64,000 nt of DNA, from positions 96,001 to 160,000 of the IMG/VR virus record IMGVR_UViG_3300008448_000002; one strand, 5' to 3'. The notes below the pieces were generated by a model. That model saw only the letters and a list, made by a program, of their open reading frames with translations. It made no database searches and had not been told where the DNA came from. Shown one piece after another: positions 1 to 64,000 of this stretch; positions within the stretch are counted from its first letter, which is position 1, and the number at the start of each line of letters is the position of its first letter. The stretch is from a virus. The position numbers and the translations under genes are program-made.

Positions 1-3000
1 GGCAGCGATTTCTGGAGAAATGTATACATTGAGGGAAATAACTCTGAATTAATTGGAAACACAAAACCAGCCACACTAGGTGGAGAATCCCCTTTGGCTG
101 GTGATGGTATTCTACATTTTCAGGGAATAGATGGTTTAACCATCGAAAATCTAAAAGTAAATGGACTATGTTATAATGGTATAGCGACATTAACACAAAC
201 GGCAGGAGTTGCTACTTGTACGACAACGGAAACTCACAATCTCGTTACAGGTGATTATATTGCCATAATGGATGTAATAACAGATAGCACAAGCAATCCA
301 GTACAAAGAATGAGAGATGAAACTTATAATGGGGCTAAGTTTATTACTGTAACGGGAGCAACGACCTTTACTTACCCTGTACATCCTAGTGCCTCGGCAA
401 CCCCAATTATAACTTCTGGAAAATGTACATTTAAAACAACACAGTTTGGTGGAGATAATATTAGATTAGTTTCGTGTACTCGTGTTTTAATGAATAACAT
501 TGATACTCGCCATAGTAACGACCATGCTATATATTTTGTTAGTACAACTAATACCGCCAACACGTCTGATGGAACTTTAACATTAACCGATAACAACGTA
601 GTTTTAAATAACTTATATGTAGAGAATTGTACACAGACATCTTCAACTCCATCTGGTGTTAGAGAAATGGTGTGGAACAATATACAAGCAAGATTTTTTA
701 GAGGTGGAGCAGTAAAATTCGCATCACACTTGTTAAACGGTGAAACCATCATTAACAACCTACAATGTTTTGATTTTTCTAACGTAGGAAACGGAACAAC
801 ACCTAATGGATTGATTTTAGAAGGAAACCAAAGATTCTACTTGAATGGTTTTAATTTCTACAGAGCTGGTGGAATCATTTTATTACCAAACCCAACATCG
901 GGAAGAATTGGTCAAAGAACATTAAAAGATATTACTATTCAGAGTGGTGCTATTACAGATTGCGGATATTGTTACACACAGGGTTCTGTAAAACGGGCAG
1001 AACAACATTCTGTTATTATTGGAGATAATGCCGTAACTATTGGTAATGATTCTATTAGAAACATCACGGTAAGAGATGTTGAGATTTTAAGACCCTACGG
1101 TAAAGGGTATCAGATTGGTAATAACAATGCCGGTTCTTTTGTAAATATTAATGTGATTGGTGGGTCAATCACCGAACCAGCATTACAAGCGTTAGATATA
1201 GCTGCGCGAAATTCAACTGGTGTTGTCATTAAAGATATGATTATCGAGAAAACTTCACCAAACATTTTAGTAAATAACTGGGTAACAGGAACATCTTATT
1301 CACAGGGTGATGTTGTCTATGTATCAACCACAAGAACATACTTCAGAAAAAGTAATTCTGGCACAGCTACATCTACAATTGAACCCCCACAATTCAACGG
1401 GAACGCATTAAGTGATGGTTGTGCGTGGAAAAACCTTGGTGAAAACTCTGTAATTTTGTTTGGACCAAGAGAAGGAACAGCAACAGATTTTTCTGATGAT
1501 GCTATAATCAAAGGAAACATTGTAAAGCAGTGGTCTTCTGGTAGCGGAATAGATTTTACAAAAGTTAGAAGATTAACCGTTGAAGGTAATATTCTTAATA
1601 AAGTAGGACATTTTTCTATAAACTGTTCATCTTCAACAGATAGCATAGTAAGAAATAATACGGTTAGTGGTGCTGGAACTAATCCGCTTAACTCTGGAAA
1701 CAACATTAATATGCTTGTTGAAGGAAACTATTTAGATGTGAATAACCAAAATAGAAATGCCGCCAACTTTAATAATGAAGACGGTATTACTTTTATAAAC
1801 AATATCATGGCAAACTCTACTCAAACGACATCTGCCTTGGGCACAACATTAACCAATATAAGACGATTTAAGGCATACAATAATACTGGTGTTAATTGCG
1901 CGGCAGATGATACTTTATATCCATTTATGCCAGCGAGAAGAAGAAACATTGATGATTCTTTCTTATCTTATCAACATAAATCAGGACTTTCTAATAACGA
2001 CCCTATCTTTTTAACCGCAGGGGCAACTATAACTAACAAAACCCCTACTAGTGGTAGGTCATCTTCTGTTTATGTAACAGAAAGTGGATACAACGCTAGA
2101 AATAGTATGTCTGCCAATTTATCCGCTACTGGATTATCTGGGGCATATTTCAATCCTAATGTGTTTACTTCTGGGGCATTTACAGGAGCGGCAACCGCAT
2201 GGAACTGGACAGGAAAAACTCCTGTTTATCAGATTGTTGGAAATAATGGTGCTGGAACACCAGTAAGTGGGGCAACGACAGTTACTACAGACTTAATGGG
2301 TATACCAGACGGGGCAACTATTAACTCTTGTGGACACTGGACATGGATTTCATGGAATGACTTCGGTTATTCATTAATGGCAAATGGACAATCGGTTGGA
2401 TATGAAACAGGAAAAGCAGCGGATTTAAATGTCAATGCTAGGGCATCTGGCACAGTAATTACCGCAATGTCATATGATAGTGGCACAGGGGTTGTCACTT
2501 GTACGGCAGTGGGACATGAGCTAACTAACGGAGAAAGATACACCATAGCAAGAACCTATCCAACGACATTTCAGGTAAATGCCGATTCAAATACCGATGG
2601 AGTAAAGGATTCAAATCCAGTCACGGTAATTGATGCCGATACATTCACTTATACAGTCGCAACGGGACTAACAAGCCCTGTAATGGGTATCGTGTTAATT
2701 CGCTCAAATGGAACATATCAAGGAAATTGTTCAATTACAAGTGTTGGAACACTGGCAACAATGACCGTTACATCGCATGGTTTATCTACAGGAAATTTAA
2801 TATCTGTAAGAATGGCAACTGATACTGTCTACAACGTCACGGGCGTTACTTGTACAGTCGTTGACGCAAATACAATAACATACACCATGGCTACTACACC
2901 AGCTTCAGGAACAGCAGTTGTAAACGAAAGACTTGTTGTTTTCGGAATGTATTGGTCTGAAGCGCACAACACAAGAACAGTTGGGGCAGGTGGATTCGTA

Positions 3001-3375
3001 AAACCAAAAACTAGAGGGATTCCTTGGGGAGACTACTTTGTTGAGTTTTATGGAAAAAGAGCTGATGTTGAACGTCTAGGTGTTTTACCATTTAAAACAC
3101 TTCTAACTCTTACACCAGGAAATATAGCATCTGGGTCTACTTTTGTATCACCATCACAGACATTATCTGGAATAACATCAAGAATGATTGGTAGAGCTAC
3201 TAGCATGACTACAAACAATGCTGGACTTGAGGCAAGAGTTGTTATTGTTGGTAATAATAGTTATCAATTGGTTTTGTATAATCCAACGGCAACAAATATC
3301 ACACCAGGAACATTAACATACAATATTGAAGTTTACAATACACTTCCTTGGTCTTCTACAGAAAGCGTTGTTTAA
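1..3375 (+). CDS. Tail spike/fibre-like structural protein with beta-helix-like region (5'-truncated)
   Basis: Frame is open from base 1 (GSDFWRNVYIEG...), so the TTG at 94 is not the real start. Asn/Thr/Gly-rich parallel beta-helix-like repeats; three copies of a G-V-x-T-x-T-x-x-H-x-L-x-x-G module; a W-x-x-G-T-x-Y-x-x-G-D-x-V carbohydrate-binding-like motif. Confidence 0.7.
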   Translation, partial: GSDFWRNVYIEGNNSELIGNTKPATLGGESPLAGDGILHFQGIDGLTIENLKVNGLCYNGIATLTQTAGVATCTTTETHNLVTGDYIAIMDVITDSTSNPVQRMRDETYNGAKFITVTGATTFTYPVHPSASATPIITSGKCTFKTTQFGGDNIRLVSCTRVLMNNIDTRHSNDHAIYFVSTTNTANTSDGTLTLTDNNVVLNNLYVENCTQTSSTPSGVREMVWNNIQARFFRGGAVKFASHLLNGETIINNLQCFDFSNVGNGTTPNGLILEGNQRFYLNGFNFYRAGGIILLPNPTSGRIGQRTLKDITIQSGAITDCGYCYTQGSVKRAEQHSVIIGDNAVTIGNDSIRNITVRDVEILRPYGKGYQIGNNNAGSFVNINVIGGSITEPALQALDIAARNSTGVVIKDMIIEKTSPNILVNNWVTGTSYSQGDVVYVSTTRTYFRKSNSGTATSTIEPPQFNGNALSDGCAWKNLGENSVILFGPREGTATDFSDDAIIKGNIVKQWSSGSGIDFTKVRRLTVEGNILNKVGHFSINCSSSTDSIVRNNTVSGAGTNPLNSGNNINMLVEGNYLDVNNQNRNAANFNNEDGITFINNIMANSTQTTSALGTTLTNIRRFKAYNNTGVNCAADDTLYPFMPARRRNIDDSFLSYQHKSGLSNNDPIFLTAGATITNKTPTSGRSSSVYVTESGYNARNSMSANLSATGLSGAYFNPNVFTSGAFTGAATAWNWTGKTPVYQIVGNNGAGTPVSGATTVTTDLMGIPDGATINSCGHWTWISWNDFGYSLMANGQSVGYETGKAADLNVNARASGTVITAMSYDSGTGVVTCTAVGHELTNGERYTIARTYPTTFQVNADSNTDGVKDSNPVTVIDADTFTYTVATGLTSPVMGIVLIRSNGTYQGNCSITSVGTLATMTVTSHGLSTGNLISVRMATDTVYNVTGVTCTVVDANTITYTMATTPASGTAVVNERLVVFGMYWSEAHNTRTVGAGGFVKPKTRGIPWGDYFVEFYGKRADVERLGVLPFKTLLTLTPGNIASGSTFVSPSQTLSGITSRMIGRATSMTTNNAGLEARVVIVGNNSYQLVLYNPTATNITPGTLTYNIEVYNTLPWSSTESVV

Positions 3376-3475
3376 TATATGATTATAATAAAGAAATTAA
3401 CGGATAAAGCATATAATATATATAAAATTGTAATAAAATACTTTAAACTTATTAAAAACAAAGGAACATCATAAA

Positions 3476-6400
3476 ATGACCCAATTGCGCTCGAAGCAAA
3501 TAAAATTAGTTAGCAGAGGTGATATAATTGTTGGTAATAATTCTGCTATTGGTTCTATATTAGCTCTTGGAACTAATGGACAAATATTAAAATCTAATGG
3601 AACATCACTGATATATGCTACTAATAATGCTAGTGGAGTTACAAATGATAGTTCGGTAACAGGTATAACTGTAGCCGATGCCCTCAATAGTTTACGCACA
3701 TCTATCTTATCACTCGGTGGTGGTGGAGGAGGCGGGGGAGGAGCATCTATAGCTAGTCTAATAACAAACGATAGTAGTTTATTTGGAACAACAGTAAAAG
3801 ATGCTTTGAATGGATTGGCTTATTATCCAGAGGTTCATGGTGCTATTGGTGATGGTGTTGCCGATGATACAACGGCACTACAAGCATGGCTTAATGCCGC
3901 GAAGACAAATCCCGTTAATTTACAATTAAGACGGGGAAAAACATACCGAGTAACAAACATTTTAGATTGCGTTGACCAATATGGCTTATCAATTAATGGT
4001 AACTTTGCGACAATATTTTTTGACTGTTATGGTGCTGGGTCTTTTGGATTGTTTAAAGTAAGAAGAACAACAAAACAGGCAATCACGGCGCAAGATGGTA
4101 TATTAGGCTCAACTAGAAACCTAAACCAATACATAAGTATTAAAAATCTTAGAATAGAAGGACCATGGAGATATGGTGATTCTTATTTGGCATACAGTAC
4201 AGTTGCCACTGCGCCCGATGGATTGTTAAGAAGTGGCGGAGGAAACGCAACTTTTGGTAGAAATCTTTTTACAAAAACAACATTGAATGAATATACAACA
4301 GGCACGGCAACATTCACTAATGGTAGTAATATTGTTTCTGGAACAGATACACAATGGTTGGCGAATGTTCGGGCAGGTGACAGAATTAGACCAGAATTAA
4401 GTTCTGTTTTTGGCACGGTTAGTTCCGTGATAGATAATACAACAATACAATTAACTTCACCTTATAGTGGCACGTCAACCGCATCAGTAGTTTATAGAGC
4501 GGGATTAAAACCAATGTATAACACAGGAAGAGTTGCTGTTGTACCAGGAACAAGAAAAGTTTATGGATATGGTACTAATTTTACAACAGCGGGATTACAA
4601 GTTGGTGACGCTTTCTTTTTCAACCAACGGTTTAGAAGATACAAAATAGCAAGTATTGACAGTGCCACACAACTTACGCTTGATAGAGATTATTATGATT
4701 TTGCCGACCAATATATTTATAATACAGGAACAATAACAGCAACAAATGGTTCAACTTCTATTATTGGAGTTGGTAATGAGTTTGTTGCCAATTTAGTTGG
4801 GTCTGTAGTTCAATTTATTGGTGATAGTACATATTATACAATTGCTAGTTTTCAAAATAGTTCCTCTATGACGCTAGATAGAGCATATTCTGGAACAACA
4901 GGTTCTAAATCTTATAATATAATATATACGCGAGATTACAGTGTTGGTAAACCATATGAAATACAACGACTATATCAATATACTAGTGCTGGTGGAAATA
5001 ATAGATTTGTTCCTAAAGGTACATCATCAAATGTTAGACTTATTCCAACAGATGGTACATCGGCACAATATAGTTTTGTAAGAAATACTAATTTCGTGGG
5101 GAATATATTTAGAAAAACTCCTACTTCTAATTCCGATGTACCATTAGATATAGACGATGTTATTTGGAATAGTGCCTTTACTTATCTTGTGGTAGGAGGT
5201 GGAATAGCACTAAAGCCACCGACATCCAATTCTAACTTTTATCAGGTTGACAACCCAACGAATGTTAATAACTGTTCAGTTACGAATGGTTCAACAAACG
5301 TAACGGGCACTGGATTTAACTCACTCGCAGCAACAGGCTGGATTGTATTCAATGATGAATATGATTTTTATGGATATACAAGAGTAAGTAACACACAAAT
5401 TACTTTAAGTAAAAACTACACAGGAACAACAAGAACAACTGCTACTGGAAGATTTGGACCAGTATGTTATCTGTGTCTGGGTGATGCTCCTTCATTTGGT
5501 ACTGATATTATAGGGTTAGGTTCGGCAAAACATATTTATTTAGATAATTTATATCTAAAAGGAGGGGGTGATGTTGGTATCAAAGATTGTAGAAACACAC
5601 AGTATCCCCCAGAAGGCGAAACATCGTTTGCGTTAGAATCCCATCAACATATTTTTATAAGTAATACAGTAATTGATGAATGTTTTTCTGCCCACTCAAT
5701 GACACCAGCAGGTGGAACACAATTACACTTTAATAAAATTATTGTAAAGTGTAATAGAAGTTTCAAAGTGGCAAACCAATCTTTGGATGCTGGAAAGGTA
5801 ACAATTTCTCAGATGGATATAACAATTTATGATTTTGCCGCAGGTTTAGAATTATATAGTATTAATGATTTAACGGCGGGACAAATAAATATATCAGCTC
5901 CATATGGCGGTTATGCTGGGATTGATATAGCAAACAACGACAGTGGTGCTTTATCAGACATGAGTGGTATTCATGTAACTACCACGAATATAACGGGTTT
6001 TTACTATCCTGTGAGATTTTTGGCATTAGTTGGTAAGAAAATAAAAAATGTACATTTAGATTTTAATGCCACGGATTATGTGGCAAGTTGTTATGTTAAT
6101 TCATTGGGTGGAACAGAAACAATTGAAAATTGTTCTGTTACCATAAGAGGTTCACAACCAAGAGTTGGTGGATATGTAGCAAACTTTCAATTAGCACCAA
6201 TCAAAAGTTCTACTTTTGATTTCACACAAGTAGAGGGAATAAATCCTCTCGGTACAACCTTATGGACGTTTGTAAGTGGAACTGATGATGGAAAAAATAA
6301 GTTTATTATTCCCGTTGATGGTATTCCAGTAATCCCCACAACTGGTATCAATATTAAAGGCACAAGATTGGTAAGTAGAAACGCAGGGGCAGGTGAACCA

Positions 6401-6580
6401 GATGAAGTTAGATGTCTAGTTGGTGGAACTCCTGGAACATGGGAATACAGGGGAGGCATGGGAATTGGATTAATACCATTATCTGCTTTCCCAACATGGG
6501 CACCAGAATCATCCGCTATATTAAGAAATGATGGAATATATCAAAAACGCACGGGAACATGGGTAAAGATTTCCACATAA
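3476..6580 (+). CDS. Tail spike/depolymerase-like protein
   Basis: YPEVHGAIGDGVADDTTALQAWLN pectate-lyase-3-type motif; duplicated TNDSSxxGxTVxDAL anchor motif around a poly-Gly linker; four TGT/CSVTNGSxxVxGxG-type repeats. Confidence 0.75.
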   Translation: MTQLRSKQIKLVSRGDIIVGNNSAIGSILALGTNGQILKSNGTSLIYATNNASGVTNDSSVTGITVADALNSLRTSILSLGGGGGGGGGASIASLITNDSSLFGTTVKDALNGLAYYPEVHGAIGDGVADDTTALQAWLNAAKTNPVNLQLRRGKTYRVTNILDCVDQYGLSINGNFATIFFDCYGAGSFGLFKVRRTTKQAITAQDGILGSTRNLNQYISIKNLRIEGPWRYGDSYLAYSTVATAPDGLLRSGGGNATFGRNLFTKTTLNEYTTGTATFTNGSNIVSGTDTQWLANVRAGDRIRPELSSVFGTVSSVIDNTTIQLTSPYSGTSTASVVYRAGLKPMYNTGRVAVVPGTRKVYGYGTNFTTAGLQVGDAFFFNQRFRRYKIASIDSATQLTLDRDYYDFADQYIYNTGTITATNGSTSIIGVGNEFVANLVGSVVQFIGDSTYYTIASFQNSSSMTLDRAYSGTTGSKSYNIIYTRDYSVGKPYEIQRLYQYTSAGGNNRFVPKGTSSNVRLIPTDGTSAQYSFVRNTNFVGNIFRKTPTSNSDVPLDIDDVIWNSAFTYLVVGGGIALKPPTSNSNFYQVDNPTNVNNCSVTNGSTNVTGTGFNSLAATGWIVFNDEYDFYGYTRVSNTQITLSKNYTGTTRTTATGRFGPVCYLCLGDAPSFGTDIIGLGSAKHIYLDNLYLKGGGDVGIKDCRNTQYPPEGETSFALESHQHIFISNTVIDECFSAHSMTPAGGTQLHFNKIIVKCNRSFKVANQSLDAGKVTISQMDITIYDFAAGLELYSINDLTAGQINISAPYGGYAGIDIANNDSGALSDMSGIHVTTTNITGFYYPVRFLALVGKKIKNVHLDFNATDYVASCYVNSLGGTETIENCSVTIRGSQPRVGGYVANFQLAPIKSSTFDFTQVEGINPLGTTLWTFVSGTDDGKNKFIIPVDGIPVIPTTGINIKGTRLVSRNAGAGEPDEVRCLVGGTPGTWEYRGGMGIGLIPLSAFPTWAPESSAILRNDGIYQKRTGTWVKIST

Positions 6581-6589
6581 AAGGAGTAT

Positions 6590-6982
6590 ATGAAACAAAA
6601 CAATAATATAGAATCAAAATTACAAAAGTATTGGAGACCAATAGTTGCATATACATACATTATTATATGTATATTCGATTTTATTCTTATGCCTATGTGG
6701 TATGAAATATCAAATACTACTGTAAATATAAGAGATTCCGTTGATTTATCGTTAAAATATTCTCCTGAATATCAAGAAAGAGTGTTAGTTGATTTAACCA
6801 CAAAAAGAGTTTGGAAACCATTAACCTTAGATACAGCGGGAACATTTCACTTAGCATTTGGTGCTATATTAGGTGCGGCGGCATATACTAGAGGTAGAGA
6901 AAAACAAGAAAGAATTAGAAGTGGTGGAAAAAACTATTATGGTTCAAACTCAAGACCTGATAATCCTGATGATGAATGTTAA
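6590..6982 (+). CDS. Putative holin (GTA_holin_3TM-like)
   Basis: WRPIVAYTYIIICIFDFILMP and WKPLTL-x-x-AGTFHLAFGAILGAAAYTRGREK match the pattern of this family; two hydrophobic segments and a charged C-terminal tail. Confidence 0.65.
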   Translation: MKQNNNIESKLQKYWRPIVAYTYIIICIFDFILMPMWYEISNTTVNIRDSVDLSLKYSPEYQERVLVDLTTKRVWKPLTLDTAGTFHLAFGAILGAAAYTRGREKQERIRSGGKNYYGSNSRPDNPDDEC

Positions 6983-6986
6983 TTTA

Positions 6987-7015
6987 TTGACTATTTAAAT
7001 AAATAATGTTATCAT
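6987..7015 (+). promoter_or_regulatory. Sigma70-like promoter (DNA ligase)
   Basis: TTGACT-N17-TATCAT with extended TG. Confidence 0.65.
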
Positions 7016-7036
7016 GATTGAAATTATGGAATAATC

Positions 7037-8395
7037 ATGAACATCTTAGATAGTATTGTAAATGTAATCAATCAATTAGAAAGTACAGCTTCAAGATTGA
7101 AAAAAGAAGAAATATTAAAAAATGTCTTTATTTCTAAAAACTATGAGTTTTTTAATCTTTTAAACAAATGTTATTCTCCGTTAGTAACATATAATGTACA
7201 AAAAGTTCCTGCTATTGAGGAAGATAACACAGAAGAAAACGATTATACTTTTACATTAGAAGATTTCTATAAACTATTGGAATTGTTAGAAACAAGAAAA
7301 GTTACTGGTAATGATTTAAGAGATTTAATTAATACATCCGCTTTGGCATGTAATACGACTTATTGGAATACTATCTATAGAAGAATACTACTAAAAGATT
7401 TAAAATGCGGGATTACCAATGTTACAGTAAATAATGTACTTAAACAACTCGCTAAAACAAATGAAAAAGCCAATGACTATATTATTCCCGTTTTTGGCTG
7501 TCAACTTGCCTCCGATTCTGAAAAACACTTAAAGAAACTAAAGGGAAACTATTATCTTGACCCTAAATTGGATGGTGTTAGATTATTATCGGTATTAAAT
7601 GGCAATCTTGTAGAGCAATTTACCAGAAATGGTAAAGAAAATGGTAATTTTATTGATATTAAGAATAGTTTAAGTAAATTACTACCACATTTAAAAGAAC
7701 CTATTGTATTAGACGGTGAAGTGGTATCCTCTTCTTTTCAAGAATTAATGACACAGATGAACAGAAAAGGTGAAATTGATACATCATCTGCTAAGTTGGC
7801 ACTATTCGATGTAATTTCTTTAGATGACTTTAATAAGGGCATATCAGTAAAACCACAATATGTAAGGCATGGTGAATTATGCGCGTTGATGTCATTAATA
7901 CAAGATTTGAAAATAAACAATATCTTTGTTGTTCCAAAATTAAAAATAAACTTTGATACAAAAGAAGGATATGAAAGTTACATTAATTTTAATAAAGAAT
8001 GTATTGATGCTGGTTATGAAGGAATCATGATTAAATCATATGATGGAATATATGAATCAAAAAGAAGTTCTTGTTGGTTAAAGCAGAAACCTTTTATCGA
8101 ACTTACATTGAAGATTATTGATATTATTGAGGGTACTGGAAAATATCAAGGAATGATGGGTAACATCGTTTGTACTGGAACTGATGATACTGGAAAAATA
8201 CTTGAAGTTGATGTTGGCGGAGGATTTTCTGATATTGAAAGAAGTGACTTTTGGGATAATAAAGAAAAGTATATTGACTTTATGGTTGAAATTAGGGCGG
8301 ATGCTATTACCAAGGCACAAAATTCGGAAACATATAGTTTAAGATTCCCCCGATACAAGGGACTTCGTGGTACAGAAAAGAATGAAAAAATATGA
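7037..8395 (+). CDS. ATP-dependent DNA ligase
   Basis: Motif I KLDGVR, LDGE, EGIMIK, WLKQK and C-terminal OB-fold LRFPRY. Confidence 0.95.
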   Translation: MNILDSIVNVINQLESTASRLKKEEILKNVFISKNYEFFNLLNKCYSPLVTYNVQKVPAIEEDNTEENDYTFTLEDFYKLLELLETRKVTGNDLRDLINTSALACNTTYWNTIYRRILLKDLKCGITNVTVNNVLKQLAKTNEKANDYIIPVFGCQLASDSEKHLKKLKGNYYLDPKLDGVRLLSVLNGNLVEQFTRNGKENGNFIDIKNSLSKLLPHLKEPIVLDGEVVSSSFQELMTQMNRKGEIDTSSAKLALFDVISLDDFNKGISVKPQYVRHGELCALMSLIQDLKINNIFVVPKLKINFDTKEGYESYINFNKECIDAGYEGIMIKSYDGIYESKRSSCWLKQKPFIELTLKIIDIIEGTGKYQGMMGNIVCTGTDDTGKILEVDVGGGFSDIERSDFWDNKEKYIDFMVEIRADAITKAQNSETYSLRFPRYKGLRGTEKNEKI

Positions 8396-8562
8396 TTGAC
8401 ATTAAATCAATTAACTTTATTCAAAATGATATTTTGTTTGAGGTAAATATCATTAATCATAATAACATCAAGGTTAAGAAGAAACTATTTAAAAATTGGA
8501 ATGATGCCCATAAATACTATAGTTTATTAGTAAAAAGATTATTACATGAAATTAATCGTTGA
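8392..8562 (+). CDS. Hypothetical protein (56 aa, not in ORF track)
   Basis: ATG overlaps the ligase stop (ATGA); open frame to TGA at 8560. Confidence 0.5.
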   Translation: MIDIKSINFIQNDILFEVNIINHNNIKVKKKLFKNWNDAHKYYSLLVKRLLHEINR

Positions 8563-8587
8563 CAAAGTATAAATAATAAACTATAGT
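8559..8587 (+). promoter_or_regulatory. Sigma70-like promoter (tRNA-Met/Pro, RNA ligase)
   Basis: TTGACA-N17-TATAGT. Confidence 0.7.
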
Positions 8588-8600
8588 AATATTATCTTAT

Positions 8601-8672
8601 TGCGCCGTGGAGCAGTGGTAGCTTGTCTGGCTCATAACCAGAAGGTCGTTGGTTCAAATCCAACCGGCGCAT
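8601..8672 (+). tRNA. tRNA-Met(CAU), initiator-like, no encoded CCA
   Basis: Acceptor TGCGCCG/CGGCGCA, anticodon arm TCTGG-CTCATAA-CCAGA, T-arm GTTGG-TTCAAAT-CCAAC; D and variable regions resemble bacterial tRNA-fMet. Confidence 0.85.
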
Positions 8673-8688
8673 CTCTTACAATAAATGT

Positions 8689-8764
8689 CAGGAATTAGCT
8701 CAGTTAGTAGAGTGCTGGTCTTGGATACCAGAGGCCGGAGGGGCAGAGCCTCCATTCCTGACCA
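8689..8764 (+). tRNA. tRNA-Pro(UGG)
   Basis: CAGGAAT/ATTCCTG acceptor with C1-G72 and A73, CTGGT-CTTGGAT-ACCAG anticodon arm, encoded CCA; atypical T-loop GGCAGAG. Confidence 0.85.
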
Positions 8765-8784
8765 TTAATCTATAGGAAATTACA

Positions 8785-9960
8785 ATGTCTACTTTTGAAG
8801 TATTAGTACAAAAAATTGATGATGTACAAGAGCATCCTAACGCCGATAGACTATCTATTGTCAAAATTAAGGGATACACTTGTATTGCCAATAAATTTGA
8901 CGATGGTTCACCTAGATATAAAACAGGTGACTTAGTAGTTTACATTCCAGAAGCGGCAGTATTACCCGAATGGTTGCTAAAGAAAATGGGATTTTGGAAA
9001 GATGATAAAGGAACATTGGCTGGTTCTAGTGGAAATCGTGTTAAGGCAATGAAATTGCGCGGAATTTTCTCATTAGGTGTATTATACCCACTTGACCTTA
9101 AACCAATTATTGCTATTGGAGTAACAGATGGTCATCCCCTACATCAACTCTACGAGTGTGAGATTAAGAATGAAACAAATACTTCAATTACAGTACACGA
9201 AAATCAAAATGTAGCAGAATATCTAGGAATTGTAAAATATGAAGTACCAGTGCCAGCGCATCTTTCAGGAGAAGTTTGTAACCTTTTTGGATACACAGTA
9301 AAGTATGACATTGAGAATATCCAAAAATACCCAGATGTATTCACAACGGAAGATGATGTTTATGTAACAGAAAAGTTACATGGAACAATGGCTTGTATTG
9401 CCTACAACAAGGAATTAGATAATCCTGAATTACTCGAAGGAAAATACTTTGCTTACTCTAAAGGATTAGGAGGAAACAACGGACTTGTATTCAAGAACAA
9501 CGAGAAAAATCAGCATGTTGTATATCAAAAAGCATTATTAGAAAATATTGATGCTTTGAAGAAACTTGTTGATTTATACAATGATTCAGTATATGTCTTT
9601 GGTGAAATCTTTGGCAAGGGTATTCAAGATTTGTCATATGGACTTGATAAACCAACATTTAGAGTATTCGATGTCTACGTTGGTAATCCATCACAAGGAA
9701 GATGGTTAAATTATCAAGATATGGTTAATGTAAATAATATCATTGCCACCGTACCTACACTGTACACGGGTAAGTTTGATAAAGAAGTCATTGAAAAACT
9801 TAGAGATGAAAAGTCTGTGTTATCACCCAATCAAATTAAAGAAGGTGTGGTTATCAGACGATTGATTGAAAAAAGTAACTATACTATTGGTCGGTCTATT
9901 CTTAAAGATGTTTCACCAAACTATCTATTAAGAAAAGGCGATGTAACAGAATATAATTAA
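8785..9960 (+). CDS. RNA ligase, DRB0094 family (N-terminal OB + ligase domain)
   Basis: EHPNADRL N-terminal motif, VVYIPE, DIEN, TEKLHGT (motif I), GEIFG, FDV, EGVV. Confidence 0.9.
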   Translation: MSTFEVLVQKIDDVQEHPNADRLSIVKIKGYTCIANKFDDGSPRYKTGDLVVYIPEAAVLPEWLLKKMGFWKDDKGTLAGSSGNRVKAMKLRGIFSLGVLYPLDLKPIIAIGVTDGHPLHQLYECEIKNETNTSITVHENQNVAEYLGIVKYEVPVPAHLSGEVCNLFGYTVKYDIENIQKYPDVFTTEDDVYVTEKLHGTMACIAYNKELDNPELLEGKYFAYSKGLGGNNGLVFKNNEKNQHVVYQKALLENIDALKKLVDLYNDSVYVFGEIFGKGIQDLSYGLDKPTFRVFDVYVGNPSQGRWLNYQDMVNVNNIIATVPTLYTGKFDKEVIEKLRDEKSVLSPNQIKEGVVIRRLIEKSNYTIGRSILKDVSPNYLLRKGDVTEYN

Positions 9961-9972
9961 AGGATTAAATAA

Positions 9973-10263
9973 ATGTACATCAAAGCACGAAAAAAACAAA
10001 TTGTTAAAGAAGTAGACAATGGATTGTATGGAGTTTTTGAATCAGGAAAAAACTTTTATTCTTGTACGCTAGAAACTAATAAAACAATTTCATCTGATTT
10101 CAATAAAGTAAAAATAACATGTTTGAAAATGAATTTAGTTGAATTGAATAATCATTTAATATACCTTAATGATGTTATGAATAAACTAATAACCGAAACT
10201 AACGAAGAAATACATAAAATTAATGCCAAACTGAAAAAGTTACAACTTGAATGTCAACCGTAA
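9973..10263 (+). CDS. Hypothetical protein
   Basis: ORF with AAGGA Shine-Dalgarno; C-terminal coiled-coil-like pattern. Confidence 0.6.
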   Translation: MYIKARKKQIVKEVDNGLYGVFESGKNFYSCTLETNKTISSDFNKVKITCLKMNLVELNNHLIYLNDVMNKLITETNEEIHKINAKLKKLQLECQP

Positions 10264-10275
10264 AGGATTAAAGAA

Positions 10276-10467
10276 ATGAGTAATGAAGTAGGGTCGTTTT
10301 TGATGGGCGCATTGTTTGGAGTATGCGCGTTACTAGTAATTGGTAGTAAAGTTCATCAATCAACTCTGGCAGACAAAGACTTATACAGGTTTTGTCTTTA
10401 TAACAAAATAGATTTGCCCAACTGTAAATTACCCCCAAAACCATTGGATGCTAATGAGAAAAAATAA
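10276..10467 (+). CDS. Small membrane protein
   Basis: AAGGA SD; N-terminal hydrophobic helix FLMGALFGVCALLVIG. Confidence 0.55.
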   Translation: MSNEVGSFLMGALFGVCALLVIGSKVHQSTLADKDLYRFCLYNKIDLPNCKLPPKPLDANEKK

Positions 10468-10639
10468 CATACCTAAAGATTCACTAGATAATGCCTATCG
10501 GATGTTTTTTGAGGATAAAGGTATCAAAAGACTTTATGAAATATTTAATTCCACTAGTAAGCCAATACCACCAGACATCGCTAATCTAATTGAAAAGTAT
10601 AAAGAGAAAAATAATGAAAAGATACGCACTATTAGGTAG
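10448..10639 (+). CDS. Hypothetical protein
   Basis: ORF fills the gap in a tightly packed operon. Confidence 0.45.
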   Translation: MLMRKNNIPKDSLDNAYRMFFEDKGIKRLYEIFNSTSKPIPPDIANLIEKYKEKNNEKIRTIR

Positions 10640-11282
10640 CATTAAAAATACACAGAAGTCATTATCTCCTTTTATTCATAATACATGGATGAAACATTAT
10701 GGTATTGATGGTGAATATGTAATCTTTCCTTGGGACGACATTGCCGATACGCATACGGCACAAGCAGAATTAGGACGTATACCAAAACTGCGTGGATTTA
10801 ATATAACAACACCCTATAAAAACAGATATGGCGGAAATACATTTGTTATCAATAGATTTTCCGGTGATAAGGTGTTTGATACTGATACATATGGTTTTAG
10901 AATGGCGTTTTTACAATACGATGTTGAAGCCAGAAAATCGCGGTATGTTGCGATTCTGGGCGATGGATTTATTGCCAAGAAGATACAAAGTTATCTAAAA
11001 ACAATAGATATAGATTGTGTTATGTTTTCTCGTGCCAATTTAGAGATACTGAAATTATCTGATATCTCACTTCCAAATGATGTATTTCAAATAAACGCAA
11101 CATCTAGTGATTTTGAAATACCCAATGGCATTAGTGTAAACTATGATAAAGATACGAAAGTCGATGATTTCTCAATACAAATGTTAATACATCAAGCAGC
11201 AGCAACATTTAAATACTGGCATGGATTTTTACCAGACACTACGTTAATGGAAAATGCTTTGAAAAAACATCTATCACAATAA
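10614..11282 (+). CDS. aroE: Shikimate dehydrogenase (AroE)-like protein, compact and divergent
   Basis: SLSPFIHN, GFNITTPYK (catalytic Lys), NT, DTDxYGF, ILGDG Rossmann entry, INATS, MLIHQAAATFKYWHG. The ATG at 10614 is a better start than the TTG at 10590. Confidence 0.8.
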   Translation: MKRYALLGSIKNTQKSLSPFIHNTWMKHYGIDGEYVIFPWDDIADTHTAQAELGRIPKLRGFNITTPYKNRYGGNTFVINRFSGDKVFDTDTYGFRMAFLQYDVEARKSRYVAILGDGFIAKKIQSYLKTIDIDCVMFSRANLEILKLSDISLPNDVFQINATSSDFEIPNGISVNYDKDTKVDDFSIQMLIHQAAATFKYWHGFLPDTTLMENALKKHLSQ

Positions 11283-11343
11283 AAATAACTATTGACAAAC
11301 CTTTTGATTGTGATAAATAGAATAAACGAAAGGAATTAAAATA

Positions 11344-11661
11344 ATGGCTGAGAAAATTAAATGGAAAGCTGGGGAAATGGACCAGTTCACGGGTAAATTT
11401 GGACAGACATGGCCAGTAGGATGGGTAGATGGTCGTGACGTTTTTCGCATAAAATGTGATACCGATTATTATCAACGCAAAGAAGGGCATAAGCCATTAA
11501 AATTAAAAGCAACAATTTTGGCACAGACCGATGAAGAAAAAAAGAAAAAAGGTAAATATGTATCGGTTACTTTTAGTAAAGAATTTAAAACAATAGACGA
11601 ACTTAAAAAAGCCGCACAAAAATTGTTCGATGACCATACTGAAAAGTTTATCGAACAATAA
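11344..11661 (+). CDS. Hypothetical early protein
   Basis: ORF with AAGGA SD directly behind a sigma70-like promoter. Confidence 0.65.
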   Translation: MAEKIKWKAGEMDQFTGKFGQTWPVGWVDGRDVFRIKCDTDYYQRKEGHKPLKLKATILAQTDEEKKKKGKYVSVTFSKEFKTIDELKKAAQKLFDDHTEKFIEQ

Positions 11662-11678
11662 ATATTTTAAAATAACTA

Positions 11679-11706
11679 TTGACAAAGTAAAAATTTGTGT
11701 TATTGT
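11679..11706 (+). promoter_or_regulatory. Sigma70-like promoter
   Basis: TTGACA-N16-TATTGT with extended TG. Confidence 0.6.
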
Positions 11707-11753
11707 ACTTATATCGAAGGGGAATTATCTTCTAAAATATAAAGGAATATACC

Positions 11754-12035
11754 ATGACTGAACAAGAAACAAAAGATTATCTAAAATCACATGGTTGGGT
11801 ATCAGATAAGTATGATGCTTTCTATAAAGAGTTTGAAATAATCAATGGGGTATCAGAAGCATCTTTACGATTAATTGATGGAAAAATTACAATTCCAAGC
11901 TATTATAGTGAAGGAAGAAACATTTTATTAACTTGTGATGGTGCTACAAATAATCATGATGTTGTAAAAACATTACAAGATATTTATGATAAAATTGATG
12001 CCTCATATGCGAGAAAATTGTTTTTGACTAAATAG
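11754..12035 (+). CDS. Hypothetical early protein
   Basis: ORF with AAGGA SD behind a sigma70-like promoter. Confidence 0.65.
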   Translation: MTEQETKDYLKSHGWVSDKYDAFYKEFEIINGVSEASLRLIDGKITIPSYYSEGRNILLTCDGATNNHDVVKTLQDIYDKIDASYARKLFLTK

Positions 12036-12040
12036 TAAAC

Positions 12041-12116
12041 CTTCCCATAGACTAGCGGTTTAGGTCGCCATCCTTTCACGATGGAAGCACCAGTTCAAAT
12101 CTGGTTGAGAAGACCA
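12041..12116 (+). tRNA. tRNA-Glu(UUC)
   Basis: CCATC-CTTTCAC-GATGG anticodon arm, ACCAG-TTCAAAT-CTGGT T-arm, encoded CCA; one C5.A68 acceptor mismatch. Confidence 0.9.
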
Positions 12117-12127
12117 TTCTTATAAAT

Positions 12128-12215
12128 GCCCTCGTGGCGGAATCGGTAGACGCAACAGACTTAAAATCTGTCGGGATTTATTCCCGTACCCGTTCAAGTC
12201 GGGTCGAGGGCACCA
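12128..12215 (+). tRNA. tRNA-Leu(UAA)
   Basis: GCCCTCG/CGAGGGC acceptor, ACAGA-CTTAAAA-TCTGT anticodon arm, long variable arm, encoded CCA. Confidence 0.95.
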
Positions 12216-12228
12216 TTCCTAATATATT

Positions 12229-12304
12229 GCCCAGATAGCTCAGTTGGTAGAGCACGAGTTTGAAGAACTCGGTGTGATTGGTTCGATTCCAATTCTGGGC
12301 ACCA
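12229..12304 (+). tRNA. tRNA-Phe(GAA)
   Basis: GCCCAGA/TCTGGGC acceptor, CGAGT-TTGAAGA-ACTCG anticodon arm, TTCGATT T-loop, encoded CCA. Confidence 0.95.
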
Positions 12305-12319
12305 TTCTTATAATTTATA

Positions 12320-12348
12320 TTGACTAAATAATATGATTATAGTATGAT
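12320..12348 (+). promoter_or_regulatory. Sigma70-like promoter (tRNA-Thr/Tyr)
   Basis: TTGACT-N17-TATGAT. Confidence 0.65.
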
Positions 12349-12361
12349 TAATAAATATATT

Positions 12362-12435
12362 GCCCTTATAGTTAAAAGGTATAACAAGAGTTTTGTAAAC
12401 TTTAGTTATCAGTTCGATTCTGGTTGGGGGCACCA
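12362..12435 (+). tRNA. tRNA-Thr(UGU)
   Basis: GCCCTTA/TGGGGGC acceptor, AGAGT-TTTGTAA-ACTTT anticodon arm, TTCGATT T-loop, encoded CCA. Confidence 0.9.
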
Positions 12436-12443
12436 TTTTTTAA

Positions 12444-12531
12444 GGGTGGTTATCCCAATAGAGGGTTGGAACGGGCTGTAAACCCGTTGTCTGTATGGAC
12501 TCCGAAGGCGCAACTCCTTCGCCACCCACCA
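12444..12531 (+). tRNA. tRNA-Tyr(GUA)
   Basis: GGGTGGT/GCCACCC acceptor, ACGGG-CTGTAAA-CCCGT anticodon arm, long variable arm, encoded CCA; atypical T-loop CGCAACT. Confidence 0.85.
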
Positions 12532-12537
12532 TTTCAT

Positions 12538-13980
12538 TTAAGTTATTTTAATTCTTTTGGATGAATATCTATTTGTTATAACTTGTTTTACTTCTTTCAA
12601 TATATTATCTTTATTATCTGTTATTCTTTTGATTTTGATATCATTTGATATTCTTTGATAATTAATGTCATCACAAGAAAGATTAAAAACAAAATTATTG
12701 TATTCATTATTTTTCAATATTATTGTGGTTTTTATTGTAATGTCATTGTAATTTATGTCATATTGTTTTGCTAAATCATGTTCAAAATCTAAGAGAATGG
12801 TGATATTTGATGATGATTCGACTTCTGGCACAGAATATTTTGGTAAATTATCTCCATTTATTCTAAATATAAAACAGAATAAACTAAAGTTTATATCTAA
12901 ATATATCGGATTTATACTATCATTTAATATTTTATTATCACTTTTTATAGTATTTAAAACATCTCTTAGAGTTAAATCCTTGAGATTTTTATAATTGATG
13001 TTGGTGTTGTTGAAATAATTTCTTATGATATAATCAATCTCATTATATCCTTGCCCACCGAATGTATAGTCGTTTCCTCTGTATTTTTTAAAATCGTCTT
13101 TATTGTCGAATATTTCCTCCACTTGGTAATCAACCGCATCGGGAGACAAGAGTATTTCTTTTTGACTCCAGAAGTTCAAATTGGGAAGATTTCTGAAATC
13201 GGCAATAACGATTGATGGGTCTGTTATCTTGTATTTTAATAATATATAAAATCCATTCTTTTCATCTTTTACAAAGTCTTGGGGATTCATGAACCCTTTG
13301 GCAATTGATTTATCGGCACTCCAACTCGATATTTTAGTAAACCTTACTTTAGGAAAACTTCCCACATACCATTTCTTCAAAAACTTATCTCTATCTTTAA
13401 TTTTCGCTCCATCATAGAATAATCCCCTATACACATATGTGGGTAAGTTTTTTTCGTCAACTGTTAATTTTCTTAAATGACTCCATGCGTTCGGGTCAAC
13501 TTTATTTTTTGCCATCGAAGTATATTTTATAATTTCTTTTATTAATTCTTTATATGAGTCTGTCTCATATCCTTTATGAAGAGAATCTTTTGATAATTTT
13601 TTGTCTTGATAACTGTTTTTGACATTTCTTATAGTTATGTACTGTATTATATCTTTTTTCAATTTTTCCCAATTATCAATTATATATCGTTTTACCTCAT
13701 TACTGATGATATGGTTATCCTTGATAAACAGTTCGGCGGTACTAATTATGTTTGTATTTTTATTAATAATATCAATAGGTTTGTTAATTCCGACTATTAA
13801 TCCTGACCATTTGTTATTAAAATAATCTATAAATGACTTATATTTTTCATTTAACTCAATATTTGTTGGGTTTAACACTCCTCGTTTATCAACCCCGCCA
13901 CTTTTGAAGTCTGTTTTCTTTAAATTACTTGGATTATTTTTATAATAATCTTGTATTTTATTTAGTTCTACTAATCTCAT
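12538..13980 (-). CDS. Putative R-S-E-class ADP-ribosyltransferase-domain protein
   Basis: YVYRGL, ISSWS and SQKEILL motifs in the expected order and spacing; MRLVEL leader; TAAATA upstream. Confidence 0.6.
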   Translation of the reverse strand: MRLVELNKIQDYYKNNPSNLKKTDFKSGGVDKRGVLNPTNIELNEKYKSFIDYFNNKWSGLIVGINKPIDIINKNTNIISTAELFIKDNHIISNEVKRYIIDNWEKLKKDIIQYITIRNVKNSYQDKKLSKDSLHKGYETDSYKELIKEIIKYTSMAKNKVDPNAWSHLRKLTVDEKNLPTYVYRGLFYDGAKIKDRDKFLKKWYVGSFPKVRFTKISSWSADKSIAKGFMNPQDFVKDEKNGFYILLKYKITDPSIVIADFRNLPNLNFWSQKEILLSPDAVDYQVEEIFDNKDDFKKYRGNDYTFGGQGYNEIDYIIRNYFNNTNINYKNLKDLTLRDVLNTIKSDNKILNDSINPIYLDINFSLFCFIFRINGDNLPKYSVPEVESSSNITILLDFEHDLAKQYDINYNDITIKTTIILKNNEYNNFVFNLSCDDINYQRISNDIKIKRITDNKDNILKEVKQVITNRYSSKRIKIT

Positions 13981-14004
13981 TTATTTATTACCTAAATATG
14001 TCTA

Positions 14005-14033
14005 TTGACATCATTCAATTTACATCCTATAGT
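14005..14033 (+). promoter_or_regulatory. Sigma70-like promoter (glycosylase operon)
   Basis: TTGACA-N17-TATAGT. Confidence 0.7.
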
Positions 14034-14111
14034 ATATTTATAATAATTTGGTAACTAAATAATATCACCGCAAGGTAGATGATTAGATTGCCCATCAATA
14101 GAACCATTTTT

Positions 14112-14615
14112 ATGAACATTTTTATTTCTGATTTATCCCCAATAGTTTCTGCCCAAAATCTCGATAATAAAAGGGTTGTTAAAATGGTATTAGAAACCGC
14201 ACAGTTGCTTTCTACTGCTATTGAATCATATACTCAATATCCTCCTACATTATTATATAAACCAACGCATATAAACCATCCTATCACAAAATGGTGTCAA
14301 GAAAATCACGATAATTTTTTATGGGTATATAATCATTTTCTTGCTTTATGTGACGAATATACATATCGTTTTCAAAAACCACATAAAACAATTGTACAAA
14401 TTAAACCATTATTGGAAAATATAATTATTAATAATGGTAATTCACCGACAAATTATCAAAATAGTGCCAGACATAAAGAAAAAGGTATTGACTTTAGTCA
14501 TGAACCTGATATAACAATAGCATATCAGAAGTATCTTAATGCGAGATGGAAAACTGATAAATTAATACCAAAGTGGACACGGAGAAATCCCCCATCTTGG
14601 AAATACGAAATTTAA
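14112..14615 (+). CDS. Pyrimidine-dimer DNA glycosylase family protein
   Basis: MNIF start (ATG 14112), DNKRVVKMVLETAQLLS, YKPTHINHP-x-x-x-W, LCDEYTYRF, C-terminal KWTRRNPPSW. Confidence 0.8.
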   Translation: MNIFISDLSPIVSAQNLDNKRVVKMVLETAQLLSTAIESYTQYPPTLLYKPTHINHPITKWCQENHDNFLWVYNHFLALCDEYTYRFQKPHKTIVQIKPLLENIIINNGNSPTNYQNSARHKEKGIDFSHEPDITIAYQKYLNARWKTDKLIPKWTRRNPPSWKYEI

Positions 14616-14619
14616 AATA

Positions 14620-14856
14620 ATGGAACAAAATATGACTACACAATTAAAAACTATTCCCGTAGAATCAACAATGATTGAATCTATTGTATATAATACTCAA
14701 GAGAACGTTCTTGTTGTTGATTTTAAAAACGGTACAAAATACACATATGAAAATGTGCCATTGAATGAAGTTGAAAATCTTGAGACAGCACAGTCAAAAG
14801 GTAAATACCTCAATGAAAATATCAAAGGTAAATATACTTTTACAAAAACTCAATAG
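14620..14856 (+). CDS. KTSC domain protein
   Basis: VESTMIESIVY...L-x-V-x-FKNG-x-x-Y-x-Y-x-NVP...SKGKYLN-x-x-IKGKY. Confidence 0.9.
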   Translation: MEQNMTTQLKTIPVESTMIESIVYNTQENVLVVDFKNGTKYTYENVPLNEVENLETAQSKGKYLNENIKGKYTFTKTQ

Positions 14857-14864
14857 GTAAACTC

Positions 14865-15023
14865 ATGATTTACGCATTAAATGCCTTAATTATCACACTA
14901 TTCTTTTATGTTATTAATTATAGGTTACTTCCAAGAATTAGTAAACTAGAAGACCGAATTAAAGTATTAGAGAGTCATAATGGCATTTCTAATACTGGAA
15001 CAACTTTTGATGAATTTATTTAA
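14865..15023 (+). CDS. Small membrane protein (52 aa, not in ORF track)
   Basis: ATG 14865 to TAA 15021; N-terminal hydrophobic helix. Confidence 0.5.
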   Translation: MIYALNALIITLFFYVINYRLLPRISKLEDRIKVLESHNGISNTGTTFDEFI

Positions 15024-15028
15024 TTACC

Positions 15029-15424
15029 ATGCCACAGAAAGCATTTGATAATTGGATTCATTCGATGATTTCAGGGGATGTTAGTAGGATTGTCTCGTTA
15101 TATAATGATGATTCAATTCTACTACCAACCTTTTCTCATATAATTCATGAAACAAATGATAAAAAGATAGAATATTTTAAGGCAATATCAACCTTACAAA
15201 ATCTTTCTATTGTTGTAAAAGAACAATATGTTCAGGTATTTGACAATTTTGCTACTATAAGTGGTATATATACTTTTATCCATGATACAGTAATCCATAC
15301 TGAAATAAACGCTAGATTTACATTTGTATATTTATTAAAGGATAATGAGTATAAAATAGTAAACCATCATTCTTCACCTTTATCGGGTGAATTGAGCAAC
15401 AGTAGTTTCAAGGATTTTAATTAA
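15029..15424 (+). CDS. NTF2/SnoaL-like fold protein (DUF4440/CaMKII association-like)
   Basis: W...GD...IVSLY..DSILLPT, ARFTFVY and KIVNHHSS signature. Confidence 0.75.
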   Translation: MPQKAFDNWIHSMISGDVSRIVSLYNDDSILLPTFSHIIHETNDKKIEYFKAISTLQNLSIVVKEQYVQVFDNFATISGIYTFIHDTVIHTEINARFTFVYLLKDNEYKIVNHHSSPLSGELSNSSFKDFN

Positions 15425-15817
15425 ATGTTTAACTTCAAAAAACAACAAGATAATCCTAGAATTGTATTAAAAGATGGTATATTAAAGGAAGAGGATATTT
15501 TCGCAAAAAGAAAACCTAATGGAAAATATCATGAACCTTGGAAAATAGCATTACTAGAACCCGAATGTAAAGAAATTGGACCATATGGATATTCTGACTA
15601 TTTGGGTGCTACTGTAGCTGTCCCTAGAACAAGTTCTTTATTTTCTGCCAGCACTCATTATGTAAAGAGGGCAGTAGTGGCGGTAAATGCCTGTCAAGGA
15701 TTATCTAATGAGGCATTAGAAGATGATGTAATAAAAGAGATGATAGATTATCTAAAGAAAATAGAAAATAAAGACGAAACAGTATTAAACATTTTAATTA
15801 AATTAGAGAGTAAATAA
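15425..15817 (+). CDS. Hypothetical protein
   Basis: ORF abutting neighbours in an operon. Confidence 0.6.
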   Translation: MFNFKKQQDNPRIVLKDGILKEEDIFAKRKPNGKYHEPWKIALLEPECKEIGPYGYSDYLGATVAVPRTSSLFSASTHYVKRAVVAVNACQGLSNEALEDDVIKEMIDYLKKIENKDETVLNILIKLESK

Positions 15818-15999
15818 TGTCACTTAAAAACTTTGAAGTTGTTACTATTGATTTCATGAGTAGTAAAACAGTATATGTCAATGGTTATGATGAAGATAAT
15901 GTAACAACCGTGATATGTGAGTTATCCACGGAAAACCCAGAACTTGATTTATTATATGCTAATAAAATTGTCAATTTATTAAACATGGAGAGAAAATAA
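15817..15999 (+). CDS. Hypothetical protein
   Basis: Stop/start overlap (TAATG) on both sides. Confidence 0.55.
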   Translation: MSLKNFEVVTIDFMSSKTVYVNGYDEDNVTTVICELSTENPELDLLYANKIVNLLNMERK

Positions 16000-16376
16000 T
16001 GTCAGAATTTTTACCCGTTGATGAGGCAAAAAAGAAACGAGATTTTTGGTTTCATTTTGATGGACCAGATTTTTCCTACAAAGACGATGATGGATTTTAC
16101 CACTATATCATTCATGGGAATGATGGTAAGCCTTATGTGGATAAATTAAAGGGCTTAAATGCTGTATATTTTCACCACTATTATTTTGAAGATTTTTTAA
16201 TTTATGAAGATGAAAATAAATATTTTCATTTATTAAAAGGTGGAAGAGATTTATTATATGGTAAGAAAGCCATTAGATGTTATAGTCCAAAATCATGGAA
16301 TTATGAATATATGACAGAGGATGGCGAATATTATATTATTGATAGAAATGAAAAACATATTAAAATAGAAAGATAA
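15999..16376 (+). CDS. Hypothetical aromatic-rich protein
   Basis: TAATG coupling to the upstream ORF. Confidence 0.6.
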   Translation: MSEFLPVDEAKKKRDFWFHFDGPDFSYKDDDGFYHYIIHGNDGKPYVDKLKGLNAVYFHHYYFEDFLIYEDENKYFHLLKGGRDLLYGKKAIRCYSPKSWNYEYMTEDGEYYIIDRNEKHIKIER

Positions 16377-16379
16377 TTT

Positions 16380-16850
16380 ATGTCAAAGTTTAAAGTTGGC
16401 GATGTCGCAGTATTTTACAAGATACAAAGAACAGATGTATTTGGTTCTTTGGAAAAATTAGACTTCACTCTTGTTTTTATTTCAAAGGTTGGTAGAAACT
16501 AAGTCATCACCCACCTAGGTCAGCGTTTCATAAGTAATAAAAATATGTGGTTTTCGGAAAAACATGTATGGGAACATGACAATGAGTATATTCTTGTTAA
16601 ACCTAGTGAAATTAAGAAAAAGTTTATTGGGCGCGGCCTTGAATTGTGGAAGAAATACAAAAAAGAAAGCCTTGAAGACAGAATAAAAAATGAAATTAGA
16701 AAAAAAATAGAAGACTCTGGTTATAATCGGCGGGGCTATGACGAAATGATGATAGAAAGAATCAACTTTGAAATAAATCCAGAAATACTTAAAGAACATA
16801 AAGATGTTATTAAAGAAATTATTAAAGAAGAAGGATGGGACAGTGACTAA
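16380..16850 (+). pseudogene. Gene interrupted by one in-frame TAA (16500-16502)
   Basis: ATG 16380 (MSKFKVGD...SKVGRN*VITHLGQRF...) is in frame with the 16545-16850 ORF; the single stop is the only break in 156 codons. Confidence 0.6.
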
Positions 16851-17028
16851 TAACAAAAAATGTCCCTATTGTAATAAGAAAATCATAGGGCATCCTAATA
16901 AAAAGTTTTGTAATCAATCGCATAAGGATAAGTATCACAATAATACAAATCCAAGAGGTTATTATAAACATCTTAAAGAAAAAGACTACGATGAAGATTC
17001 TAGTTGGGATGCCCATAAAAGTTATTGA
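16843..17028 (+). CDS. Small zinc-finger-like protein
   Basis: KKCPYCNKKIIGHPNKKFCNQSHKDKYHN (C-x2-C...C-x3-H); likely GTG start at 16843 overlapping the upstream stop, exact start uncertain. Confidence 0.65.
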   Translation: MTNNKKCPYCNKKIIGHPNKKFCNQSHKDKYHNNTNPRGYYKHLKEKDYDEDSSWDAHKSY

Positions 17029-17059
17029 CAACTTATAACGATATGATTTAATATAAAAA

Positions 17060-17995
17060 ATGACTAAAATAAATAATATTTGTAACAATTTATGGGAAAT
17101 AGAAGAATATATTCCAAAATGGGTTAATAAGACAGACATAAATCTTGACCAATTTTTCACAAGCGAAAATACAGCCAATAGTTGTCTTGAATCATTAATT
17201 CAACAATTAAATAAAGATAGTAAAAAAATTGACGATTACATATTTATAGAACCATCGGCAGGTATGGGTTCATTTTATGATATACTTCCACTAGATAAAA
17301 AGATTGGAATAGATGTTGATAAAATAAGAGATGAATACATACACATTGATTTTTTATCATGGAAACCTGAACCGAATAATAAATACATAACAATTGGTAA
17401 TCCTCCGTTTGGTAATAGGTCATGGTTGGCACTATCTTTTATAAATCATGCCGCCAAGTTTTCTGATTATGTTGCCTTTATTTTGCCAGCGGGATTTCAA
17501 AGTATAGGAAAAGGAAGCCTACAAAATAGAGTTAATGAGGTTAATCTAGTATATTCTGAAATATTGCCGCAAGAAAAATTTGTCGATAAATCAGGAAATA
17601 CTAGAAAAATAAACTGTGTCTGGCAAATATGGTCTAAAGAAAAGATTGATACAGTGATTAAGAAGACCTGTAATGAGTATATTGAACTTTTTACCATATC
17701 CAATACAAAAGACAGAATATGCGGATTCAATAAATTAGAAAAAGCAGATTATCTACTACAACGCTCATATTTCGGAGAATGTACTCCAAAATTGGTGAAA
17801 ACATTCGATGAAGTAAAGTATGGATGCGGATATGGAATAATTATTCATAAAAATAAAAAAGAAATAACAGAAATATTGAATAATGCGAATTGGAATAGAT
17901 ATAGTAATCTTTCTTCTACCCACTGTAGGCATATAAGTATGTATCATATACAGAATTGTCTTATTGATAATGGATTTGTTGACCAAGAAAAATAA
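17060..17995 (+). CDS. Putative N6-adenine DNA methyltransferase
   Basis: DQFFT, IEPSAGMGSF (SAM binding), IGNPPFG (catalytic motif IV), VAFILP. Confidence 0.8.
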   Translation: MTKINNICNNLWEIEEYIPKWVNKTDINLDQFFTSENTANSCLESLIQQLNKDSKKIDDYIFIEPSAGMGSFYDILPLDKKIGIDVDKIRDEYIHIDFLSWKPEPNNKYITIGNPPFGNRSWLALSFINHAAKFSDYVAFILPAGFQSIGKGSLQNRVNEVNLVYSEILPQEKFVDKSGNTRKINCVWQIWSKEKIDTVIKKTCNEYIELFTISNTKDRICGFNKLEKADYLLQRSYFGECTPKLVKTFDEVKYGCGYGIIIHKNKKEITEILNNANWNRYSNLSSTHCRHISMYHIQNCLIDNGFVDQEK

Positions 17996-17998
17996 TCA

Positions 17999-18026
17999 TT
18001 GACAACCTAATTTTTTGTGATATTCT
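17999..18026 (+). promoter_or_regulatory. Sigma70-like promoter
   Basis: TTGACA-N16-TATTCT with extended TG. Confidence 0.6.
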
Positions 18027-18071
18027 CCTTGTATCAAAGAGGGAATTATCCCTTAATAAAGGAATATCGTA

Positions 18072-18314
18072 ATGTCAAAAACAATCACAACGATGGATGG
18101 TTTTAAGAAATACATTAAAACATTAACAATAGAAGAATTAAATGACTACGGCAAGGATTTAGAACAAAAAATTAAAAACGCTCGTAGTCCTTCGGTTAAA
18201 CTAGGATATGCTATGGGAATAGATGCTATATTTATTGAAATAGCAATGCGAGAAGTTTCTCAAGAATCATTAGAAATGTCTGATGATGAATTACTCGCCG
18301 AATTACTATCATAG
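18072..18314 (+). CDS. Hypothetical early protein
   Basis: AAGGA SD, behind a sigma70-like promoter. Confidence 0.65.
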   Translation: MSKTITTMDGFKKYIKTLTIEELNDYGKDLEQKIKNARSPSVKLGYAMGIDAIFIEIAMREVSQESLEMSDDELLAELLS

Positions 18315-18332
18315 AATATAAAGGAATATATC

Positions 18333-19010
18333 ATGAAACAAATTACATTAAGCGGATTGGCAATAGGGCTTACTATTATGACAATCATTTGCTCAATCGG
18401 TGCGGCTTTAATTTCACTGTTTTTAGGCGATTTTATAGCTTTTCTTACACTTCAAGAGCCTCCTTATAATTTTTTGTTTGCGTTGTCTTTTTTAATTCTC
18501 TGTACATGGTTTCTTTATGGCTCTGTAAAAAAGGATGAAGCCATAAAAGAATATTTGCTCTATAAAACCAGGAATCATGAAAAAACTATTAGATACTTAA
18601 AGGCAGATGAAAAATTATCTAATCACTATAGGTCTGGAACGGTTTATTGTGGCGGAAGAGATTTAAGTAATGGAAGAAGAGTTTCAAGAGATGAATCAAG
18701 AGAAATATCAAACTATTACTTTGAAAGAGAAAACAGAATTAAAACAGAATATGATGAAAGCTATGTTGACTGGCTTAGATTTGTTGAATCTCGTGGATAT
18801 AAAGGGTTTATAAAAAGATATATTGATAGAAAAATCAGTTATTATAATAATAAACAAAAACGAGAAATCAAAACAAAGAAAGAAAAGGAAAGAATAGAAG
18901 AGTTTGAAAGAAAGACCACACTAGATGTTTTTAAAACGCAAGAAAATTATGAAAAATGGCTACATGCGAGTGAAGACGAACGCATTTCAATATTACGAGC
19001 ACTCAATTAA
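18333..19010 (+). CDS. Membrane protein, two N-terminal TM helices and a basic tail
   Basis: Hydrophobic residues about 5-35 and 45-62; AAGGA SD. Confidence 0.65.
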   Translation: MKQITLSGLAIGLTIMTIICSIGAALISLFLGDFIAFLTLQEPPYNFLFALSFLILCTWFLYGSVKKDEAIKEYLLYKTRNHEKTIRYLKADEKLSNHYRSGTVYCGGRDLSNGRRVSRDESREISNYYFERENRIKTEYDESYVDWLRFVESRGYKGFIKRYIDRKISYYNNKQKREIKTKKEKERIEEFERKTTLDVFKTQENYEKWLHASEDERISILRALN

Positions 19011-19045
19011 TCAAAGTCGTTTAGTTTAAACAAGGAAAACCTATT

Positions 19046-19222
19046 ATGACACATGAATCAAAAACCACTGTTACGATTGAGATTGAATTACTCAAAGAAT
19101 TACTAAAAATAGCAAAAGAATATCATTCGGCTCTGTATCATGATAGGCAACCATATTGTGTGGTTAGTAGAAATTTAAATGAAATAACAGAAGAAGTCGA
19201 AAATTTATTGTATAATAGTTAG
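19046..19222 (+). CDS. Hypothetical protein (58 aa, not in ORF track)
   Basis: AAGGA SD, ATG 19046 to TAG 19220. Confidence 0.5.
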   Translation: MTHESKTTVTIEIELLKELLKIAKEYHSALYHDRQPYCVVSRNLNEITEEVENLLYNS

Positions 19223-19230
19223 GAAAAAAT

Positions 19231-19389
19231 ATGACACAAACAGTACAAGATTTAATTATTGAACTATCGCGGTTTAAACCCGAAACAGTAATTACTCCAA
19301 TGGTAGAAAACACTACTGTAAAAGTATTATATAACAAGGAAGATGAATCATCCGTATATATTGTCCCAATCTACAATGGAGAAAAATAA
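19231..19389 (+). CDS. Hypothetical protein (52 aa, not in ORF track)
   Basis: AGGA SD, ATG 19231; TAATG coupling to the next gene. Confidence 0.5.
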   Translation: MTQTVQDLIIELSRFKPETVITPMVENTTVKVLYNKEDESSVYIVPIYNGEK

Positions 19390-19688
19390 TGAGTGATAGA
19401 CATGTGCTTAAATTGAAAGTTGTTTTTTCATTTATTATTTGTATAATTTTACCAACATCATGTATGATTGTATTAACAAATCAAAAAATGACATTACAAG
19501 AACATATAAAACAAGAATCATCGAAACTTTATAATGTAAAATGTTATTCTGGGGGAGAAGTCATAATTGATGATACTGCCCAAGGTAAACCCTATAATTA
19601 CGGATATGGGGTATATAAATGGATATCAAGTATAGATGGTCAAGATAAAGAATGGGCTGGACCGTGTATTGCGACTTTAATAAAATAA
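19389..19688 (+). CDS. Membrane-anchored protein, paralog 1 of a tandem triplet
   Basis: TM helix followed by KCYSG...Y-x-W-x-S...W-x-G-x-C. Confidence 0.7.
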   Translation: MSDRHVLKLKVVFSFIICIILPTSCMIVLTNQKMTLQEHIKQESSKLYNVKCYSGGEVIIDDTAQGKPYNYGYGVYKWISSIDGQDKEWAGPCIATLIK

Positions 19689-19691
19689 CAA

Positions 19692-20033
19692 ATGAGAAAA
19701 CTAAATTATTATCATATAATAAGGGAACAGAATATGTTTGAAAAAATATTAAGTCTTTGTGGAATGGTTTTTATTATCATAACGGCACTGTTTTTAGTGA
19801 AATGTAACAAAGACTTAAACGCTGATATGAAAAATCTTCAAGAGCGACAACTTAAAGAATCAAAAGAAATACACAGTTTAAAGTGCTACTCAGGTACTAT
19901 GCTACTCCTCGAAGACACGTCTATTGGTCAAGTTTTTGAAGCAGGTGGCTACCAATGGGTTTCAAACACCACGGGCGAACGGAGATACTGGAACGGCGTT
20001 TGTGTTGTAAAATACATTGGGAGTAAAGAATAA
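19692..20033 (+). CDS. Membrane-anchored protein, paralog 2 of a tandem triplet
   Basis: TM helix followed by KCYSG...YQWVS...WNGVC. Confidence 0.7.
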   Translation: MRKLNYYHIIREQNMFEKILSLCGMVFIIITALFLVKCNKDLNADMKNLQERQLKESKEIHSLKCYSGTMLLLEDTSIGQVFEAGGYQWVSNTTGERRYWNGVCVVKYIGSKE

Positions 20034-20341
20034 TGGAAAAGAACGGTTTTCATCATAGACCCTATAATTTTTTTACTAGCTGGTTTGTGGTCACAAGCAT
20101 GATATTTTTTTGTATACTTGGGTTTGCCTTTATTTATGAAGAACAAACAGGGCAATTAAAGCAACGTAAAGAGAAAGAAAAAGTAATTCATAGCATTGAA
20201 TGCTATTCAGGAAACTTATTGCTCCTAGAAGACATCTCCATCGGTATAGTAGGCGATGTGGGAGCTTATTCTTGGACTTCAAAAATAGATGGTCAAGAAA
20301 AACGGTGGAATGGTGTTTGTGTTGTAAAATTATTGAAATAA
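20033..20341 (+). CDS. Membrane-anchored protein, paralog 3 of a tandem triplet
   Basis: TM helix followed by ECYSG...YSWTS...WNGVC. Confidence 0.7.
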   Translation: MEKNGFHHRPYNFFTSWFVVTSMIFFCILGFAFIYEEQTGQLKQRKEKEKVIHSIECYSGNLLLLEDISIGIVGDVGAYSWTSKIDGQEKRWNGVCVVKLLK

Positions 20342-20345
20342 CATT

Positions 20346-20429
20346 TGGGGACATGGCGGAAAGGTATACGCGAACGACTTAAAATCATTTGGTTTTTAAC
20401 TGGGGGATTCAAATCCCCTGTCCCTACCA
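20346..20429 (+). tRNA. Second, degenerate tRNA-Leu(UAA)
   Basis: GGGACA/TGTCCC acceptor with T1.T72 mismatch, TGGCGGAAAGGTATACGC D-arm, AACGA-CTTAAAA-TCATT anticodon arm with a C.A mismatch, irregular T-arm, encoded CCA. Confidence 0.65.
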
Positions 20430-20437
20430 TTTATATT

Positions 20438-20647
20438 ATGAAAACTCTTACAATAAACTCGTTAGTATATAATTATTTGATTGAACGTGTGATAACTTCA
20501 GATTTAGAATCCATTGTTATTGGACATGATGATTTTATTATCGACAGCTTTAACTATGGGATAGGGGGTTATTTTAACACATATTCTATAGCATTATACA
20601 ACGATGAACAATACAGAAAACCAACAATTTTTAAATTTAAATATTGA
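20438..20647 (+). CDS. Hypothetical protein
   Basis: ATG 20438 (MKTLTINS...) just after the tRNA; the track's TTG start at 20345 runs through the tRNA. Confidence 0.5.
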   Translation: MKTLTINSLVYNYLIERVITSDLESIVIGHDDFIIDSFNYGIGGYFNTYSIALYNDEQYRKPTIFKFKY

Positions 20648-20858
20648 TAAATGATATTGTATTTTTATTCAAGGTAATATATATAGTATTTTAATGAATA
20701 CCGATGATGAACAGACAACAAAAAATTATTTATAAATGATTATACTGGTGATATAAGTAAAATGGCAAGGATATGATTGTGGAAAAAATTATTTATAGAT
20801 GGACAAAATAATTGTTGACTCGGTAGATATAGAATGATAGTATATTTATAGAATAAAA

Positions 20859-20882
20859 GAAAGGGGCTTTATGCCCCTTTCA
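20859..20882. terminator. Intrinsic terminator hairpin downstream of the major capsid gene
   Basis: AAAGGGGC-TTTAT-GCCCCTTT; gives a U-tract on the minus strand about 25 nt after the gp23 stop. Confidence 0.75.
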
Positions 20883-20906
20883 GTAGAATAGAAAGTAGTA
20901 AAATGA

Positions 20907-22121
20907 TTACTGGAAGCGAATGTTAGAGCTAATCCCAACAAGACCCAAATAGTCAGCACTGTTTCCAAAACTTGAAACAGTATTTGTAAGCTCTTTGTAC
21001 CCGTAACGTGTCATGAATGAAACGGTAGGTTCAAAGGTTGATGGGTCAATGATAACGCCAGTAGATTGTAGTGGGATATATGGGCAATAGAAAGCGGCAG
21101 CGTCCGTTTCAGTTGTGCCTTTATAACCAACCAATACTGAAGTTGTGTCATTAGCGAATTGGTCAACATAGATTCTCATTGAGTTATTCAAAGTACCAAC
21201 GAACTTTGTGTTAGTTGGAGCATCAAATACACCTTCAGTTGTGCGAGCAAAAGCAGATGTCGTAGCAGATTGAAGAATTGTCAATGCTGTGTTTGATACA
21301 ACTGCCCAGTTAGCGGCACCACGTCTTGTGCGTTGAGCAACGAGGTTAGCTTGACGGTTAATTAATGTTGCCAAAGCAGCATGTTCATCACCAACAAAAG
21401 TTGCTGTACCAGAAATGTTGTTTTGGTCATAGATTGCCGTAGGTGAACCAGGAAGAGCACGGAGTGATTGTAGAATCTCTTGGTCAATTTCGGCAGTAAT
21501 TTCTTGTGCCAAAACAGCCATGATTTCTTGCTCCATGTCAATACCTTGTTGTGATTGAGCATCTTGAGCAGCTTCAAAAGTCCAACGAGCAGACAGTTTA
21601 CGGCTTTTCGCTTCAACTGTTTCTTTCAGGATTTGAATGCTAAGACCATTACCACCACGTCCTTCAAGGGCAGCAGTAGCAGCACCAGCAGGAGCAGAAA
21701 TTGATTCGTTACCAGAGTAATAACGAGCAATGTCAAATGGAGACATAGCTTCTGTACCAGCCGTTGTGTAACCAGCACCAGATGCGGGAACGGTGTTAGA
21801 ATAACGGAAACGCAAAGTATGAATTTGACCAACTGGACCAGTCATAGGTTGTACACCGATGATTTCGTTAGCAATTACGGTTGGCATTACACGTCTCAAT
21901 ACAGGGAGAATTACCTTGTTGAGTACAGCAATGTTACCAGAAGATGTTGCGCCAGCAGTTGCTTGCTCCATCAGGCTTCTTTTTGTATTTTCAAGAAGGG
22001 TTTCCATAATTTGTTTTTTAGAACTATTTTTAGAACCATCTTGGTTGTGTGTTAAGTCACGACCTTCAAGCAATTTTTCTTTTGCCAGCGTCCATGTATT
22101 TCCTTCAAATAATTTAGACAT
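20907..22121 (-). CDS. gp23: Major capsid protein (T4 gp23-like)
   Basis: VILPVLRRVMPTVIANEIIGVQPMTGPVGQIHTLR, VEAKSRKLSARWTFEAAQDA, EITAEID, FYCPYIPL, FMTRYG. Confidence 0.97.
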   Translation of the reverse strand: MSKLFEGNTWTLAKEKLLEGRDLTHNQDGSKNSSKKQIMETLLENTKRSLMEQATAGATSSGNIAVLNKVILPVLRRVMPTVIANEIIGVQPMTGPVGQIHTLRFRYSNTVPASGAGYTTAGTEAMSPFDIARYYSGNESISAPAGAATAALEGRGGNGLSIQILKETVEAKSRKLSARWTFEAAQDAQSQQGIDMEQEIMAVLAQEITAEIDQEILQSLRALPGSPTAIYDQNNISGTATFVGDEHAALATLINRQANLVAQRTRRGAANWAVVSNTALTILQSATTSAFARTTEGVFDAPTNTKFVGTLNNSMRIYVDQFANDTTSVLVGYKGTTETDAAAFYCPYIPLQSTGVIIDPSTFEPTVSFMTRYGYKELTNTVSSFGNSADYLGLVGISSNIRFQ

Positions 22122-22145
22122 AATTTTATCCTTTCGTCTTTATAA

Positions 22146-23366
22146 TTATTGTTTGTTAATTCCAGCCAAACGAGCAATATCGAATATCACATCATTTTGG
22201 TCAGAATATTCTTGTGATTCTTCTAAGATTACTTTTTTGTTACCTGTCATCGCTGACATCTTGGAAGATTTAGTTTCATTCAACTGTTGTTTTAATGGCT
22301 TCATTTCGCCAATAACACCAGGTAAATACTTATTGAAAGACTCTTGTAATCTTGGTGTTGATACACCTTCGAGTAATCTTCCCATAATTTCTTGTTTGTC
22401 TCTTGGTAGGTTTACGAGCAAGGTGTTGAGAGTTTTTTCTCTTGTTGCTTTTTCTTCTACGATACCAACTTTGTGTTTAACACTTTCATACAGAGTCTTG
22501 TTTTTGTTCAATTCATTGATTGATTCCGCAAGCTGTTTTTTTGTTTCGGTAAGTTCTTTAAACATTTTTTTAGTTTGGGTAGATTCACTAAGATTAGAAC
22601 CCAAAAACTCATGATAAAATGTTTCATAGATTCTTTTTCCGAGTTTATTTTCTTTAGCTACTTGAATATCTTCTTTCAATTGACCCAATTCTTTTTCCAA
22701 GGTTGATTGAATTGTTTGTTCAACAAGTGGAGCAGCTCTTTTGATAAAATTGTCTTTTAGTTCGGCAAGTTTTTCTTTGCTTTCTTTGACAATTCTTACT
22801 TTTGTATTGGCAAGGTCTTTTACATCTTCATGAAGCTCTGTAATTTCTTTTTGTAATTGCTCAAGAATGAATCCTTCAAACTTTTGAATTTTTTTGTTGT
22901 ATTCTTCTTTAAGTTGTTTAATTTCTTCTTGTTTTTCAATATGAAGCTGTTTTTGGTCTTCTTTGAGTTCAGTCAATTCTTTTTGTAATTCATCGGTAAT
23001 GAAGGTTTCAATCAAACTTGTATGACTTTTAATTTTATCATTGTATTGTTTTCTTGATTCTTGAATAGTATTTGTTAATTTCACTCTTGCTTCTTTGAGT
23101 TTATTAACTTCTTCTATTGACTCTTTTGCCTGTTCTGTGATAACATCAGTAATCATGGAGTTCATAGCCTCTACAATTCTTTCCTTATCGTGTTCAAACT
23201 TTGTAGAAAACTCGCGTCTGATGCTTTCTTCAAGTGCTTGGCGCATGTCCGTGCGTTCTTCATCAAGTTTTTCTTGTAGGGCTTGTTTTAATTCTACTTT
23301 TGTCTCTTCATTTAAGAGGTCTGACTGTAGTAATTCAAATATTTTGTTACTCATTTTTAACTCCAA
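22146..23366 (-). CDS. Prohead scaffold protein (gp22-like)
   Basis: Long Glu/Lys coiled-coil protein located between the protease and the capsid gene. Confidence 0.8.
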   Translation of the reverse strand: MELKMSNKIFELLQSDLLNEETKVELKQALQEKLDEERTDMRQALEESIRREFSTKFEHDKERIVEAMNSMITDVITEQAKESIEEVNKLKEARVKLTNTIQESRKQYNDKIKSHTSLIETFITDELQKELTELKEDQKQLHIEKQEEIKQLKEEYNKKIQKFEGFILEQLQKEITELHEDVKDLANTKVRIVKESKEKLAELKDNFIKRAAPLVEQTIQSTLEKELGQLKEDIQVAKENKLGKRIYETFYHEFLGSNLSESTQTKKMFKELTETKKQLAESINELNKNKTLYESVKHKVGIVEEKATREKTLNTLLVNLPRDKQEIMGRLLEGVSTPRLQESFNKYLPGVIGEMKPLKQQLNETKSSKMSAMTGNKKVILEESQEYSDQNDVIFDIARLAGINKQ

Positions 23367-23990
23367 TTATAAACTTCTAATCCACTCGATTAGTTCTTTT
23401 TTCAAATGTTTTTCTGCTTTTGGGTCATATGTTAAAGATTTAGATAAATCTTCGATTATTGACCCTCTATTTCTAAAATTCCATGCTTCGTAGATGGGTT
23501 TTGGATAAGCATTTGGTGCCGATGGATTTGCTACAATATCAATTGTAACAATTTGATAATCTTTTACATTACCATAGTCATCAACATCGCCTGAACCTCT
23601 GCTTGACACGCCCAATAATACTTTGCTATCTAATAAAACCTTAACAATATTTCCCGATGGTGTTGGAAGAACTTTAAGTTTCCCACATCCATTATCACCG
23701 TCCATTTTGATTTCTGTAATCATGTGAGAAACGGTTGCTAAATTAATATTTAAACCCGATGGATGGTCTGCCTCTCCTAAAATTGGCATTCCACTTTTAA
23801 TTCTTTCATTCATCTGGTCTACGGCTTTACTAATTTCCGACACGGGGTAAATTCTACCATTTTGGTTTTTCTTATTACCTTGTACAAAAATACCACACAT
23901 ATACAGGCTTTTAGAACCATTGGAATCTTGAGATTCTTCTAGTTTCATATTTGCCTGATTAAATGCGTAATTTTCTTGTAGCATCAACAT
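23367..23990 (-). CDS. gp21: Prohead protease (T4 gp21-like)
   Basis: N-x-NGRIYP, GEADHP, GVSSRGSG, DIVANPSAPNAYP. Confidence 0.95.
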   Translation of the reverse strand: MLMLQENYAFNQANMKLEESQDSNGSKSLYMCGIFVQGNKKNQNGRIYPVSEISKAVDQMNERIKSGMPILGEADHPSGLNINLATVSHMITEIKMDGDNGCGKLKVLPTPSGNIVKVLLDSKVLLGVSSRGSGDVDDYGNVKDYQIVTIDIVANPSAPNAYPKPIYEAWNFRNRGSIIEDLSKSLTYDPKAEKHLKKELIEWIRSL

Positions 23991-23998
23991 AGTTTGTA

Positions 23999-24823
23999 TT
24001 ACTTTCTACCACTGATAGGGCTAACTTTATTACCTTTAGGTTGTACTGGTTGACTAACTTTTACAGGTGTAAGTTTGTTTGGATTTTTAGAAGCAGGAAG
24101 TTTTTTAACTTCAATGTTCATAGTTTCTGGTTGTTTGTTTTTCTTAAACTTGTAACCAGCATCATCCTTGATTGTTTTACCTGAAATAAGTGATTTACTT
24201 TGCTGAGTTACAGATTTACCATTTGAAAACTTACCATCATCATTATGTGCTTTTACCGCTTCGAGATTAAAAGATTCTTCGAGGTCATCATAGTCTTCAT
24301 CATCAACGGTAATGTCTTCAAACTTGAGTTCATCCATATCTACATCCGCATCGGATTCCATAACTTCATCTTCTTCTGTAATTTCATCTTCTGCTGTTAT
24401 TTCATCATCCATGTCTGATTCCATAACTTCATCCTCTTCGGACTTCATCAATTCTTCAAACTCTGCTTTTAAACGAGCGAGTTCATCTTCGATGTTATCA
24501 ACACGGTCTTCAACTTGTTCTAAATCTGTTTCTTCTGTGTCAAAATCAGCTTCGCCATCTATTTCAAATGATTCATCATCGCTTTCATCGCTGTCAGTTT
24601 CAAATGATTCATCATCCATCACTGGTGTATCATCGCCAAATGTTTCTTCACTATCAATTTCATTCATGCTATCTTCAATTTCTTGTGTAGATTCGGCATC
24701 TTCTTGTAGGCTTTCATAAATACTTCTTGCTTTTTCAACATGAAAATCATGTAGCATTTCTTTTGCTTTTTCTGATTCACCGTTTACAATGTATTCAATG
24801 ATTGTTTTTAAATCTGTAGTCAT
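23999..24823 (-). CDS. Highly acidic prohead core protein
   Basis: Asp/Glu-rich with a basic C-terminus; position between portal and protease; many (L/I/M)xE motifs. Confidence 0.7.
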   Translation of the reverse strand: MTTDLKTIIEYIVNGESEKAKEMLHDFHVEKARSIYESLQEDAESTQEIEDSMNEIDSEETFGDDTPVMDDESFETDSDESDDESFEIDGEADFDTEETDLEQVEDRVDNIEDELARLKAEFEELMKSEEDEVMESDMDDEITAEDEITEEDEVMESDADVDMDELKFEDITVDDEDYDDLEESFNLEAVKAHNDDGKFSNGKSVTQQSKSLISGKTIKDDAGYKFKKNKQPETMNIEVKKLPASKNPNKLTPVKVSQPVQPKGNKVSPISGRK

Positions 24824-24854
24824 AAATTAAGCTCCTAACTCGTTTCTCATTAAC

Positions 24855-24862
24855 TATTTATA
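24855..24862 (-). promoter_or_regulatory. T4-type late promoter (head core operon)
   Basis: TATAAATA on the minus strand about 30 nt upstream of the 24823 start. Confidence 0.65.
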
Positions 24863-24906
24863 TAAAAATAGTTTTATTGTTGTTTTAATGTGTTTTTTAT
24901 GTAATT

Positions 24907-25104
24907 TTATTGATTTTCTTCTGGCTTGCCGTAAATTTTTTGTATGGTTTGACTTCTTTTTACGTTTTCAAGGTTTTTTGTTGCCTTAATCTTCTTAAGT
25001 CGATTTACATCACCAAGGGTTAATTTTGGTCCAGCCTTGTCTATTTTTTTACTGTTTACTTCGTCATTCTTTGGTGTATAGTAATTATGTATATCATTAC
25101 TCAT
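24907..25104 (-). CDS. Small basic head-module protein
   Basis: Overlaps the portal stop; KLTLGDVNRLKKIK. Confidence 0.6.
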   Translation of the reverse strand: MSNDIHNYYTPKNDEVNSKKIDKAGPKLTLGDVNRLKKIKATKNLENVKRSQTIQKIYGKPEENQ

Positions 25105-26851
25105 CTTCGACTCTTTCTGGTTCAGTTAAAGATGTTCCACTACCTAATGGACTTTCTGAACCTTCTTCTCTATCATTATTTATATCTTCTTCGTCTTCTT
25201 CTTGATTTTCATCATCTTGTTCTGCCTTAATACCAATTGAACTTAATTTTGTATTATCATCTGATTCGATGGATTCCTCACTAAACTTATCTGGATTTTC
25301 TTCTTTCAACAGAATTTCATTTTCTGTTATTTCTTCTGTTGTTAATCCGAGGTAACGTTTTAGGATGAATCGTTTACTCAAATAAGGGACATCCGATAAT
25401 GGTGTAAATACATTGATTTGCGCCGTATCTCTTTCAATTTGAGCAAATTGTCTAAAGTTTTGTGGAGGAGTAAATTCCAATTCAAACGTATTAGAGGAAA
25501 TATTGAATCCTCTTTTTTTAACAAATAATTTAAATTCTTGGTCAAATACATCAGAAATTGTCTTTTGTATTCTTTGGCAATATTTTGAAAATCTAAATTC
25601 TTGTATATAAGCTGTGCCAACTCTACCATCGGTAACAGCCTGTGTACTATCTTCTGGGCCAGTTGGAAGATAACTTGATGGTACTCTTAATCCCCTAATT
25701 AATTTATTATTGAAAAACTTTAAATCATCAATCTGTCCAAGATTTTCTCCACCTGGTAATGTTTCAACTTTACTTCCTCTACCAGATGTAGTAACTGGAA
25801 AGAAAAAATCTTCCAGCATTGACATCGGATTATAAGATGAATCAACTACGTTTCCGTTCTGTCCATTTCTGGATGGTATTCTTCTTTGATGTACTTCATT
25901 TTTAACTCTTTCAACCCATTGTTGTGCCTTATGGGGTGGTTGGTCGCCAACATCAATATAAAAGACTCTTCTTTCTGGTGCCCGTTGTATACGATAAATT
26001 AGGATAGCATCTTCTAATAATTCTTTTTGTTTATATACTTTAAATACTGGTTCTAGTACAGATACGCCAAACGGCCACGATGCGTCTAAACCTTCACTTA
26101 AACTTAAATGTACAAAGTGTGTTGAATCTATGGCAAACACATTGGTGCCATTTTGATTAAATCTACTAGTTCTGTTTCCCGAATAGGTGTTATTGTTGTT
26201 GTAACTATTTTGATTAAATGTGGTTGATAATCCATTCCCTCTATCCAGCGAACTAACTCCATCACCCACTAAGTTAGTACCAAATGTACTTGGATTAGTC
26301 GCCGTATCAGCTACAAAATTAAAATCAACATCTCTTACGACATAATGTGTGATTTCTTTTCCTTTTCCTTCGTTTACAAATATTTTTTGTACTTTGGAAG
26401 GTTCTACCCAGAACCATTCAAAGGTATCTGGATTTCTAATGAAAAATTGGTCGCCGTATTTTAATGTATTTCTAACAATTCTCCATATCTTCTTACGGAA
26501 ACTATTTAAACTGTACCATTGTTGTAAAGTTGTTTTTAATATTTGTACTTCGGCTTCTGATGGGTTATATCCTTTATAATCAATAGTGAAACACATACCA
26601 GAATCATCGTCTGGCTGAGTACAAAAATCACTAATTGTATCTAATGCTGCGTTAATTTCAGGGTCTTGGTCCATTGTATCATATTGACCATAGCGTTCTA
26701 TACGATACGGATGCCCAGCATACACATCTGGTAAATAATTTGTTCTTTCTGATTTATTCGCGGGTTTATCGGGTATTCTTACATCTTTACCAATTTCCCT
26801 ATTTAATCTTGTGTTTTTGTCAACAACGGTAAAATGTTTGGTCCAACTCAT
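25097..26851 (-). CDS. gp20: Portal vertex protein (T4 gp20-like)
   Basis: EDAILIYRIQRAPERRVFYIDVG, SMLEDFFFP, GRGSKVETLPGGENLGQIDD, RGLRVPSS. Confidence 0.97.
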   Translation of the reverse strand: MSWTKHFTVVDKNTRLNREIGKDVRIPDKPANKSERTNYLPDVYAGHPYRIERYGQYDTMDQDPEINAALDTISDFCTQPDDDSGMCFTIDYKGYNPSEAEVQILKTTLQQWYSLNSFRKKIWRIVRNTLKYGDQFFIRNPDTFEWFWVEPSKVQKIFVNEGKGKEITHYVVRDVDFNFVADTATNPSTFGTNLVGDGVSSLDRGNGLSTTFNQNSYNNNNTYSGNRTSRFNQNGTNVFAIDSTHFVHLSLSEGLDASWPFGVSVLEPVFKVYKQKELLEDAILIYRIQRAPERRVFYIDVGDQPPHKAQQWVERVKNEVHQRRIPSRNGQNGNVVDSSYNPMSMLEDFFFPVTTSGRGSKVETLPGGENLGQIDDLKFFNNKLIRGLRVPSSYLPTGPEDSTQAVTDGRVGTAYIQEFRFSKYCQRIQKTISDVFDQEFKLFVKKRGFNISSNTFELEFTPPQNFRQFAQIERDTAQINVFTPLSDVPYLSKRFILKRYLGLTTEEITENEILLKEENPDKFSEESIESDDNTKLSSIGIKAEQDDENQEEDEEDINNDREEGSESPLGSGTSLTEPERVEDE

Positions 26852-26895
26852 GTGATTTCTTCTTTGTTTATATATACAATGCTATTTAGTATTTT

Positions 26896-29061
26896 TTAAA
26901 ACCCATTTATAGAAAGAACAGCTTGGGTATTACCTTTGGTTGTTTTTAATAGATTTACTAAGTTTTCATTAGTTGACATTAGGTTATTTAAATGAATATC
27001 TGTTTGTTTATTCATTAAATCGTTTAATTTTTTTAATTGTTCATTAGTTATTTTCTGTTGTTGTAATAAATCATCGTTGGTAATTGTTTGATTATCTGGT
27101 TGTGGAATAGTTGTATTTGTGTTATTTGGTAAAAACTCTGATGTTGGTTTTTTTTGTTGTTTAGTGTATTTATCGGTTGTATCCATGATTTCACTAACTG
27201 CCCATGCGCCAGCGGCAATTGTTGCCAATGTTGCCAGCACAGGACTACTTGCTAATCCAGCCAACCCTGCTAGTACAGCACCGCCTCCTCTAACTAACAT
27301 ACCCGCTTTTGGTAGAATTGATGCCCCTCTTGCCGCCAATCCAGCACTTGCGCCCTTAGAAGCTACTTTTCCTGCTCCTGCCGCCAATCCAGTACTTGCG
27401 CCAGTAGATAACATTTTTGCTATATGTCCACCCACACCGAAGGCACCAGCAATCGTTGTACCTATTAACCCAACTGCTCCCATTAATGCTTTAACCAACA
27501 CAGAACCAAGAGATGTCGCCACAAGTAAACCAATACCTCCAACCACAAGACCAAGGTATTTAAATTGTCCTGTTAAATCGTTTGCCGCAGTCGTTAAATC
27601 ACTAAAACTTAAAGATGTACTATTAGAAATTTTTGTTAAGGCATCACCAAATGGTTTCATTGTATTTGTAATAAACTTATCATATACTGCTTTGGCTTCA
27701 GCGAGTTTAAACTCACCCGTTTCAAATAAACCTGATATAGCATCTTTATTTGGAGTGTTATCTCTTATTAAACCTGCTTCTATCTTTTGTTTTTCGTTTA
27801 ATTTTCTTAAAAACTCTCCACTTTCGGCATAACTTGGTGTTATACCCGTGTTCACCAATATACCTCTTTGTGTCGCTCCTTGTAGTCCACCAACATCTTT
27901 GGCAACAGCAACTCTACCCTTATCACCAAGACTCGCCATCGTATCATTGACACTTTTATTTGTGTCAGTCAAATCTAGTGCGGTTTTTCTTAGTAAATTA
28001 GCAGTGGCAGGATTCATTGCCGCATATTGTGCCGATTCTTGAGTTAATACGTTCCCACCAGTAATTATAAACTCCTTCATTAGTTTTTTCATTTCTTCGG
28101 GCATCAGAGCAAGTTGATTTTCAATTTCTTTTTGTCTTACTCCACCATTATATTTTTCTGCCAAAATTAATGAAAAATCCTTATCAACATTCGCAGCGGC
28201 TAATTGTTTATTTAAGTCCTCTCTATTCATGCCCATTAATTTAGCCAAACCAGAGTTTGTTTGTACTAACTGTAATGTTGCGTTTGTTGCTTGTTCATTG
28301 CTTAAACCTTGTAATCTACCACTATTTCCAACACTATCAATATAAGACGTTGCGACATCAATAAATTCTTGTTGCGATGTAGCACCGTAGTAATTTGATT
28401 TTTTTGCTATATCCGTGACATTTTTGAATATTTTAGAAAAATTAGTAGCACCTAATACTCTTGTAGAGTTCGAGGCACTAGAAATAGCTTTAGAAAAATC
28501 CTCAATAGATAGATAAGCATTAGAGGCGGCATCCCGCATTTCATTAATTGAGTTAATAGTTCCTTCAGAACTATTTCTTAATTCTTTATAGGCGGCAGCA
28601 TTATCTTTTAAATAATCAAGTGTTAATTTACCAACAACAAACCCTTTTGCGGCACCAATTAATTGACGAGAGGCATCTCCTATTAAATCACTTGCTAAAT
28701 TATCTCTTCTATTGAATCGAGAACCATACATACTTCTTGATTCTTCTTTACTTGCTCTTCTGGCACTTATATCACTTTGATAGACATTTATTTTACCATC
28801 ACTTCGTTGGTTTCCGCCTTTTATAGCTTTTACTGTGTTTTCACCGGTTTTTTTAGTTTCTTTCAATAATTCTTTATAGTAACTTTTATCATTAGGGTCT
28901 TTATTAAGTAATTTAACAATACCCTTCATCAAATCGTTTGTTTTTTTATTAGCTATTTTTTGTTCTCTATCGCCTAACTTCAACTCTCTGATGAAATCAG
29001 TGTCACCTTTTTTAATTAGGTCTGCTATATTTTGTAATATTGATTCTTCAAATGCTGACAT
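26896..29061 (-). CDS. Tape-measure/hub-like alpha-helical structural protein
   Basis: 721 aa helical protein with a long Ala/Gly-rich hydrophobic segment; divergent from gp26-like gene. Confidence 0.55.
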   Translation of the reverse strand: MSAFEESILQNIADLIKKGDTDFIRELKLGDREQKIANKKTNDLMKGIVKLLNKDPNDKSYYKELLKETKKTGENTVKAIKGGNQRSDGKINVYQSDISARRASKEESRSMYGSRFNRRDNLASDLIGDASRQLIGAAKGFVVGKLTLDYLKDNAAAYKELRNSSEGTINSINEMRDAASNAYLSIEDFSKAISSASNSTRVLGATNFSKIFKNVTDIAKKSNYYGATSQQEFIDVATSYIDSVGNSGRLQGLSNEQATNATLQLVQTNSGLAKLMGMNREDLNKQLAAANVDKDFSLILAEKYNGGVRQKEIENQLALMPEEMKKLMKEFIITGGNVLTQESAQYAAMNPATANLLRKTALDLTDTNKSVNDTMASLGDKGRVAVAKDVGGLQGATQRGILVNTGITPSYAESGEFLRKLNEKQKIEAGLIRDNTPNKDAISGLFETGEFKLAEAKAVYDKFITNTMKPFGDALTKISNSTSLSFSDLTTAANDLTGQFKYLGLVVGGIGLLVATSLGSVLVKALMGAVGLIGTTIAGAFGVGGHIAKMLSTGASTGLAAGAGKVASKGASAGLAARGASILPKAGMLVRGGGAVLAGLAGLASSPVLATLATIAAGAWAVSEIMDTTDKYTKQQKKPTSEFLPNNTNTTIPQPDNQTITNDDLLQQQKITNEQLKKLNDLMNKQTDIHLNNLMSTNENLVNLLKTTKGNTQAVLSINGF

Positions 29062-29103
29062 TTATATTGTATTCCAGTAAAATATATGTTATATTATAAT
29101 GAC

Positions 29104-29121
29104 TATTTATGAAGATAAATA
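29104..29121. promoter_or_regulatory. Back-to-back late promoter motifs
   Basis: TAAATA on the minus strand (29104-29109) and plus strand (29116-29121) between divergent structural genes. Confidence 0.55.
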
Positions 29122-29145
29122 GTCTATCATATTGAGGTAAATTAA

Positions 29146-29979
29146 ATGGCGGAAATTAATCCATTAAGTAAATATTTTAGAGTACCTGGTTTACATGTTA
29201 AACTAGCTAGTAAAGGTTATTTTAGTGATGATAAGGATGTTACTATTACAAATGATATTCCTGTTTATCCGATGGGGGCAGCGGAAGAGTTATATCTTAA
29301 AAATCCCGATGGATTATTAAATGGCTTTTCAATTGAAACAATTATTAAAAATTGTGTTCCTGATATTAAAAATCCAAGAAAATTACCAGTTCAAGATATA
29401 GATGTATTATTATTGGCAATAAAACACGCTACTTTTGGTGACAACATGGAAATAAATGTTGTATGTCCTAAATGTAGTACTGAACAAGTCCATAATATGT
29501 CAATATTGAACATATTAGACAGTATAACCTATATGGAGAATGAATATACAGTTAGATTAAATGATGATTTAGTTGTTTATTTGAAACCCTATTGCTTTGA
29601 AACAAATACAAAATTAAGTTTGGCAACATTTGAAGAAATAAAAATACAACAAAGTATTACAAATGATGATGAGTTAGAAAAAAAATTAGAAATCATCAAT
29701 GAATCATTCATAAAGATGACAAGTATAAACCTTGATTTAATGGCAAAGACTATAATTAAAATTGCTACGCCCGATGGTGAAATTACCAATATTGAACATA
29801 TTAAAGAGTTTATATTAAAGGCATCAAAAAAGTTTATTGACCTTATTAAAGCAAAACACGATGAAATATCTAATACAGGTATAAAACGAGAGTTTGATTT
29901 AATTTGTACAAATTGTAATCATGAGTGGAAGGACAATATTGTATTTGACCCTAGTAATTTTTTTACAGAAAGCTCTTGA
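29146..29979 (+). CDS. Baseplate hub assembly protein (gp26-like)
   Basis: NPLSKYFR-x-P, VYPM-x-A-x-EE-x-x-LKNPD-x-L-x-NG, DIDVLLLAIK, CPKC...CTNC zinc pair. Confidence 0.8.
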   Translation: MAEINPLSKYFRVPGLHVKLASKGYFSDDKDVTITNDIPVYPMGAAEELYLKNPDGLLNGFSIETIIKNCVPDIKNPRKLPVQDIDVLLLAIKHATFGDNMEINVVCPKCSTEQVHNMSILNILDSITYMENEYTVRLNDDLVVYLKPYCFETNTKLSLATFEEIKIQQSITNDDELEKKLEIINESFIKMTSINLDLMAKTIIKIATPDGEITNIEHIKEFILKASKKFIDLIKAKHDEISNTGIKREFDLICTNCNHEWKDNIVFDPSNFFTESS

Positions 29980-30185
29980 TGTCCTCACCAGAGGAAACAC
30001 TTTCTCTCTTAAATGAGATGGAAAAGGAATCAAGAGCTATCATAAACAGTGTATTTACAATAATGTGGCACTTTAAAGGTATGTCAAGAGACGAAGCATT
30101 TACAATGAGTAATAAAGAAAGATTAGAAGTTGTAAAAATTATTGAAGCATCTTTACCGAAAAATCCTAAATCATGGGATGTTTAG
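29976..30185 (+). CDS. Putative gp51-like hub assembly factor
   Basis: Small gene coupled to gp26-like gene; GMSRDEAFTMS-x-x-ER. Confidence 0.55.
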   Translation: MMSSPEETLSLLNEMEKESRAIINSVFTIMWHFKGMSRDEAFTMSNKERLEVVKIIEASLPKNPKSWDV

Positions 30186-30595
30186 ATATTCGGAATCTGT
30201 TCATGAATATAATCAACAATTTCCCTGTGACTATCTCTTCCATATTGTTGAAACTCTTTATTTGTTAGCCAAACTGTTTTTTCCGTTTCATAATGAGGAG
30301 TTACAAAGTTTTCTTTATCTTTTACTTCTACCGCATAGATAACAATATCATATTTCTTTTTACTTTTTATTTTGCCTTTAAAAACTTGAAATGGGGCACA
30401 TAGAAAGTTTTCTTCTAGTAAACCCAATTCTTCATAACCTTCTCTAATTGCGGCATCAAGAAAAGATTCACCTTCGTCAACATCACCCTTAGATATGTTC
30501 GGTTTAGTTCCTCCAAAATTACTATTTGAAGAAATCATAAACAACATTTTACCATCATTTGTAAATGGTATGATACCAGCTTTTTTATTTTTCAT
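30182..30595 (-). CDS. Nudix hydrolase
   Basis: Nudix box KGDVDEGESFLDAAIREGYEELG. Confidence 0.9.
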   Translation of the reverse strand: MKNKKAGIIPFTNDGKMLFMISSNSNFGGTKPNISKGDVDEGESFLDAAIREGYEELGLLEENFLCAPFQVFKGKIKSKKKYDIVIYAVEVKDKENFVTPHYETEKTVWLTNKEFQQYGRDSHREIVDYIHEQIPNI

Positions 30596-30604
30596 ATAGT
30601 ATAT

Positions 30605-31129
30605 TTAATCATTATAATATCTAATATTATGTTTAAGATTTTTGTTATAACAAGATTTTTTCATAGATTTTGAAATTAATATTTCTTGGGCTGAATATAA
30701 AGAATTAGGGATATGTTTTAAATTAATACAACCAGTTAAACGTAAACTTCCAAAAACTTTTAAATCTTCTGGTAATCTTGTTAAATTAGTACAATTTTTT
30801 AAATCTAAATTACCATAAATTACTAAACCAGATGGTAATTTTCTTAAACTAGTACAATTTCTCAACCAAATGCTTGAATTAATTGTTAAATTATTTGGCA
30901 ATCTAATTAAAGTTTTATTATTTTCTAATTCTAAATGCTCGATAAGATTAAGATTATCTGGTAATTGATTAATATCGTACAGTACAAGATTAATTTCAAT
31001 TAAGTTTAGATGCCTGATATAAAAGGATGTATATTTACTCTTCGATAAATCATGAATATCATATCTTAATCTATTATACCCTATACCATTAACTTTTATA
31101 ACCTTCATATTATTAAAATGTGACGGCAA
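30605..31129 (-). CDS. Leucine-rich repeat protein
   Basis: About four 22-aa repeats LPxxLxVxGxLxLxNCTxLxx. Confidence 0.8.
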   Translation of the reverse strand: MPSHFNNMKVIKVNGIGYNRLRYDIHDLSKSKYTSFYIRHLNLIEINLVLYDINQLPDNLNLIEHLELENNKTLIRLPNNLTINSSIWLRNCTSLRKLPSGLVIYGNLDLKNCTNLTRLPEDLKVFGSLRLTGCINLKHIPNSLYSAQEILISKSMKKSCYNKNLKHNIRYYND

Positions 31130-31895
31130 TATCTCTTGGATTAGATGCCTTTAAATCTTTTTTGAATGGCTTAAAATTATCAACATAAGTAATGAGATAA
31201 TCACTGCTATCTACGAGTAATTCTGCTTTCCAAGTCAAATCTGATGTTACAGTCTTATTTTTTTGTTGTCTAAGAATCATGATATTCCAGTTCAATCTTC
31301 TTAAATCATATCCTTTAACAATAATTTCTCCTCTGCTATACGGAATCTTAATTCTACATTCTTTAGTATCATTGTCAAATGTCGTCTTAATTAATCTACG
31401 ATTAATTTGTAAATGACGTTTTGTTTCAATCGTTTGAGTTTGTAAAAGTTGTACAGGAAACTTGTAATCTATATTGTTTTTTGAATCCACAATAACATTA
31501 CTTGCCTGACCTTTATAATGATTACTAATGTCCTTGAACATATTTGCCTTAACCTCATTATGTATAACAGCTTTTGTTGTTACAATATTAAGTAAATCAA
31601 TATATTTTGTTTTAATTTCCTCAACATATTTTTCATTGGCAATCAGATATTCTTTACTGCCATCATTTAATGTTTTTACAGTGCCGCCATCTTTAATTAA
31701 AAAGTAAAGAATTGTGATAATAGATTGTTTCATGTCTGCCAAATCTTTAGGAGAACTTCTAAAAAAATCATTATAGTATTGTACAATACTATTATAAAAC
31801 TTTAATTCTTCCTTCATGAATGAATTAAAAATTTTGGCATCTCTATCAGTAACTAATACGTTAAATGAATGTAATTTATCGTTGCGAATAATCAT
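31113..31895 (-). CDS. Hypothetical protein (possible TnpB/Cas12-like N-terminal half)
   Basis: 260 aa ORF; weak pattern resemblance only (see findings). Confidence 0.6.
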   Translation of the reverse strand: MIIRNDKLHSFNVLVTDRDAKIFNSFMKEELKFYNSIVQYYNDFFRSSPKDLADMKQSIITILYFLIKDGGTVKTLNDGSKEYLIANEKYVEEIKTKYIDLLNIVTTKAVIHNEVKANMFKDISNHYKGQASNVIVDSKNNIDYKFPVQLLQTQTIETKRHLQINRRLIKTTFDNDTKECRIKIPYSRGEIIVKGYDLRRLNWNIMILRQQKNKTVTSDLTWKAELLVDSSDYLITYVDNFKPFKKDLKASNPRDIAVTF

Positions 31896-31999
31896 GGGTA
31901 TTGGTTTCCAATTTTGGGTTATTATTTTATTACCATATATGATTACGGATATTTTGTCAATTATTATTTCACTAAATAGAATTAAAGGGGTATTTAATT

Positions 32000-32503
32000 A
32001 TGACTGTTAAAAAGAAAGGCTCACCATCTAAAAGAAAAGGTAATTCGTGGGAACGAGATATTTGTAAGTTTTTGGAAGAAAAACTCGGCGGAAACTATGT
32101 GAGAGTACCATCAAGTGGCGCATTTGTGGGTAGGAGTAATGCTTTCAGAAAAGAAACGATGTCTGAAAATCAAAAGAGAACATTTAGAGGCGATATTATT
32201 CCCCCTGATAATTTACCAAAGATGGTGATTGAAGCAAAGTCTTACAAAGAATTTCCATTTCATCAATTATTGTCTGGTAAATGTGCTCTATTAGATGATT
32301 GGGTTGAACAAACTATTGATTGTATTGAAAATGGAGATATTTGGTTCGTAATCTTTAAAATCAACAATAAAGGCTCATTCGTGGCAACTACAAATAATGG
32401 CTATGCCTACACACACTATTGTCAATACAAAGACCTTGTTATAACGGGATTAGATGATTTCTTCACAAATAATAAAGATAGAGTTATTGAGATTTGTAGC
32501 TAA
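32000..32503 (+). CDS. Holliday junction resolvase-like PD-(D/E)xK nuclease
   Basis: SKRKGNSWER, RVPSSGA, GDII-x-P, IEAKSYK. Confidence 0.85.
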   Translation: MTVKKKGSPSKRKGNSWERDICKFLEEKLGGNYVRVPSSGAFVGRSNAFRKETMSENQKRTFRGDIIPPDNLPKMVIEAKSYKEFPFHQLLSGKCALLDDWVEQTIDCIENGDIWFVIFKINNKGSFVATTNNGYAYTHYCQYKDLVITGLDDFFTNNKDRVIEICS

Positions 32504-32511
32504 TTTTAAAA

Positions 32512-33345
32512 TTAGTAATTGTATTCATCATCTTCATCTTCTGTTTTAGGACTAATTGTTATAATATTTTTATTAAAATCTACGCAAATATCATAATCTC
32601 TAATATCATCCCAACTATTCCATGAACAACCATTTTCATCAGTTGTAAGAAAAAACTTTGATGATTTTTTCAGTTCTAACATGATATCTTTATATGTTGG
32701 AAATATAATTGGTATTATATCCTTCATTCCCAATTCTTCAATTAAATCATAAAGTTTCAAATATTTAATAATCAAAGTAGTGGAATTGACTTTGGGATTT
32801 TTTAAATCTCTTGATTTTTCGCCGAATGATATAGCAGTTTCCATTATTCGGGCGATTGTGTAATTCGTATTCTCATCCCAAGATGGTTTGAGATATTCAT
32901 TCCATGTATTTTTAATATATTCTTGTATTTTCGGCTGTTTATAATATAGCTTAATTAAATTATCTGACTCCGAGAGATAATCAACGAACTTATCATCTAT
33001 GACTTTGGTAAAACTCCAATAATATGAAGAAACGGAAGGTCTCCCCCACAATGTTGCGGCAATATTATAAAAATCGGTATGGTCTTTTGAATCAACCTGT
33101 ACTTTCTTATTCAAGTCAAAAACATCAGGCAAGTTTTCACTGTTGATGTTGACTTCTTGTTCAGTGATTTCAACTATTTTCATTTTCTGCTCCTTCAACA
33201 TGTCTTGTTTGTTAATGTATTCGGATAATGACATAGATTTTTTATTTGTCAAGGGATTGTTTTCTTTTAATACTTTATTGTCAATAATTAGTATTTTTTC
33301 CTCATGATTTTCTGCCTCGTTGATTATGTTAATTAAATCTCTCAT
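32512..33345 (-). CDS. Hypothetical, probably virion-internal protein
   Basis: MRDLINIINEAE leader and several (L/I)xE motifs in the N-terminal 60 aa; co-transcribed with the late nucleotidyltransferase gene. Confidence 0.6.
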   Translation of the reverse strand: MRDLINIINEAENHEEKILIIDNKVLKENNPLTNKKSMSLSEYINKQDMLKEQKMKIVEITEQEVNINSENLPDVFDLNKKVQVDSKDHTDFYNIAATLWGRPSVSSYYWSFTKVIDDKFVDYLSESDNLIKLYYKQPKIQEYIKNTWNEYLKPSWDENTNYTIARIMETAISFGEKSRDLKNPKVNSTTLIIKYLKLYDLIEELGMKDIIPIIFPTYKDIMLELKKSSKFFLTTDENGCSWNSWDDIRDYDICVDFNKNIITISPKTEDEDDEYNY

Positions 33346-33355
33346 AGTATTCCCT

Positions 33356-34015
33356 TTATAAACTCAATTCTTTATCAAATAACTTATACTTTTCATCTCT
33401 TAGTTTTTCAAGTAAGTCATTGTTTCTTAACATTTTGAATACAAGGTTTTCTGTGGAAAACTCTCCGCCATTTTTTAAACCTTTTGTTCTATAATCTCTA
33501 ATCTTGGTTTGTACTTTTTCAATCAAAGCAATATCTTGTTCTTGAATAACCAAATCAATTATTTTTTTCCATTTATTATATTTTTTCTTAATTTCATTGT
33601 CATCTACGGTATATTGTTGTAATATTGGCTTTTGTATCCATTCATCTTTGATAAGAGAATATACGCCAGCGGAGAACGGTATCGGTTGACCTGTTTCACC
33701 ATATACTTCTACAGGATGACCAAAGATAAAAATATCATGCTGTAAATTCCAGTATAGTCTTCGGGCGTTTAATAATTCTTCAAATGGTTTTAATACTTCT
33801 TTATTATTTGGTTTTAGAATAATATGAACATCCCAGTCAGACTTTGAATGGTAATTATAGTTAGCCATACTACCTGTTAGTATAACGTCATCTAGCGTAT
33901 AATCTTTATAATCAATTGATTTTAGGTAATCAATTGCGGCAAGCACCAATCTTGCCCTAACTTTGTGGTTTAGTTTATTATTTTGCCATGCTTTATCAAA
34001 TAGTTTATTTTCCAT
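33356..34015 (-). CDS. Pol-beta-superfamily nucleotidyltransferase
   Basis: LTGSMANYNYHSKSDWDVHII (GS...DxD), PVEVY (third acidic residue), EFSTENLVFKMLRN. Confidence 0.8.
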   Translation of the reverse strand: MENKLFDKAWQNNKLNHKVRARLVLAAIDYLKSIDYKDYTLDDVILTGSMANYNYHSKSDWDVHIILKPNNKEVLKPFEELLNARRLYWNLQHDIFIFGHPVEVYGETGQPIPFSAGVYSLIKDEWIQKPILQQYTVDDNEIKKKYNKWKKIIDLVIQEQDIALIEKVQTKIRDYRTKGLKNGGEFSTENLVFKMLRNNDLLEKLRDEKYKLFDKELSL

Positions 34016-34020
34016 ACAAG

Positions 34021-34043
34021 TATTTATTTGATATTGATAAATA
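34021..34043. promoter_or_regulatory. Back-to-back late promoter motifs (NTase / ART polyprotein)
   Basis: TAAATA on the minus strand (34021-34026) and plus strand (34038-34043). Confidence 0.55.
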
Positions 34044-34064
34044 TGGTTATTAGGAGATTATAGA

Positions 34065-36413
34065 ATGAGACAATTTATTGATGTTGTGAAAAATGTAGAC
34101 AAACGCTCTATTCTAAAAGAATACTTAGAGAAAACAGAAATACCTGAAAAAATCACAGTTGATGGTAAATTGCGCTGGACAAGAAATAGCGATGGTAAGT
34201 TAATTCATTCAACTATTGAGGGAATTACTAATTTCTGGAAGTGGTTTGGAGACAGCAAAGTTGTTGATGGACAAGGAAGACCCGTGATAGTTTATCATGG
34301 TACTGGAAATGATGTTGGTGATGTATTCAACACGGGCGGTGGGACAGGGAAAACTTTTAATACAGGGACGTTTTTTACCGATAGTCCATCCTTGGCAAGT
34401 ACCTATACAGTTGGCTTAAATAGAAATGTAAAACCAGTATATTTAAGTTTAAAATCACCTGTTATTGTTGATGCTAAACAAAAAAATTGGAAAATGCTTG
34501 ACGGTTCTATTAAATTATCCATCCCTGCTATAAACAAAGAATATGATGAAGATATGGCGTTACTCAACCAATTAACAGGCGGCACCGATAGTTCATTAAA
34601 GGTAAAAGCAAAGACAACTAATTTAAAAAAAGTCTTTGATATGGGGTTTGATGATGAAACTTCTAGCACGGATGATGTAGCTAGATGGTCAAGAACAAAC
34701 GGATACGAAAGTTTGATAATTAAAAATGTAAGGGATAGAGGACCAGCGGGAGAATATGTAACTGATGAATCTTTAAAACCTCATGTAGTATATGTTGCGT
34801 TTTCCCCAAATCAAATTAAATCAGCTATAGGTAACAATGGTGATTTCTCGGACAAATCAAACAAAATAACCGAATCTGAAATTAATAATTATAACATGAA
34901 AGATATATTGAAATATGGATATAAGGATTTAAATACCTCGTCAAAAACATTTTCTAATTCTATTGTAGAAAAATTGGCTGTAAAGAATAATGCCGAAAAT
35001 AAAGACATCATTGTTTTTATGGTTGATGGAGTATATAAATATTTTCTAAAACCATCCAAAAAATTAACAGAATCAGAAGAGATACCCGAAACCATTAAAG
35101 TTAATGGTAAAGAAAGACCAACAAGAAACAGTAATAACAAGTTAATTCATACAACTATACAGGGTATTGAAAATTTTTGGAAGTGGTTCGGAGATAGTGA
35201 AGTAGTTGATAAACGAGGAAGACCTTTAGTAGTTTATCATGGAACTGATAAATCTTTTGATACATTTAGAAATAAAAATAGAGGACTTGTATATTACTTC
35301 ACCCCATCGGCGATAAACGCATCATCATACTCAGGCTCTACAAACTCTAACATAATTCAGGTGTATATAAAATCGGAAAATCCTTATAGGGGCGGAAAAG
35401 AAGAAGAATTACTCGAAGCCATCAAACGTGGGGATGATTATTATCCGTACTCTTTGTATAACATAAAAGAGTACTTGTATAGTGGAAACCCTATGCCCTT
35501 TCACTTACCGAGCACAATCAAAGCTCTAAAAAAAATGGGGTATGATGGTTTTGTTGAAATCGAATCCAACACAGAGCAATATGGTGTTTTCTCTCCTAAT
35601 CAAATCAAATCTGCCATTGGCAACAATGGAGATTTTTCCGATAAATCAAACAAAATAACCGAAGCTGCCCCAACAGAACAATTAAAATCTATGATTTACT
35701 ATCATGGCACAGCATCAAAAGACGCTGCTATGAATATTTTAAAGAATGGTATACAAGCACCAGAATTAGAAACAAAAAGAGGTTCACAACTAACTCCCGT
35801 AAAAGGTAGAGTCTATATCACGCCAAAATTAACATATGCTATGGTATATGCTATCGGCATGAGCGGTGCGTTTGGTAGTAAATCATATCAAGTTCCATAT
35901 GAAGGTAATGAAGAAAAGTTCAAACATGTATTTTCATCGTATGTTGGTAAACACGGTGGAAGATATGGTTATGTTTTTACCATTGATGGAAAAGACCTAC
36001 ATGACATACAACCAGATGAAGATGAAGTTGGTGAATTGTATCATATCATTAAGAACAAAAGTCTTGATTATTATAGTTCAAGAGAATCCGATATTTCTGT
36101 AAAAGTGTATGAAAAAATCCAAAAAGATGAATCACTCCAAAGAAGATTTGTTTATTTCTTTGAAAGAGTTGTCGGAGAATATACCTTAAATAAAATTAAA
36201 CAAGGTGAATATGCCTACTACGCTTCTGGTGGAAAAACGGCATTAAAGAAAATGTCCGATGAAATGAAACTTGAATTGGCACAATTAGGTATCCATTTAT
36301 CTCATGGTGGGACAATTATTCCCAAAGAATGTTGGGAAATTGATAAAACATTATTAGGTTATCTTAAAGAAGATGGTTCTAATTTCTTTGAGTTAGCTAA
36401 GAAAATCAGTTGA
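34065..36413 (+). CDS. Polyvalent protein with tandem ART-PolyVal-like domains and a third ART-like domain
   Basis: Two copies of FWKWFGDSxVVD..GRP..VYHGT...FFT/YFT...VYL/VYI...FSPNQIKSAIGNNGDF; third domain YYHGT...VYITP...AMVYA. Confidence 0.75.
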   Translation: MRQFIDVVKNVDKRSILKEYLEKTEIPEKITVDGKLRWTRNSDGKLIHSTIEGITNFWKWFGDSKVVDGQGRPVIVYHGTGNDVGDVFNTGGGTGKTFNTGTFFTDSPSLASTYTVGLNRNVKPVYLSLKSPVIVDAKQKNWKMLDGSIKLSIPAINKEYDEDMALLNQLTGGTDSSLKVKAKTTNLKKVFDMGFDDETSSTDDVARWSRTNGYESLIIKNVRDRGPAGEYVTDESLKPHVVYVAFSPNQIKSAIGNNGDFSDKSNKITESEINNYNMKDILKYGYKDLNTSSKTFSNSIVEKLAVKNNAENKDIIVFMVDGVYKYFLKPSKKLTESEEIPETIKVNGKERPTRNSNNKLIHTTIQGIENFWKWFGDSEVVDKRGRPLVVYHGTDKSFDTFRNKNRGLVYYFTPSAINASSYSGSTNSNIIQVYIKSENPYRGGKEEELLEAIKRGDDYYPYSLYNIKEYLYSGNPMPFHLPSTIKALKKMGYDGFVEIESNTEQYGVFSPNQIKSAIGNNGDFSDKSNKITEAAPTEQLKSMIYYHGTASKDAAMNILKNGIQAPELETKRGSQLTPVKGRVYITPKLTYAMVYAIGMSGAFGSKSYQVPYEGNEEKFKHVFSSYVGKHGGRYGYVFTIDGKDLHDIQPDEDEVGELYHIIKNKSLDYYSSRESDISVKVYEKIQKDESLQRRFVYFFERVVGEYTLNKIKQGEYAYYASGGKTALKKMSDEMKLELAQLGIHLSHGGTIIPKECWEIDKTLLGYLKEDGSNFFELAKKIS
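34800..35663 (+). repeat. Duplicated 25-codon linker (34800-34874 and 35589-35663)
   Basis: Both copies encode FSPNQIKSAIGNNGDFSDKSNKITE. Confidence 0.9.
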
Positions 36414-36438
36414 CAATATTTTAGTTAATTGTTATTAT
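36410..36438 (+). promoter_or_regulatory. Sigma70-like promoter (methyltransferase)
   Basis: TTGACA-N17-TATTAT with extended TG. Confidence 0.7.
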
Positions 36439-36444
36439 ATTTAA

Positions 36445-37662
36445 ATGTATAAAATAGTAAGAAATCCTAAATTAGATTTTACTGGAAAAAGTTACAAGGA
36501 TTCTGTCCCTAATCTACATAAATATCCAGCAACGATGATTCCCCAACTAGGAATGGAACTTTTAAAAGAGTTTCCTACTAACAAGGGAACATTACTCGAC
36601 CCGTATTGTGGTTCTGGCTCATCCTTTGTTGCCGCATTGAAAAATAATTATAGTATCATAGATGGATACGATTTAAATCCTTTTGCCACCTTAATTTCAA
36701 AAGTTAAGTTTACTTTATTGGACGTTGATAAATTACAACAAGTTAAAATGGATTTTATAAAAAGATTACATGATAAACAAAAATATCTAAAAACTTATCC
36801 ATTACACGAGTTTCCGCACATACATTTTTGGTTTTCTGTAGATGTCATCAGTAAATTATCCTTACTAAAGATGTGCGTCAATGAAATAGAAGATATAAAC
36901 TATAGAAACGTATTTTCTTTGGCACTTGCCGAAACAGTAAGAAATAGTTCTTTTACTCGTCAAAACGAGTTTAAAATGTACAGGATTAAAAGTGATAAGA
37001 TTACAAGTTATGCTCCAGTGCCGTTTAAGATTTTTGAAAAAAGTATAAATGAAATTATAACAACATATTTGTCTCAATATCGTTATTTGTTGAAACAAGC
37101 AACAGTAAACATTGAAAATAAAGCATTCACACCAAAAGAAAATTATTATGATTGTGTATTGACATCTCCGCCATATGGTGACAGTCAAACAACCGTTGCT
37201 TATGGTCAATTTTCATTTTTTGCGAATGAATGGTTGGGAATCGAAAACGCAAGAGGCATTGATAAAGTATTGATGGGTGGAAAGAAAACAACCACTTTAT
37301 ATGATAAAGGTATCATTGGCAAGGATATAGAAAAAATCAATGATGTTAATCCAAAGAGAGCCTTAGAAGTTTCTTCATTTTATGAAGACTTGGAACAATC
37401 AATCGTTGATGTCGCAAAAAGTGTTAAACAAGGTGGAAAGATATTTTATGTAGTTGGTAACAGAAGAGTTTGTGACATACAACTACAAACAGACCAATTT
37501 ATAGCTGAAACCTTTTGTAACAATGGATTTGACCACATTGTCACTTATGAAAGAGCGTTATCTAATAAAGTAATGCCTTCGACTAATTCCCCTAGTAATA
37601 AGAAGGGAGTAGCCAAAGGCACTATGACACAAGAATTTGTTATTATTTCTCAGAAACAGTAA
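36445..37662 (+). CDS. Amino (probably N4-cytosine) DNA methyltransferase, alpha-type motif order
   Basis: LHKYPATMIP, LLDPYCGSGS (motif I) N-terminal to LTSPPYGD (motif IV), YVVGNRRV. Confidence 0.85.
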   Translation: MYKIVRNPKLDFTGKSYKDSVPNLHKYPATMIPQLGMELLKEFPTNKGTLLDPYCGSGSSFVAALKNNYSIIDGYDLNPFATLISKVKFTLLDVDKLQQVKMDFIKRLHDKQKYLKTYPLHEFPHIHFWFSVDVISKLSLLKMCVNEIEDINYRNVFSLALAETVRNSSFTRQNEFKMYRIKSDKITSYAPVPFKIFEKSINEIITTYLSQYRYLLKQATVNIENKAFTPKENYYDCVLTSPPYGDSQTTVAYGQFSFFANEWLGIENARGIDKVLMGGKKTTTLYDKGIIGKDIEKINDVNPKRALEVSSFYEDLEQSIVDVAKSVKQGGKIFYVVGNRRVCDIQLQTDQFIAETFCNNGFDHIVTYERALSNKVMPSTNSPSNKKGVAKGTMTQEFVIISQKQ

Positions 37663-37707
37663 AAATATTCAATTATAGGTAGTCACAGTACCACTATTGC
37701 GACATTT

Positions 37708-38658
37708 TTACTGCCCGTATAGCCCAAGAACATACGAATCCATCCATTCTTTATCAGATAGTAATGGCAATGTTGATTTTTCTTGTAACTCAACCAATAG
37801 GTCTTGATTTCTTTCTAACCATTCACTTACAATAGTATAATGAATTTTTCCTAATTTAACATCAAGAATGTGTTCTTTATCAGGGCAAGGAAAAGTAATA
37901 TGTCCAGTAGTTAATAATTCTTGCGCTTGATAGATTGCCCTAACAGCATGAGATACAGCTTTCCAATCTACATTGTCATTTTTCTCCGCTTCTAATGCCC
38001 GATTGCCGTATCCCATTAATGCTTTTTCAAAAACCATAATGGCAAAATCGGTTGGAGCATTAAACGCAATTTTCTTCCCACAACATTCAAAAAGAGTTAC
38101 CGCCAACCTATCGCCCTTGGCAGGTTCTTCATAAACGCGACTATGTTTCAATGTTTTGGTAAACTCTACTAATTCATCATTATACGGTGTAAGTTTTTCA
38201 TATTGAGAATGATTCTTAAAAAAAGTAATAACTTCTCTTAATTCTGAAATATAACTACCCTTTATGCCATACTTAGCACATTGCTTATTAATGTATCCAA
38301 TATATCCATGAATGTTCTTATTAAGGATTTTATCTTTATTTTGTAGGATATTAATCCATGTATTAGTGTGCTCAATCCAAAATTGTTTAGGTGAAAATAA
38401 CATATCTAGGGCAACCATTTGTCCTTCTTGTAACATTCTGAAAAATCCTCTTAGTGTAAAGATTTCAGTATCTACATCATTATTTGTATTTTTACCATTG
38501 TCAGAACCAGTAGAATATGTTAAACTCGTAACTGGAACTCTTCCAAGAATTATATCTTTTAATTCGGGAAGATAAATAGCTTTATAATCCGTATCGGATT
38601 GTTCGGTATTAGTCCCATAAAGGTGACTTCCAAATGTGGTTTTGAATAATGTTTTCAT
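37708..38658 (-). CDS. RlaP/NrdC.11-like nucleotidyltransferase
   Basis: GSHLYGTNTEQSDTDYKAIYLP, DWKAVSHAVR, LLTTGHITFP. Confidence 0.85.
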   Translation of the reverse strand: MKTLFKTTFGSHLYGTNTEQSDTDYKAIYLPELKDIILGRVPVTSLTYSTGSDNGKNTNNDVDTEIFTLRGFFRMLQEGQMVALDMLFSPKQFWIEHTNTWINILQNKDKILNKNIHGYIGYINKQCAKYGIKGSYISELREVITFFKNHSQYEKLTPYNDELVEFTKTLKHSRVYEEPAKGDRLAVTLFECCGKKIAFNAPTDFAIMVFEKALMGYGNRALEAEKNDNVDWKAVSHAVRAIYQAQELLTTGHITFPCPDKEHILDVKLGKIHYTIVSEWLERNQDLLVELQEKSTLPLLSDKEWMDSYVLGLYGQ

Positions 38659-38664
38659 GTTTGA

Positions 38665-38692
38665 AACATACCACTTAATTTTAATTTGTCAA
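38665..38692 (-). promoter_or_regulatory. Sigma70-like promoter (RlaP-like NTase)
   Basis: TTGACA-N16-TATGTT with extended TG on the minus strand. Confidence 0.6.
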
Positions 38693-38762
38693 CATAAAAA
38701 TATTAGTTGACACACAGAAATAATAGTTTATTAAACTATTTTAATTATAGAAAGGAAAAACA

Positions 38763-39254
38763 ATGAAAAAATCATTTGTTTTATCGCTTACTGCGTTTCT
38801 GTTACTTTTTCCAACAATAGGAAAAGCAGAAAATAATTGTTTTACTATCGCTTCTAAAGTGGCAGAAAAATATAATATTCCTGTTAAATATCTAAATGCC
38901 ATCATCAGTGTTGAGACTAAAGGATTACCTTGGTCTGTATCACATGATTTAGAAAAAGGAAAACAATTTAAAACTAAAGAAGAAGCTGTCAAATATTCCA
39001 AAACTTTAATTAATAGAGGATTTACCAATGTTAATATTGGTTGTACGCAATTAAATTGGAAATGGCATAAAAAAAGTGCTGGGAATAGTGTTACTAAATT
39101 ACTAGACCCATATACCAATGTCAAGTTAGCAGCAGAATATTTGGTATATTTAAATAAAAAAGAAAAATCTTGGATGAAATCGGCAACAGCTTATCATTCA
39201 TATACACCAAGATATAGAAATATATACAAACGAAAACTTTTAAAGTATATGTAA
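38763..39254 (+). CDS. Secreted lytic transglycosylase (SLT family)
   Basis: Signal peptide ending in AEN; AIISVET (catalytic Glu), IGCTQLN, LLDPYTNVKLAAEYL, AYHS. Confidence 0.9.
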   Translation: MKKSFVLSLTAFLLLFPTIGKAENNCFTIASKVAEKYNIPVKYLNAIISVETKGLPWSVSHDLEKGKQFKTKEEAVKYSKTLINRGFTNVNIGCTQLNWKWHKKSAGNSVTKLLDPYTNVKLAAEYLVYLNKKEKSWMKSATAYHSYTPRYRNIYKRKLLKYM

Positions 39255-39277
39255 AAAGGGGGCTTTTAGCCCCCTTT
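39255..39277. terminator. Bidirectional intrinsic terminator
   Basis: AAAGGGGGC-TTTTA-GCCCCCTTT between convergent genes. Confidence 0.8.
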
Positions 39278-39300
39278 AATTTTCGTATAATAGTTAATTA

Positions 39301-40578
39301 TTAAGCAGTTTCTAAACTTGCTTCTCCAGCAACTAACGCTGTACCTTGTGGTTTCCAAGTATAACGATTACCAGCAAAAGTTACCACAACATTTGAAGTA
39401 ATTTTTTTGGCATATTCTACGATACCCAATCCTGGTGTAATTGCCAATGTTGGAATAGTAGCATATGTGCCTCTAACAACAGGAGTAATAGCAGTAATTG
39501 TACCATTTACTAATGTGGCAGTAGCCGTTGCTGTACCAGCAGAGAAAGTAAGGGTGGGAGCAACCAGATAACCTGTGCCAGCACCAGTTACCGTAATAAC
39601 GCCAACTTCAAATGTCAAGTTGACTGTTAAGCCAGTTCCACCTGAAGGAGCGACAGTTGTAGCTGCGCCCGTGGCACTTGGAAGAGCCGTATAGTTTCCG
39701 AGGTTTACTAATGTCAAACCAGTTACGACACCAGAGGATACAGTGGCAACCGTGGCAGTAATACTAGTACCTGTTCCACCTGTTACTGTGATTACGTTAC
39801 CAACGGAATAACCTGTTCCACCAGCATTGACAGCGATTGTTTTTGCTCTCAAAGACACCGTTGCCGTGGCACCTGAACCTGAGCTTGTTGCCGTTAAGGT
39901 AACAGTAGGAATAGCAGCATATGTACCTCTCGTACCAACCGCAACCGCTGTAACAACGCCGTTTACTATAGTTGCTGTGGCTGTTCCGATGCCAGCAGAA
40001 AAACTAACTACAGGGGCAACAACATAATCTGCGCCACCAGCAGTTACCGTAATGTTTCCTAGTTGGAAGGTCAAGTTTACAGTAGCACCTGTTCCACCAG
40101 AAGGGGCAACAGTTGTAGCTGCGCCCGTGGCACTTGGAAGAGCCGTATAGTTACCAGCAGATGTAAGGGTTAATCCCGTGATTACTCCACCAGACACCGT
40201 AGCAACAGTAGCCGTAGCACTAGTACCTGTTCCACCTGTTACTGTAATAACATCATTGACCGAGTATCCTGTTCCGCCAGCATTGACGGCGATTGTTGCC
40301 ACACGCAAAGAAGCAGTAGCAGTAGCACCAGCACCTTGAGAGATACCATAAGGCAACACTTTTACCGTCATTTGACCTGCGGCAGCGGCAGTAGTATTAA
40401 CTAGAGCGCACTTGCTTGTTCCACCACTTGTTGTTACATTGTACTTATTAACACCCTTTTGGGCGATTACACTACCAGTTCTTGCTTGTGAATCACCAGC
40501 AACCCATGCGGTACATTGTAGTTGTTGACCCGCTGTTGCCAGCAAGCCTAATATTCTTTTATTAATCGGACGACCCAT
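39301..40578 (-). CDS. Ala/Gly/Thr/Val-rich repeat virion protein
   Basis: Two tandem modules of about 142 aa (GGTGYSV...GGTG-x-x-A...PT); ATG 40578 (MGRPINKR) behind an AAGGA SD is the likely start. Confidence 0.75.
   Translation of the reverse strand: MGRPINKRILGLLATAGQQLQCTAWVAGDSQARTGSVIAQKGVNKYNVTTSGGTSKCALVNTTAAAAGQMTVKVLPYGISQGAGATATASLRVATIAVNAGGTGYSVNDVITVTGGTGTSATATVATVSGGVITGLTLTSAGNYTALPSATGAATTVAPSGGTGATVNLTFQLGNITVTAGGADYVVAPVVSFSAGIGTATATIVNGVVTAVAVGTRGTYAAIPTVTLTATSSGSGATATVSLRAKTIAVNAGGTGYSVGNVITVTGGTGTSITATVATVSSGVVTGLTLVNLGNYTALPSATGAATTVAPSGGTGLTVNLTFEVGVITVTGAGTGYLVAPTLTFSAGTATATATLVNGTITAITPVVRGTYATIPTLAITPGLGIVEYAKKITSNVVVTFAGNRYTWKPQGTALVAGEASLETA
39653..40152. repeat. 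44-bp perfect direct repeat (39653-39696 and 40109-40152)
   Basis: acagttgtagctgcgcccgtggcacttggaagagccgtatagtt occurs in both tandem modules. Confidence 0.9.
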
Positions 40579-40660
40579 AATATATTTTCCTTTATATGAA
40601 GTTTTAATTTCTACGAGCACAATTGCTCATAAATCCATTGAATAGTGGATAATAGTATTT

Positions 40661-40912
40661 ATGAAAAATATTTTTGTATTGACAAATATTATAAGTATGC
40701 TACCATTTATAATGGAGAATATTATGCTTGGAATCTTTAAATCAACTAAGAAAAAATATAGGGTTAATTTCTCTAATGGAAAGACTGTAATAGTAAAAAG
40801 TAAGTTATATACCGATGTTTTGAATAAATATCATAGTATTCCTATAGTTACTATTTGGTATCTTCCTTCTATCGGCGGCTCTGTTTGTATGTGTTATCGC
40901 CCCAATAATTAG
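40661..40912 (+). CDS. Hypothetical protein
   Basis: ORF; true start may be the internal MLGIFK with a GGAG SD. Confidence 0.45.
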   Translation: MKNIFVLTNIISMLPFIMENIMLGIFKSTKKKYRVNFSNGKTVIVKSKLYTDVLNKYHSIPIVTIWYLPSIGGSVCMCYRPNN

Positions 40913-41709
40913 TAAATAATATTTTTATATTGAGTGTGATTTTTAATTACCCAATTTACGACATCTTCAAAATCACCAGAAAAAACATAGTCTTTTTTTC
41001 CATATTGTGCCTTAACGCACCAATCACCTTCATCACAATTCGACTTTAATACAATTATATCGTTTGGTTTCACATCACTACCATTGAATATAATTTGTCT
41101 TTCTAAATCACCGCGATGAAATACTTCAATACCACTGTTTTGAAACATGACAGCATGTTTACCATACTTCGGTCTACTTCCTTGTTGGGCATTTATAGCA
41201 TCTCTTGATATGGGAATAAAAGCAAAGTTATAGCCACCGTCTTTTTTGTATTCTTTATTAAAATATGTTGTTAATCCCAATTTATTGATATCTTCTATAC
41301 CGTATTTAAAACCATTATCTTTTATACTTTGTGGTTCGTCAGTAAAATGAATCAACCAAGTATTTCTAGGTAGTAGTTTTTCTGTGCTTATTGAAGCATG
41401 TTTATATGTTGGCAAATCTTCGGGACTATATTGTTCTAAATAATTATAAACCTTTTTTTCAATTACTTTCTGAGTATCTTTATCAAACTTCATGAAATCT
41501 TCTGGTTCAAAGTTTTCATTAATATCACTAGAATCATCTATATTTTTATTATTAATATTTATTTTCTCGTTAAATTCTTCTAAAATGTAATCATTTTCAT
41601 AAATTATTTTACAAATCTCCCACCAGTAAGCATGATAGTCAAACTCTTCTTTTTTCATGTAATCAAGAAGATACTTATTGGGTTTGGTATAAAGTTCAAA
41701 TAATCTCAT
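40909..41709 (-). CDS. Hypothetical protein, possible ART-like fold
   Basis: MRLFEL leader; WLIHFT, GGYNFAF, ERQIIF motifs; TAAATA upstream. Confidence 0.55.
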   Translation of the reverse strand: MRLFELYTKPNKYLLDYMKKEEFDYHAYWWEICKIIYENDYILEEFNEKININNKNIDDSSDINENFEPEDFMKFDKDTQKVIEKKVYNYLEQYSPEDLPTYKHASISTEKLLPRNTWLIHFTDEPQSIKDNGFKYGIEDINKLGLTTYFNKEYKKDGGYNFAFIPISRDAINAQQGSRPKYGKHAVMFQNSGIEVFHRGDLERQIIFNGSDVKPNDIIVLKSNCDEGDWCVKAQYGKKDYVFSGDFEDVVNWVIKNHTQYKNIIY

Positions 41710-41781
41710 AATAATATATTTATCAAAAAATGCTTTACATTTTAGTTAAATAATGATACATTTACTCAATAAGGAAAATAT

Positions 41782-42369
41782 ATGTCAAAAAAGAAACGAA
41801 TTATCCCCTTTAAATTATGTCCTGGTAGTTGGGGATTAACAGGAAAAGTAAGAAAGTTAGCGGAAATTGAATATTATTATGGTGATAGTGAGGATAAAGA
41901 ATATCTCTTGTTGGAATTAGATAATGACAAGGATACACCAGAATACATAAAAAATAAATTAAAATTAGATAAAAAATATAAAAAAATATCTGATTATGAT
42001 TATGAAATAGAATCTTTATCTACCAAAATAACAGATAAGGATTCAAAAGAATACTTGCTTGAAAAGGCAGAAATAGATTTAAAACATAATGTAATTAAAG
42101 ATTATGAATACAGAAAAGAAATAGCTGATATTAATCACGAGGCATTTTTTGAAGTAATTAATGGTAAAATGGAACGCATTGATGGTAAATCAACAATGGG
42201 GTTTGAGTTAGAGTGGAACGACTATTTTGTTAATCATTTGATAAATGATGGATGGAAAGGGGCAACTCAAGAAGATATTGTCAACGCTTATTTTAGCGAA
42301 TTATGTAGGCAGATGTTGGCAGAAGATGAGTTTGAAGGCAGTAGTTTGGTAAACAGAGAAAGACCATAA
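41782..42369 (+). CDS. Hypothetical protein
   Basis: AAGGA SD; first gene of a long plus-strand operon. Confidence 0.65.
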   Translation: MSKKKRIIPFKLCPGSWGLTGKVRKLAEIEYYYGDSEDKEYLLLELDNDKDTPEYIKNKLKLDKKYKKISDYDYEIESLSTKITDKDSKEYLLEKAEIDLKHNVIKDYEYRKEIADINHEAFFEVINGKMERIDGKSTMGFELEWNDYFVNHLINDGWKGATQEDIVNAYFSELCRQMLAEDEFEGSSLVNRERP

Positions 42370-43392
42370 ATGTCACATATTTTGATTGATTTAAGTAATT
42401 TAATACATAAGTGTAAATATGTTGTCAAGGGCGATGCTGAAACAAAAGCAGCATTGGCATTACACATTATCATTAATTCTATGATTAGTGCTTGGAATAG
42501 ATTTGACGGAACATTATTAGTAGTGTGTGCCGATTCGACATCGTGGAGAAACGACCATTACAAAAAGTATAAGGCAGCTAGAAGATTAAAAGCCAATTTG
42601 AGAACACCAAGAGAAATTGAAGAAGATGCGGTTTATTTTGATATGATGAATAAACTTGGTGATTTCTTAAGAGATAAGACAAACTGTGTTTTCTTGAAAA
42701 AAGATAGATTAGAAGCGGATGATTTGATAGCCGTGTGGATTAAGAATAATCCCGATAAGAAACATGTTATTGTAAGTGGCGATGGTGATTTCCATCAATT
42801 ATTGGCTAAAAATGTAAAGATATACGATAGCATTAAGAAAATCATTGTTTGCCATGATAAGGTTCTTAATGAAAAGGGTGAAAACCTTGAGTTTATCATT
42901 GATACTAAAGCTAAACTAAAAGTAAAAGAAGTTAATGAAGATTTTGTTCCTGATAGTAATTGGTATGAATGGGCATTTTTTATTAAGTTAATACGAGGCG
43001 ATATAAGTGATGGCATTGTTCCAAGTCATTCTGGGGCAAGATTAAAAGGCACAAAGGATAAACCAGGAATTACAGAGGCATTTGCCGATAGACATACTAA
43101 AGGTTGGGCATGGAATAATTTTATGCTACAACCAACCATATCATTCAATAATGATGATGAAGTTATTGCCGTAAAAGATGGGTTTAAATTAAATACATTA
43201 TTAATGGATTTAAACAATATTCCAGAGTCAATACTTATATTTGCCAATGAATACATAGAAGAACAAATGAAACAAGAAACAAAACGCAACATTGGTATTG
43301 AGTTTTTAAGATTTTGCGCCAAGCACAGATTAGATAATTTAGCAAAATATCCCGATAAGTACATCAACATGTTGAATACGAGGTTTAAATAA
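42370..43392 (+). CDS. rnh: 5'-3' exonuclease/RNase H (T4 Rnh-like)
   Basis: LIDLSN, SWR...YKAAR, LEADDLIA, IVSGDGDFHQL, GDISDGI. Confidence 0.9.
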   Translation: MSHILIDLSNLIHKCKYVVKGDAETKAALALHIIINSMISAWNRFDGTLLVVCADSTSWRNDHYKKYKAARRLKANLRTPREIEEDAVYFDMMNKLGDFLRDKTNCVFLKKDRLEADDLIAVWIKNNPDKKHVIVSGDGDFHQLLAKNVKIYDSIKKIIVCHDKVLNEKGENLEFIIDTKAKLKVKEVNEDFVPDSNWYEWAFFIKLIRGDISDGIVPSHSGARLKGTKDKPGITEAFADRHTKGWAWNNFMLQPTISFNNDDEVIAVKDGFKLNTLLMDLNNIPESILIFANEYIEEQMKQETKRNIGIEFLRFCAKHRLDNLAKYPDKYINMLNTRFK

Positions 43393-43844
43393 TGCCAAAT
43401 ATTGTAAAAGTTACAGAAAACTCATGGTTAGTTCGGGCGAGCACTCAAAACATGAGTGGATTACTACAAAAAAAGAATGATGATATTTATTTCCTGACGA
43501 CAACACATAGTGAAAAGTTCGATAATTTTAATGATTTTGAAGATTCGTATGGTAAAATAAAGATTGTTGATAAATCTATATCCAATGAAGATATTATTGT
43601 TGAGATTAATGGATATACTGTAAAACATAAAGATGTTATCATTATTGACGATGGTGATATACCCCTGTATAAGAAAACAGAAACAAGTGATATTGTCTAT
43701 GCGGCGGGATATTGGTTAGTAGAATTTGCGAGTGGATGGGTTAAGGTTTTATGTCCTAAAACAACTACTTTAACAGAAAACGAGTTTAAAGGTCCTTATA
43801 AAACAAATCTTGAAGCGGCAAAAGAGTTGTCTAACCTGCGCTAA
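43392..43844 (+). CDS. Hypothetical protein
   Basis: TAATG coupling to upstream gene. Confidence 0.65.
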   Translation: MPNIVKVTENSWLVRASTQNMSGLLQKKNDDIYFLTTTHSEKFDNFNDFEDSYGKIKIVDKSISNEDIIVEINGYTVKHKDVIIIDDGDIPLYKKTETSDIVYAAGYWLVEFASGWVKVLCPKTTTLTENEFKGPYKTNLEAAKELSNLR

Positions 43845-43852
43845 ATATCATT

Positions 43853-44056
43853 ATGAACATCGAAGAATACAGAAAAAAGATAGTACTTGCTAATAAAACC
43901 AAAGGTAGGGAATTGAGACTTACAATAGAAGAGGCAAATTTGCTATTAGCAGAAATACTTTCTATTATCGAAAAGGAAAGAAATTATCTGTTGAAAATAA
44001 CAGAATTACAAAGTAACATGAATAAAAATAGCGTAATAACAGGCGGAGAGTTTTAA
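43853..44056 (+). CDS. Hypothetical protein
   Basis: Short helical ORF in operon. Confidence 0.55.
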   Translation: MNIEEYRKKIVLANKTKGRELRLTIEEANLLLAEILSIIEKERNYLLKITELQSNMNKNSVITGGEF

Positions 44057-44892
44057 TGAAGTTTGACATTTTAAGTGACCCACATCTTGACATTTGGGAC
44101 ATAAGAGCTAATGAAAGTGCGTTTGACTTTCAAAAATATAAAAACAGTGACAGTGATGCTATCATTGTTGCTGGAGATATTTCAAATTATGAGAATTATT
44201 TAATTCCATTTTTTACTAAATGTCTTGAAAATTATAAGTTTGTTTATGTTGTTGATGGTAATCATGACCACTACATGAGAAACTACAAGAATAGTATAAA
44301 ATCATTTAAAAACATAGAAAAAATATTAAACAGAACATTTGCCGATAAAACGAATAAAAGATTTTTCTTCTTACATGGAGATACAGATTATTCTATACAT
44401 GGAAATCTGGCAATAATTGGTGTTAATGGCTGGTATGATTGGTCTGGTATGGAAAACTACGGTATATCAAAATCTGTTTGCCATAGTGCTTGGATGACAT
44501 ATAGTAATGATTCACGGCATATTGATTTTGATAATAAATATCCCGATACATTAGCGGCAGTTGATATGGAAAAACTAAAATCAACAATGAATAAAATCAA
44601 CAATATTGATAGTATAGAAAAAGTCATAGTTGTCACGCATACTGCTCCCTTACCTGAATTGTTGAGATTTATACCAGAAAATCCATTATGGAATAATCTA
44701 AGCGGGAGTTATACTAATTCTTTAATGAAAGATGTTATTAAAGAAGACATCAATAAAAAAATTAAGTATTGGGTGTACGGTCACACACATGAAAGAAAGA
44801 TGACCGATGTTGACTATATAACATACATAAATAATTCAAGAGGGTATCCCACTGAAATACCTAATTGGCAAATGATTCAAATAGAGGTTTAA
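44056..44892 (+). CDS. Calcineurin-like metallophosphoesterase
   Basis: SDPHLD, AGDIS, DGNHDHY, VTHTAP, YGHTH. Confidence 0.9.
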   Translation: MKFDILSDPHLDIWDIRANESAFDFQKYKNSDSDAIIVAGDISNYENYLIPFFTKCLENYKFVYVVDGNHDHYMRNYKNSIKSFKNIEKILNRTFADKTNKRFFFLHGDTDYSIHGNLAIIGVNGWYDWSGMENYGISKSVCHSAWMTYSNDSRHIDFDNKYPDTLAAVDMEKLKSTMNKINNIDSIEKVIVVTHTAPLPELLRFIPENPLWNNLSGSYTNSLMKDVIKEDINKKIKYWVYGHTHERKMTDVDYITYINNSRGYPTEIPNWQMIQIEV

Positions 44893-44894
44893 TA

Positions 44895-45152
44895 ATGATT
44901 AAAGTGTATAGCAAGGCAATATGTCCCTATTGCGACATGGCAAAACGATGGCTGGCAGGTAATAATTTAGAATATACCGAGATTAAACTAGATAATGATG
45001 AAGATAAGCTAGAGTTTTATAAAAAAACTGGTTGTAAATCAGTGCCACAGATATATCTCAATGATGTTCATATTGGTGGATATAATGAACTTATTAAGAG
45101 TGATTTAATTAAAAATCTACTATTGGGCGATTTATCTTCGGATGACTTCTAA
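44895..45152 (+). CDS. Glutaredoxin
   Basis: CPYC active site, SVPQI, IGGY; ATG 44895. Confidence 0.92.
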   Translation: MIKVYSKAICPYCDMAKRWLAGNNLEYTEIKLDNDEDKLEFYKKTGCKSVPQIYLNDVHIGGYNELIKSDLIKNLLLGDLSSDDF

Positions 45153-45169
45153 AAAACATAAATACTCTA

Positions 45170-45487
45170 TTGGAGAGTATTTATATGAGTAGACCTAAAC
45201 CAATTATCATATTTTCAAATATTGATAAAGATAACAATACAGTACAACAGATTCTTAAAGGAGAAGGTGTATTTGCTGTATTTTATGATAATGAACCGAT
45301 TAATTTAAAAATAACAAATAGATTGGTAAACTATCCCACAAAGTATAAAAAAACAACTTTTACACACAGTGGACATGCTTTTAATTTAGCAGAAAAACTC
45401 AATAAAACATATAATACAGATAAGTTTACTGTTGTAAAAATGTCGGATGGCACTGTTATTAATGAAAACAAAAAACTTCCACTCTAA
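45170..45487 (+). CDS. Hypothetical protein
   Basis: ORF with TAAATA at 45159; start may be MSRPKP. Confidence 0.6.
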   Translation: MESIYMSRPKPIIIFSNIDKDNNTVQQILKGEGVFAVFYDNEPINLKITNRLVNYPTKYKKTTFTHSGHAFNLAEKLNKTYNTDKFTVVKMSDGTVINENKKLPL

Positions 45488-45884
45488 TTTACTTAATCAT
45501 TTAAGAAATACAAAAGTAGAAAACTTCGAGTTTTATGATAGAGAATACTATCAAAAGTTTGATGATAATAAGTTAAAAAGATTTATATTCGATAATTATC
45601 GAATTATGGATGATACAGAAAAAGGCTTAAGACTTTGTTACGCTGGGTTTGACATATTAAAAGAATATTATGACTATAGAGAGGTTACTCTTACGAATCC
45701 AAAGAAAGAAAACATCCTAACAAGTGGATTTTTACTAGAATTAGATAACATAATGAAAATGCCATACTTGATAAAAGGAAATACATTAGTTCTTTTTGAT
45801 TTACAAATGGCGTTTGAGGCAGGATTATTCATTGATTTTCTTTCATATGTTGATTCTTTCTTCAAAAAGAAAAAAACATATTGA
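45447..45884 (+). CDS. Hypothetical protein
   Basis: ORF filling the operon; start uncertain. Confidence 0.5.
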   Translation: MALLLMKTKNFHSNLLNHLRNTKVENFEFYDREYYQKFDDNKLKRFIFDNYRIMDDTEKGLRLCYAGFDILKEYYDYREVTLTNPKKENILTSGFLLELDNIMKMPYLIKGNTLVLFDLQMAFEAGLFIDFLSYVDSFFKKKKTY

Positions 45885-45946
45885 CTAAAAAAGCAATTCT
45901 ATGTTTTACTGTGATTAATAAACAACAGTAACTCAAAGGACACAAA

Positions 45947-47191
45947 ATGGCTAAGGCTAGTAATAAAAAATCACAAAACACGGATATGATTATCACATTG
46001 AAACCAACAGAAATGGTTTCTGCTATTCTTCACATGATGAACGTAAATATTCAAGATGTACGAGCAGGAGAAAAACGAAAAGGTATTTTTATTTGGGGAC
46101 CTCCTGGTATTGCCAAGTCAGCAATTATTGCCAATATTGCCAAGACTACTGGATTAAGCGATAGTGGTGTATTGACAACTTATGCTACTGCTAATGATGT
46201 TCCTGTAAATGATAGATTTGAAATGATTGATATTCGTCTATCACAGTTAGAACCAACGGATTTAAGAGGTATTCCTGTTCCTGTAACTATTGATGGTAAA
46301 ACAAATGTTACATGGGCGATTCCTTCTTCTTATCCAACGGGAAATAAAAAAGCTATTCTTTTCTTTGATGAATTACCAAATGGTGCTCCTTCTGTACAAG
46401 CAGCATGTTATCAGATTGTACTAGATGGAAAATTGGGTGAATACACCTTACCAGATAATACAATTGTTATCGCGGCAGGAAACCGAGAAACTGACCGTGG
46501 TGCCAGTTTCAAAATGCCAACTCCTTTGATGAACCGCTTTGTACACTTGGAAATGGCTGTTGACTTTGAAGATTGGTGTGATTATGCGATTGATTATGGA
46601 TATAGACCAGAAATCATTGGATTTTTAACTACTTTTAAAGATAAACTATTTAACTTTGACCCAACCAGTGCCAGTCGCGGGTTTGCGACACCTCGTTCGT
46701 GGGAAGCCGTAAATAGTATTCTAAAAAATAATCCTTCAGTAACAGACAATGTTTTAAGAGCAATGGTGGCAGGATGTATTGGTACTGGGTATGCTTTTGA
46801 GTTTATGGAATATAAAAACATTGCTTCTAGATTACCAGACCCTAGTAAAATCATTACAGGTGAGATTACAGAATTAAAAGAAGGCATGGTTGATGACGTT
46901 AGTGTATTGTATACCCTTGTTGTTAGTTTATGCTATGAAATTAATGAATATCATAAAAAGTCTAAGTTAAACAATACGTTAGAAAAGTTTAAACGTGATT
47001 CAAACAACGTATTTGAGTTTTTCTTGCGAAGTGAAAACAAAGGCACTATACAACCAGAGTATATTATTCTATTCTTCAAAATGATATTGACAAAGTATGA
47101 TGTTAAAGACGTTGTTAATATGGATGATGATAGTAGTTTCAAGAAATTAATCAAGAAATACAGTAGTTCCATTAACGCAAGAAGAGCATAA
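45947..47191 (+). CDS. MoxR-type AAA+ ATPase
   Basis: Walker A GPPGIAKS, Walker B FFDELPN, AAGNR, L-x-NRF, TPRSW. Confidence 0.9.
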   Translation: MAKASNKKSQNTDMIITLKPTEMVSAILHMMNVNIQDVRAGEKRKGIFIWGPPGIAKSAIIANIAKTTGLSDSGVLTTYATANDVPVNDRFEMIDIRLSQLEPTDLRGIPVPVTIDGKTNVTWAIPSSYPTGNKKAILFFDELPNGAPSVQAACYQIVLDGKLGEYTLPDNTIVIAAGNRETDRGASFKMPTPLMNRFVHLEMAVDFEDWCDYAIDYGYRPEIIGFLTTFKDKLFNFDPTSASRGFATPRSWEAVNSILKNNPSVTDNVLRAMVAGCIGTGYAFEFMEYKNIASRLPDPSKIITGEITELKEGMVDDVSVLYTLVVSLCYEINEYHKKSKLNNTLEKFKRDSNNVFEFFLRSENKGTIQPEYIILFFKMILTKYDVKDVVNMDDDSSFKKLIKKYSSSINARRA

Positions 47192-47200
47192 GGAAAAGTA

Positions 47201-48409
47201 ATGCTTAAAGATGACCCAATTTATCAAAAAATAGTAGAGGCAAGAATTGCCCTCATAATGGAAAAACCATTCTTTGGGAATCTTGTTTTAAGACAAAAGA
47301 TTGTCGATGCCAGTAAATGGTGTGACACAATGGCAACTGACGGAGTTAATATCTATTATAATCGAGAGTTTGTAAAAGGTATGACATTCAAAGAGTTACA
47401 ATTTGTACTTTGTCATGAAGTTATCCATTGTGTTTTCGACCATTGTGATAGACGGGGTTCTAAAAATCCTAAAATCTGGAACATGGCTATCGACTATATC
47501 ACCAATTATATCTTGGTTGATTCTAAAATTGGTACTATGCCAAAAGTCGGCTTGTATGACGAAAAGTATACAGATGAATTAACAAGCAATGAAGTCTATG
47601 ATGATTTGCTTAGTAAAAGTGTTGAGATTAAAATACCTCTTGATATGCACCTAGACGGTATTACTAGTGATGAAAATGGTGAGGTCACTGTTACCGTAAT
47701 GGGTAATGGTGATGGACCACCAAAAATCACTAAAAAAGACATGGATACCATTAGGGATAAAATTAAGACATCTTTACTACAAGCATGTGCCTCTGCTCCT
47801 GACTCTGTTCCAAATGGTATTAAACGACTAATTGACGAGTTTTCTAATCCAAAGATGGATTGGAGAACAATGTTAGATTGTCATATTAAGTCTAGTATCA
47901 AGGAAGATTTTACTTTTAATGTTCCTAGTCGTAGAAGTTATGGTTCAGGTTGTATAATGCCAAGTCAAGTATACAATGAAACAATTGATATTGCGATTGC
48001 TATTGATACAAGTGGCAGTATCAGTGAAAAAATGTTGAAGGATTTTCTTGGTGAAGTCAAGGGAATTATGGATATGTATACTGATTTCAAAATATGGTTA
48101 TGGTGTTTTGATACAGACGTTCATAATCCCGTATTGTTTAATCAATATAATATCCATGATATTTTTTCATACGAGCTTAAAGGAGGGGGTGGAACAACAT
48201 TTGAGGTAAATTGGGATTTTATGAAGGATACTTCAAAGTTCGATTTAGAAGTTGATGAAATACTTCCAACGCGATTTATTAATTTCACGGACGGATATCC
48301 AGGAAATACTTGGGGAGACCCTGATTATGTTGATACACTATTTATTATTCATGGAAATGACAAAATAAAAGCACCTTTTGGAATGACGGCTTATTATGAT
48401 GATGAATAA
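47201..48409 (+). CDS. Metallopeptidase-VWA protein (DUF2201-like)
   Basis: CHEVIHCVFDH (HExxH), AIDTSGS MIDAS motif, GGGGTTF, FTDG. Confidence 0.9.
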   Translation: MLKDDPIYQKIVEARIALIMEKPFFGNLVLRQKIVDASKWCDTMATDGVNIYYNREFVKGMTFKELQFVLCHEVIHCVFDHCDRRGSKNPKIWNMAIDYITNYILVDSKIGTMPKVGLYDEKYTDELTSNEVYDDLLSKSVEIKIPLDMHLDGITSDENGEVTVTVMGNGDGPPKITKKDMDTIRDKIKTSLLQACASAPDSVPNGIKRLIDEFSNPKMDWRTMLDCHIKSSIKEDFTFNVPSRRSYGSGCIMPSQVYNETIDIAIAIDTSGSISEKMLKDFLGEVKGIMDMYTDFKIWLWCFDTDVHNPVLFNQYNIHDIFSYELKGGGGTTFEVNWDFMKDTSKFDLEVDEILPTRFINFTDGYPGNTWGDPDYVDTLFIIHGNDKIKAPFGMTAYYDDE

Positions 48410-48412
48410 CGC

Positions 48413-48440
48413 TTGACAGTACCCTTTAATATGATATGTT
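48413..48440 (+). promoter_or_regulatory. Sigma70-like promoter (Rnl1 operon)
   Basis: TTGACA-N16-TATGTT with extended TG. Confidence 0.6.
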
Positions 48441-48466
48441 GAATGAAATAATTAAAGGGTACTACT

Positions 48467-49684
48467 ATGTTTCCAACGCTACAATATGACGAAGTTATCG
48501 AACTTATCAAAGATAAAGAAGAGTTCACTATTAAGACAGATAGTGACTTAGGATATATCTGTCTTAATTACAACGTAAACTTCCGTGATACTTTTCCTGA
48601 ATATTTGCCTACTGATACCTCTGAAGATAGAAAAGTTAAATCTATCTTCAGAGAACTTCGGGGATTAATCTTTGATATTAATACTAAAGAGGTTATTCGT
48701 AGACCATGGCATAAGTTTTTCAACATTGGTGAAAGAGTAGAAACTTCTATTTCTACTGTTGACTGGTCACAAAAACATTATGTTTTATCTAAATTAGATG
48801 GGTCAATGATTTCCCCTTTCATCTCCAATGGTGTATTATATTGGGGTACAAAGATGGGGAAAACTGATTTATCTCACCAACCAGAACAATTCGTATCAGA
48901 TAAACCACATTATGTTGATTTTGTTACTACAATGATTAAAGGTGGTAAAACTCCGATTTTTGAATGGTGTTCAAGAAAACAACGTATTGTACTGGATTAT
49001 CCAGTAGATAAACTGTATCTCGTTGGTATTCGAGACATGAAATCAGGTAAATATTCATCATATGATGAATTAAAATCATTGGCATATCAATACTCTATTG
49101 ATTTAGTGGATTATTATTCGGATAGCATTTCCGATATTAATAATTTCATTAATCATACTAAAGATTTAGTTGATGAGGAAGGCTATGTTGTTGTATTTGA
49201 AAACGGCAATATGCTTAAAATCAAAGCAGATGACTATGTAAAGATTCATAAATGTCTTGATGGATTTAGGTATGAGAAAGATATTATCAAAATAATTGTT
49301 AATGATGATTTAGATGACGTATTACCTTATCTCAGAGATGATTTAAAGAATGATGTTATATTATATTCCGATAGGATTCTTCATAATATTAACACACTTT
49401 CTTTTGAAATATTTAACTATATCAATACTTTATTTCAAAAATATGGTGACAGCAAAGAAAACAGGCGATATGTGGCAGAAAACGCTCAACGAGATTATCC
49501 AAAAGATTCTGGTATAGTTTTCTCGTGTTATAAAGCCGATGTATCGTTGAATGAGGTCAGAGAACAGATTGTCTCAAAAATAGACAAAAATACTTCCTCA
49601 ATATCAAAAGTTGAAAACATTCGCCATATTATCAAAGAAAACTGGAATAATTATGGACTATCTGGATTGAGTTTCGACAATTAA
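48467..49684 (+). CDS. RNA ligase 1 (T4 Rnl1-like)
   Basis: ELRGLIF, KFFNIGE, KLDGSMI, FEW, EEGYVV, KIKADDY. Confidence 0.92.
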   Translation: MFPTLQYDEVIELIKDKEEFTIKTDSDLGYICLNYNVNFRDTFPEYLPTDTSEDRKVKSIFRELRGLIFDINTKEVIRRPWHKFFNIGERVETSISTVDWSQKHYVLSKLDGSMISPFISNGVLYWGTKMGKTDLSHQPEQFVSDKPHYVDFVTTMIKGGKTPIFEWCSRKQRIVLDYPVDKLYLVGIRDMKSGKYSSYDELKSLAYQYSIDLVDYYSDSISDINNFINHTKDLVDEEGYVVVFENGNMLKIKADDYVKIHKCLDGFRYEKDIIKIIVNDDLDDVLPYLRDDLKNDVILYSDRILHNINTLSFEIFNYINTLFQKYGDSKENRRYVAENAQRDYPKDSGIVFSCYKADVSLNEVREQIVSKIDKNTSSISKVENIRHIIKENWNNYGLSGLSFDN

Positions 49685-49686
49685 TT

Positions 49687-49878
49687 ATGATTTGTTACGC
49701 CGTTGATAATCAAAAATATAACTTTCTAAAGGAATATTGCCATCCAGAAAGTTCATTTTCTTTTTATGACGGGACAAGAACATCTATATACCCAGAAATA
49801 GACTATGTGATATTATTAAATAACGATAATAAAACATTAATAATTCAAGAGTTATATAGTGGACAAAGAGATAATTAA
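49687..49878 (+). CDS. Hypothetical protein
   Basis: Short ORF in operon. Confidence 0.45.
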   Translation: MICYAVDNQKYNFLKEYCHPESSFSFYDGTRTSIYPEIDYVILLNNDNKTLIIQELYSGQRDN

Positions 49879-49880
49879 TT

Positions 49881-50654
49881 ATGAATATCAAGTTTCTATT
49901 GAACCATGCCCTTTTTAGAGAACAAGGCATTGATACGGCAAAATCAATTCTTGTCTCCCTTGGTATACCATTTGAAGAGGTAACATTTTCTAATGTGGAT
50001 AAACTCGTCTTTAATGAGTTTACAACGGGATTTTTACCAATACAATCTATCAAAAGAATTAGAAAATATGAAAATTTCTTTTCATGGTTCTATTATAATG
50101 ATACGTTATATGACTTCTCAAACTATTCTTTTTATAGTAATCATATGCTTAATTCAAGTTATAATATTCTACCATTTGGTGAAATAAGAAAACGGTTTAA
50201 TAACAACGAAACCTTCTTCATTAAGTCAAACTCTGGTAATAAATTATTAACAGGACAGACTATTACTTGTAATAAAGAGTCATTTGATTTTATTGAAGAT
50301 ACTACTGGACTAAACAACACATCATTGATATGTTACTCTGCCGCCAAAAATATAAAAAATGAGTTTAGATTTTGGATTATAGACAGGGAAATTATAACAG
50401 TTAGTTCATATGATTTTAAAGAGTGTTTGAATAAACCTGTTGATAAAGTGATGGTTGATTTTGTTGATAAAATAATAAAAGAGGAAGATTTTCCATTTCA
50501 TAGAGCATTTACGATGGATATATGCTATAGTGATGATGGAATTAAGATTGTTGAATGTAATGCCTTATCGACTTCTGGCACATATCATTGTGACTTGGAA
50601 AAATTATTCTATCATACGAAAAAATTAGTTCTTAATGATGTATTAATGATTTGA
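49881..50654 (+). CDS. ATP-grasp protein (R2K/DUF4343-like)
   Basis: FFIKS...KLLTGQ, EFRFWII, FTMDI, IVECNALSTSGTY. Confidence 0.8.
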   Translation: MNIKFLLNHALFREQGIDTAKSILVSLGIPFEEVTFSNVDKLVFNEFTTGFLPIQSIKRIRKYENFFSWFYYNDTLYDFSNYSFYSNHMLNSSYNILPFGEIRKRFNNNETFFIKSNSGNKLLTGQTITCNKESFDFIEDTTGLNNTSLICYSAAKNIKNEFRFWIIDREIITVSSYDFKECLNKPVDKVMVDFVDKIIKEEDFPFHRAFTMDICYSDDGIKIVECNALSTSGTYHCDLEKLFYHTKKLVLNDVLMI

Positions 50655-50660
50655 AAGATA

Positions 50661-50858
50661 ATGAAAACTATTAAAATATCAATTAAAACATATTATGATT
50701 GTTCGGATATGCTACTGGATGTTCATAGTTTTAGATTAAGAATCATTAGATATATCGGTAATCAATTTACTGAATTACAGATTAGTAGTTATGATGGTCT
50801 ACATAGAAAAAGATTTAATTTTCATAGAGTATATAGAGTAAATTATGAAGATAGTTAA
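50661..50858 (+). CDS. Hypothetical protein
   Basis: Short ORF in operon. Confidence 0.5.
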   Translation: MKTIKISIKTYYDCSDMLLDVHSFRLRIIRYIGNQFTELQISSYDGLHRKRFNFHRVYRVNYEDS

Positions 50859-51036
50859 ATTACCTATTTCTACTCATAGGCGCATTAAAGATATTTCTAT
50901 TTCTACTATATCAGAAATGAGAGTGGTACAACGAGAAAGTTTTTATAATTACCCAAAAAGATTCGTCATTGAAATACATTATATAAACAAAAACCGATAT
51001 TCACCAGTTTATTATACATGTTTCATGGACTTATAA
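50845..51036 (+). CDS. Hypothetical protein
   Basis: Short ORF in operon. Confidence 0.5.
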   Translation: MKIVKLPISTHRRIKDISISTISEMRVVQRESFYNYPKRFVIEIHYINKNRYSPVYYTCFMDL

Positions 51037-51037
51037 T

Positions 51038-51289
51038 ATGATAACTGTAGAAATTAAACTTAATGATTATGAATATGTAAAAGATGCTGATTTATCAGAG
51101 GTTTATCAATTAAATCCTATATATTATATTGATGTTGTGATATTATTACAATATACACACAAAGTATTTGAGGTTATATGGAGAGGGGGCGATTATAGGT
51201 TTTGTTGTATTAACAGGTTTTCATCGCATTCAACAACTCCATCAGGCAGAAATACCTTGACATTATCCTATATTAAAGGTATCATCTAA
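51038..51289 (+). CDS. Hypothetical protein
   Basis: Short ORF in operon. Confidence 0.5.
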   Translation: MITVEIKLNDYEYVKDADLSEVYQLNPIYYIDVVILLQYTHKVFEVIWRGGDYRFCCINRFSSHSTTPSGRNTLTLSYIKGII

Positions 51290-51291
51290 GA

Positions 51292-52560
51292 ATGAAAAAT
51301 ATTCCTTTATACGCTCTAGTAGTAATGGTTGGACCATCAGGTAGTGGTAAGACAACTATTGCCAATAAACATTTCCAAAAACATGAAATCATCTCTTCTG
51401 ATGATATTAGAGAAGACTTATTGGGCGATTTTAGAAGACAAGATTACAATAATGTTGTCTTCAAAGAATTATTTCATCGGGCAAATCTTAAACTTTCATT
51501 AAAGAGAAGAGTGGTTATTGATGCCACTAATTTAAAAACCAATGATAGAAAAGGTATAATTGAGTTGGGAAAAAGACACAATGTTCCAATTTTTTATGTT
51601 GTGGTAAATAGAACCCTTGAAGAAAAATTAGAGACAGCAGGATGGAGGAATGAAGTTCCTTATCTCATTAATAAGCATCACGAGACTTTCCTCCAAAATG
51701 AACGAGAAATCCTTAAAGGAGATGGTGTTGCCACTGTAATTGATACTAGAAAAGAATTATTTACTGTTGTGAAAAACTCAACTAATGACAATATTCTTGA
51801 TATTATTAAAAGCAATGGTCAAAAATATATCTTTGCTATTGGAGATGTTCATTCGGACATACAAGCCTTAACGAGTGTTATTGAATGGGCAACAGCAAGA
51901 AATGCCTTCATGGTATTTTTAGGTGATATTATTGACTATGGTGATAATCCCATCGAATGTATTAATATTGTTTATGATTTAATCGTATCTGGTAAGGCAG
52001 TAATGTGCCTTGGAAATCATGAAGATAAGATTCATAGATGGTTACAAAAGAGAGACGATGCTGAAAACAAGATGAAATTGTCTCATGGCAACATGGCAAC
52101 TATTGATAGAATCATGGAGTTGAATGATTCCGAAAGAGATTTAATTATTTCCAAGTTTGACACTATCTATGAATATTCAAAAAATCATTGGGTGATTGGT
52201 AACACACTATTTACACACGGTGCCTGTAACTTAAACATGTTTAATTCAAATAGTAGTAAATTGTCTGGTGAGGCTAAAAACTTATCATTATACGGCGAAG
52301 TCGATAGAAATGTACCATTTGAAGAAAATAGATACCCAACGAGACTATATAACTGGTGTGATACTATTCCCGATGGCAAAAGAGTTATTGTTGGGCATGA
52401 TGTTCGTTCTACCATATCTCCCTTTGTACATAAAAATGAACAAGGCGGCGAAGTTATTTTTGCGGATACTGGTTGTTCAAAAGAAGGTGTACTGAGTTCT
52501 GTATGTTTAAAGGTTACTGGTGAAACTTTAATAGTTGAGTCAATGATTAAGCATTCTTAA
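51292..52560 (+). CDS. Polynucleotide kinase-phosphatase (bacterial Pnkp-type, no ligase domain)
   Basis: GPSGSGKTT, SSDDIR, VVIDATN kinase module; GDVHSD, GDIIDYG, GNHE, THG, GHD metallophosphatase module. Confidence 0.88.
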   Translation: MKNIPLYALVVMVGPSGSGKTTIANKHFQKHEIISSDDIREDLLGDFRRQDYNNVVFKELFHRANLKLSLKRRVVIDATNLKTNDRKGIIELGKRHNVPIFYVVVNRTLEEKLETAGWRNEVPYLINKHHETFLQNEREILKGDGVATVIDTRKELFTVVKNSTNDNILDIIKSNGQKYIFAIGDVHSDIQALTSVIEWATARNAFMVFLGDIIDYGDNPIECINIVYDLIVSGKAVMCLGNHEDKIHRWLQKRDDAENKMKLSHGNMATIDRIMELNDSERDLIISKFDTIYEYSKNHWVIGNTLFTHGACNLNMFNSNSSKLSGEAKNLSLYGEVDRNVPFEENRYPTRLYNWCDTIPDGKRVIVGHDVRSTISPFVHKNEQGGEVIFADTGCSKEGVLSSVCLKVTGETLIVESMIKHS

Positions 52561-52636
52561 TTTATTTTAATTTTTATGTTGTTTTTTATATAATTTTATG
52601 GTATTATAATAATATAATTAAACAACGGAGAAAATT

Positions 52637-52939
52637 ATGACTATTGAAACACCACAAGAACAAGTTGAACAACAAGTTGCTAACCCAGAATTGTCTTTCG
52701 CAGATATTCGAGTTGCCTTGGAAGCATTAAAAGTGGCAGGTGAACGCCGTTCATTTACACTAGAAGAATCGGCACAAGTTTTAAAAACAGCAATTAACTT
52801 TCAAGAGTTTGTTGATTTCATTACTAAAAAAGAAGAAGAAGCTAAACAACAAACCAACCCAGTAATGGATAAAGTTAAAGAAGCTGTTGAGAATTATGTA
52901 TCGCAAGGTTCAGAAAACGCAACAACACCACAGGAGTAA
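52637..52939 (+). CDS. Hypothetical acidic protein
   Basis: GGAG SD; codon usage typical of highly expressed genes. Confidence 0.7.
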   Translation: MTIETPQEQVEQQVANPELSFADIRVALEALKVAGERRSFTLEESAQVLKTAINFQEFVDFITKKEEEAKQQTNPVMDKVKEAVENYVSQGSENATTPQE

Positions 52940-52944
52940 TATTA

Positions 52945-53562
52945 ATGGATAATTTTGTAAAACATGTAGGGGCTATAAAATCAACAGGAAGTAAAATTAT
53001 TGTTGTTTTTAAGCAATTACCAGAAGATAAAAAAAATGCCTTAGTTATTTTCACAGATAGTTTACCCGAAAAGTTCCAGACAATTGTTCAAGAATTGCTA
53101 ATGGCTAAAGAAGGACAAGCAGTTGTTGATTTTGCCGATTTTTTGAGTAGAAGGCAAATGCCGGGTTCGCAAGATAATGTTTTATTGGCACTACATAACG
53201 AAGCAAAATTAAGCAGAGTACCTGTTACAGATGTTGTAATGTGTCCTAAGCCTAATATGTCAGTTGATTTAGTTCAGCTTCTCGATAATATTGAAAAATT
53301 AAATCCTCAAGAATCGTCTATTGCCGAATTACCAAAAACAGAAATAGTACAAAATCCCGAAGAAGTTGCCAAGGGTTTGTTGAGAGATGCCGAGTTCCTA
53401 CAAGATGAAGTTAATAGAAAAAAAGAACAGGCATATACTTTATATCCTTCCCTTAGACCTAAAACGGTTGTTAAAGAAACTTTAGTTGAGAAAGTTAATA
53501 AGCCTATCGCTAAAAAATCAAAAACAGCCGTTAAAAAACCTTCAAAGACAGCAAAAGTTTAA
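52945..53562 (+). CDS. Hypothetical protein
   Basis: ORF with Lys-rich tail; GGAG SD. Confidence 0.7.
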   Translation: MDNFVKHVGAIKSTGSKIIVVFKQLPEDKKNALVIFTDSLPEKFQTIVQELLMAKEGQAVVDFADFLSRRQMPGSQDNVLLALHNEAKLSRVPVTDVVMCPKPNMSVDLVQLLDNIEKLNPQESSIAELPKTEIVQNPEEVAKGLLRDAEFLQDEVNRKKEQAYTLYPSLRPKTVVKETLVEKVNKPIAKKSKTAVKKPSKTAKV

Positions 53563-53564
53563 AA

Positions 53565-53801
53565 ATGGCTACAATTGATTTAAGCTGGTACGATTCAATA
53601 AAAAGAAGAGAAGCTAGACAACTCACCGATGAAGTCGAATCAATTAGATACAATTTAGCCTTTTTAGGCAATATGGAAAAAATTATTGATAAGGGTATTG
53701 AACTTAATATTATTTTTACTGCTATTGGAAAAAGCCAAAAAGTTAAATCTGAATGGGAAGCACTTTTGGCAATGATAAAGTTAATGAAAAATGATTACTG
53801 A
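53565..53801 (+). CDS. Hypothetical protein
   Basis: ORF in operon. Confidence 0.6.
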   Translation: MATIDLSWYDSIKRREARQLTDEVESIRYNLAFLGNMEKIIDKGIELNIIFTAIGKSQKVKSEWEALLAMIKLMKNDY

Positions 53802-54081
53802 AGAAACCATAAGACAACAAATTGACGAAAAGTATTCTTTTACAAATATTATTAATCATGTTCTTGGTACTAAGATAGAAACAAGTTATATTAAAAGTAT
53901 AAGAGAAAATTATACTGATGAACAAATAGTTGACTTTATGAAAATGGTAGCTTTATTAAAGAATACCCTTATTTCAATAAACAATGACCCTATACTACAA
54001 AAAATATATTATGATATTTTAGAAATGAGCAAAAAAGAGTTAGAGAATGAACAACAAAAACCTGAGTGCCTTACTTGTTGA
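53791..54081 (+). CDS. Hypothetical protein
   Basis: ORF in operon. Confidence 0.55.
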   Translation: MITEETIRQQIDEKYSFTNIINHVLGTKIETSYIKSIRENYTDEQIVDFMKMVALLKNTLISINNDPILQKIYYDILEMSKKELENEQQKPECLTC

Positions 54082-54976
54082 TAATGTTAGTGGAGATAAT
54101 ATTATTGTCGATTCGGCAAGAGTATCATTTGCCAAAAGTTCAACAAATTATACTGACGAACAAAATAAAAAATTAATCAACTATTTGGCAAAACACAATC
54201 ATTTTACCCCATTTTGTCATGCTAGGGTTGATGGTATTCTCGAAACAAATGAAGAGTTTATTGATACCTTATTGGAAACACCAGAATTATATGCTGGCTT
54301 GGCATTAAAAAAAATAGGTAAAAATATCTATTGGGTAAATGGTTCATTGTATGCTCTAATGAAACTCTCTGCTACTGGATTAGAAGAGTTAGAAGGATTA
54401 TTCCCCTTTTCATATGAGGCATTAAAAAATAATACAACACAAACATTTAATGCTGGTAGTTTTAAAATATTGACTGATAGTAAATTAGAAATATGGCATG
54501 ATTCTTTTAAAGATGAAAAGTTTAGAATGATTTATAAAACTATTCATGTTAAAGCACCAATATTTGTTGCCAGACAACTAGTAAAGCATCAGGTATCCTT
54601 GGTTTGGAATGAAGTATCCAGAAGATATGTTGACGATGCTATTGAATATTTCTATCCAGATGTGTGGAGAGGCAAAGCGTCAAATAAAAAACAAGGGTCA
54701 TCCGATGAAGTAATTAATGTTGATAATGATTATATAAACAGTTTCTTAAATAGTGTAGCAGTTCTCTATAACAAATTGCTTGAAGATAATGTTGCTCCAG
54801 AATTGGCAAGAATTGTAACACCTCTTAATTCAATAACCGAATGGTATTGGACAGGAAGTTTGACGGCATTTAAAAGAGTGTGTAATTTGAGATTAGACTC
54901 ACATACTCAATTAGAAACACAAGTAATTGCCCAACAAATACAATCAGAAATAAAAAGATTATATTCAGAGTTTTAA
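54047..54976 (+). CDS. thyX: Flavin-dependent thymidylate synthase
   Basis: SARVSF, HFTPF, APIFVARQLVKH, NEVSRRYV, PELAR, R-x-x-x-HTQLE. Confidence 0.93.
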   Translation: MNNKNLSALLVDNVSGDNIIVDSARVSFAKSSTNYTDEQNKKLINYLAKHNHFTPFCHARVDGILETNEEFIDTLLETPELYAGLALKKIGKNIYWVNGSLYALMKLSATGLEELEGLFPFSYEALKNNTTQTFNAGSFKILTDSKLEIWHDSFKDEKFRMIYKTIHVKAPIFVARQLVKHQVSLVWNEVSRRYVDDAIEYFYPDVWRGKASNKKQGSSDEVINVDNDYINSFLNSVAVLYNKLLEDNVAPELARIVTPLNSITEWYWTGSLTAFKRVCNLRLDSHTQLETQVIAQQIQSEIKRLYSEF

Positions 54977-54977
54977 A

Positions 54978-55316
54978 ATGAATACTTATAGATTTACGTT
55001 TGAATACTATAGTGATAAGCATTCCAGAACAATAAATCAACATAGGCATTTTTTAATTAGTAATTTTGTAAAAAACTATAATAAACTCTTTGATACTAAT
55101 GTAAAAATGTACGTCCGTAGAGATGGAAAGAGTTTTTATATAGTCAATAATGAATCACATTTTAATATATACTATCGCACTTATCATGACTCTTATAGAT
55201 GTTGTATTATAGTAGAAATTAACATAACTATATCCGATGTAGAATTATCTACAATGAAACTATCATATGATGATATATTTGATTATCAATTAAACGATAT
55301 TGCCGTTATGGTATAA
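54978..55316 (+). CDS. Hypothetical protein
   Basis: Last gene of the plus-strand operon; overlaps the convergent fibre gene by 31 nt. Confidence 0.5.
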   Translation: MNTYRFTFEYYSDKHSRTINQHRHFLISNFVKNYNKLFDTNVKMYVRRDGKSFYIVNNESHFNIYYRTYHDSYRCCIIVEINITISDVELSTMKLSYDDIFDYQLNDIAVMV

Positions 55317-57130
55317 TCTAAAGCTGCGCCGCCAGAAAGTGACACTGTTAAATAACCAGAACCATCTTGTCCATAAGTTCTTGTGGCGCATCCTCCGTTA
55401 TTAACAGAGGAGATAACATCTCTGTTACCAACAATAAAATTAACAACGTCAGAAAACTCTAACCCACCTGGTCCAGTTTGTCCATAAATCTTTATTAGTC
55501 CTGCTTGTAGAGGAGTAAAGGACAAAGTACCAGGACTTGGTATTACTCCGTACACTTTTCCTCTTTGTTGTTCTTTAAATACTGTATTATCCTCAAATAT
55601 CGTTCCGTCATTCGCCGTAATAGACATTTTCTTAACAGCACCAGCACTAAACTCAATGGCGTTATTTGAATCTGCCATTATTGCCATTCTATCATACGAA
55701 TACAGCAATCCACCAGAACCAGTTATACCATTATAATTATAAGATGGTTCAGTTCTCTGTATGAAAACAGATTTTATATTATCGGTTGTTTCTCTAACAG
55801 CAACAGTTGAACCATATGCTGTTAGTGCCGAATCAGCAAATGTTACAACATCTCTTGCCGCCTGAACATCATATACAGCAAACTTTGTAGCAGTATTTGA
55901 TGAATATACCAAGTAATCACCAAATGATGATTGTTGTAATCTAACGCCAGCATCACCAAAAATATGAAGTCCAGTGCTAGGATTGTTTGTACCAATTCCT
56001 AATTTTCCCGTAGATGATAATCTTGCTTTCTCCGAGCCACCCGCGCTAAATACAATATCTCTGGCATCCGCTGCCATTAATGCCAGTGTATCATTTGATT
56101 TTAATAAACCACACCGCCCTGTTATACCATTAAAGTTATAACTAGAACCTGTTACTTCTAAGGAAATAAACTCGTTCCCGTTTTGGGCGTTACTGACAAT
56201 CAATCCGACAGATGTATTTACGTTTGGTAAAGTAGCACGAATTGTACATGTTTGACCGTTATGACTTAAAATATCATAAACTCCTGAAACATCATAAACA
56301 AAAAATCTTTTAGTTTGAAAGTCCACCCCAATTGAATAGTCTGATATATTAGAACGCAATCTTACGGAAGGATTTTCTGTTGTTTTTAAAACGTCAATAC
56401 TACCAACGGGATTTGCTATGCCAATACCTAGTTTGCCACTCGCAGTTAATCTAGCTTGTTCGAGACCACCTGTACTAAAAACAATAGGATTATTAGTATC
56501 CGCCATTAAGGTCAATTTATCAAATGAATATAGTAAAGAACCTTGTCCTGTAGCACCATTGTAATTATAATTAGAACCTAGTCGAAGAAAAGAAGCAACT
56601 TGTGATGGTGCTTCGCTGTTTATAACTCTAATTCCATCACCTGCCGTTACTGGAAAAGTAACAACAAAATCATTATTATTTGTACTTCTTAATTTCTGCC
56701 ATGTGCCACCACCTTCAAAATAATCGGTTGTATCATTAGGAGTAGATGCTATTTTGTAATAACTCAACGAATTATCAGTCGTATTATACCATAAGTTACC
56801 AAGAGTATTTGGGGTTGATGGAGAAGTTGACCCAGTATTTAATGCCGGAATAGTATTCCAACGTGTATTTTGTGAATCATATAATTTCAAAGCCGCTAGT
56901 CTATTGCCGTTTTTTGTTTTATGATGCCATAATTGACCATCTAATGGATTTAGTGGTGATACACTACTAGAAAAGTTTTCTAGCAACTTTACTATGTTTT
57001 CTGCCGATGGTTTAGCATATGATATATAATCTTTTCCAAACAATATCAAACTAGTGGCAGATGTATCGCCTCTGCCATTATCAATAGTTGTTAATAGTGA
57101 ACCGTCTGTTTTTCTGATTTCAATAGCCAT
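55286..57130 (-). CDS. Tail fibre-like structural protein
   Basis: ENIVKLLENFS...P-x-NP-x-x-GQLW N-terminal domain; GKLGIG-x-x-NP repeats; three YN(Y/F)NG(A/I)TG...L-x-x-MAD modules. Confidence 0.75.
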   Translation of the reverse strand: MAIEIRKTDGSLLTTIDNGRGDTSATSLILFGKDYISYAKPSAENIVKLLENFSSSVSPLNPLDGQLWHHKTKNGNRLAALKLYDSQNTRWNTIPALNTGSTSPSTPNTLGNLWYNTTDNSLSYYKIASTPNDTTDYFEGGGTWQKLRSTNNNDFVVTFPVTAGDGIRVINSEAPSQVASFLRLGSNYNYNGATGQGSLLYSFDKLTLMADTNNPIVFSTGGLEQARLTASGKLGIGIANPVGSIDVLKTTENPSVRLRSNISDYSIGVDFQTKRFFVYDVSGVYDILSHNGQTCTIRATLPNVNTSVGLIVSNAQNGNEFISLEVTGSSYNFNGITGRCGLLKSNDTLALMAADARDIVFSAGGSEKARLSSTGKLGIGTNNPSTGLHIFGDAGVRLQQSSFGDYLVYSSNTATKFAVYDVQAARDVVTFADSALTAYGSTVAVRETTDNIKSVFIQRTEPSYNYNGITGSGGLLYSYDRMAIMADSNNAIEFSAGAVKKMSITANDGTIFEDNTVFKEQQRGKVYGVIPSPGTLSFTPLQAGLIKIYGQTGPGGLEFSDVVNFIVGNRDVISSVNNGGCATRTYGQDGSGYLTVSLSGGAALDYTITAISFN

Positions 57131-57157
57131 GTATATTTATCCTATAGTTTGTATAAC

Positions 57158-57165
57158 TATTTATA
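57158..57165 (-). promoter_or_regulatory. T4-type late promoter (fibre gene)
   Basis: TATAAATA on the minus strand about 28 nt upstream of the 57130 start. Confidence 0.6.
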
Positions 57166-57169
57166 ATTA

Positions 57170-59086
57170 TTATACGGAGGTATAAACGATAACATCAACA
57201 GAACCTAATAATGAACCAAAGTCATTCGGACCATCATCATAATTTACGTTCCACAATCTAAAACTAGTCGCTGTTTTATTTGTATACGAGGAAACACCTT
57301 GTCTACCAACATTCCATGACATTGTACTATTGATGAAATAGTTATCAGGTGAACCAAGGTTTTCAGACAAAAATACATCAACATAACCAGAAGTATTATA
57401 TGTTATACTTGCTATTCCAGATGAGTTTGTAAGAATTGCCAAACTAGGGTTAGCTGTTATAATAACAGTTGGTATTGAGGCATGAGTTCCTCTATCATTG
57501 ATAGTAATAGATTGAATGTTTCCAAGATTAAAAGTTACCGCAGAAGCGGTGCCTGTTCCCGATGAAAAGGTAATTGCTGGAGGAACAACATACCATTGCC
57601 CTTGTGAAGTAACTGTAATTACCCCAAGTTCAAAAGTTAAATTTACCGTTGCCCCTGTTCCCCCCGATGGAGAAACTGTTGTGGCGGCTCCCGTTGCTGT
57701 TGGTAAGGCAGTATAGTTACCAGTAGCCAACAATGTTAAACCAGTTATAACACCGCTAGATACCGTTGCTACTGTAGCAGTAGCACTTGTGCCACTTCCA
57801 CCTGTCACTGTTATTGTATTACCAACAGAATAACCTGTTCCACCATTGTTCACTGCTATTGTTTTAACGCGCAATGATGCTGTAGCTGCCCCCCCAGACC
57901 CAACAGCGGGAGAAAATTTAACTATACCTCTAGCAGCTATTCTTAGTCCAGCATTAGCCTGTCTTAATTTTAATGGAGATATAGCAACTACATCAGATAC
58001 TCCCGCAATAGCTTCTGGAGTTGTTGCCACCTTTAATACATTTGTTAGCAATGAGCCATCAAGAACAGGCAATCTTCCACCTGATATAACCTCAACCACA
58101 TTTCCAACACTAGTTCCAACATTTCTTGCCGCCGCATTACCAGCGTTAGTAATATCTGCTAATACATGAGTATGACCCACGTTAGATTTTCCAGTATTTA
58201 AAGAATCAATTTGTGATTGTAAATTATTTGTATTAGTTGTTAAAGAATCGTCAAATGCCAACTCTCGCCAATTCGACCAAGATGAACTTGATGAATCTTT
58301 TATTCTTAGAGCCAGCTTACTATTGGGAGTTGAAGAATTAATATCCCAACCAACTGATAAATTGAATCCTGTTACATCTGTTGGATTAACTCCAAATCTT
58401 GATAATACTACTATACCACTTCTTGAGTTATTGATTTGGTCTGGACTTTGTGGAGTATCAACACCATATATCCCATCAGGTTGACCTGTGGTATTTGTAA
58501 AATATTCTGGGGGCGTGGTTGTTGCCGTTGGAACTTTTAATAAGTGGTTATGAGTGGTTAATGAATAGTTATTAAGAGTGATAGGTTGTACGAATGTAGC
58601 CGTTGCCCATGTCTCAGTTGCCAAATTTACTGGATTTATCGAAGCTGTATTCTGATATAACTTAATTTTCTTAACTACATCATCCCAATATACTGTTCCC
58701 GCGAAAGACAACGCACTAGCAGAAGAAACACTTGGTAATTTAAGTCCAACTGTACTAGTAAGGTCAATAGTTCCTGTTGTGGCACTAAAAGTTTTTGCCG
58801 TAACAATTCCATTAGAAGCTAAGGTAATGTTACCAGATGAAAATGTTAGGTTTCCTGATAATTGACCGCCAACTAAAGGAAGATAATTAGCCGATAAAAA
58901 AGCCGCATCAATAAAGGTTTTCCAAGAACCATCCCAATATTCTATTTCACTTGTTCCCTCATTCCATCGCATAGTCCCATTAACAGACGTAGATGGTCTA
59001 GGTGTTTGACTAGGTAAGGTTATTCCCCCTGCTCCTCTAACGTCTAATCTTCCGCCACTACCACTAACATCTATTACTTTGCTCAT
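57170..59086 (-). CDS. Tail fibre-like structural protein
   Basis: G-x-MRWN...EYWDG-x-W, YLPLVGGQLSG, HTHVLADIT, GNAAARNVGT fibre motifs; one copy of the 142-aa AGTV module. Confidence 0.75.
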   Translation of the reverse strand: MSKVIDVSGSGGRLDVRGAGGITLPSQTPRPSTSVNGTMRWNEGTSEIEYWDGSWKTFIDAAFLSANYLPLVGGQLSGNLTFSSGNITLASNGIVTAKTFSATTGTIDLTSTVGLKLPSVSSASALSFAGTVYWDDVVKKIKLYQNTASINPVNLATETWATATFVQPITLNNYSLTTHNHLLKVPTATTTPPEYFTNTTGQPDGIYGVDTPQSPDQINNSRSGIVVLSRFGVNPTDVTGFNLSVGWDINSSTPNSKLALRIKDSSSSSWSNWRELAFDDSLTTNTNNLQSQIDSLNTGKSNVGHTHVLADITNAGNAAARNVGTSVGNVVEVISGGRLPVLDGSLLTNVLKVATTPEAIAGVSDVVAISPLKLRQANAGLRIAARGIVKFSPAVGSGGAATASLRVKTIAVNNGGTGYSVGNTITVTGGSGTSATATVATVSSGVITGLTLLATGNYTALPTATGAATTVSPSGGTGATVNLTFELGVITVTSQGQWYVVPPAITFSSGTGTASAVTFNLGNIQSITINDRGTHASIPTVIITANPSLAILTNSSGIASITYNTSGYVDVFLSENLGSPDNYFINSTMSWNVGRQGVSSYTNKTATSFRLWNVNYDDGPNDFGSLLGSVDVIVYTSV

Positions 59087-59087
59087 A

Positions 59088-59759
59088 TTATAAACTAATC
59101 CTTATTGTATATACTATTTCAATAAGTCTATTTAAACTTTTTTGAATGGGGTTAAAAATAACATGGGTTATTAAATTACCGTTACCAGGAATAGTATCAA
59201 ATGTTTTAATCCCAATTTCATCAAATACAAATGTTCCTTCTGTTGTGGCACTATTATCGAATGCTTGCTGTCCCGCTGGTTCTGAATAATCCAAAGTGGC
59301 GGTGATAACAATATCAGTGTATGTTGTATTTACAACGTGTCTAACCTCTATATAATTGTTTGCTGTATCTGTATTCAAAGCTGATTGGTCATTTACCACT
59401 TTAAAATATGTTGGATTATATAAATCGGCATTAATATTTGTTGTGTTTGGTGGAAAATAAGTAATAGCTCCCGTTCCAGAAACTACACTCCCGCCATTAC
59501 CAAAGTGTATTTCATGGATATTACCTTCTGGTCTATTCGTGAGTGAATTAGCAAGGGCAATACTCATGTTTTCAAAATGTATGGCATTGTCTTTGTCTAA
59601 CAATACTTCATTGGTATTTTTATCGGTTATAGTTAAGTGACCCTTCATAAAGGGCTTACTTTTTTCAATATTACCATTTTTATTTATAATTACAGATTCG
59701 CCATCTTTAATGGTGATAAAATCTGATACACTTGTTTTAATATTTTCATTCATTAACAT
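59088..59759 (-). CDS. Baseplate/structural protein
   Basis: GHLTI-x-D...NAIH, FGNGG, FDEIG, LITHVIF-x-PIQKSLNR; sits between baseplate and fibre genes. Confidence 0.6.
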   Translation of the reverse strand: MLMNENIKTSVSDFITIKDGESVIINKNGNIEKSKPFMKGHLTITDKNTNEVLLDKDNAIHFENMSIALANSLTNRPEGNIHEIHFGNGGSVVSGTGAITYFPPNTTNINADLYNPTYFKVVNDQSALNTDTANNYIEVRHVVNTTYTDIVITATLDYSEPAGQQAFDNSATTEGTFVFDEIGIKTFDTIPGNGNLITHVIFNPIQKSLNRLIEIVYTIRISL

Positions 59760-59790
59760 TTTAATTTTGTCCTATTGTATATATTTATGA

Positions 59791-62700
59791 TTATTTTACC
59801 ACACTTGCTCCATTATGACTACTATTATCTAAATATTGTATCCAATCATTCGTTCTTTGTATTAAATCTGTTTGGTTTTCAAATCCTGTTGTTTTCCACA
59901 ATACTCTATTAATAGTTTGATTTACCAAAGGTAATGCTTGTTGATTAGATAAGTCATAGACGGGGCGTTTTGTTCCTGTAGAAACATTGAATCTCACTGT
60001 CTCTACATCAGAAAGAATACTTGTATGTGTAATATCATTCGCGTCATTCCAACTATCTGCTACCACATCAACTATAATATCACCTCTTAATGAGTTTTCA
60101 TCAACTGTTTGTTGTATATCTTTTTGTCCATGACTCGCGGAATTTATATATTTATGATTTTTATTAATGGCAAGAGACAAAGGTTGAGTAGCGAATAGTT
60201 TTATAAATTTTATCTGATTATTAACTATAGTAAAATCAACGCCATATTGCTTAGAATCATACCCATATACGGTTTCATCTTTATATTTTCTTACATATAC
60301 ATATAACTTAGAGAAGTCACCATTCCATGAAGTAGGAATTGAATAAGTTGATATATCTATTTCATTTGTTACTGAATTATGTATTATTCTATCTCTTTTA
60401 CAAGATTTACCAGTCATTGTGCCAGCAAACCCTCGCTCTATATTCTTTAACTCGAATGTTCCATCTTGGTTGTCAACTACCTTCCAATACAATATTTTCT
60501 CGTTAGATACATTTAATATTCCTGGAATCTTACTAATATCTAGGGTTTCTAAATAAAACTTTTTAGTAGTGATAATAGTTCCGTTAATTGATACATCACT
60601 CAGGGTTATTGTTACATTTCCACCAGAAGGAGAGGAGATAGCAGTTATTTTTCCCCTAGCCCAAACAGAAAAATTAGTTGACTCCCTTACATAGACTATT
60701 TGATTTACATAAAGGTTTTTAGAGTTCTTTGTCGCTGTTGTTATAGAAGTAACACCAGAATTAATTGTTTTTAAAACAATAGCAAAAGATTTTCTGATTT
60801 TATTTACAAATGTTGAACTAGGATTTTCTGGATTGTGAAGAATACCATCCTCGAATATATTAGAACTTGAGCCAGTATATTGTACGGTTATTGATGTTGA
60901 ATTATTCAAAACATCATTATCCAATAATAATTCACTATCTAACTTTCTCTTGATTGACCAATTCTCCAAAGAACTCTTGAACATTTCAAATGATAACGGT
61001 TTTGTATTGGCGTAATAGTTTACATTTGCCGTTGTTGAATCGCTATACTTCCATGATGTTGTTCCATCAACAATAATATTATTAGTTGTGCTTTGTGGAC
61101 CAGTACCAGATACATTAGATGTACCAGAAGAAACGCAAGTATATATCTTTCCGCTATTTTTTACAATATCTCCCTTAGTATAGATAGTATTTTGTGTCCA
61201 TGAGTTTAGGGCGGTAATATAATCCGCAAAATCACTGTCTGATTTTTGATAAAAGTTAAAGTTTAATACATCATTTGTTTTTGTTTTTACTAACTCTTCT
61301 GGTCTATCGGAATCCCATCTTGATTGTTGGAAAGCACCACCATTAACAAGAATATCACTTGATGTATAAGTACTAGCATCCGTTTCTTCAAAATCTCCAT
61401 TAATTTCATTTGGTTGATTTCCAATTAAATTAATATCAATATAACTAGCAACATTGATTTTATTGGCAAATCTACAATCTCCAGAACTGTCCCAAGCAAT
61501 AGTATAAAACTCTCTCCATTGATTGAGTAGTGTATCCCATATAAAGTATTGTATAGGCTCTAGTGTTACAGTAACAATAGTTCCATTAACTACCAATGAG
61601 TTTTGTGAAAGATAATTTCTTTCTTGTATGGTTGATACAACCATATCTTTATAATCTATATCATTTTTTCTGTATGTTTTAGATAAATCCGTGTATAATT
61701 CAGCGTCATCTACAAAGGTTACTCGACTTGTATCCCAACCAAAGCCATTGTCCCAACTGTTTAATGTATCACAATCAACCTCGTTTTTATCTAGGTCATT
61801 GCCTTTAATGGTTGTCCCTCTAAAGGCGGCACCAGAAATAAGAAGATTGGTATCCTTTCTTTGTTCGGTTAAGTCAGGTTGATAATGACTCATTATTCTA
61901 TCATAAGCACCAGATTGTCTATCCCAACCAATAGCAAAAAATTCTTTCCATAATAAGTTTGTGGCATCATACATATAGTATCTGTTGTTTTCTTTAACAT
62001 ATACAATTGTTCCAGAAATTAAAGTTGTTGTTCCCTCTAAAGCATCCCTATCCAAAAGAGTATTTACAACTCTGTCATTGTAATTTAATGATGTGTTGGC
62101 ACGATACTCTTGTTCTAGGGCAGAAAAATTATATATCATTCTATTGTTGACATACACAACCTCAAAAGCATCCCAAGGAATTGAGTTCCATCCACTCGAT
62201 GTAGTTGATGAGTTTCTATCAAAAACGATAGAAGTTTTCATTTTTCTAACAGGATTCCAGTTAATATCCCACGATTCATTGTTTGTTTTAGTATAATTAC
62301 TATACCAATCATTCCAAGGAGATGTATTAAGAATCGCCACATCAGTAGAATTGTTTTCATCTAGTATTCTATATGTTAGGGTATTAGTATCAAAGTATAC
62401 TGGATTATCAAAATCGGTAGATGAAACAAGTGTATTATCAATGTCGGAACTAAATGTATCATTAAAATCTCTAACTTTTACATGATACGGTTTTACCTCA
62501 TTGACAAAGCTAAGTATGTCATTGGTCTTATTTTTTGTTACAACAGGACTTTGAATGAGTTTATTTGATGTTCCTGCTATCTTCATGAAGCTCGTCTTAA
62601 ATGCCCAGTCAACATTTATACCTTGACTATATGATTTTCTAATCATTGTTATAAACAAGTCATTTTTCTCAATAGATAACAACAATTTATCTTTTAAACT

Positions 62701-64000
62701 ATCTAATATAAACTTTAACTCATAGCTACCATCTCTTCTATAAATATCTTCTATATTATATCCATAGAAACCATATATTACTTTATCTGTATTATAGAAT
62801 ACATCTGTTAATGAAATGGTTGCTTTTTCTCTGGCAACAGTCTTCCACTGAGAGTTTTCACTTATAAACCACTCCCATCTTCCTGTACCATTATCCTTTA
62901 CTTCTACAATAATATTACTTGTATCATTTAGAGTAAGGTTCAACTGTGAGAAATATAAATCTTGTAATGTATCGAAGAAATAAGAAGGAGTATCATTCTT
63001 ATCAAATCCAGTAGAATACCAATCAACTCTATTCCATATATAGTTTTCTTGATTTTTGTATTTTTGGGCAGATTCCAAAATAAATCCGAAGCCATCAGAA
63101 AACGGATTTGTAGGTTGATACTTCCATAAAGTCCAAAATCCAAAATATTCACTGGTATTTTTAATAAGAATTTTCTGTCCCGATGTCAGGAGTAAACTTG
63201 TTGATATAATATTTCTATCGGCAATAGATTCTGCCTCGAATGAATACTGTGATATATCTGGAAGTTTATCCTCGTTGAGAAAGATACTTTCCCATTCTAA
63301 TCTATCATCAATAATAGGATATTTTAAGAAAATACTATTTAGTTTCTCAACTAATGTTTTTCTGGCATCTCTACTGGCAGAATATCTACCAATTGAATTA
63401 ACTTCTGGTATAAACATTGTTTGTCTTGGTCTAAAGTTTATACCATATACTTCTTTTTTTGTTAAATTAGATTGTGGGACTGTATTTTCATTATACACAG
63501 TGTTTGTCTGTATACCTATTGTTCCAATAGGTCTATATTCACTCGATACTACGCCTTGTAGTGTATTACCAAACTTTGATTTATAAGTAACAATAATGTT
63601 ACCCATTGTGATTTCGCCACTATCTGCTAATTCAGATGAATCTACAACTCTTAACTCGATACTATTCGGTGTCAGAGCAGTTGTGGTTACTATTGATACT
63701 TCCTTGACAGTAACAGAATTATCCCAACCAATTAAACTATCAGTCATTTTTTTCCAAAGTAAATCTGGAACATCATTGGATTTACTTTGTTGGCTAATCA
63801 ATGTATATTCTTTATGCCAACTATTCTGTATCTTAGATTCATTCCAATCTAAAGAGAATATCGTGCTAGTATCGTTCAAGTAATTTCCAATACCGCCAAT
63901 CAATAATTTATTAGTGTCAATCGCGGCAAACCAAGGAATATTACTATTGTTTGGATTACTTATTGTATTTGCTACCTGTTGTGCCGTTAATTTTCTATTT
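59791..64000 (-). CDS. Very large baseplate wedge-like protein (start lies beyond window end)
   Basis: Frame open from 63999 (NRKLTAQQVANT...); YGINFRPRQTMF, WAFKTSF, EVKPYHVKVR; repeated GWD motifs and a carbohydrate-binding-like insert. Confidence 0.7.
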   Translation of the reverse strand, partial: NRKLTAQQVANTISNPNNSNIPWFAAIDTNKLLIGGIGNYLNDTSTIFSLDWNESKIQNSWHKEYTLISQQSKSNDVPDLLWKKMTDSLIGWDNSVTVKEVSIVTTTALTPNSIELRVVDSSELADSGEITMGNIIVTYKSKFGNTLQGVVSSEYRPIGTIGIQTNTVYNENTVPQSNLTKKEVYGINFRPRQTMFIPEVNSIGRYSASRDARKTLVEKLNSIFLKYPIIDDRLEWESIFLNEDKLPDISQYSFEAESIADRNIISTSLLLTSGQKILIKNTSEYFGFWTLWKYQPTNPFSDGFGFILESAQKYKNQENYIWNRVDWYSTGFDKNDTPSYFFDTLQDLYFSQLNLTLNDTSNIIVEVKDNGTGRWEWFISENSQWKTVAREKATISLTDVFYNTDKVIYGFYGYNIEDIYRRDGSYELKFILDSLKDKLLLSIEKNDLFITMIRKSYSQGINVDWAFKTSFMKIAGTSNKLIQSPVVTKNKTNDILSFVNEVKPYHVKVRDFNDTFSSDIDNTLVSSTDFDNPVYFDTNTLTYRILDENNSTDVAILNTSPWNDWYSNYTKTNNESWDINWNPVRKMKTSIVFDRNSSTTSSGWNSIPWDAFEVVYVNNRMIYNFSALEQEYRANTSLNYNDRVVNTLLDRDALEGTTTLISGTIVYVKENNRYYMYDATNLLWKEFFAIGWDRQSGAYDRIMSHYQPDLTEQRKDTNLLISGAAFRGTTIKGNDLDKNEVDCDTLNSWDNGFGWDTSRVTFVDDAELYTDLSKTYRKNDIDYKDMVVSTIQERNYLSQNSLVVNGTIVTVTLEPIQYFIWDTLLNQWREFYTIAWDSSGDCRFANKINVASYIDINLIGNQPNEINGDFEETDASTYTSSDILVNGGAFQQSRWDSDRPEELVKTKTNDVLNFNFYQKSDSDFADYITALNSWTQNTIYTKGDIVKNSGKIYTCVSSGTSNVSGTGPQSTTNNIIVDGTTSWKYSDSTTANVNYYANTKPLSFEMFKSSLENWSIKRKLDSELLLDNDVLNNSTSITVQYTGSSSNIFEDGILHNPENPSSTFVNKIRKSFAIVLKTINSGVTSITTATKNSKNLYVNQIVYVRESTNFSVWARGKITAISSPSGGNVTITLSDVSINGTIITTKKFYLETLDISKIPGILNVSNEKILYWKVVDNQDGTFELKNIERGFAGTMTGKSCKRDRIIHNSVTNEIDISTYSIPTSWNGDFSKLYVYVRKYKDETVYGYDSKQYGVDFTIVNNQIKFIKLFATQPLSLAINKNHKYINSASHGQKDIQQTVDENSLRGDIIVDVVADSWNDANDITHTSILSDVETVRFNVSTGTKRPVYDLSNQQALPLVNQTINRVLWKTTGFENQTDLIQRTNDWIQYLDNSSHNGASVVK

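Follow-up and report, generated by a model that had tools for sequence, protein, structure and literature searches.

A putative capsid-cargo polyprotein with two ART-PolyVal domains, an orphan module and a further ADP-ribosyltransferase-fold domain in a phage encoding a T4 gp21-type protease

An open reading frame (P0001) encoding a polyprotein of 782 aa was identified at 34065..36413 on the plus strand of the window, the 64,000-nucleotide stretch of DNA analysed here (positions 96,001 to 160,000 of IMG/VR record IMGVR_UViG_3300008448_000002). The protein contains two Pfam ART-PolyVal domains and begins with a leader of 22 residues, MRQFIDVVKNVDKRSILKEYLE (34065..34130, plus strand), a candidate propeptide that is predicted to be helical. 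Four modules follow on the same strand. Module 1 (aa 23-270; 34131..34874) is composed of a conserved head (EIPEKITVDGK..NFWKWFGDS), ART-PolyVal domain 1 and a tail ending in KITE. Module 2 (aa 271-336; 34875..35072) is an orphan alpha/beta module of 66 aa that ends in KLTE. Module 3 (aa 337-533; 35073..35663) consists of a head, ART-PolyVal domain 2 and a tail ending in KITE, and module 4, referred to here as D3 (aa 534-782; 35664..36410), is an ART-fold domain. This layout, a leader, ART-PolyVal domain 1, a module of about 65 aa, ART-PolyVal domain 2 and a third domain, is the one given in the preliminary description, and it was borne out. With four modules, three of them of ART fold, in a phage genome of 194.7 kb, the protein lies within the range of 2-15 effector domains per polypeptide that is typical of polyvalent proteins. 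A peptidase domain is absent from the polyprotein. When 50,697 phage records were searched by blastn with the gene, none matched.

Both ART-PolyVal domains, which had first been recognized from the sequence alone, match PF18760 far above the curated threshold of 31.2 bits that was used as the membership cut-off. Domain 1 covers aa 68-261 (E 6.9e-24, 85.6 bits) and domain 2 covers aa 382-524 (E 1.7e-25, 90.9 bits); the whole polyprotein scores 169.7 bits. An insertion of about 90 aa in domain 1 had also been described, but the excess over domain 2 is only about 51 aa (248 versus 197 aa for the modules, 194 versus 143 for the Pfam spans). In the ART-PolyVal family the active site is of the H-Y-D type, strands 1, 2 and 5 supplying the His, the Tyr and the Asp, respectively (PMC5512222). 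Domain 1 contains the His (H78) and has Glu215 at the column where the family usually has Asp; in domain 2, H392 and D494 are both intact. The aromatic position of the presumed second strand is occupied by F104 in domain 1 and F412 in domain 2, and the Tyr of the A..Y motif is kept in both. Solved relatives of domain 2 were not found by a sequence search of the PDB. In the full-length AF2 model (mean pLDDT 59.9) the cores of the two domains lack a confident model, which makes it unfit for judging the exposure of the linkers or how domains 1 and 2 fold. One relative (P0005) contains an orthologous domain of the domain 1 type including the insert. In another relative (P0003) the 66-aa module is kept at 97% identity and the core of module 3 is replaced. 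Searches of Pfam, PHROGs and the PDB with the sequence of the 66-aa module gave nothing significant, and homologues of 36-116 aa were looked for and not found. Its structural neighbours in the Atlas are SPOR/ferredoxin-like, the SPOR-like ones with a TM of about 0.5-0.58 over about 50 aa, which is too weak to interpret.

The AF2 model of D3 has a pLDDT of 93.2, and D3 is confidently predicted from it to adopt the split beta-sheet fold of ADP-ribosyltransferases. In a wide search with VIA-align, nearly all of the top 50 matches were ART chains (Z 6.3-3.2), the best being KptA (6.3), TreX (5.9) and pertussis toxin S1 (5.8); other neighbours included DarT, Scabin, Arr, PARPs and diphtheria toxin. 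A Foldseek search against the PDB again returned ARTs, at a sub-threshold E of 0.03. Residues H547, Y584, Y595 and D651-E652-D653 are invariant among 60 sequences. In the numbering of D3 itself these are H14 (strand 11-16), Y51 (strand 49-53), Y62 and D118-E119-D120, so that the modelled domain would have the His in strand 1, the Tyr in strand 2 and the later acidic motif that characterize the ART superfamily. The second Tyr lies 11 residues after the first, a spacing that is presumably the Y-X10-Y of the diphtheria-toxin group, and the acidic motif follows a later strand. A long helical insert of about 90 aa separates core strands, and D3 has a QPDED motif. The third domain had been described as ART-like and unrelated to the other two. 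It indeed models as an ART fold, without assignment to a sequence family, and the possibility that it is a divergent third copy of ART-PolyVal was rejected because the profile-profile probability is 1%, the alignment being confined to the YHGT and FT..Y motifs. No significant match to D3 of the window was obtained in sequence searches of Pfam, PHROGs and the PDB; none of the 60 family members matches Pfam, and four give PHROG matches that are only marginal. D3 probably represents an uncatalogued H-Y-E-like ART family that is distinct from ART-PolyVal.

All three internal boundaries carry K-(I/L)-T-E, as the preliminary description had noted. Junction 1 is KITE (aa 267-270; 34863..34874, plus strand) followed by SE, junction 2 is KLTE (aa 333-336; 35061..35072, plus strand) followed by SEEIPE, and junction 3 is KITE (aa 530-533; 35652..35663, plus strand) followed by AAPTE. 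These (L/I)xE sites are placed where cutting would be predicted to release folded products, as in gp21-processed cargo. The polyprotein contains no K[IL]TE besides these three, against an expectation of 0.046 from its composition. In the whole proteome (61,661 aa) the motif occurs 11 times, and five of these occurrences fall in two ART polyproteins that comprise 2.6% of the residues, each at a module edge. The motifs of the two ART-PolyVal copies are not independent events, since both lie within a duplicated tail of 25 aa, FSPNQIKSAIGNNGDFSDKSNKITE, that closes each copy; junction 2 is the only one outside such a tail. The two tail copies differ at 12 codons synonymously and at none non-synonymously. 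Recent gene conversion as the origin of the identical tails is ruled out by these 12 synonymous differences, and the codon comparison indicates that purifying selection has kept them identical. Within KITE, only the Glu is specific, the Ile belonging to ART-PolyVal tails in general (..NPDI..), including those of elements without an S77 protease.

A T4 gp21-type prohead serine protease is encoded at 23367..23990 on the minus strand. The homologue suspected at this position is real, matching Peptidase_S77 (PF03420, E 6.7e-26) and phrog_207, 'head maturation protease', and its gene has a gp23-like capsid gene on one side and a T4-type portal gene on the other. The phage thus encodes a gp21-type protease of its own, as is expected where cargo is processed by gp21. 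The gp23-like major capsid protein (20907..22121, minus strand), whose closest relatives are the capsids of Phosso, Atu_ph07 and PA5oct, has a propeptide ending in SLME↓QATAG (the arrow marks the predicted cut). This lies where we take T4 gp23 to be cut, and it suggests that the S77 protease has retained (L/I)xE specificity. Head-module proteins of the genome have leaders of 10-11 aa ending in (I/L)xE. A neighbouring gene (32512..33345, minus strand) encodes a protein of 277 aa that starts with MRDLINIINE↓AEN, a 10-aa leader ending in I-N-E; it is one of four proteins with paralogous leaders in the genome and a candidate for co-packaged cargo. The genome also encodes a second polyprotein of 837 aa with (I/L)xE at every module boundary (MATTIEKLTE↓, KLNE↓SEEIPE, NLNE↓D and KITE↓SD), and its KLNE↓SEEIPE junction resembles junction 2.

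D3 has at least 603 relatives. The majority, about 240 aa in length, stand alone and are encoded on contigs of jumbo phages; an alignment of eight sequences was used to scan viral contigs. Among cultured phages, a tblastn search with D3 gave a single match, gp205 of Tunturiibacter phage Tunturi_5; this protein is annotated as 'exoenzyme toxin', and a Pfam ART match was looked for in it and not found. In 99 of 144 relatives the YHG motif is preceded, at a distance of 11-12 residues, by a Glu, with L (47) or I (21) at P3, M (62) or A (20) at P1' and A (72) at P2'. The leaders of the stand-alone proteins are mostly 8-10 aa long (MLTFKQFIAE, MKTFIQFIDE and MKSFKSFIAE, for example), and the context of the predicted cut is (L/I)xE followed by (M/A)A, as in MLTFKQFIAE↓MAAP. 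They match MKTYQEFIAE, which we take to be the T4 targeting sequence, and judged by sequence they are predicted to be capsid-targeting leaders of the T4 style. Fused relatives keep (I/L)xE↓MAxP just before D3 with any partner, whether a kinase, an ART-PolyVal domain or an HExxH module; fusions to SprT, 2H and PARP-like domains also occur, in the manner of polyvalent proteins. Junction 3 is homologous to this leader site, and its Glu aligns exactly with the leader-cleavage Glu of the stand-alone relatives.

The distribution of the S77 protease was compared with that of the sites. The protease is present in all of the ten tested records (at least 79% complete) that have canonical E-type D3 leaders, and also in a jumbo record whose ART-PolyVal tail ends in LNE↓D. 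Two near-complete non-jumbo phages, in which the ART-PolyVal tails are devoid of the Glu, do not encode it. One record, 95% complete and containing a distant fused homologue (KLTE↓S), gave no PF03420 match, and the negative controls for this link are weak, records without E-type sites being mostly 61-72% complete. The association of the protease with E-type leaders may reflect shared jumbo-phage ancestry alone. The unfused state is seen in a metagenomic phage (L034) that has tandem genes for single ART-PolyVal domains, each with a MKYLREYNE leader, and a gene encoding 409 aa with an NITE↓SK junction.

Since the junction motifs match the cutting sites of the phage's own head-maturation protease, packaging, cutting and injection of the polyprotein appear probable. 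We consider it reasonably likely that the protein is a capsid-cargo polyprotein comprising two ART-PolyVal enzymes, an orphan module and D3, which would be packaged, cut by the S77 protease and injected. The timing of expression, the packaging and cleavage of the protein, its ejection, and the activity and targets of its products are inferred as follows. The polyprotein would be made late and taken into the prohead core, where the gp21-type S77 protease would cut after the Glu of each of the three K-(I/L)-T-E junctions and after that of LKE19, YLE22 or both in the leader. The products, of about 27.6, 7.6, 22 and 28 kDa, would be retained in the head and ejected with the DNA. They could then carry out NAD+-dependent ADP-ribosylation of host proteins or nucleic acids, possibly in the service of host takeover or counter-defence. 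Packaging and cleavage had been proposed in the preliminary description, and this proposal appears to be supported: every testable part came out favourably, and comparison with relatives makes the case stronger than it first seemed.

It is rather unlikely that a packaged polyvalent protein of this kind stays essentially intact or loses its leader only, with the junctions serving as conserved linkers and the domains acting in cis after injection. Polyvalent proteins with ART-PolyVal domains (up to 12 copies) do occur in phages and conjugative elements without a gp21-type protease, and the virion RNA polymerase of N4 is packaged unprocessed (PMC5512222). The processing of giant-phage ejection proteins varies among relatives (PMC5694885), and the tail pattern GNxGxF....I is conserved across the ART-PolyVal family. 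However, the P1 Glu is found in ART-PolyVal tails only where the S77 protease also occurs, junction 2 is not an ART-PolyVal tail, and stand-alone D3 proteins begin exactly at junction 3, after a predicted cleavable leader. The junction motif is also identical to the sites that gp21 cuts in Alt (PMC5694885).

The signals around the start of the gene bear on the cleavage reading and on a second alternative. The leader ends in YLE (aa 20-22), as had been described; as an (I/L)xE site it fails, having Tyr at P3, and the canonical LKE ends at residue 19. In the alignment, YLE falls opposite the KLTE found ahead of domain 2. At 22 aa the leader is atypical compared with the (L/I)xE leaders of about 10 aa. 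Scored against a position-weight profile of the D3-family leaders, the first 10 residues of the polyprotein ranked only 95th among 237 genes, and a targeting sequence of that type is not claimed for its N-terminus. Upstream are a T4-late-promoter-like element, GATAAATA (34036..34043, plus strand), 21 nt before the ATG, and an AGGAG ribosome-binding site (34052-34056, plus strand). ATAAATA occurs 10-50 nt upstream of genes of this genome 38 times in the sense and 15 times in the antisense orientation, with a mean of 10.7 for shuffled motifs; in an AT-rich genome, GATAAATA and this enrichment are weak evidence for late expression of the polyprotein gene. The gene is located about 10 kb from the head module and is flanked by nucleotidyltransferase and DNA methyltransferase genes, which are typical of host-takeover or counter-defence islands. 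This position outside the structural module, the weak promoter evidence and the unlikeness of the leader to the D3-family consensus would suit an unpackaged multi-ART effector that is produced in the course of infection and works in the cytoplasm, as ModA and ModB of T4 do, the (I/L)xE motifs of the polyprotein being coincidental or otherwise used. Such a role is nevertheless improbable, more so than an intact packaged protein. The D3 family occurs overwhelmingly with T4-type targeting leaders, both polyproteins of the genome show the motif enrichment with the motifs set precisely at module edges, and the alt gene of T4 likewise lies outside the head gene cluster.

It is very improbable that the ART domains are dead, or are repurposed, for example to bind NAD+/ADP-ribose, to act as decoys for the NAD-based defences of the host or to fill the head as packing material, as the Glu and the second-strand Phe of domain 1 and a literature search that found computational papers only, and no activity for any member of ART-PolyVal or D3, might suggest, because the H, Y, Y and D-E-D of D3 are invariant, H392 and D494 of domain 2 are unaltered and a Glu-for-Asp swap is conservative for ART catalysis.

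The proposed packaged and cleaved polyprotein resembles several known systems. The ART Alt of T4 is loaded into the prohead, injected with the DNA and modifies host proteins (PMC5694885; PMC5512222), and gp21 cuts it at ITE-6 and LTE-619 (PMC5694885), the same tripeptides as those at the polyprotein junctions. Alt is a single domain of the R-S-E type (Alt/VIP2 clade) that loses terminal propeptides only, whereas the polyprotein, which has no sequence relationship to Alt, contains three H-type ARTs of two other families and an orphan module and would be cut between its domains. The internal proteins IPI-IPIII of T4 are directed to the scaffold core by a leader of about 10 aa ending in (L/I)xE, which gp21 cuts off (PMC9026906; PMC3012670), the first 10 residues being sufficient for the targeting of IPIII (PMC9026906). 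In T4, replacing the P1 Glu with Asp prevents processing. The leaders of the stand-alone D3 relatives are near-identical to these; the internal proteins are small, single and non-enzymatic or inhibitors, whereas the polyprotein reuses the cleavage motif internally to link several enzymes. Polyvalent proteins are multi-domain effectors of phages for which Iyer, Burroughs, Anand, de Souza and Aravind predicted in 2017 that they are packaged and enter the host together with the DNA (PMC5512222). They contain one to many domains of the ART-PolyVal family, which is of the H-Y-D type; the polyprotein has two ART-PolyVal domains. Processing of the polyvalent proteins was proposed to be carried out by built-in zincin-like or assemblin-like peptidase domains (PMC5512222). 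The boundaries of the polyprotein, in contrast, carry the site of a separate prohead protease, and its D3 matches no Pfam model.

Ejection and inner-body proteins, head cargo of the giant phages phiKZ, 201phi2-1 and SPN3US, are also cut after Glu by gp21-like proteases, sometimes at several sites per protein (PMC5694885; PMC9026906). The motif there is (S/A/G)xE or AxE, cutting serves mostly to trim propeptides and not to separate distinct enzymes, and an ART cargo polyprotein has not been described in these phages. D3 shares the ART fold, the strand-1 His and the strand-2 Tyr with the H-Y-E ARTs (diphtheria toxin and PARPs) and with the nucleic-acid ARTs KptA/Tpt1, DarT and Scabin, but its Z scores against them are only 4-6, significant sequence or profile matches were not obtained, and the helical insert and the QPDED motif set it apart. 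The polyprotein would be a variant within the known polyvalent proteins and the Alt/internal-protein cargo of T4.

A wider reading, which we offer tentatively and rate at a little under an even chance, is that the prohead protease of T4-headed jumbo phages acts as a polyprotein processor. Effector cassettes bounded by (I/L)xE would shuttle between leader-tagged genes and fused cargo, so that several enzymes could be loaded per packaging event at fixed stoichiometry, and D3 would be an uncatalogued injected ART family of at least 600 clusters, possibly acting on nucleic acids. This abundant ART family, absent from Pfam and PHROGs, is now defined, and its leaders make it a strong candidate for an enzyme of host takeover or counter-defence in the first minute of infection. 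If the proposed processing is true, a short leader or a domain boundary ending in (I/L)xE together with an S77 protease would be a simple rule for predicting the injected cargo of uncultured jumbo phages, and nature would offer a guide to how T4-type capsids could be loaded with several foreign proteins. The Alt/internal-protein model of T4 would be extended to a modular system, in which maturing an effector polyprotein destined for injection would be a second task of the head-maturation protease, comparable to polyprotein maturation in eukaryotic RNA viruses.

A single open reading frame encoding a 782-aa protein (P0001) is present at 34065-36413 on the plus strand, behind a strong AGGAG ribosome-binding site and a GATAAATA element located 21 nt 5' of the start codon. 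The Pfam search for ART-PolyVal proposed in the preliminary description matched this family twice (aa 68-261 and 382-524). The protein consists of a leader (residues 1-22) ending in YLE, with an LKE ending at residue 19, followed by ART-PolyVal copy 1 (D1, residues 23-270), an orphan module of 66 aa (residues 271-336), ART-PolyVal copy 2 (D2, residues 337-533) and an uncatalogued ART-fold domain (D3, residues 534-782). The motif K[IL]TE occurs exactly at residues 267-270, 333-336 and 530-533, against an expectation of 0.046. The four-module ART polyprotein with (I/L)TE junctions that had been described is confirmed with minor corrections; the insertion reported in D1 was put at about 90 aa, whereas the measured excess over D2 is about 51 aa. 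The usual Asp of the family is replaced by Glu215 in D1 and kept as D494 in D2, and the His is retained in both. A conserved head of ~35 aa (EIPE.I.V.GK.R.TRNS...NFWKWFGDS) stands before each copy, and both copies close with a common 25-aa tail, FSPNQIKSAIGNNGDFSDKSNKITE. The codons of the two tails differ at 12 positions, all 12 synonymous, which rules out recent copying between D1 and D2 and indicates purifying selection on the tail peptide.

No match to D3 was found in Pfam, PHROG or PDB sequence searches, and no relationship to ART-PolyVal was detectable by profile comparison. An exhaustive HMMER search with D3 recovered 603 cluster representatives at E <= 0.001, 94 of them at <= 1e-30. 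The AF2 model built from a 60-sequence alignment has a pLDDT of 93.2, and its structural neighbours in a Foldseek-independent search are almost solely ADP-ribosyltransferases. The best matches are KptA/Tpt1, TreX, pertussis toxin S1 and DarT (Z 6.3, 5.9, 5.8 and 5.3, respectively), followed by Scabin, Arr, PARPs, diphtheria toxin and exotoxin A. These Z values are modest and the match list is homogeneous; sub-threshold Foldseek matches agree with it. The invariant residues are H547 (strand 1), Y584 (strand 2), Y595 and D651-E652-D653. The spacing of 11 between Y584 and Y595 corresponds to the diphtheria-toxin-type Y-X10-Y pattern. Given the ART-dominated matches and the invariant residues, D3 is a predicted ART of an uncatalogued family, as had been guessed for the third domain.

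The majority of D3 relatives stand alone as proteins of about 215-260 aa, beginning with a short leader, then (M/A)A.P and YYHGT. Examples are MLTFKQFIAE↓MAAP, MKTFIQFIDE↓MAAP, MKSFKSFIAE↓MAPP and MRAYEFITE↓MATP, where the arrow marks the proposed cut after Glu (P1) by an S77 (T4 gp21-type) prohead protease. In 99 of 144 relatives a Glu precedes the YHG motif by 11-12 residues; L occurs at P3 in 47 and I in 21, M at P1' in 62 and A in 20, and A at P2' in 72, with leader length peaking at 8-10 aa. Most IMG/VR homologues come from contigs of 200-600 kb, and stop codons a few codons upstream make their starts well defined. These leaders match the T4 capsid targeting sequence, MKTYQEFIAE; compared with them, the leader of P0001 itself is atypical. 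In T4 IPIII, the first 10 residues are enough for targeting, and processing depends on residues 8 and 10 (PMC9026906). The P0001 junction KITE↓AAPTEQLKSMIYYHGT aligns residue for residue with the leader-cleavage sites of the stand-alone relatives. In fused relatives, (I/L)xE↓MA.P is retained directly ahead of D3 with any partner domain, including a protein kinase (KLTE↓MATP), ART-PolyVal (SIIE↓TKIDE↓MITP) and an HExxH module (SINE↓MALP). The only cultured-phage homologue is gp205 of Tunturiibacter phage Tunturi_5 (PP885688; 3692-6250 (+) of phage record L073), which is annotated 'ADP-ribosyltransferase exoenzyme toxin', has a Pfam match to a C-terminal GNAT only and carries a D3 junction without Glu (NLSKT|AAPL).

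The phage genome carrying the window is one contig of 194,657 bp with 31.7% GC. Its head module encodes a gp23-like capsid protein (20907-22121 (-)), a coiled-coil scaffold-like protein, a T4-type portal and, at 23367-23990 (-), the gp21 homologue noted previously, which matches Peptidase_S77 (E 6.7e-26). The closest capsid proteins are those of the jumbo phages Phosso, Atu_ph07 and PA5oct (identity 62-75%). The capsid propeptide junction, SLME↓QATAG, lies at the position where T4 gp23 is cut. Leaders of 10-11 aa ending in (I/L)xE also occur on head-module proteins (e.g., MTTDLKTIIE↓, MELKMSNKIFE↓). The former belongs to a very acidic 274-aa protein adjoining the protease (23999-24823 (-)), which had no Pfam or PHROG matches and is likely to belong to the prohead core, as a counterpart of T4 gp67/gp68. 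A short ORF outside the window (contig 35481-35657 (-)) starts MLLDELLKE↓NATAGSTSSGN, mimicking the capsid junction SLME↓QATAGATSSGN, and is possibly the first part of a gp24-like vertex paralogue split by crude ORF calling.

PF03420 (S77 protease) was found in 10 of 10 tested records that were at least 79% complete and had canonical E-type D3 leaders. Most viral ART-PolyVal tails end ..NPDI(R/L)(F/Y/H).., without Glu, and S77 was absent from two near-complete non-jumbo phages with such tails; it is present in the jumbo record whose ART-PolyVal tail ends NLNE↓D. This distribution fits Glu at P1 being an adaptation to the gp21-type protease, in a small sample confounded by shared phage ancestry.

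A local HMM search identified a second ART polyprotein of 837 aa at contig positions 50707-53220 (-), 42,780-45,293 bases before the window start, in which the junction pattern is repeated. It contains a leader (MATTIEKLTE↓), an unknown plus GNAT-like region ending KLNE↓SEEIPE, two ART-PolyVal domains ending NLNE↓D and KITE↓SD, respectively, and a 78-aa tail module. Across the proteome, K[IL]TE was observed 11 times against 3.7 expected, with 5 of the 11 in the two polyproteins. A stand-alone ART-PolyVal-like protein of 192 aa (contig 20910-21488 (-), outside the window; E 3.8e-7 in the same local HMM search) has a 14-aa leader, MRLDEIKSTVNIFE↓MTWYHGS. Four otherwise divergent proteins (window 32512-33345; contig 53292-53615, 55903-56301 and 183925-184320; all (-)) have in common a 10-aa leader, MRDLINIINE↓(A/S)EN, similar to a capsid-targeting sequence; one adjoins the 837-aa polyprotein and another lies one gene from P0001. 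Genome-wide, ATAAATA occurs 10-50 nt upstream of start codons 38 times in sense and 15 times in antisense orientation (shuffled-motif mean 10.7), a purely statistical enrichment that suggests T4-like late promoters. A giant ORF of about 4,174 aa (-), running from 59791 past the window end to about 72315, is preceded by TATAAATA. An antisense 480-aa ORF beside the tRNA cluster (12538-13980 (-)) starts MRLVEL and had no Pfam match at E <= 0.01.

In P0003, a close relative of P0001, residues 1-336 are conserved at 97% identity and none of the three junction motifs is lost. In place of the D2 core it carries one that shares 50% identity (E 2.5e-28) with the first ART core in the 837-aa polyprotein. 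In the metagenomic phage L034 (IMGVR_UViG_3300035698_008331; 2538-6819 (+)), three single-domain ART-PolyVal genes lie in tandem, all with a leader of the MKYLREYNE type and a C-terminal ..INENI tail, and a 409-aa gene with an NITE↓SK junction comes after them; this array is read as the unfused counterpart of the polyprotein. The core swap and the unfused genes suggest that modules move as cassettes; they appear to shuttle between polyproteins and stand-alone genes that carry leaders, with recombination at the conserved heads and tails.

In T4, gp21 cleaves Alt, an ART that is packaged and injected, at ITE-6 and LTE-619 (PMC5694885), and head-packaged ARTs are held to be widespread among myoviruses (PMC9503650). 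For polyvalent proteins with multiple ART-PolyVal domains, packaging has been predicted, possibly with processing by peptidase domains of their own (PMC5512222), whereas the prohead protease is proposed for P0001. Literature searches found neither experimental work on ART-PolyVal nor an account of effector polyproteins bounded by prohead-protease sites. The earlier interpretation of packaging, cleavage and effector function gains support from independent comparative evidence (D3 leaders, S77 and the second polyprotein), and for P0001 the complete series of packaging, cleavage and injection is judged somewhat probable. P0001 is best described as a new form of known kinds, a polyvalent protein that is probably processed as a polyprotein by the prohead protease. 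Its D3 domain belongs to a large ART family, uncatalogued so far, with T4-type targeting leaders on its members.
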